NCBI RefSeq assembly: GCF_000015025.1
Contig: NC_008578.1
Location: 810,001-842,000, forward strand
Direction: 5' to 3'
DNA: 32,000 nt
DNA from: Acidothermus cellulolyticus 11B
GTDB taxonomy: Bacteria; Actinomycetota; Actinomycetes; Acidothermales; Acidothermaceae
The notes beneath the pieces are model-generated. The model searched no databases and was not told the DNA's origin. It was given only the letters and a program-made list of their open reading frames with translations. Shown here piece after piece: positions 1 to 32,000 of the stretch; the stretch's first letter is position 1, and each line of letters begins with the position of its first letter. The translations under genes and the position numbers were made by a program.

Positions 1-532
1 GCGGATCCAGCAGCACGTGCAGGCCCGCGAACGCCTCCTGCAGACCCTGCTCGATTCCCTCGACATTCCCGTTCCGGAGCGGATCGTTGACGCCGAAGTA
101 CGGTCGAGAGCCGAGCAGTTGCGCCGCTATGCCGAGGCCCGCGGCATGGACGCCGAAGGCCTGCTGGCCCAGCAAGGGGAGAGCCTGCACGACCACGAGG
201 CGCACGTGCGCGCCGATGTGGAGCGCGAACTGCGGGTGCAGTTCCTCCTGGACACCGTCGTCGCGCGTGAACAGCTGCAACTGCAAGAGGCGGAGCTCAC
301 GGACTACTTGATTCAGCGGGCCACCCGGCTCGGCGTGAGTCCCGACGACTATGCCAATCAATTGGTGCGGACCAACACCGTGCCGCTGGCGGTGGCGGAT
401 GCGCTGCGCGGCAAGGCGCTGACCTACCTTCTCCAGCGGGTCCGCGTCGTCGACACCACCGGCGCACCGGTGAACCTGGAGGGGGGCTCGACGCCGGCTG
501 CCGAGGCGGAGCCGGCGGTAAGCGAAGCCTGA
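1..532 (+). CDS. tig: Trigger factor, C-terminal part (5' end lies upstream of the window)
   Basis: The frame is open from the window edge (in frame from nt 2) to TGA 530-532. The translation (..LLDSLDIPVPERIVDAEVRSRAEQL..LLDTVVAREQLQLQEAELTDYLIQRA..) resembles the trigger factor C-terminal arm domain. It sits directly upstream of clpP1-clpP2-clpX, the canonical tig-clpP-clpX synteny. Confidence 0.8.
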   Translation, partial: RIQQHVQARERLLQTLLDSLDIPVPERIVDAEVRSRAEQLRRYAEARGMDAEGLLAQQGESLHDHEAHVRADVERELRVQFLLDTVVAREQLQLQEAELTDYLIQRATRLGVSPDDYANQLVRTNTVPLAVADALRGKALTYLLQRVRVVDTTGAPVNLEGGSTPAAEAEPAVSEA

Positions 533-602
533 TACTGCCCGGTCGCTGTTGCCGCAGACGTCCGCGATGCTGTTGCGGTGACCGTCCGCCTGTGCCCACA
601 TC

Positions 603-624
603 CCGCGCCTGCGCCGTCAGCGAA
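603..624. promoter_or_regulatory. Copy 1 of a 22-bp perfect direct repeat (ccgcgcctgcgccgtcagcgaa) containing a ClgR-operator-like core
   Basis: The reverse complement of 612-625 reads GTTCGC-TGACG-GCG. This matches the Streptomyces ClgR operator form GTTCGC-N5-GCG as I recall it. It lies about 190 nt upstream of the clpP1 start. Confidence 0.4.
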
Positions 625-663
625 CCGAATGGGACCGTCCGGTGCGGGACGACGACCCCCATG

Positions 664-685
664 CCGCGCCTGCGCCGTCAGCGAA
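664..685. promoter_or_regulatory. Copy 2 of the same 22-bp direct repeat, with a near-consensus ClgR-like core
   Basis: The 22-mer is identical to 603-624 and lies 61 bp downstream of it. The reverse complement of 673-686 reads TTTCGC-TGACG-GCG (CGC-N5-GCG core retained). It lies about 130 nt upstream of clpP1. Confidence 0.35.
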
Positions 686-811
686 ACCGGCGGCTCCGCC
701 CGGCCGGGATGCCGGTCCGCCGGTTAGGGTCGGAACTCGACGCGATTCCCCGGTCTCCATCCGGAGGGCCGTGTCAGCGTCCGATCGAGACAGTGATGGG
801 ACAGGTGAGAA

Positions 812-1477
812 GTGATCGTCGATCCCTCCGTCGCGCGTTCGGAGTCCGGCTCTCCGATCGGCGTACCGGGCATTCCGACCGCCGCGCTCCCGCCGTCCGG
901 CGCATCCGCTGAGGATGACGTCTTCAACAAGCTGCTGCGCAACCGGATTCTGTTCCTCGGCACGGTGGTCGACGACGCCCTGGCGAACAAAATCTGCGCA
1001 CAGCTGCTGCTGCTTGCCGCCGAGGATCCGGATCGCGATATTTACCTGTACATCAATTCACCCGGCGGCTCGGTGGACGCCGGCATGGCGATTTACGACA
1101 CCATGCAGTACGTGCAGTGCGATGTCGCTACCGTCGCGCTCGGGTTGGCCGCGTCCATGGGGCAGTTCCTCCTCTGCGCTGGCGCCAAAGGGAAGCGGTA
1201 CGCGCTGCCGCATGCGCGGATCATGATGCATCAGCCGCTCGGCGGCATCGGCGGTACGGCGTCGCTCATCGCCATTCAGGCCGAACAGATGCTGTACGCC
1301 AAGCGCACGCTGCAGCAGCTCATTTCCCAGCACACCGGGCAGCCGATTGAACGCATCGAGCGGGACTCCGACCGGGAACGATGGTTCTCCGCGGAGGAGG
1401 CGAAGGAGTACGGCTTCATCGACCACGTCGTTCGTAGCTCCCGCCAGGTGCCTACCGAGACGACGTCGGTCTCCTAA
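812..1477 (+). CDS. clpP1: ATP-dependent Clp protease proteolytic subunit 1
   Basis: Motifs [16 protein letters not shown] (Ser nucleophile) and MMHQPLGG (catalytic His). GTG start is preceded by aggtgaga. It is the first of the tandem clpP pair typical of actinobacteria. The exact start is uncertain. Confidence 0.93.
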
Positions 1478-1485
1478 GAGGAGGG

Positions 1486-2205
1486 GTGGCGAGGATGCGC
1501 GTCGAGCATGCCGGCGAATTGTGGGTGCCGCGGAGTGCGGGCGACGGCCCGGGACGGCGGTTGACCGGGGAGCGGCCGTCGTCGCGGTACATCGTCCCGG
1601 AATTCCGGGAGCGCACCAGTCAGGGTGACCGAATTCACAATCCGTACACCAAGCTCTTCGAAGAGCGCATCATCTTCCTCGGCGTCCAAATCGACGACAT
1701 CTCGGCGAACGACGTGATGGCCCAGCTGCTGACCTTGGAGTCGATGGACCCGGACCGCGACATCCAGCTCTACATCAACTCACCGGGCGGGTCGTTCACC
1801 GCACTCACCGCGATCTACGACACGATGCAGTTCATCCGGCCCGAGGTGCAGACGATTTGCATGGGCCAGGCGGCGTCCGCGGCCGCCGTCCTGCTGGCCG
1901 CCGGCACGAAGGGCAAGCGGATGGCCCTGCCGAATTCCCGGATTCTCATCCATCAGCCGTACAGCGAGGCGGGCGGTCAGGCCAGCGACCTGGAGATCGC
2001 CGCCCGCGAGGTGCTGCGGATGCGCCGCCTCCTCGAACACCTGCTCGCCAAGCACACCGGCCGCAGCGAGGAGCAGATCCGGCAGGACATTGAGCGCGAC
2101 AAGATTCTCACTGCTGAGGAGGCGGTGGAGTACGGCATCATCGACGAGGTGATCACCACCCGCAAGCTCTCCCTCGTGGGCTCCTCGGCCGCGGCGGCGC
2201 GCTAG
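1486..2205 (+). CDS. clpP2: ATP-dependent Clp protease proteolytic subunit 2
   Basis: Motifs [17 protein letters not shown] and LIHQPYS. GAGGAGGGG at 1478-1486 serves as an SD. The start is either GTG 1486 or, perhaps more likely, ATG 1495. Confidence 0.93.
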
Positions 2206-2209
2206 TCCA

Positions 2210-2225
2210 GCCGGGCGAACCCGGC
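2210..2225 (+). terminator. GC-rich hairpin just after the clpP2 stop (GCCGGG-cgaa-CCCGGC); possible attenuator or processing stem, no T-tract
   Basis: A perfect 6-bp stem with a 4-nt loop, read directly, lies 5 nt after TAG 2203-2205. No U-run follows, so intrinsic termination is not assured. Confidence 0.3.
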
Positions 2226-2358
2226 GTCACGCCGTTCGGATTCGTCCGGGACACGCCGAAGGAGACTGCGCAGCCAGCTTCCGGGCGGTACCGTCGGAGA
2301 TGCTGGGGGTAGCAAGAACAGACCGGCTCGCAAGAGCCCTGAGCAGAAAGACGGAACC

Positions 2359-3634
<1,276 letters not shown>

Positions 3635-3642
<8 letters not shown>

Positions 3643-3710
3643 TCCGCTTAGCTGGCGTGGCCGGTACGGTTTAGCCGGCGTGGCGCGTTAGCCGGTTTAG
3701 CCGGTGCGGC
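3635..3710. repeat. Cluster of short TTAG-containing direct repeats in the convergent clpX/3730(-) intergenic region
   Basis: ccgcttag occurs twice (3635-3642, 3644-3651). TTAGC[T/C]GG occurs at 3648, 3671, 3688 and 3697. The longer units ttagctggcgtggc (3648-3661), ttagccggcgtggc (3671-3684) and ttagccggtgcggc (3697-3710) are near-identical. Confidence 0.6.
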
Positions 3711-3729
3711 GCTGCCCGGCCGCCGTGCC

Positions 3730-5049
3730 TCACTGCTCGACCTGGTGGCGGATCGTGCTTGCCGTGGCGATGTTCGCGGTCGTGTTCGTGCCGTAGACGG
3801 TGACGATGACGACGGCGCCGCGGTCGACGGCGATGCACTCCGTCCCGGCTTTGCCGCCGCGGAGTGCGCCGCACCACCACTGACCGGTTGCCGGGTCGCC
3901 CGAGGAGAGTTGTCGAAGTGTCGCGGCTTGCCCCTGGGCGGCGAGCGTCTTGTTGATGACCGTGACCAACCGGATTTGGTCATCGGTGGTCTTCACCGAT
4001 GCGGTGGACGGTATGGCACCGGCAATGACGACCGCCCGAGGTCCCGTGCCGTACACCGCGAATCCCGCCGCGGACAGCGCGGGCGATGCGGTGCGGAGCT
4101 TTGCGACCTGGGCCCGCACTGGGTCGACGAGCGCCGTGTCGGTAACCCGAGGTGCACTGCCCAGCTTGACCGGGAAGCTGATCGTCGCCGGTGTTGCCGT
4201 CGAACCGTGGTGCAGCACGTATTTCGGCACGAGGTAGTAGCCGCCGGCGGCCAGGACGACGACCGCCGCTGCAATGAGCGCGCCGAGGCGGCGCCGTTTT
4301 GCCGGCGCAATGGATTGGCCGGGCTGTTCCGGCGGGTTGGCCTCGGCGGTAACGGTTGGTGCATCGGCCGGTGGCACAGCGGCGTACGACGGCGGCGCCG
4401 AAGCGGCGGTGTAACCGGCAGGCGCGGCCGCGTAACCGGTAGGCGGCGCGTACCCGGCCGATGCGGCGGCGTACCCGCCCGGCGCCGCAGCGTACCCGGG
4501 GCTGGACGGCGATCCCGGGGTCACGTACCCAGGCACGGCGCCGGGTGCCTGGGGGACCGGACCGGGTGTCGGATATCCCGGGGTGGCGGCGGGTGTGGTC
4601 CCGGGGGGAGAGTATCCGGCGGGTGTGGTCCCGGGGGCTGGATATCCGGCGTAGCCGGCGGGTGTGTACCCCTGGGCGTAACCGGCGGGACCGTATCCGG
4701 GTTGCGTGGACGGGTAAGCCGGCGGCGCGGCGTACGCGGGTGGCGCGGACTGGTAGTCCTGCGCGCTGATCGGGACGCCGCCGCCGGGCGTCGCACCGCC
4801 GACGGGTGCAGCGCCGGGTGCCGTCGGCGCCGGAGTCGGCGCAGTGCCAGGGGGAACCGAGCCGGGAACCGAGGCCGGGGTTGGTCCGCCGGGAGGTGTC
4901 GGCGGGACGGCGGCCGCTGGGGCGGCCTGTGACGCGTCGTCAGTCACCTTGCCGCGGCCGCGCTGGTCCTTGCGGGTTCGGCCGCGGCCGGGCAACACCG
5001 TGATCGCGTAAGGAGACTGAAACGTGTCGTCGAGATGCTTGTCCTTCAT
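3730..5049 (-). CDS. Membrane-anchored protein: Pro/Tyr/Gly/Ala-rich disordered N-terminal region, one TM helix, Cys-pair C-terminal domain (function unknown)
   Basis: ATG at 5049-5047 (MKDKHLDD..) is preceded by GAGGA. The ORF-track start at 5280 would overlap valS. About 260 aa of PAGY/PGY-type repeats are followed by RRRLGALIAAAVVVLAAGGYYLV (TM). A C-terminal domain of about 150 aa follows, with ordinary composition and two Cys (WWCG..TECI). Confidence 0.6.
   Translation of the reverse strand: MKDKHLDDTFQSPYAITVLPGRGRTRKDQRGRGKVTDDASQAAPAAAVPPTPPGGPTPASVPGSVPPGTAPTPAPTAPGAAPVGGATPGGGVPISAQDYQSAPPAYAAPPAYPSTQPGYGPAGYAQGYTPAGYAGYPAPGTTPAGYSPPGTTPAATPGYPTPGPVPQAPGAVPGYVTPGSPSSPGYAAAPGGYAAASAGYAPPTGYAAAPAGYTAASAPPSYAAVPPADAPTVTAEANPPEQPGQSIAPAKRRRLGALIAAAVVVLAAGGYYLVPKYVLHHGSTATPATISFPVKLGSAPRVTDTALVDPVRAQVAKLRTASPALSAAGFAVYGTGPRAVVIAGAIPSTASVKTTDDQIRLVTVINKTLAAQGQAATLRQLSSGDPATGQWWCGALRGGKAGTECIAVDRGAVVIVTVYGTNTTANIATASTIRHQVEQ
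4591..4650. repeat. 30-bp tandem duplication inside the Pro-rich CDS
   Basis: gggtgtggtcccggggggagagtatccggc (4591-4620) and gggtgtggtcccgggggctggatatccggc (4621-4650). On the minus strand these encode AGYPAPGTTP and AGYSPPGTTP. Confidence 0.85.
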
Positions 5050-5202
5050 CACGGTCCTCGATTCGTGCCATTTGCCCGTTGAGGTCCTCGGCCGGTTCCG
5101 CGTCGGCCTTGACTCGACCGACACCTTCCGGCGGCCACGAACCGCATGGATCTCCATTCGCCGGGTGCGGGATCGATCGACCGTGCTGGCTAGACTCAAC
5201 GC

Positions 5203-7869
<2,667 letters not shown>

Positions 7870-7872
7870 CCG

Positions 7873-9210
7873 ATGGCCGGCGCCGCGGATCTCGCGCGGG
7901 TGGAGAAGGAGCTCCTGGCGCGATGGCCGGAATCCCGTATCGAGTGGAAACTCGAGCGGATGACTGCGCTCATGGAGCTGCTTGGCGACCCGCAGCTCGC
8001 CTATCCGTCCATTCACATTGCCGGCACCAACGGCAAGACGTCGACCGCGCGCATCATTGACGCCCTGCTCCGTGCCCTCAATCTGCGCACCGGGTGTTAC
8101 ACCAGCCCGCACCTCGAATCCATCACCGAACGGATCCTCCTTGACGGTGAGCCGATTTCTGATGAGGTGTTCGTGGCCACCTACGACGAACTGACGCCCT
8201 ACTTCGAGCTCGTCGATGCGCGGTTCCCCACCCGCCTCTCGTTCTTTGAGGCCGTCACCGGCATGGCGTTCGCCGCTTTCGCCGCCGCACCGGTCGACGT
8301 GGCCGTCGTCGAAGTCGGCATGGGCGGCCGGCTCGACGCGACGAACATCATCCATGCGCCGGTCGCTGTCATCACTCCGATCGACCTCGACCATCAAGCG
8401 CATCTGGGGTCCACAATTGCCGCGATCGCCGGTGAGAAAGCCGGAATCATCAAATCGGATCAGACCGTGGTGGTTGCCGCCCAACACGATGCCGCCGCCC
8501 AGGTGCTGCGTCGTCGCGCCGAGGAGGTTGGGGCGCGTCTGGTGACCGAAGGCGTGGATTTCGCTGTCACGGAACGAAAACCCGCAGTCGGCGGCCAGCT
8601 CGTCACCATCCGCGGCGTGCGCGGTGAATATCCCGAGCTGTTCCTCCCGTTGCACGGTGCACATCAGGCGGGCAATGCCGCTGTCTCGCTTGCGGCCGTC
8701 GAGACATTCCTCAGCCCGGAGCATGCGCTTGACATCGACCTGCTGCGGGACGCGTTCGCCGGCGTCCGGTCACCCGGGCGGTTGGAAATCGTCCGTACGA
8801 AGCCCACCGTCCTCGTCGACGCCAGCCACAATCCCGCCGGCGCCCGCGTGACGGCTGCGACGCTGGCCAGTGAATTCGCGTTCGAGCGACTCATCGGTGT
8901 GATCGGCACCCTGGCCGACAAGGACGTCCCGGGAATTCTCACCGCATTCGCACCAGTGCTCAGTGAGGTCATCGTCACCCGGAGCAGCTCGCATCGGGCG
9001 ATCGACCCCGTCGATCTCGCAACGCAGGCCGAGGCCGTGTTCGGGCCGGAGAAGGTGACCCTCGTCCCGCGGCTGGATGAGGCATTGCAGGTCGCGCTGC
9101 GCCGGGCGGCCGAGGCTGACGCGGGCGGATTGGGCAGCGGCGTCGGTGTTCTCGTGACGGGTTCCGTGGTGACCGCCGGTGAGGCCCGGCGGCTGTTGCG
9201 ACAGCGATGA
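7873..9210 (+). CDS. folC: Bifunctional folylpolyglutamate synthase / dihydrofolate synthase
   Basis: Mur-ligase P-loop GTNGKTST, YTSPHL and HNPAGA. It lies 3 nt after the valS stop, the conserved valS-folC pairing. Confidence 0.93.
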   Translation: MAGAADLARVEKELLARWPESRIEWKLERMTALMELLGDPQLAYPSIHIAGTNGKTSTARIIDALLRALNLRTGCYTSPHLESITERILLDGEPISDEVFVATYDELTPYFELVDARFPTRLSFFEAVTGMAFAAFAAAPVDVAVVEVGMGGRLDATNIIHAPVAVITPIDLDHQAHLGSTIAAIAGEKAGIIKSDQTVVVAAQHDAAAQVLRRRAEEVGARLVTEGVDFAVTERKPAVGGQLVTIRGVRGEYPELFLPLHGAHQAGNAAVSLAAVETFLSPEHALDIDLLRDAFAGVRSPGRLEIVRTKPTVLVDASHNPAGARVTAATLASEFAFERLIGVIGTLADKDVPGILTAFAPVLSEVIVTRSSSHRAIDPVDLATQAEAVFGPEKVTLVPRLDEALQVALRRAAEADAGGLGSGVGVLVTGSVVTAGEARRLLRQR

Positions 9211-9626
9211 CAACCGCCATGACGTCCCCCGGCGCCGGCGAGGGTGCCGAGGTCGAGCGCGCCCGCCTCCGGGCGCGCCGGGACGCGCGCCGGCTGGCCG
9301 CGAGCGTGCTCGGGACGGAAGTGATCGTCTTCTGGCTGGGCATCATCGCCGCCGTCACGCTGTCCGGGGTGTCCCGCCCGGTCGCGATTGCGGTGGGCGC
9401 GGCCTTGGCCCTTGGCTGCGTCCTCGCAGCGATGCTGCTCCGCACCCGCGCCGGGTACGTGCTCGGCAGCGTGCTCCAACTGCTGGCGATCGCGTGCGGC
9501 GTCGTCGTCCCGGTGATGTTCATCCTCGGCGTGATCTTCGCGGGGTTGTGGGTAGCGGCGTGGCGGCTCGGCGTGAAGGCGATCCGATCAGCTGATCAAG
9601 CGGGGAGAAGCTCGGGCACGTCGTGA
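9207..9626 (+). CDS. Small integral membrane protein, DUF4233-like
   Basis: ATGA overlap with the folC stop (9207-9210). It has 3-4 hydrophobic helices (EVIVFWLGIIAAVTL.., VAIAVGAALALGCVLAAML, VLQLLAIACGVVVPVMFILGVIFAGLWV). A membrane protein of this type follows folC in many actinobacteria; that point is from memory. Confidence 0.75.
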   Translation: MTTAMTSPGAGEGAEVERARLRARRDARRLAASVLGTEVIVFWLGIIAAVTLSGVSRPVAIAVGAALALGCVLAAMLLRTRAGYVLGSVLQLLAIACGVVVPVMFILGVIFAGLWVAAWRLGVKAIRSADQAGRSSGTS

Positions 9627-9651
9627 CGATCGTGCGGTACGGTCAGAGGGA

Positions 9652-10650
9652 ATGTCCACCGAAACCGCCTCCGCACTCGATGAGCGCTCGGTCGCGCCGC
9701 GGTCCCGGGCAGCCGACGACGCCGGCCAGGTCCCGTTGATCCATGCGCGGGGCCTGCTCAAGCGTTACGGCACGTTCGTCGCCGTCGACCACATCGACCT
9801 CGACGTGTACGCCGGCCAGGCTTTCGGCTTTCTCGGCCCGAACGGAGCGGGGAAATCCTCCACTATGCGCATGATCGGATGCGTCTCGGAGCCGTCCGGC
9901 GGCACGTTGCGCATCTTCGGCCTGGACCCACGGCGCGACGGTCCGGTGATCCGGGGTCGGATCGGGGTCGTGCCGCAACAAGACACCCTCGACCTCGAGC
10001 TCACCGTCCGCGAGAACCTCATCGTGTACGGGCGGTACTTCGGCCTTCCCCGGGCCTGGCTGCGCCGTCGCGCAGACGAATTGCTCGACTTCGTCCAGCT
10101 CGCCGACCGTGCCGACGACAAGGTGGAGCCCCTCTCCGGCGGCATGCGCCGACGCCTCACCATCGCGCGGGCACTGATCAACGAGCCGGAGCTGCTGCTG
10201 CTCGACGAGCCGACCACCGGTCTTGATCCGCAGGCCCGGCACGCGGTCTGGGATCGCCTCTTCCGCCTCAAACAGCACGGCGTCACCCTCGTCCTCACCA
10301 CCCACTACATGGACGAAGCCGAGCAGCTCTGCGACGAGCTGGTCGTCATGGACAAGGGTTCGATCGTTGCGCGCGGCTCCCCGCGGGACCTCATCACCCG
10401 GTTCGCCACCAAGGACGTCGTTGAGCTGCGGTTTCCGGTCGGTCGCAACGAGGAGATGGCCGGCCGGGTCGCTGACCTTGGTGACCGGGTTGACGTCCTG
10501 CCCGACCGGCTCGTCATTTACACCGAGGACGGCGACGGCTGTCTTGCGGCGGTGCACGCCCGTGGTCTCGAACCGCTCTCCGCTTGGTTGCGCCGCGCCA
10601 CGCTGGAAGACGTCTTCCTCCGGCTCACCGGCCATGCGCTGATCGATTGA
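9652..10650 (+). CDS. ABC transporter ATP-binding protein (ABC-2 / NodI-DrrA-like exporter ATPase)
   Basis: Walker A GPNGAGKSST, Q-loop VVPQQD, signature LSGGMRRR, Walker B LLLLDEPTTGLD, H-loop TTHYMDE. The C-terminal regulatory extension ends ..ATLEDVFLRLTG. Confidence 0.93.
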   Translation: MSTETASALDERSVAPRSRAADDAGQVPLIHARGLLKRYGTFVAVDHIDLDVYAGQAFGFLGPNGAGKSSTMRMIGCVSEPSGGTLRIFGLDPRRDGPVIRGRIGVVPQQDTLDLELTVRENLIVYGRYFGLPRAWLRRRADELLDFVQLADRADDKVEPLSGGMRRRLTIARALINEPELLLLDEPTTGLDPQARHAVWDRLFRLKQHGVTLVLTTHYMDEAEQLCDELVVMDKGSIVARGSPRDLITRFATKDVVELRFPVGRNEEMAGRVADLGDRVDVLPDRLVIYTEDGDGCLAAVHARGLEPLSAWLRRATLEDVFLRLTGHALID

Positions 10651-10672
10651 GCACCGGCCACCGGACGCAACG

Positions 10673-10792
10673 AGCAATGGAGCAGCCCATGCACATAGCA
10701 ATGCAGCAGCCCATGCACATAGCAATTCAGCGACCCATGCACGTAGCAATGCAGCAGCCCATGCAACAAGCAATGCAGCGACCCATTCCGCG
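10673..10792. repeat. Tandem repeat, 5 x 24 bp (consensus agcaatgcagcagcccatgcacat), in the ATPase-permease intercistronic gap
   Basis: Units at 10673, 10697, 10721, 10745 and 10769 were read directly. They are head-to-tail with no spacers, and divergence increases toward the 3' end. Confidence 0.95.
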
Positions 10793-10858
10793 ACGATCCC
10801 TCAACCGGGAGCGCCAAGCCCCGGCAGCCTCTTGGCGCCACCCGCCGGCGGAGGGTGC

Positions 10859-11695
10859 ATGAGCGGCATGGCGGCGGCGGCCGAACCGCTTGGTACCGCC
10901 CGTGGGAACCTGCCCGCGGCGATGCGGCGCACCTGGCGGGCGTACCGGTACTGGGTGACGAGTTACCGGCGGACCTGGCGCGGTTCGGTGGTGTCGAGCA
11001 TCGTCAATCCGGTGCTGTACCTGGCGGCGCTGGGGGTTGGGCTCGGCACTCTGGTGCACGCCGGGCCCGCGACCCATGGGCTGAGCTACCTGCAGTTCAT
11101 CGCCCCTGGATTGCTCGCCGCCACCGCGATGCAGGTGGCCTCCATCGAAGCGACCTATCCGGTGCTCGCGTCGGTCAAATGGGTGCCGATGTACGACGCC
11201 ATGCTCGCGACACCGCTCACGGTCGGGGACGTCTTCGCCGGCCACCTGCTGTGGATGCTCACTCGGATCGGGCTGACCAGCAGCACGTACCTGGCGGTGA
11301 TCGCCGCATTCGGCGGGGTGCGCAGTGGGCTCGCTGTTTGTGCAGTGCCGATCTGTCTTCTGCTCGGCCTGGCGTGCGCGGCCCCGATTGCCGCGTTCGC
11401 CGTCAGGCAAGAGACCGACACGTCTTTCTCCGCCTTGCAGCGTTTCGTGATCGTGCCGATGTTCCTCTTCTCCGGCACGTTCTTCAGCATTGATCAGCTT
11501 CCGTCGTGGATTCGTCCCGTTGCGTACGTGACCCCGCTCTGGCACGGTGTCACCCTTACCCGCGATGTCACGAGCGGTGTCGTGGAGCCCGGCGGCGTCG
11601 CCCTCATCGGCGTCCACCTCGTCTTTCTCACCGCGCTCGCGGGAATCGGCACCCGTATCGCCGCCCGCAATTACCGGCGACGGTTGGAGCGTTGA
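10859..11695 (+). CDS. ABC-2 type transporter permease (first of two)
   Basis: ATG 10859 is preceded by GGAGGG (10850-10855). The ORF-track start is TTG 10832. Six predicted TM segments; the length and ..FVIVPMFLFSGTFFSIDQLPSWIRPVAYVTPLWHG.. are typical of ABC-2 permeases. Confidence 0.85.
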   Translation: MSGMAAAAEPLGTARGNLPAAMRRTWRAYRYWVTSYRRTWRGSVVSSIVNPVLYLAALGVGLGTLVHAGPATHGLSYLQFIAPGLLAATAMQVASIEATYPVLASVKWVPMYDAMLATPLTVGDVFAGHLLWMLTRIGLTSSTYLAVIAAFGGVRSGLAVCAVPICLLLGLACAAPIAAFAVRQETDTSFSALQRFVIVPMFLFSGTFFSIDQLPSWIRPVAYVTPLWHGVTLTRDVTSGVVEPGGVALIGVHLVFLTALAGIGTRIAARNYRRRLER

Positions 11696-12508
11696 GTGAT
11701 GTCCTTCGCGTTGCGCATCCTTCCGTACGGCGCCTTCGGCCGGTTCACCGGACGCCGCAGTGTTGCCCTTGTTGAGCGGAGTCTGATGGTCTACCGCCAC
11801 ACGTGGATCATCATTGTCTCCGGTTTCTTCGAACCGCTGTTCTACTTGTTGTCGATCGGCGTCGGCGTCGGCCGCTTGGTCCCGCACCTGTCGTACGCCG
11901 GCCACCCGATTGCATACACCGCATTCGTCGCACCCGCGATGCTCGCGTCCTCCGCGATGAATGGCGCGATTTACGACTCCACCTTCAACATCTTCCACAA
12001 ATTGAAGTACGCGAGGGTTTACGAGGGCGTGCTTGCGACGCCGATGACCGCCCTCGACGTCGCCGCCGGCGAAATTCTCTGGGCCCTGGGCCGCGGGTTC
12101 ATCTACGCCGTCGCGTTTCTCATCGTCTGCGCCGCGATGGGCGTGGTGCATGCGTGGACGGCGGCGCTTGCTCTGCCTTTTGCGGTTCTTGAAGGCTTGG
12201 CGTTCGCCGCGTGCGGCATGGCGGCCACGACGTTCATGCGCAGCTGGCAGGACTTCGAATGGGTCAATCTGGTGCTGCTGCCGATGTTCTTGTTCTCCGC
12301 CACCTTCTACCCGCTCACCGCTTACCCGACCGCCGTCGCCCATGTCGTCCGCTGGACACCGCTGTACCAGGCGGTGGACGTGCAACGGGCCCTGCTCCTC
12401 GGCGGTTGGCATGCCGGCCTGCTCGCCAACTGCGCCTACCTCGCGGTCATGAGCCTGGCCGGCGGTATCGTCGCCGTTCGGCGGCTCGCACGGGTCCTGC
12501 TACACTGA
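11696..12508 (+). CDS. ABC-2 type transporter permease (second of two)
   Basis: GTG 11696 (or ATG 11699) directly abuts the stop of the previous permease (TGA 11693-11695). It is paralogous to that permease (..LVLLPMFLFSATFYPLTAYPTAVAHVVRWTPLYQAV..). Confidence 0.85.
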   Translation: MMSFALRILPYGAFGRFTGRRSVALVERSLMVYRHTWIIIVSGFFEPLFYLLSIGVGVGRLVPHLSYAGHPIAYTAFVAPAMLASSAMNGAIYDSTFNIFHKLKYARVYEGVLATPMTALDVAAGEILWALGRGFIYAVAFLIVCAAMGVVHAWTAALALPFAVLEGLAFAACGMAATTFMRSWQDFEWVNLVLLPMFLFSATFYPLTAYPTAVAHVVRWTPLYQAVDVQRALLLGGWHAGLLANCAYLAVMSLAGGIVAVRRLARVLLH

Positions 12509-12535
12509 TCATCCGCTCGTCGGACGAACTCGGGA

Positions 12536-12967
12536 GTGACGGTGGCGGACGTCGAACACACCTTGCTGCTCATCAAACCGGACGCCGTCCGGCGTGGTCT
12601 GGTCGGGGAAATTCTCAGCCGGGTCGAGCGGAAAGGGCTGCGGATTCGCGCCTTGGAGCTCCGCACGATCGATGACGACCTCGCCCGGCGCCACTACGCC
12701 GAGCATGCCGCCAAGCCGTTCTTCGCCGACCTGGTGGCCTTCATCACCTCCGGCCCGCTGGTCGCGGCGGTCATCGAGGGCCCACGGGCGGTGGAGACCC
12801 TCCGGACCCTGATGGGATCAACCGACCCGGTAGCGGCTCCGCCTGGAACGATCCGCGGTGACTTCGGCCTCCTGGTGACCGAGAATCTCGTGCACGGCTC
12901 GGACTCCGTCACGTCCGCCGCCCGAGAGATCGCGTTGTTCTTTCCGCACTTCGCGGCAGACGCCTGA
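12536..12967 (+). CDS. ndk: Nucleoside-diphosphate kinase
   Basis: Motifs [30 protein letters not shown] and NLVHGSDS (active-site His). Start is GTG 12536 or GTG 12542; the latter is better spaced from GGGAG. Confidence 0.95.
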
Positions 12968-13197
12968 GCTCGACACGGCGATCACCTGGCCCAGACGGCA
13001 TCCCGCGGGTGGTGTGCCGCACGAAGCCGTCAGACGGCCGCGGCTTTTGCCCGAGGGCAGACGGAACCCGTAGCATGGCTGCGCCGTCCTTGTTTTCGGT
13101 GTCGATCGGGTCTTGAGGCCCGGTGGGTGCCGAACCGCTGTTCCCGGCGGCGGTGGACGGCGGCACGTGTCCGATGCTCAACGAAAGGCGAGCCTCC

Positions 13198-14229
13198 ATG
13201 CCCACTTCGATTTTCGGCCGCGACATGGCGGTCGACCTCGGCACGGCGAACACCCTGGTCTATGTCCGCGGCCGAGGCATTGTGCTCAACGAACCGTCTG
13301 TGGTCGCCATCAACACCAACACCGGGGGGATCCTGGCCGTCGGCATTGAGGCGAAGCGCATGATTGGCCGGACGCCCGGCAACATCGTCGCGGTTCGGCC
13401 GCTCAAGGACGGCGTCATCGCGGACTTCGACACCACCGAGCGGATGCTCCGGTACTTCATTCAGAAGGTGCACCGCAACCGGCATCTTGCCCGCGGACCG
13501 CGGCTCGTCGTCTGCGTCCCCAGCGGGTGCACGGCTGTCGAGCAGCGTGCCGTCAAGGACGCCGGCTATGCGGCAGGCGCGCGGCGGGTGTACATCATCG
13601 AAGAGCCGATGGCGGCGGCGATCGGCGCCGGGCTTCCGGTGCATGAACCGACCGGGAACATGGTGGTCGACATTGGCGGCGGCACGACGGAAGTCGCAGT
13701 GATCAGTCTTGGCGGCATCGTGACCAGCCAGTCGATCCGGGTCGGTGGCGACGAGCTGGACAACGCGATCATCAACTACGTCAAGAAGGAATATTCGCTC
13801 ATGCTCGGTGAGCGGACGGCGGAAGAAATCAAGATGGCGATCGGCTCGGCCTTCCCGGTGCCGGACGAACCGCACGCCGAGATTCGGGGCCGCGATTTGG
13901 TGAGCGGTCTGCCGAAGACGATCGTCGTCAGCGCCGCGGAGATTCGCAAAGCCATCGACGAGCCGGTGAACGCCATCATTGACGCGGTGAAGGTGACCCT
14001 CGACAAGTGCCCGCCGGAACTCGCCGGCGACATCATGGATCGAGGCATCGTCCTCACCGGCGGCGGCGCCCTGCTGAAGGGCCTCGACGAGCGGCTCCGC
14101 CACGAGACCGGCATGCCGATTCACATCACCGAACGGCCCCTCGACTCGGTCGCTCTGGGCGCCGGGAAGTGCGTCGAGGACTTCGACACGTTGCAGCCGG
14201 TGCTGATCTCCGAACCCCGCAGCCGCTAG
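13198..14229 (+). CDS. mreB: Rod shape-determining actin homologue MreB
   Basis: Motifs [36 protein letters not shown] and [14 protein letters not shown] 13198 gives the typical 343 aa. The ORF-track start at 13123 adds an atypical N-terminal extension. Confidence 0.93.
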
Positions 14230-14345
14230 CACGCATGCCTCGTATCGGTGAGCTTCGGTGAAGACGCGGGCATGGGTGACGCCGAGCCGCACGGGCCGTC
14301 GCGGTCCCGGGCACTTGCCGGCAGTCCTGCGCGTCACGTGAGACC

Positions 14346-15317
14346 GTGAGGGACACCCGGCGAACGCGGCTGATCCTCGCGCTCCTGCTCCTCACCGCGT
14401 TCACCCTGATCACCCTGGACTACCAGTCGAACGGGCGCGGCGTCTTCGGTGATCTGCGCCGGATCGGTCTTGCGGTGTTCGGTCCGGTCGAGCGGCTCGC
14501 CGCGGACGTCGTCCGGCCGGTCCGGCACGCGATCGACACCGTGGCTTCCTTTGGGTCAGAGCACAAGAAGGTGCAGCAGCTGCAGCAGCAGGTCGAGACG
14601 CTGCGCCGGCAGCTGCGGGCGCAGCCGTTCGAGCAGCACCGAGCGGCGGAGCTCGACAAGCTCATCCAGGTCTCCTCGATCGGTCAGTACACGATCGTTC
14701 CCGCCCAGGTGATCGCGGTTGGGCGGGGAGCCGGTTTCGAGTGGACTGCGACGATTGACGTCGGGAGCCGCGACGGCGTCCGACCGGAGATGACGGTCAT
14801 CAACGGCGACGGTCTGGTGGGCCGGGTCACCGCTGTCTCTGCGGACACCGCCACCGTGGTGCTGGCCATCGATCCGCAGTTCAACGTCGGTGTCCGGCTG
14901 CCGAATGGCGCGATCGGTGTGGTCAGCGGCCATGGCCGCGCCGCAATGAGCCTGCAGCTGATCGACCCGAGCGTCCGGATCACACCCGGCACCGGGCTGG
15001 TGACCGCCGGTTCGGTTGATCAAACGCCGTTCGTCTGGGGTGTTCCGGTGGGCACGGTCACCGCGGTGAGCACCCCCCTGGCCGGGGAAGTGCAGACCGG
15101 CACGGTTCGCCCGTTCGTTGATTTCGCGACGCTGGACCTCGTCGGGGTCGTCGTCAAGCCGCCGCGGACGGATCCGCGCGGCGCCCTCCTGGCGTCGCCG
15201 GTACCCACCGTCACGGTCACCGTCACCGCCACTCCGGCTCCTGTCCCGCAGCCGAGCCGGCCGGCGGCCCAACCGTCACCGCTCCCGTCACCGACTCCGG
15301 CGCCCAGCCATGGGTAG
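14346..15317 (+). CDS. mreC: Rod shape-determining protein MreC
   Basis: N-terminal TM (LILALLLLTAFTLITL), coiled coil (VQQLQQQVETLRRQL) and beta-rich core (VINGDGLVGRVTAV..). The Pro-rich C-terminal tail contains TVTVTVT. It lies between mreB and mreD. Confidence 0.85.
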   Translation: MRDTRRTRLILALLLLTAFTLITLDYQSNGRGVFGDLRRIGLAVFGPVERLAADVVRPVRHAIDTVASFGSEHKKVQQLQQQVETLRRQLRAQPFEQHRAAELDKLIQVSSIGQYTIVPAQVIAVGRGAGFEWTATIDVGSRDGVRPEMTVINGDGLVGRVTAVSADTATVVLAIDPQFNVGVRLPNGAIGVVSGHGRAAMSLQLIDPSVRITPGTGLVTAGSVDQTPFVWGVPVGTVTAVSTPLAGEVQTGTVRPFVDFATLDLVGVVVKPPRTDPRGALLASPVPTVTVTVTATPAPVPQPSRPAAQPSPLPSPTPAPSHG

Positions 15318-15825
15318 AGCGACTCGGACCGGGCTCTTCCTCGGCCTCGTACTGCTCGCGATCCTCCTCGATGCGACGGTGCTTGGTCCCCTCGACTTGC
15401 CGGGCGCACCGCCGAGCCTGCTCCTGCTCGTCGTGGCCGCGTGGGCGTTGGTGACCGGGCCGTCGTCCGGCGCGGTGGCGGGCTTTGTCGCCGGGTTCGT
15501 CGCTGACGTCGTCCCGCCGGCTGATCACCTCATCGGCCGGTACGCGCTGGCGGCGTGCCTGGTCGGCTATCTCGCCGGGTTGTTTCGGCTGGAGGCCAAG
15601 GAATCGGTCGCCGCAGCCCTCGGTGCGGTCGCCCTGGCGGTCGCTCTCGGCACCCTGGTCTTCGCCGGAAGCGGAGTGATCTTTGGGGAGGCGGCCGGTA
15701 CCGGTGGGGCGCTGCCGGTCGCCGTCGCGTCATCGGTCGGTTACGACCTGCTGCTCACCCCGTTCGTCGTCCCACCCATCACGAGCCTTGTCCGCCGATT
15801 GCAGCCTGCGGTATCGCGCGACTGA
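15310..15825 (+). CDS. mreD: Rod shape-determining protein MreD
   Basis: ATG 15310 overlaps the mreC end by 8 nt. The 171-aa polytopic hydrophobic protein sits in the canonical mreBCD position. The longer ORF-track version (start 15118) overlaps mreC out of frame. Confidence 0.7.
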   Translation: MGRATRTGLFLGLVLLAILLDATVLGPLDLPGAPPSLLLLVVAAWALVTGPSSGAVAGFVAGFVADVVPPADHLIGRYALAACLVGYLAGLFRLEAKESVAAALGAVALAVALGTLVFAGSGVIFGEAAGTGGALPVAVASSVGYDLLLTPFVVPPITSLVRRLQPAVSRD

Positions 15826-15859
15826 GCGGCGGCCTAGCGTCGAACAGGGAGGAGGACCC

Positions 15860-18178
15860 GTGGAGAACCGGTCGCGCATTCGGCTCGTCGTCCTGGCCGC
15901 TCTCGTGCTCTCCCTTCCTGTGACATTGATCAGCCGCCTCTGGTACATGCAGGTGATGGCCGGCGACCGGTACGCCGCCGCCGCCAACCGGACGTCGACC
16001 AACACCGTGCACACCGTCGCGCCGCGTGGTCTTGTGGTGGACGACGTCGGGCGGGTGCTCGCGGGAAACGAAAGCGCCCTCGTCGTCAGCGCACTGGCGA
16101 CGGCGCTGCCGAAAGATACCGCCACGCGACGGGCGGAATTGCAACGGCTGGCCGCGATCCTCGGAGTGTCGGAGCAGGATCTCGAGGCCCGGGTCACCTT
16201 GTGCGACTACCACAAGTACGGGGCGAAGGCGCCGCAGATGAATCCGGGCTGCTGGACGGGTTCGCCGCTGCAACCGATTCCGCTGCTCCGGTTGGACACG
16301 GCGGACGCCGCCGCGCGCGCCACGCAGATCGCGCTCCAGGTCCTGGAGCGTCAGGAGCTTTTTCCCGGCATCACCGCGGAAATTCAGCAAATCCGCAGCT
16401 ATCCCAGTCCAGCCGGCGCGTCCGCTGCGCAGATCCTCGGCCACGTCGGGAAAATCACCGCGGATGACGTCGCCCGCGCGAAAACCCAGCAGGCCGCCGA
16501 CGAGCTGAAAACGGCGGCAGCGGCGGGTGAAATGATTGGCCAGGCGGGACTGGAGGCGGAGTACGACCAGTACCTGCGCGGCACGATGGGCACGAGGGTG
16601 GTGTCGGTGGACCCGGCAGGCAATCCGCTCGGCACCGTACGGGAAATTCCGCCGACTCCCGGAGCGACGCTCGTCACGAGCATCGACGCGCGGGTGCAGC
16701 AGATTGCCGAGCAGGCGCTGGCGGACGCCGTCGAGCATGCGCGGACCGTTCCGCAGTTGGCCAATCACCGCATGGTGACCCAGCATGCCGACGCCGCCGC
16801 GGCCGTCGTCATCGACGCCCGCACCGGGCATGTGCTTGCCTTGGCGAATTACCCGACCTACAACCCCGGGGTCTGGGACGGCGGAAGCATCAGCCAGACG
16901 GCGTATGACGCGCTGGTGCATGCGCCCGGCAATCCGCTGTTCTCGCAGGCGGTCCAGGGTGAGTACGCCCCCGGATCCACGTTCAAGCCCATTACCACCG
17001 CCGGTGCGGTGTCGACGCCGTACTACAGCATCACCGGTCGATACGACTGCCCCACGGTTTTCACCGCCGGAAACCGAACGTTCACCAACTTTGAGGGAGA
17101 GACAGGACTCGGCGCCATCAGTTTCGCGGAAGCCCTCACGGTGTCGTGTGACACATTCTTCTACAAGATTGGTGACACGCTCTGGAAAGCGGACGGCGGC
17201 CTGACGCCGACCCATCCGCGGGATGCCATCATCAACGAAGCGCTCGGGTGGGGACTCGGCCAACCGACGCACATCGATCTGCCGATCGACGGATCCGGCA
17301 ACGTTGAGACCCGGCAGGAAAAAATCGATGCGTGGAAGAAGAACAAGGCGCTGTGGTGCGCGGAAGCGCAGACCGAGCCGAATCCGTTGTATCGCGAATA
17401 CGACCGGGAGAATTGCCAGGACGGCTACCAGTACCGCGAAGGTGACGCATTGAACTTCGCGATCGGCCAAGGTACGGTGACCGTCACCCCGTTGCAGCTC
17501 GCCATGGACTACGCGGCGATTGGGAACGGCGGAACGCTTTTCACCCCGCGGATCGGCCGCGCTCTCGTCGCCCCGAACGGCACGGTCATCCAAGAAATCA
17601 ACGCACCGTCCCGGAAACTGCCGGTGCCCGCCGACGTCCTCAGCTACCTCCGCCAGGCGCTGACCCAGGTGACCACGAATCCACTGGGCACGGCGTACAA
17701 CGCGTTCGCTGGATTTCCGTTCGACAAATACACCATCGGCGGCAAGACGGGAACCGCGGAGGTGCAGGCGCTCAACCCCGACGGGACGCCGAAGGACTCC
17801 ACCGCGTGGTTCGCGTCGTTCGGCGGACCGGTGGGTCAACCCGCGCAGTACGCCGTCGTCGTGATGGTGTCGCAAGGCGGCCAAGGCGGAGTGACGGCCG
17901 CGCCCGCGGTTCGGGAAATTTACGACGGCCTGTACGGCCTGGATGGCAGCGGGCCGTATCGGCTGCCGCACGACGCGTTCGCGCAAGCCGGCCCGGCGCT
18001 GCCCGGCGGAGTGCCGCCCGCCACCCTGCCGAATGTCGCGACCTCCGGGGTGCCGACGCCCACCGCTGCCGCAGCCAACGCGAGCGGCGTCATTTCGCGC
18101 TCCGGGACAGGCACCGCCGCCGCAGTAGCGCCAGCCGTGGCGGTACTTCCTCCGGAACGTCGAGGGGGTCGGCGATGA
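15860..18178 (+). CDS. mrdA: Penicillin-binding protein 2 (class B elongation transpeptidase)
   Basis: GTG 15860 is preceded by GGGAGGAGGA (15847-15856). N-terminal TM, SxxK (STFK), SxD (SCD) and KTGT. The Ala/Pro-rich C-terminal tail is about 80 aa. Confidence 0.9.
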   Translation: MENRSRIRLVVLAALVLSLPVTLISRLWYMQVMAGDRYAAAANRTSTNTVHTVAPRGLVVDDVGRVLAGNESALVVSALATALPKDTATRRAELQRLAAILGVSEQDLEARVTLCDYHKYGAKAPQMNPGCWTGSPLQPIPLLRLDTADAAARATQIALQVLERQELFPGITAEIQQIRSYPSPAGASAAQILGHVGKITADDVARAKTQQAADELKTAAAAGEMIGQAGLEAEYDQYLRGTMGTRVVSVDPAGNPLGTVREIPPTPGATLVTSIDARVQQIAEQALADAVEHARTVPQLANHRMVTQHADAAAAVVIDARTGHVLALANYPTYNPGVWDGGSISQTAYDALVHAPGNPLFSQAVQGEYAPGSTFKPITTAGAVSTPYYSITGRYDCPTVFTAGNRTFTNFEGETGLGAISFAEALTVSCDTFFYKIGDTLWKADGGLTPTHPRDAIINEALGWGLGQPTHIDLPIDGSGNVETRQEKIDAWKKNKALWCAEAQTEPNPLYREYDRENCQDGYQYREGDALNFAIGQGTVTVTPLQLAMDYAAIGNGGTLFTPRIGRALVAPNGTVIQEINAPSRKLPVPADVLSYLRQALTQVTTNPLGTAYNAFAGFPFDKYTIGGKTGTAEVQALNPDGTPKDSTAWFASFGGPVGQPAQYAVVVMVSQGGQGGVTAAPAVREIYDGLYGLDGSGPYRLPHDAFAQAGPALPGGVPPATLPNVATSGVPTPTAAAANASGVISRSGTGTAAAVAPAVAVLPPERRGGRR

Positions 18179-19380
18179 CGAGTTGGACGACGCCGGCGAC
18201 TGCGGGTGTCCGCAATGGCCGGAGCGGGGCGGTGGGACGGCGCGCGGCGCCTGGTCGCTGGCAGCGGATCTGGCACGGCGATTGGGCGTTATGGGCGGCC
18301 GTCCTCAGCCTCGCCGGGCTCGGCGTCGTGTTGATCGCGGCTGCCACCAAGCCGCTGAATCCCACCCATCCGTTCACCCTGGCCAAGCAGCAGTTGCTTT
18401 TTCTCGTCGTCGGGGCGGCCTTCGCCGTTCTCGCCTCGCTCGTCGAGTACCGCACGATCCGCGCGGCCGCTCCGGTGCTGTACGTCCTCGCGCTCGGCGG
18501 CCTGGTGGCGACGTTCGTCGTCGGCGTCAGTGTCAACGGCTCGCGGGCGTGGCTTCGGCTGCCGGGTGGACTGTCGCTTGAACCGTCGGAATTCGCAAAA
18601 CTCGCCCTGATCGTGCTCGCCGCGCTCGTCGTCAACGCCCGTGTCTCGGGACGATCTGACATCGGCGATTTCGACGTCGTGGCGATCCTGGCATTCTTCG
18701 CCGTGCCCACGGGATTGGTTCTGCTCCAGCGGGATCTCGGCACCGGGCTGGTCATTCTCGTCATCCTGTTCGGCGTCCTGGCCGTTGGCGGTGCTCCGAC
18801 GCGCTGGCTCGTGGGTCTCACGGTGCTCGTTGCGCTGGCAGCCGTGGTCGCCGTGAAATTCCACCTCCTCCATGGCTACCAGGAGGCCAGGTTGACGGCT
18901 TTTCTCCACCCGGAATCGGGGACGCAGACCTACGGGTACAACGCGTACCAAGCGCGGATCGCCATCGGTTCCGGCGGCCTGCACGGCACGGGGCTCTTCC
19001 ACGGATCACAGATCAACAATGGGTATGTCTTCGCCGCGCATACCGATTTCATCTTCGCCACCGCCGGGGAGGAACTCGGTTTCCTCGGCGGCGGACTCAT
19101 CATCCTCCTTCTCACGGTCATCCTGTGGCGTGGGTTGCGGATCGCGGCGCACGCGCCGGACGCATTCGGCCGCGTTACCGCAGCCGGTGTCGTCTGCTGG
19201 TTCGCCTTCGAGTCGTTCGAGAACATCGGGATGAACCTCGGCATCATGCCCATCACCGGTATTCCGCTGCAATTCGTTTCGTACGGCGGGTCGTCGCTCT
19301 TCGCGAGCATGCTGGCCATCGGGCTGCTGCAGAACATTGCGATCCAGGCCAAGGTGGTGGCCCGGATCGCGCCGGAGTGA
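18175..19380 (+). CDS. rodA: SEDS-family peptidoglycan glycosyltransferase RodA
   Basis: ATGA overlap with the PBP2 stop (18175-18178). Motifs PSEFAKLALIV, HTDFIFA, GEELGF and PLQFVSYGGSS; multi-TM. Confidence 0.9.
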   Translation: MTSWTTPATAGVRNGRSGAVGRRAAPGRWQRIWHGDWALWAAVLSLAGLGVVLIAAATKPLNPTHPFTLAKQQLLFLVVGAAFAVLASLVEYRTIRAAAPVLYVLALGGLVATFVVGVSVNGSRAWLRLPGGLSLEPSEFAKLALIVLAALVVNARVSGRSDIGDFDVVAILAFFAVPTGLVLLQRDLGTGLVILVILFGVLAVGGAPTRWLVGLTVLVALAAVVAVKFHLLHGYQEARLTAFLHPESGTQTYGYNAYQARIAIGSGGLHGTGLFHGSQINNGYVFAAHTDFIFATAGEELGFLGGGLIILLLTVILWRGLRIAAHAPDAFGRVTAAGVVCWFAFESFENIGMNLGIMPITGIPLQFVSYGGSSLFASMLAIGLLQNIAIQAKVVARIAPE

Positions 19381-19386
19381 CCGTGC

Positions 19387-19479
19387 GCGGACGACCCGCG
19401 GTTGGGCCGTCGTCCTGGTTCTCGCCGACGCCGAAGGACTAGCCGCGGCGGACGGCCCGCGGTTGGCGTCCTCGTCCTG
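19387..19479. repeat. Two copies of a roughly 31-nt imperfect direct repeat, each able to fold as a stem-loop, downstream of rodA
   Basis: 19387-19417 gcggacgacccgcggttgggccgtcgtcctg and 19448-19479 gcggacggcccgcggttggcgtcctcgtcctg, with a 61-nt period. Copy A can form GGACGAC/GTCGTCC and copy B GGACG/CGTCC, around the same cccgcggttgg loop. Confidence 0.6.
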
Positions 19480-19562
19480 ATCGCGGTGCCAGCCGCCGGC
19501 GCTCGTCACGAGGCGGTGCACCCGTTACCCTAAAAACTCTGGGGATGGAGGGATCGACGCCG

Positions 19563-21527
19563 ATGCCGGTGACCGAGCAGGTTCCGCCGTCTGTTTTTCC
19601 CCGCCTGGAGCCGCTGCTTCTCTCCGTCACGAAGCCCGTGCAGTACATCGGCGGGGAACTGAACAGCCTTGCCAAGGACTGGGCCGCGTGCGACGTGCGA
19701 TGGTGCCTCGTTTATCCCGATGCGTACGAGGTCGGCTTGCCCAATCAGGGCATCCAGATTCTCTACGAGATCCTTGGGGAGATGGACGGCGTCCTCGTGG
19801 AGCGGAGCTACGCCGTCTGGCCGGACCTCGAACGCCTGATGCGCCGTCACGGCATCCCCCAATTCAGCTGGGAGACCCATCGCCCGCTCGCCGCCTTCGA
19901 CCTCATCGGCGTCACGTTTCCGACCGAGCTCGGCTACACCAACCTGCTCAACATCCTCGATCTCGCCGGCATCCCGATCCGGTCGACCGACCGGACCGAC
20001 GATCATCCAATCGTGATCGCCGGGGGTCACGCCGCGTTCAATCCCGAGCCAATCGCCGATTTCATCGACGCGGCGGTGCTTGGCGATGGGGAAGAGGTGG
20101 TCGCCCAGATCACGTCGATGGTTCGGCAATGGAAGGCCGACGGCCGCCCGGGCGGCCGCACCGAATTGCTGGCCCGGATGGCGGCGACCGGTGGCATCTA
20201 CGTGCCACAGTTCTACGACGTCCATTACCACCCGGATGGGCGGCTCGCGGCCGTCGTCCCCAACCGGCCCGGTGTCCCGGCCCGGGTCCGCAAGCACACC
20301 CTGATGAACCTTGACGAGTGGCCCTACCCGAAGCGTCCGCTCGTCCCGCTGGCGGAGACGGTCCATGAGCGGTACAGCGTGGAGATTTTCCGGGGCTGCA
20401 CCCGCGGATGCCGGTTCTGCCAGGCTGGGATGATCACTCGGCCGGTCCGGGAACGCTCGATCGACACGATCGGCGCCATGGTCGACGCCGGCCTGCGGGC
20501 GACCGGGTTCTCCGAAGTCGGGCTTCTCTCGCTGAGCAGCGCGGATCACTCGGAGATCGGCCCGATGGCCAAGCAGCTTGCCGACCGGTACGAGGGAACG
20601 AACATCTCGCTCTCGCTGCCGTCGACGCGGGTTGATGCGTTCAACGTCGATCTGGCCAACGAGTTCTCCCGCAACGGACGCCGGTCCGGGCTCACCTTCG
20701 CCCCCGAGGGCGGCACCGAGCGGATGCGCCGCGTGATCAACAAAATGGTCACGGAGGAGGATTTGATCCGCACGGTCACGACGGCGTACCGGCATGGGTG
20801 GCGCCGCGTGAAGCTCTATTTCATGTGCGGGCTCCCCACCGAGACCGATGAGGACGTCCTCGCCATCGCGGACCTCGCCCGCAAGGTGATCGACGCAGGA
20901 CGGCAAGCCACCGGGAGCCGGGACATCGGCTGCACGGTCTCGATTGGTGCATTCGTTCCGAAGCCGCACACGCCGTTCCAGTGGGCGGCCCAGCTCGATC
21001 ACGAGACGGTTGATGCCCGGCTGGCGAAGCTTCGGGACAGAATTCGCTCCGACCGGGAGTACGGCCGGGCGATCGGATTCCGTTACCACGACGGCAAACC
21101 GAGCATCGTCGAAGGGTTGCTCTCCCGCGGGGACCGCCGCGTCGGCCGCGTGATTGAGCAGGTGTGGCGGGACGGCGGCCGGTTCGACGGCTGGAGTGAG
21201 CATTTCTCGTTCGACCGGTGGATGCAGGCCGCCGAACGGGCTCTCGCCGGCGAGCCGGTGGACGTCGACTGGTACACGACGCGGGAGCGGACCCGCGACG
21301 AAGTGCTGCCGTGGGATCACCTCGACTCGGGGCTGGACAAGGACTGGCTCTGGCAGGACTGGCAGGACGCCCTTGCCGGCATCGAAGTCGACGATTGCCG
21401 TTGGTCGCCGTGCTTTGACTGCGGGGTCTGCGACACGATGGGGACCGACATCCAGATCGGACCCACCGGACGCACCCTGATTCCCCTGACGGACGGCCGG
21501 CTGCCCATTGGCCGTCCGGCGGCGTGA
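19563..21527 (+). CDS. Radical SAM protein with N-terminal B12-binding-like domain (TIGR03960-like, function unknown)
   Basis: CX3CX2C cluster motif CTRGCRFCQAG and N-terminal ..KPVQYIGGELN... ATG 19563 lies 10 nt after GGAGGG (19547-19552); the alternative is ATG 19545. The family assignment comes from remembered sequence character and from pairing with the next gene. Confidence 0.88.
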   Translation: MPVTEQVPPSVFPRLEPLLLSVTKPVQYIGGELNSLAKDWAACDVRWCLVYPDAYEVGLPNQGIQILYEILGEMDGVLVERSYAVWPDLERLMRRHGIPQFSWETHRPLAAFDLIGVTFPTELGYTNLLNILDLAGIPIRSTDRTDDHPIVIAGGHAAFNPEPIADFIDAAVLGDGEEVVAQITSMVRQWKADGRPGGRTELLARMAATGGIYVPQFYDVHYHPDGRLAAVVPNRPGVPARVRKHTLMNLDEWPYPKRPLVPLAETVHERYSVEIFRGCTRGCRFCQAGMITRPVRERSIDTIGAMVDAGLRATGFSEVGLLSLSSADHSEIGPMAKQLADRYEGTNISLSLPSTRVDAFNVDLANEFSRNGRRSGLTFAPEGGTERMRRVINKMVTEEDLIRTVTTAYRHGWRRVKLYFMCGLPTETDEDVLAIADLARKVIDAGRQATGSRDIGCTVSIGAFVPKPHTPFQWAAQLDHETVDARLAKLRDRIRSDREYGRAIGFRYHDGKPSIVEGLLSRGDRRVGRVIEQVWRDGGRFDGWSEHFSFDRWMQAAERALAGEPVDVDWYTTRERTRDEVLPWDHLDSGLDKDWLWQDWQDALAGIEVDDCRWSPCFDCGVCDTMGTDIQIGPTGRTLIPLTDGRLPIGRPAA

Positions 21528-22342
21528 CGTCGCCGATGACGGACCGATCGCATGCCGGCGGGGAGGCCGCGCCGGTCGTCCAGCGGTTGCGGGTTCGGTG
21601 GGCGAAGCGTGGCCGGCTCCGGTTCACCAGCCACCGGGACTTCCAGCGGGCGTTGGAGCGGGCGGTCCGTCGCGCCGGGCTGCCGATTGCGTACAGCGCC
21701 GGGTTCACTCCGCATCCACGGATCTCGTACGTCGGCGCCGCTCCGACTGGGGCGGCCAGTGAGGCCGAGTACGTCGAACTCGCGCTCACCGCGGCCGTCG
21801 ATCCGTCAGCCGCGGCTCAGGCTCTCGACGCCGCCCTGCCGGCGGGCTTCGACGTCCTGGACGTCGTCGAGGCCCGAGGCGGCACGCTTGCGGACCGGAT
21901 CGACGCCTCGCGCTGGGAGATCCGACTGCCCGGTGCTGACCATGCCGCCGTGGCCGCGGCGGTGCGGGCCTTCCTTGACGCCGTCGAGGTTCCGGTGGAG
22001 CGGGTGACGAAAGACGGGCGTCGCGTCATGGACGTTCGGGCGGCGGTGGCGCGACTCGCCGTGACCGCAAGCGCCGGGGATCATGACGAATGTGTCATAC
22101 TCGACGTGGTCGTGCGGCACCTGACACCGTCCGTTCGACCCGACGACGTTGTGGCTGGGCTCCGGCAGGTCGCTGACCTGGCGCTTCCAACGCCGCCCCT
22201 GGCGACGCGGTTGGCGCAGGGTCACCTCGAGGAGAACGGCCGGCTAGCTGATCCGCTTGCGCCCGACAGGGAGCACATTGCCGATGAGACGAGGCGCATT
22301 ACCGCACCGGATGGTTCGGTATCGCGGACTGTCTCGACCTGA
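21524..22342 (+). CDS. Radical SAM-linked protein, DUF2344 / TIGR03936-like
   Basis: GTGA overlap with the upstream radical SAM stop (21524-27). ..RLRVRWAKRGRLRFTSHRDFQRALERAVRRAGLPIAYSAGFTPHPRISY.. matches my memory of the DUF2344 N-terminal signature. The alternative start is ATG 21536. Confidence 0.8.
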   Translation: MTSPMTDRSHAGGEAAPVVQRLRVRWAKRGRLRFTSHRDFQRALERAVRRAGLPIAYSAGFTPHPRISYVGAAPTGAASEAEYVELALTAAVDPSAAAQALDAALPAGFDVLDVVEARGGTLADRIDASRWEIRLPGADHAAVAAAVRAFLDAVEVPVERVTKDGRRVMDVRAAVARLAVTASAGDHDECVILDVVVRHLTPSVRPDDVVAGLRQVADLALPTPPLATRLAQGHLEENGRLADPLAPDREHIADETRRITAPDGSVSRTVST

Positions 22343-22434
22343 CGTATCGGCTGGCTTCGTCGCCGACCTGCGCTGTTCGTGCATGCGCACTGCAATGACC
22401 GCACTGGACTGCTGCTTCCGCGCGGCGCCGCATC

Positions 22435-24579
22435 GTGGTGCCCGGAAGCCCGAGGAAAGATTCCGTATCCATGCCCGAGAACGAGCCGAACGAGAGCGTC
22501 GCGAAGACCGACGCTCCTCGGCGCATCCGACGTTCACGACGGACCGCGGGCAGCGACACAGCTGCCGTCGAGAGCACCTCCGCATCGCCGTCGCGAGCAC
22601 CTGATGCCGCCACACTGAACGACGCAACACCCGCCGGCGAATCCGGCACCGGTGCGCCGGTCGCCGAACTGCCGCCGGTCAAACGGCCGGCCGTGCCCCC
22701 GCCCATGGTGGTCTTCCAGCCGCCTCCGCCGGTGGTGTTCCAAGCCCCCGAGCCTGCTGCGGTGACGTCCCGTCGACGCCGGGCGCGGCGGGTGCCGGAG
22801 GAACCGTCCGCGGCACTCTCCAGCACGGACGGCGCTGCTGGCGAACCGGAGATCCGCTCGGCGGATCTGGACGACGGCAGCGCACCGTCCGAGCCGGCCG
22901 AGCAAGTATCCGCCGCAACGACCGAGGGAATCACCGCACGGCGCCGTCGGCGTCGTCGTCGGCGGACGACCGGAACGGCCGAGGACGACCGCGTACTCGA
23001 CGCGGTCGAGGCTCCGGAGACCGACACAGGGTCGGCCGGCGCAGACGACCTCGATGCTGCGATGGCCCTGCTCACCGGTTCGACGCGGATCGAGGCGAAG
23101 AAGCAACGCCGCCGGGAAGGGCGGGAACTGCTCCGGCGCAACCGCCGCGGGATGATTCTCACCGAAGCGGAATTCCTCGCCCGCCGGGAATCGGTCGAGC
23201 GGGTGATGGTGGTCCGGCAGCGGGGTGACCTCACGCAGATCGGCGTGCTCGAGGACGGCATTCTCGTCGAGCATTACGTCAGTACGACGTCGGCGAACCG
23301 CATCGTCGGCAACGTCTACCTCGGACGGGTGCAGAACGTGCTCCCGGGAATGGAGGCGGCGTTCGTCGACATCGGCAAGGGACGCAACGCCGTGCTGTAC
23401 GCCGGGGAGGTGAATTTCGACCTCACCGGTCTCGAGGGTCAGCCGCAGCGGATCGAAGCGGCGCTCAAACCGGGTCAGACCGTCGTCGTCCAGGTCACCA
23501 AGGATCCGATCGGACACAAGGGGGCGCGGCTGACCAGCCAAATCAGCCTGCCGGGACGTTTCCTCGTCTTCGTGCCCGAAGGTTCCATGATGGGCATCAG
23601 CCGAAAATTGCCCGACACCGAACGCAACCGGCTGAAGGCCATTCTTCGCAAAATCATGCCGGAAGGCGCGGGTGTCATCGTGCGGACCGCGGCCGAGGGG
23701 GCGTCGGAAGAAGAATTAGCCCGCGACATCGCGCGTTTGATGGCGCAGTGGGAGGACATTCAGAAGAAGGCCGAGAGCGGCACGGCGCCCGCGCTGCTCT
23801 ATGCCGAACCGGATCTGACGATTCGCGTGGTGCGCGACATATTCAATGAAGACTTTGCGCAGCTGGTCGTGCAAGGCGACAGCGAATGGGACATGGTCGA
23901 GGCGTACGTCGCGCACGTCGCCCCGGACCTTCTGCCCCGCATTTCCCATTGGACGTCCGATGAAGACGTCTTCGCCCACTACCGCATTGACGAACAACTC
24001 GCCAAGGCGCTGGACCGCCGGGTGTGGTTACCGAGTGGCGGATATCTCATCATCGACCGTACCGAGGCGATGGTCGTCATCGACGTCAACACCGGGCGAT
24101 TCGTCGGCAAGGGCGGCAATCTCGAAGAGACGGTCACCAAGACGAATCTCGAAGCCGCGGAAGAAATCGTGCGGCAATTGCGGCTCCGCGACATCGGCGG
24201 CATCATCGTCATCGATTTCATCGACATGCTGCTGGAAAGCAACCGGGAACTGGTGCTCCGCCGGCTCGTCGAATGCCTCGGCCGGGACCGCACCAAGCAT
24301 CAAGTGGCTGAAGTCACCTCGCTTGGTCTCGTGCAGATGACCCGCAAGCGGGTGGGCAGCGGCCTTCTCGAGGCCTTTTCCGAGCCGTGCGAGGTGTGCG
24401 GCGGCCGCGGCGTGATCATTCACACGGATCCGGTCACGGCGCAGCGTCGGGCGCATCGCGGACGGGCTCGTACCCGCCAAGAAGCGGAGCCGTCGGCGGA
24501 ACCGGTGGCCGAACCAGCCGCGGTCGGTGCCGCGGGTGCCGAGCGGCGGGGACGTCGGAGCGCCCGGGCCGCTTCGTGA
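22435..24579 (+). CDS. rne: Ribonuclease E/G family endoribonuclease (actinobacterial RNase E type)
   Basis: S1 domain (IVGNVYLGRVQNVLPGMEAAFVDIGKGRNAVLY), VIDVNTGRFVG, GGIIVIDFIDM and Zn-link CEVCGGRG. The Arg/Pro/Ala-rich disordered N-terminal region is about 240 aa. Start is GTG 22435 or ATG 22471. Confidence 0.9.
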   Translation: MVPGSPRKDSVSMPENEPNESVAKTDAPRRIRRSRRTAGSDTAAVESTSASPSRAPDAATLNDATPAGESGTGAPVAELPPVKRPAVPPPMVVFQPPPPVVFQAPEPAAVTSRRRRARRVPEEPSAALSSTDGAAGEPEIRSADLDDGSAPSEPAEQVSAATTEGITARRRRRRRRRTTGTAEDDRVLDAVEAPETDTGSAGADDLDAAMALLTGSTRIEAKKQRRREGRELLRRNRRGMILTEAEFLARRESVERVMVVRQRGDLTQIGVLEDGILVEHYVSTTSANRIVGNVYLGRVQNVLPGMEAAFVDIGKGRNAVLYAGEVNFDLTGLEGQPQRIEAALKPGQTVVVQVTKDPIGHKGARLTSQISLPGRFLVFVPEGSMMGISRKLPDTERNRLKAILRKIMPEGAGVIVRTAAEGASEEELARDIARLMAQWEDIQKKAESGTAPALLYAEPDLTIRVVRDIFNEDFAQLVVQGDSEWDMVEAYVAHVAPDLLPRISHWTSDEDVFAHYRIDEQLAKALDRRVWLPSGGYLIIDRTEAMVVIDVNTGRFVGKGGNLEETVTKTNLEAAEEIVRQLRLRDIGGIIVIDFIDMLLESNRELVLRRLVECLGRDRTKHQVAEVTSLGLVQMTRKRVGSGLLEAFSEPCEVCGGRGVIIHTDPVTAQRRAHRGRARTRQEAEPSAEPVAEPAAVGAAGAERRGRRSARAAS

Positions 24580-24683
24580 CCGCGGCGGCCGTGGTAATCT
24601 AGCGGCCCGAGCGACCTGGCTCGTGGTTCGCATGTGCTCGACCAGCCGGCTCTAGTGACCGGAAAGACCCGACGGGAGTTGCG

Positions 24684-25094
24684 GTGTACGCGATCGTGCG
24701 TGGCGGCGGCAGGCAGCATCGAGTCGCCGTCGGTGACGTCATTGAGATCAATGCTGCAGCCAAAGGCGCGACCGCGACGGTCGGGGCCACGGTGGAGCTG
24801 CCCGCCGTGCTCGTCGTCGACGGCCCGTCGGTCACCACAGGCGCGACAGCCCTGGCGGACATCACCGTCACCGGCGAAGTCGTCGGCCATGCGAAGGGGC
24901 CGAAGATTCGCATTCTCAAGTACAAGAACAAGACCGGCTACCGCAGGCGCGTGGGACATCGGCAACCCCTTGCTCTTGTCAAGGTGACGCACATTGGTCC
25001 GCGAGCCGCGGCGGACCGGAAGACAGCGCCGAAGCGGGCGTCGGCGAAAGCGGCCGCGGATCAGACGACGGCGGCGCAGGCGACAGCGGAGTAG
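24684..25094 (+). CDS. rplU: 50S ribosomal protein L21 (with Ala/Lys-rich C-terminal extension)
   Basis: [14 protein letters not shown].., ..[21 protein letters not shown]... GTG 24684 lies 5 nt after GGGAG. Confidence 0.93.
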
Positions 25095-25099
25095 GGACG

Positions 25100-25393
25100 A
25101 TGGCTCACAAGAAGGGTGCGTCGTCGAGCCGTAACGGACGTGACTCCACGTCGAAGCGGCTCGGGGTCAAGCGATTCGGCGGGCAGTTCGTGCACGCGGG
25201 CGAGATTCTCGTCCGCCAGCGTGGCACGCGCTTCCACCCGGGGAGCGGGGTCGGCCGTGGCGGCGATGACACGCTGTTCGCCCTGGTCAGCGGCGCGGTG
25301 ACGTTCGGTACTGCCCGGGGCCGTCGGGTGGTGAGCGTCGTCCCGGCGCAACCGGCCGCGACACCGGCGCAACCGGCTGCGACAGGGAGCTGA
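25100..25393 (+). CDS. rpmA: 50S ribosomal protein L27
   Basis: [43 protein letters not shown]... It starts 5 nt after the rplU stop. Confidence 0.95.
25343..25384. repeat. 21-bp tandem duplication at the 3' end of rpmA
   Basis: ccggcgcaaccggccgcgaca (25343-25363) and ccggcgcaaccggctgcgaca (25364-25384), one mismatch. It encodes PAQPAAT twice. Confidence 0.85.
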
Positions 25394-25402
25394 CGCTCGG
25401 CA

Positions 25403-25423
25403 CCCTCCGGCGGAAGCGGAGGG
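25403..25423 (+). other. GC-rich hairpin between rpmA and obg (CCCTCCG-gcggaag-CGGAGGG)
   Basis: A perfect 7-bp stem with a 7-nt loop lies 10 nt after the rpmA stop. No T-tract follows, so it may be a processing or attenuation stem rather than a terminator. Confidence 0.3.
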
Positions 25424-25516
25424 GCTGGAGCCGCCCCGGCATCATCACGGTCGGTCGATCGCACCGCATGATGACCGCTGATCGATGCGTTGTGAACGAA
25501 CGTGGGAGGAGCTGGC

Positions 25517-26947
25517 GTGACCACGTTCGTGGATCGAGTCGTCGTCCACGTCCGGGGCGGAGACGGCGGCAATGGCTGCGCGTCCATCCGGCGGGAGAAA
25601 TTCAAGCCACTCGGTGGGCCGGATGGCGGTAACGGCGGCCGAGGCGGCGACGTCGTCTTCGTCGTCGATCCCGGGACCACAACCTTGCTCGATCTCCACC
25701 GTCGCCCACACCGTCGAGCCGCGCCCGGCAGCCCAGGTCAGGGCAACAACAAGCACGGCGCTGACGGCGCCGATCTGCTCATCCCTGTGCCGGACGGCAC
25801 GGTGGTGAAGGACCTGGACGGCCAGGTCCTGGCGGACCTGGTCGGCGCCGGCACCCGTTACGTGGCGGCCCGCGGCGGCCGGGGCGGTCTGGGTAACGCC
25901 GCGCTGGCGTCAGCCCGCCGCAAGGCGCCCGGGTTCGCGCTTCGTGGCGAACCGGGGGAGGAACGCGACGTCGTCGTCGAAGTGAAGAGCGTCGCCGACA
26001 TTGCGCTCGTCGGTTATCCGAACGCCGGCAAGTCCTCGCTCATCGCCGCGATCTCAGCCGCCCGACCAAAGATCGCCGACTATCCGTTCACCACATTGGC
26101 GCCGAATCTCGGTGTGGTCGAGGCCGGTGAGATACGGTTCACGGTCGCCGATGTTCCCGGGCTGGTTCGCGGCGCAAGCCAGGGGCGCGGCCTCGGGCTG
26201 GAGTTCCTCCGGCACATCGAACGGTGCGCGGCCGTCGTCCACGTGGTGGATTGCGCCGCAGCCGAGCCGGATCGCAGTCCGCTCGCCGACCTCGCTGCGA
26301 TCCGGGCCGAGCTCGCCGCCTACGCCTCCCTCGACCTCGGCGGACCTCCGCTGCACGAGCGGCCGCAGCTGGTCGTCCTCAACAAGATCGATATTCCGGA
26401 GGCACGGGCCCGGGCCGAAGCCGCCGCCCGGCAGATCGCCGACGCGCCCGTCTTCCTGGTCTCCGCTGTGACCCGGGAGGGGCTGCGGGAGCTGGTCTTC
26501 GCGATGGCGGGGCTTGTGGAGACGGCGCGGGCGAACCGACCGGCTCCGGAACCGCCGCGCATCGTATTGCGGCCCCCTGCGATCGCCGAGCCCGAGTTCA
26601 CTGTCCGCCGTCGGGGATCGGCGTTCATCGTCGACGGGGAGAAACCCCGGCGCTGGGTGGCGCAGACCGATTTCAGCAACGACGAAGCGGTCGGCTACCT
26701 GGCCGACCGGTTGGCTCGGCTCGGGGTCGAAGACGAGCTTGCCCGGTTGGGGGCGCGTCCGGGTGACGAGGTGATCATAGGGGGTGTGAGTTTCGACTAC
26801 GAGCCGGGCATTCGTGCCGGCGTGGGACACCCGTTCGGGCCGCGTGGCACTGATCCGCGGCTTCACGCCGCCGCTCCGCCCGCAACGGCGCACTGGGCCG
26901 GTGATGGGGACGACGATTCGGCGGCCCGTGACGAGGAGGACGGGTGA
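25517..26947 (+). CDS. obg: GTPase Obg/CgtA
   Basis: Gly-rich Obg fold ([21 protein letters not shown]), G1 [10 protein letters not shown]3 DVPGL, G4 NKID. GTG 25517 lies 6 nt after GGAGGA (25505-25510). The ORF-track start at 25502 overlaps the SD. Confidence 0.95.
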
Positions 26948-28125
26948 GCGGCACCCGACCCGAAGTGACGGCGGCGCAGACCATCGTCGTCAAGATCGGC
27001 TCTTCGTCGGTCACCTCGTACCCTGCGGCGAGGGCCGGTTCCGCGGCGGCGGATGACCAACCGGGCGGCTCGGCCAGCGGCCTGCGGGAAGAAAACATCG
27101 CGGCGCTGGCGGCCGCGGTGGCCGAGCGAGTCAGCCGCGGCGCCCACTGCGTGATCGTCTCGTCGGGCGCGATTGCCGCCGGGCTTGGTCCACTCGGCCT
27201 GGTCAGCCGACCCCGGGATCTGGCGACCCAGCAGGCGGCGGCGAGTGTCGGCCAGAGCCTCCTGGTACGGGCGTACGCCCGGGCGTTCGCCGTCCACCGC
27301 ATCACGGTCGGGCAGATCCTGCTGACCTCCGACGACATGATCCGTCGTGCTCACTACCGGAACGCCGAACGGACCCTGCGGCGACTCTTCGAACTCGGCG
27401 TCGTTCCGATCGTCAACGAGAACGACACCGTCGTCACCGATGAAATCCGGTTCGGTGACAACGACCGGTTGGCCGCTCTGGTCGCCCATCTGATCCGCGC
27501 CGATCTCCTCGTGCTGCTCTCCGACGTGGACGCGCTGTACACGGCGCCGCCGAATCGTCCGGGGGCGCGGCGGATTGAGGTCGTCAGCAGCGAGCGGGAT
27601 CTCGACGCCATCGACCTCGGCGGCGTCGGAACAGCGGTCGGCACCGGCGGCATGATCACGAAGATCGAAGCGGCTCGGTTGGCGACCTCGGCAGGCATCC
27701 CGGTGGTGCTTACCGCCGCTACCGCAGTTGCTGCCGCGCTTCGCGGGGACGACGTCGGCACGTTCTTCCGGCCGACCGGTCGCCGGATGTCATCCCGGCT
27801 GCTCTGGCTGGCCCACGCCACGGCGCCCCGCGGACGGCTGGTGTTGGACGCCGGCGCGGTGGCGGCCGTGGTTGACCGGCGATTGTCGCTCCTGCCGGCC
27901 GGCGTGGTCGGCGTCCACGGTGACTTCAACGCCGGGGACCCGGTGGATTTGGTCGACGAGCACGGACGACGGGTGGCCCGCGGCCTGGTCAACTACGACG
28001 CCGCCGATCTGCCGAATCTGATCGGCCGGTCGACCTGGGAGCTGGCGCAGCAATTCGGCCCGGATTATCAGCGTGAGGTCGTCCACCGCGATGACCTTGT
28101 CGTGCTGGTCCGCCGCTCCCGCTGA
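26944..28125 (+). CDS. proB: Glutamate 5-kinase (with C-terminal PUA domain)
   Basis: GTGA overlap with the obg stop. Motifs [23 protein letters not shown] and GDNDRLAA, plus a PUA-like C-terminus ([22 protein letters not shown]). Confidence 0.93.
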
Positions 28126-28209
28126 GCCGACTGGAGTCACACCACGGCGACGGCCGACGTGCCGCGATCCCGTTCCCGCGGAGCCAGTCGGAGTGACGCG
28201 GGCTGCCTG

Positions 28210-28233
28210 CCGCAGAGATCGTTTGCGGTTTTT
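28210..28233 (+). terminator. Candidate intrinsic terminator downstream of proB
   Basis: CCGCAGA (28210-16), loop gatcg, TTTGCGG (28222-28): a 7-bp stem including one G-U pair, followed by TTTTT (28229-33). A T5 run is conspicuous in this GC-rich DNA. Confidence 0.45.
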
Positions 28234-28337
28234 CCGGCAAAGTCCTGCGGACGCTGCCGATTTTGGCGACGATCGGATCCGGACGATCCGGCTCGTCCTC
28301 GGGGGCTCGCGGTCCGGGCGGCAGGATGAGGTGGCGT

Positions 28338-28730
28338 GTGACCCAGCAGAGCGGGCTCCCGTTGTGGCGTCGTTCGTCGGAGCCGGATACCCGACTGTGG
28401 CACGTCACCCTCACCGTCGGCGGGATGCCGATGGAACCGCTTCTCGTTCGCAGCGCACTGGAACGGCTCTCGGCCGAACAGCCGTTCCTGCTCTCCGGCC
28501 GGTACGCCGCCGATCGGGCCGAGCTTCAGTACTGGGAGGAGGCCGCCGACTGCGCGGACGCCGCGGTACTCGCCCTGCGGCTCTGGGCTGAGCATCGTGC
28601 GAGCGCTGGCCTGCCGCCGTGGCAGGTGCTCGGCATCGAAATCGTCGACCGCGCGGTGTTTCTTCGCCGGCGCCGGGATCACCGGACCCGTCCGGTGATC
28701 CCGGGCGGCGCCTGGCGGCCGTTCACCTGA
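28338..28730 (+). CDS. Hypothetical small protein (~130 aa) between proB and proA
   Basis: In this frame the third codon position is predominantly G/C, and composition looks protein-like (..[90 protein letters not shown]..). GTG 28338 lies 6 nt after GAGG. Alternative starts are ATG 28326 and TTG 28263. I recognise no family. Confidence 0.5.
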
Positions 28731-28776
28731 CCCGACGATTGCCCGCCCGCGCGGCCGGAGCACGTATCCTGACGGC

Positions 28777-30114
28777 GTGTCCACTTCGCCGGAGGGATCG
28801 ACCGCTGACCGGATCGCGGCGTCGGCTGCGCACTCGGGCGGCGTTGCGAACAGCTCGTCGGACGACGTCGCCGAAGCCGTCCGCGCCTGCGCACGCCGGG
28901 CCAAGGAGGCCGCGGTTCAGCTTGCAACCCTTACCCGCCGGCAGAAGGACGCCGCCCTGCACGCGATTGCGGATGCGCTCGTCGCACAGACCGAGCGCAT
29001 TGTCGCGGCGAACGCCGCGGACGTCTCCCGGGCGGAGCGGTCCGGGGCAACCGCGGCGTACCTCGACCGGCTGCGGTTGGACGCCAACCGGGTGGCCGCG
29101 ATTGCCGCGGACGTCAGGAAAGTGGCCGCCCTGCCGGATCCGGTCGGCGAGATCGTGCGCGGCGGCGTGCTGGCGAACGGGTTGGAGCTGCGTCAGGTGC
29201 GGGTCCCGCTCGGCGTCGTCGGGATCATTTACGAGGGCCGGCCCAACGTCACCGTGGATGCGGCGAGCCTCTGCGTGAAGAGCGGTAACGCCGTCCTGCT
29301 CCGCGGTTCGTCGTCAGCGGAGGCGTCGAACGCCGCACTTGTTGAGGTGCTGCGGGACGCGGTGGCGGCCAGCGGCCTGCCGGCGGACGCCGTCCAGCTC
29401 GTACCGGGCGCCGGCCATGACGCCGCGAAGCATCTGATGCGGGCGCGTGGTCTGGTCGATGTGCTGATCCCGCGTGGCGGGGCGGGACTGATCCGCAGCG
29501 TGGTCGAGGAATCGACCGTACCCGTGATCGAGACCGGGGTCGGCAATTGTCACGTGTACGTCGATGCGGACGCCGACCTCGACCAGGCGCTCGCGATCCT
29601 GCTGAACGCGAAAACCTCCCGGCCGAGCGTGTGCAATGCGGCCGAGACGCTTCTGGTCCACGCGGCGGTCGCCGAGACGTTTCTCCCCCGGGCACTGGCG
29701 GCGCTGCGGGACGCCGGGGTGACCGTGCACGGTGACGCGCGGGTCGCCGCGTTCGATCCCACCGTGGTGCCGGCAACCGAGGAGGACTGGGACCGCGAAT
29801 ATCTGTCCCTGGATATCGCCGCGGCGGTGGTCGATTCGCTCGACGACGCGATTGCCCACATCCGCCGGCATGGCACCGGCCATAGTGAGGCAATCGTCAC
29901 GCGGTCTCAGACTGCGGCGCGCCGGTTCGCCGCCGAGGTCGACGCCGCGGCTGTGCTGATCAACGCGTCGACCCGCTTTGTTGACGGCGGCGAGTTCGGC
30001 TTTGGTGCAGAGATCGGTATCTCGACGCAGAAGCTGCACGCGCGGGGTCCCATGGCGTTGCCGGAGTTGACGTCGACGAAGTGGATCGTCGTCGGCGACG
30101 GGCACGTGCGCTGA
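28777..30114 (+). CDS. proA: Gamma-glutamyl phosphate reductase
   Basis: Motifs [27 protein letters not shown] and [10 protein letters not shown] (catalytic Cys), then [14 protein letters not shown] start; the N-terminus is about 25 aa longer than typical, so the start is uncertain. Confidence 0.93.
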
Positions 30115-30129
30115 CCGACGCGGGGTGGT

Positions 30130-30759
30130 GTGGTGACCGGGCGGCGAGCCCGCATCGGGGTGATGGGCGGCACCTTCGACCCGATCCACCATGGTCACCT
30201 GGTGGCGGCCAGTGAGGTCGCCAGCCAGTTCCAGCTGGAAGAAGTGATCTTCGTTCCTACCGGTCAGCCGTGGCAGAAGGCGGAGCGTGACATCGCACCA
30301 GCTGAAGATCGATACTTGATGACGGTCATTGCGACCGCGTCGAATCCCCGGTTCACCGTGAGCCGGGTCGACATTGACCGGCCGGGTCCGACGTACACGA
30401 TCGATACTCTTCGGGATCTCCGAGCGGAGCTCGCCGCACGGGGCTTGACGGATCCCGACCTGTTCTTCATCACGGGCGCGGACGCCCTCGCGAAGATCAT
30501 GAGCTGGAATCGCGCCGAGGAGCTCCTCACGATGGCGCATTTCGTCGGGGTCACAAGGCCCGGTCACCGGCTGGATACGCCGACCGGGCTGCCGCCGGAC
30601 CGGGTCAGTCTCCTCGAGATTCCCGCACTGGCCATTTCATCGACCGAATGTCGCGAAAGGATCCGGCAGAATCGGCCGATTTGGTATCTCGTGCCGGACG
30701 GAATCGTGCAGTACATCAGCAAGCGGGGTCTTTATCGCCGTACGGACGGCGGTCGATGA
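30130..30759 (+). CDS. nadD: Nicotinate-nucleotide adenylyltransferase
   Basis: [17 protein letters not shown] (HxGH nucleotidyltransferase motif), ..FITGADAL.., ..[10 protein letters not shown]... Confidence 0.93.
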
Positions 30760-32000
30760 GCGGCAAGCACCGGGCAACCCCGGGTTCTCGGACGCCGCTT
30801 GGCCGCGCCTCGCGCCATCGGGCGGCCCGGGACGGGCGCGGCGTACCACCGGTTGCACCCAGCCGTGGTGACGCGCGAGACCTGGTTGTCGATCTTGCTG
30901 GGCTTGAGCGGTCTCAGCCGGGCGGGCACGGGTCCGGCGGGCCGGTGACCGGGCTGGCTGGGCTCGGTGCGACCGGGTCCGACCCCGCCGACAGCATCCG
31001 CCTGCCTGCGGATCAGCCGAGTGCGGACCGCGGTGGAGGTCCTATCGCCACGGTGACCGCGCCGCCGATGGTTGGGACACGCTCGGTACGGCGGCAGCTG
31101 CAGCGCGAACGGGCCGCCCGGATGCGGCGCCGGATCGCGCTGGTCGCTATTCCCGTGCTGGTGGCTGCCGGTCTCATGTCGTGGGCGGTGGCGAACAGCT
31201 CACCCCGTCACCATGTCGCGGGGACGTCGTCCGCCGCGGCCGCGCGCACTCAGACGACCCTGCTCGTCCAGCTGAGCGGTGGATTGCAATCGGCGGTGGC
31301 CAGCGCGCTGGTCGCCCATGATCCAGCGACGCAGAGCGGCGCGGTCATCCTCATCCCGTCGGGATTGATCAGTCAGGTGCCGGGCTTTGGGTCGATGCCG
31401 TTTGGTCAGGCGCTCTCCCTCGGAGACCTGAACGCCCCGCGGGACACGTTGGCCGACCTCATGGGGGTGACGGTCGACGGCGCGTGGGCGCTCACGCCGT
31501 CGGCGTTCGCTCGGTTGGTGGACGCCGTCGGTGGGGTGACGGTCACGGTCGACCGCGACGTCACCAGGACCAGCAACGGCGGCACGGTGATCGTCGTCCC
31601 GGCGGGGACCCGACGGCTCTCCGGTGAGCAGGCCGCCGCGTTCGCGTCTTTCCTCGCCGACGGTGAGGCCGAGCAGCAGCGGCTCGCGCGTTTCGACGCG
31701 GTCTGGAACGCGGTGCTGAGCGGTTTGCCGAAAGATCCTGGCCAGGTTGCCCGGTTGCTGGCCGGCCTCGGATCCGGATCGCGGTCGACGTTCACCGCGG
31801 ATCGACTCGCCGGCCTGCTCGTCGGTTTTGCCGCCGACGCCGCGCAACATCAGACGAGTGACCAGCTCCTTCCGGTGAAAGCGCTGGACACCGTGAACGG
31901 AAGCCAAGCCTTCAGCCTGGACACCGTCGCGACAGCCAAACTGGTCCAGCAGGAGCTGGCGCAGTCGGTGCCTGCGAATCAGAAGCTCACCGGCAATCGG
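30756..32000 (+). CDS. Membrane-anchored LytR-CpsA-Psr (LCP)-like protein, 3' end beyond the window
   Basis: This ORF is not in the ORF track because it has no stop in the window. I read it codon by codon from ATG 30756 (ATGA overlap with the nadD stop) to 32000 without a stop. It has an Arg-rich cytoplasmic N-terminus and a TM helix ([19 protein letters not shown]). The following domain has LCP-like spacing (..[52 protein letters not shown]..). Confidence 0.6.

Follow-up and report, generated by a model that had tools for sequence, protein, structure and literature searches.

A 24-nt tandem repeat of variable copy number in an ABC-2 exporter operon spacer of Acidothermus cellulolyticus, probably a lineage-specific minisatellite

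Several described systems resemble the locus reported here. CopA/PcoA-type periplasmic copper-resistance proteins carry Met/His-rich octapeptide repeats. Bacterial intergenic VNTRs (minisatellites), the class used for MLVA typing, are tandem arrays with a unit of roughly 10–100 bp, in which head-to-tail and partly diverged copies vary in number by whole units. The ORF inside a mycobacterial MIRU reportedly overlaps the stop codon of the upstream gene. MIRUs have a unit length of 46–101 bp and form a family of 41 loci in M. tuberculosis H37Rv (PMC3914561); they are intercistronic, and their internal ORF is coupled at −4 (ATGA) to the start of the next gene, an arrangement proposed to preserve downstream translation (PMC12548453). 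The same review describes short upstream ORFs that deliver ribosomes to a longer gene by termination-reinitiation. We compared with these systems a repeat array in the spacer of a transporter operon of A. cellulolyticus 11B, using a window of 32 kb (the whole stretch of DNA analysed, 32,000 nt).

The host operon lies on the + strand and encodes an ATP-binding protein with a NodI_C-type C-terminus, which is followed by two ABC-2 membrane proteins (Pfam ABC_tran, NodI_C and ABC2_membrane), and this domain content and order are those of a NodIJ/DrrAB-type ABC-2 exporter. The NodI/DrrA-like ATPase (9652–10650, 332 aa) was identified by Pfam ABC_tran and exact-sequence look-up as ABK52517/WP_011719580. 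The first NodJ/DrrB-like permease (10859–11695, 278 aa) is ABK52518, and the second, also NodJ/DrrB-like, occupies 11696–12508, where the gene callers place the start at 11699 (269 aa). The best NCBIfam matches were NodI, DrrA and NodJ, but all scored under the curated equivalog cut-offs, so these models assign no substrate to the exporter. From the ATPase stop (TGA 10648–10650) to the ATG of the first permease (10859–10861) there is a gap of 208 nt, made up of a unique 22-nt spacer (10651–10672), the array, and a non-repeated 66-nt tail (10793–10858) that carries the conserved permease Shine-Dalgarno (SD) sequence GGAGGG at 10850–10855. The end of the 22-nt spacer (GACGCAACG) resembles the end of the repeat unit (ATGCAACA). 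For the permease start at ATG 10859, support comes from this SD, from every gene call and from the comparison of alleles, in which the upstream TTG 10832 is lost from three of the four (B, C and D, described below). A small ORF in what we call frame 0 runs through the array and tail on the + strand (10677–10862, 61 codons plus TGA), and its stop at 10860–10862 overlaps the permease ATG as ATGA. The analysis confirmed the sequence-only reading, made earlier from the DNA letters, on the length of the gap, on this overlap with an SD-preceded start, and on the ORF and its peptide.

Five 24-nt units lie head to tail at 10673–10792 (unit starts 10673, 10697, 10721, 10745 and 10769; strand not assigned), the fifth being degenerate, and Tandem Repeats Finder (TRF) and direct reading agreed with the earlier reading on these positions. 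TRF reported 10673–10786 with period 24, 4.8 copies, 85% matches and a score of 163. It also listed, from 10667 on, a higher-order 48-nt period with 2.5 copies and a score of 182, as well as a weak 12-nt sub-period; an ATGCA core recurs in each 12 nt of the array. When the consensus 24-mer was searched with up to 3 mismatches, the array was its sole location in the window and 0 matches were expected from 100 shuffles, which together with the TRF score means that the array is not a chance arrangement. The array consists of 32% A, 33% C and 12% T, and local G+C falls to 0.575–0.583 against about 0.65–0.72 in the flanks, in line with the drop noted before. No copy of the unit was found elsewhere in the window or in 84 related loci, and the scanned viral contigs gave one chance match. 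Among JGI metagenome contigs, a pattern scan recovered the array just once, at the orthologous locus, and 22 other contigs had a single match each, mostly at unrelated G+C and in about the number estimated for chance. The unit was not dispersed where we scanned (window, related loci, viral and JGI contigs).

Comparison with homologous operons showed how unusual the spacer is. A scan of a genome collection served for distant relatives only, A. cellulolyticus itself being outside the matches listed. Among the 80 homologous operons listed, ATPase and permease genes overlap or abut in about 75, and most have 0–95 nt between the ATPase stop and the conserved core of the permease, where the locus studied here has 286 nt. 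The nearest syntenic relative (folC-DUF4233-ABC-ndk), with an ATPase 81% and a permease 68% identical, has a gap of 35 nt with an SD and no repeat, and the array is therefore lineage-specific. The 35-nt gap of this sister lineage is perhaps homologous to the last unit plus tail (GACCCAT...GACGAaTCCTC...GGAGG), a suggestive likeness that is too short for significance.

To this point the array is described from one genome, and the 11B genome was then compared with Logan, JGI and ENA assemblies, which revealed four alleles in environmental assemblies of the same species. Allele A (genome, L001-L003, L092-L095 and L114) has 5 units and a gap of 208 nt; allele B (L120, L121) also has 5 units but differs from A by 13 substitutions across the gap; allele C (L124-L126, L128, L129 and L140) has 2 units and a gap of 136 nt; and allele D has 1 unit and a gap of 112 nt, with a single complete contig (L130) as support. 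One further contig, L004, joins an A array to a C-type tail, so that L004 with 5 units and L140 with 2 units share the same tail in the sister assemblies ERZ27279669 and ERZ27279670. The 22-nt spacer is identical in A, B and C and has one substitution in D, while the tail has 8 segregating sites over the four alleles. The frame-0 ORF is intact in every allele (61, 61, 37 and 29 codons in A, B, C and D), and so is the ATGA at 10859–10862 (4/4). All copy-number changes were whole 24-nt units and left the frame open, as had been proposed as a check on translation, but this test cannot discriminate, because a 24-nt unit preserves every frame automatically.

The locus therefore has the properties of a VNTR: a tandem unit of 24 nt within the usual size range, partly diverged head-to-tail copies, an intergenic site, and whole-unit copy differences (5, 2, 1) in independent same-species assemblies. 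It differs from typical cases in its context, an uncultured population of a thermophilic actinobacterium, and in being a single examined locus; a literature search found no published VNTR scheme for the thermophilic actinobacterium A. cellulolyticus. Like MIRUs, the array sits in an intercistronic operon spacer of an actinobacterium, is polymorphic in copy number and contains an ORF that ends in a −4 overlap with the start of the next gene. However, its unit is 24 nt and not 46–101 nt, no dispersal was detected in the window or in the JGI contigs outside the orthologous locus, its ORF starts 26 nt past the ATPase stop without upstream overlap, and it has the look of spacer DNA duplicated in place and not of an inserted mobile unit. 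Unit length and ORF arrangement set it apart, and by these features the array is not a MIRU. Of the two readings offered earlier, the one of a polymorphic intercistronic minisatellite with a small ORF overlapping the downstream start was borne out, except for the MIRU identity, which the unit length contradicts.

Divergence between alleles A and B was used to evaluate constraint. The gap differs at 13/208 positions, or 6.3% (13/212 in the allele list), and in the flanking genes pS is 5.9% and pN is 0.8%, with 17 non-synonymous and 46 synonymous differences (pN/pS 0.13). The gap thus diverges at the synonymous rate of its flanks, which means that the array and the rest of the spacer drift neutrally. 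The best explanation is that this DNA, evolving as it does, would have no sequence-specific function as a peptide, an RNA structure or a protein-binding site. For the frame-0 ORF, sd was 2.5 and nd 10.5 between alleles (pN/pS 1.18), and a Fisher test of the rounded 10:3 against 17:46 in the flanks gave p = 0.001. Substitutions fell at codon positions one to three as 7/2/4 (p = 0.23), which indicated no codon periodicity. We consider it probable, with good but not complete confidence, that the array is a lineage-specific minisatellite in the spacer of this NodIJ/DrrAB-like operon. The identical arrays of L004 and L114 are a separate observation that is uninformative on constraint, because they sit in a tract of about 1 kb almost without differences in a mosaic alignment; an inference of constraint from this identity was dropped.

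These data bear directly on the other reading offered earlier, that the ORF encodes a Met/His/Gln/Pro-rich micropeptide co-expressed with the exporter as a Cu/Ni/Zn binder, a substrate or precursor, or a regulatory leader. An octapeptide repeat (MQQPMHIA) is cleanly readable, its Met and His recur with a period of eight residues as in CopA/PcoA repeats, the frame stays open in every allele, and within the consensus unit frame 0 has the highest GC3 (6/8), as claimed; over the whole 183 nt, though, that claim does not hold, since frame +1 reaches 0.74 against 0.67 for frame 0. The pN/pS of 1.18, with 7/13 substitutions at codon position 1, speaks against a constrained peptide, and among the amino-acid replacements that separate the alleles are I to R, A to T and two cases of P to S. 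One copy of the motif is left in allele C (MQQPMQQA) and none in allele D (MQRSIPRRSLNRERQTPAASRRHLPAEGA), and the Met/His positions are not conserved between alleles. Unlike the copper proteins, the peptide has no multicopper-oxidase or Cop domain and no homology to their family, and direct reading of the 61 aa revealed no export signal, hydrophobic segment or basic n-region. The codon log-odds of the ORF was −0.34, outside the gene range, as the lowest in-frame 61-codon window of eight real genes scored 0.11; of the rare codons remarked on earlier, ATA occurs twice in it against 0/3035 gene codons. Gene callers never predicted the ORF on about 30 contigs, no Pfam or NCBIfam family matched, and a phmmer search of 1.84 billion representative proteins found no homologue, only unrelated low-complexity octapeptide-repeat proteins. 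Neither the sister lineage nor the roughly 80 homologous operons listed have the peptide. The copper-peptide reading is rejected, the attractive metal-peptide interpretation can be dropped, and a functional micropeptide of any of these kinds is exceedingly improbable.

A cis-regulatory array is also very unlikely, if slightly less so. In such an arrangement the 24-nt units, or the 12-nt ATGCA elements, would bind a DNA or RNA regulator, or the region would act as a regulatory RNA, internal promoter or attenuator, and both the regular spacing of the ATGCA core and the position directly upstream of a gene start would fit. But the unit number ranges from 1 to 5 by strain, the units drift at the synonymous rate, and sites spaced by 12 or 24 nt would probably not share a single face of the DNA helix. 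The search for promoter-like and terminator-like sites in 9000–13200 found none except one terminator-like hairpin at 13075, so an internal promoter or terminator in the gap was discarded. A structured RNA or riboswitch was discarded as well: the gap RNA folded with z = +1.16 against shuffles, which is no excess stability, and no Rfam family matched in the locus even at E ≤ 5, save a chance s2m match within the permease. A tail hairpin (GCGCCAAG/CTTGGCGC) is disrupted in allele B without compensation.

The array might instead be coding in another frame, as a low-complexity N-terminal extension (frame 2, SNAAAHAH...) of a permease that would formerly have begun at the ATPase stop, or as part of the Cys/His-rich ORF at 10518–10841 on the opposite strand; we give this hardly any credence. 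From 10643 onward frame 2 runs without a stop into the permease, and a relative (L006) has a permease with an N-terminal extension of about 100 aa, rich in Pro/Ala/Gly, that begins at the ATPase stop. However, frame 2 here has no ATG, GTG or TTG until the unconserved TTG 10832, its GC3 is 2/8 per unit, as calculated earlier for the permease frame, its sd:nd is 1:12, and database permeases aligned to at most 79% of the query, none of them reaching across the extension, so the extension was rejected. The opposite strand is indeed open, as had been pointed out, one of its frames reading HGLLHCYVHG, and of the differences in the minus-strand frame 8 are synonymous and 5 non-synonymous (p = 0.011, uncorrected). 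This value fails a six-frame correction, a similar synonymous excess appears in frame +1, which contains stops, and the periodicity is non-significant; Pfam gave no match to the ORF, its codon score (−0.24) was lower than in any gene window, and this candidate was rejected too.

More weight, though still a minority share, goes to the idea that translation of frame 0 matters and its product does not. Ribosomes that leave the ATPase UGA at 10648–10650, or that bind the unstructured, A/C-rich and AUG-rich array, could conceivably start at any of eight in-frame AUGs, translate across the G+C-rich tail, and stop at the UGA overlapping the permease start codon (AUGA), which would restore the ATPase–permease coupling broken by the insertion in the spacer. 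Such a relay would be compatible with a VNTR. In its favour, all eight ATGs of the gap share frame 0, the ORF and its −4 overlap are intact throughout, the array is predicted to be poorly structured, the nearly universal overlap or abutment among the homologous operons listed suggests that coupling matters in this family, and the review cited above offers precedents in its ribosome-delivering ORFs and in MIRU ORFs coupled at −4. The ORF resembles those upstream ORFs in being short, ending in AUGA at a longer gene and having an unconserved sequence. Against it, no ATG of the ORF has an SD; for ATG 10677, direct reading verified the earlier statement to this effect. This first ATG lies 26 nt past the ATPase stop, and coupling efficiency declines at spacings <20 nt (PMC12548453); read upstream, frame 0 has a TTG within the ATPase gene as its sole usable start. 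In contrast to the described cases, translation of the ORF is putative, and the downstream permease owns a strong conserved SD. An upstream CCCUC anti-SD is predicted to sequester this SD in all alleles, but 15% of dinucleotide-shuffled upstream sequences matched or exceeded the prediction and other genes were similar, so sequestration was rejected. The chance of the frame staying open after the 15 observed substitutions is about 0.59, the final A of ATGA belongs to the second codon of the permease, and the frame survives any copy change because of the unit length. It is doubtful, a shade more so than the relay itself, that the minisatellite also serves as a translational relay tunable by copy number, to which each unit would add two in-frame AUGs with handover through the AUGA. 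If it did, copy number may tune ATPase:permease stoichiometry, 1, 2 or 5 units would adjust this ratio in natural thermophile populations, and the relay would be a MIRU-like solution of independent origin outside mycobacteria.

Under the preferred explanation, a lineage-specific minisatellite, a 24-nt spacer segment was probably duplicated head to tail through slipped-strand mispairing or unequal recombination, a 48-nt higher-order step would have followed, and the array would now grow and shrink by whole units in natural populations, although the order of expansions and contractions is inferred. The permease would be translated from its own SD and ATG, presumably with no effect of the array on expression. 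The ORF would be a by-product of the unit sequence, because each unit supplies a pair of ATGs spaced by 12 nt and lacks a stop in frame 0. The intact ORF in four alleles, the eight ATGs in one frame and the constant ATGA end count against pure accident, as a purely accidental ORF need not show them, and copy number may affect permease translation.

The locus adds another case to the bacterial intergenic VNTRs and has little significance for biology at large. With four alleles visible, it is a ready strain marker for A. cellulolyticus in hot-spring and compost metagenomes, and its alleles of 1, 2 or 5 units, whose backgrounds are otherwise nearly identical, are a clean natural test case for the effects of spacer length and of a non-coding relay ORF on coupling in ABC operons. 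Nine further contigs break inside or beside the gap, and the array explains the short-read assembly breaks at this locus in A. cellulolyticus.

The ABC-2 exporter operon of the window (9207-12967) is inserted between a DUF4233 gene and ndk, and the gene order of the locus is valS, folC, DUF4233, ATPase, permease, permease, ndk, mreB, mreC. Pfam matches identified the ABC ATPase (9652-10650, plus strand, identical to ABK52517) as the upstream ORF, followed on the same strand by two ABC-2 permeases, permease 1 (10859-11695, identical to ABK52518) and permease 2 (11696-12508). The top-scoring models for the transporter were NodI/DrrA and NodJ/DrrB, with scores under the curated cut-offs. Direct reading of 10651-10862 bore out the description given by the sequence-only reading: the ATPase-permease gap is 208 nt, a Shine-Dalgarno (SD) sequence (GGAGGG, 10850-10855) precedes the permease ATG at 10859, and a small ORF of 61 codons from ATG 10677 (frame 0) ends at a TGA (10860-10862) overlapping that ATG. 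The claim that this frame has the highest third-position G+C did not hold over the full ORF (0.67, vs 0.74 in frame +1). Tandem Repeats Finder placed the array at 10673-10786 with a period of 24, 4.8 copies, 85% matches and a score of 163, and also returned a 48-nt higher-order period (score 182) together with a weak sub-period of 12 nt. The G+C content of the array is about 0.58 (32% A, 33% C, 23% G, 12% T) vs 0.65-0.72 in its surroundings.

To survey copy number we used fetched contigs whose permease and ATPase variants were at least 90% identical, and four alleles were found among them. Allele A (five units, gap 208 nt) is that of the genome, seven Logan contigs and one JGI contig (L114), and the ENA contig L004 combines its array with a C-type tail, the tail being the non-repeated 10793-10858. 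Allele B (L120, L121) also has five units and a 208-nt gap, with 7 array and 6 tail substitutions. Allele C has two units, equal to units 4 and 5, and a gap of 136 nt at seven Logan, JGI and ENA loci (L124-L126, L128, L129, L140), three of which were re-sampled as L134-L136; allele D has one unit and a gap of 112 nt in a single complete contig (L130). The five-unit alleles lack the junctions found in C and D, and the units of allele A share 22 nt at most, which argues against k-mer assembler collapse of a five-unit array. Five-unit L004 and two-unit L140 are sister assemblies with identical tails, so copy number changed within a single haplotype background. Unit-specific features are common to alleles A and B (an end in GCACGT in unit 3 and in GCAACA in unit 4), which suggests that the five-unit structure is older than their split, and alleles C and D would most simply be contractions. 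At the homologous sites 10734 (unit 3) and 10782 (unit 5), allele A has C twice and allele B has T twice, a parallel state that hints at gene conversion within the array. Nine more contigs begin or end in or beside the gap (L091, L122, L123, L127, L131, L132, L137-L139), as would be expected if mixed alleles interrupt assembly. With five, two or one units across alleles, the proposal of a polymorphic minisatellite was supported.

There is no sequence-level constraint on the gap. When A was compared with B, pS was 0.059 and pN 0.008 in the flanking genes, and 13 of the 208 gap positions differed (0.0625), equal to the synonymous rate. Frame 0 carried 2.5 synonymous and 10.5 non-synonymous differences (pN/pS = 1.18; 10:3 after rounding vs 17:46 in the flanks, Fisher test p = 0.001), and its codon positions 1, 2 and 3 carried 7, 2 and 4 substitutions, with no significant periodicity (p = 0.23). 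For the ORF, codon-usage log-odds came to -0.34, the minimum over in-frame 61-codon windows of eight window genes being 0.11, and the ORF contains two ATA codons, vs none among 3035 gene codons. The peptide sequence depends on the number of units: allele A reads MEQPMHIAMQQPMHIA..., and allele D gives 29 aa, MQRSIPRRSLNRERQTPAASRRHLPAEGA, from which the Met/His repeat is gone. The ORF matched nothing in Pfam or NCBIfam, it was never called by any gene caller, and phmmer, run exhaustively against 1.84 billion representatives, gave 20 matches, all of them unrelated low-complexity octapeptide-repeat proteins, with no copy of the ORF among them. The Met/His micropeptide suggested earlier was therefore rejected on pN/pS, codon usage outside that of genes, loss of the motif in allele D and lack of homologues in these searches, and the array is unrelated to Met/His copper-binding repeat proteins.

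Delivery of ribosomes by short ORFs in general, and by MIRUs, has been proposed (PMC12548453). Frame 0 contains every one of the eight ATGs in the gap, and in no allele is the ORF interrupted or its terminal ATGA lost, so that by analogy translation of frame 0 could bring ribosomes to the permease start, as a relay tunable by copy number. We consider this unlikely: the array ATGs all lack an SD, the first of them is 26 nt downstream of the ATPase stop, and the permease has an SD of its own. ORF intactness is weak evidence, because the probability of no stop in 15 substitutions is 0.59 and a 24-nt unit preserves the frames automatically. The permease frame (frame 2) is open across the entire gap, where its first ATG, GTG or TTG is TTG 10832; the best-supported account is translation of the permease from its own conserved SD. 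The RNA fold of 10640-10880 was not more stable than shuffles (z = +1.16), an Rfam search returned nothing, and the gap contained no promoter-like or terminator-like site. A tail hairpin (GCGCCAAG/CTTGGCGC) is disrupted in allele B with no compensation, and pairing of the permease SD with an upstream CCCUC, predicted in all alleles, was equalled by 15% of shuffles.

We compared 80 loci from other genomes with an ATPase 65-77% identical to that of the window. At almost all of these loci the earliest possible permease start overlaps or abuts the ATPase stop, and the conserved permease core begins 0-95 nt past that stop, vs 286 nt here. The loci departing from short spacing (L006, L037) had no such repeat; L037 has an unrelated 345-nt spacer. 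In L006 (4948-5260; uncultured Actinomycetota MFD03066.bin.c.1) the permease has an in-frame Pro/Ala/Gly/Ser-rich N-terminal extension of about 100 aa beginning at an ATG that overlaps the ATPase stop; low-complexity insertions at this junction are therefore tolerated in further lineages as well. The closest same-synteny relative, the sister lineage L085-L090 (ATPase 81%, permease 1 68%, folC 74% identical), has the same operon insertion between DUF4233 and ndk, and its 35-nt gap (GGAGGAAAG ahead of a GTG start) lacks the repeat. Judged from these comparisons, the array is specific to the A. cellulolyticus lineage. A neutral or nearly neutral minisatellite is the best-supported reading; the spacer would have arisen in this lineage, and slippage or unequal recombination within it would have generated and resized the array.

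No copy of the consensus 24-mer (up to 3 mismatches) was found outside the array in the 32-kb window, with 0 expected in shuffles. Among JGI metagenome contigs, a degenerate 21-mer pattern occurred as an array only in the orthologous L114; 22 others had single matches, about the number estimated for chance and mostly with unrelated G+C, and viral contigs gave one match, also chance. The likeness to MIRUs drawn earlier stands in that the array is intercistronic, is polymorphic in copy number and contains a small ORF coupled at -4. However, its unit is 24 nt vs 46-101 nt in MIRUs (PMC3914561), no dispersal was detected in the window or JGI contigs vs 41 M. tuberculosis loci (PMC3914561), and the small ORF does not overlap the upstream ATPase stop, so the array is not itself a MIRU. 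It belongs to the generic class of bacterial intergenic VNTRs, and is as such an ordinary finding.

A second short intergenic tandem repeat (3648-3712, period 26, 2.6 copies, TTAGCCGGCGTGGCGCGGTACCGGT) immediately follows a clpX-like gene (2359-3642) and shares no sequence relationship with the 24-mer. The minus-strand ORF at 3730-5280 had no Pfam match; its product combines a low-complexity region rich in Pro, Gly, Tyr and Ala (PGYAAAPGGYAAASAGY) with a predicted membrane helix and a C-terminal domain. The repeat region of this ORF is hypervariable, with Tandem Repeats Finder periods of 21 and 30 at 4403-4651, and of the 135 differences that separate the window from L114, about 90, indels included, fall within 4395-4800. 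Against L004, L114 and L120, strain differences at 9000-9730 and 10790-12450 were strongly clustered, tracts of 2-6% divergence alternating with identical tracts of about 1 kb between A. cellulolyticus strains, a pattern suggestive of a mosaic produced by recombination in natural populations.
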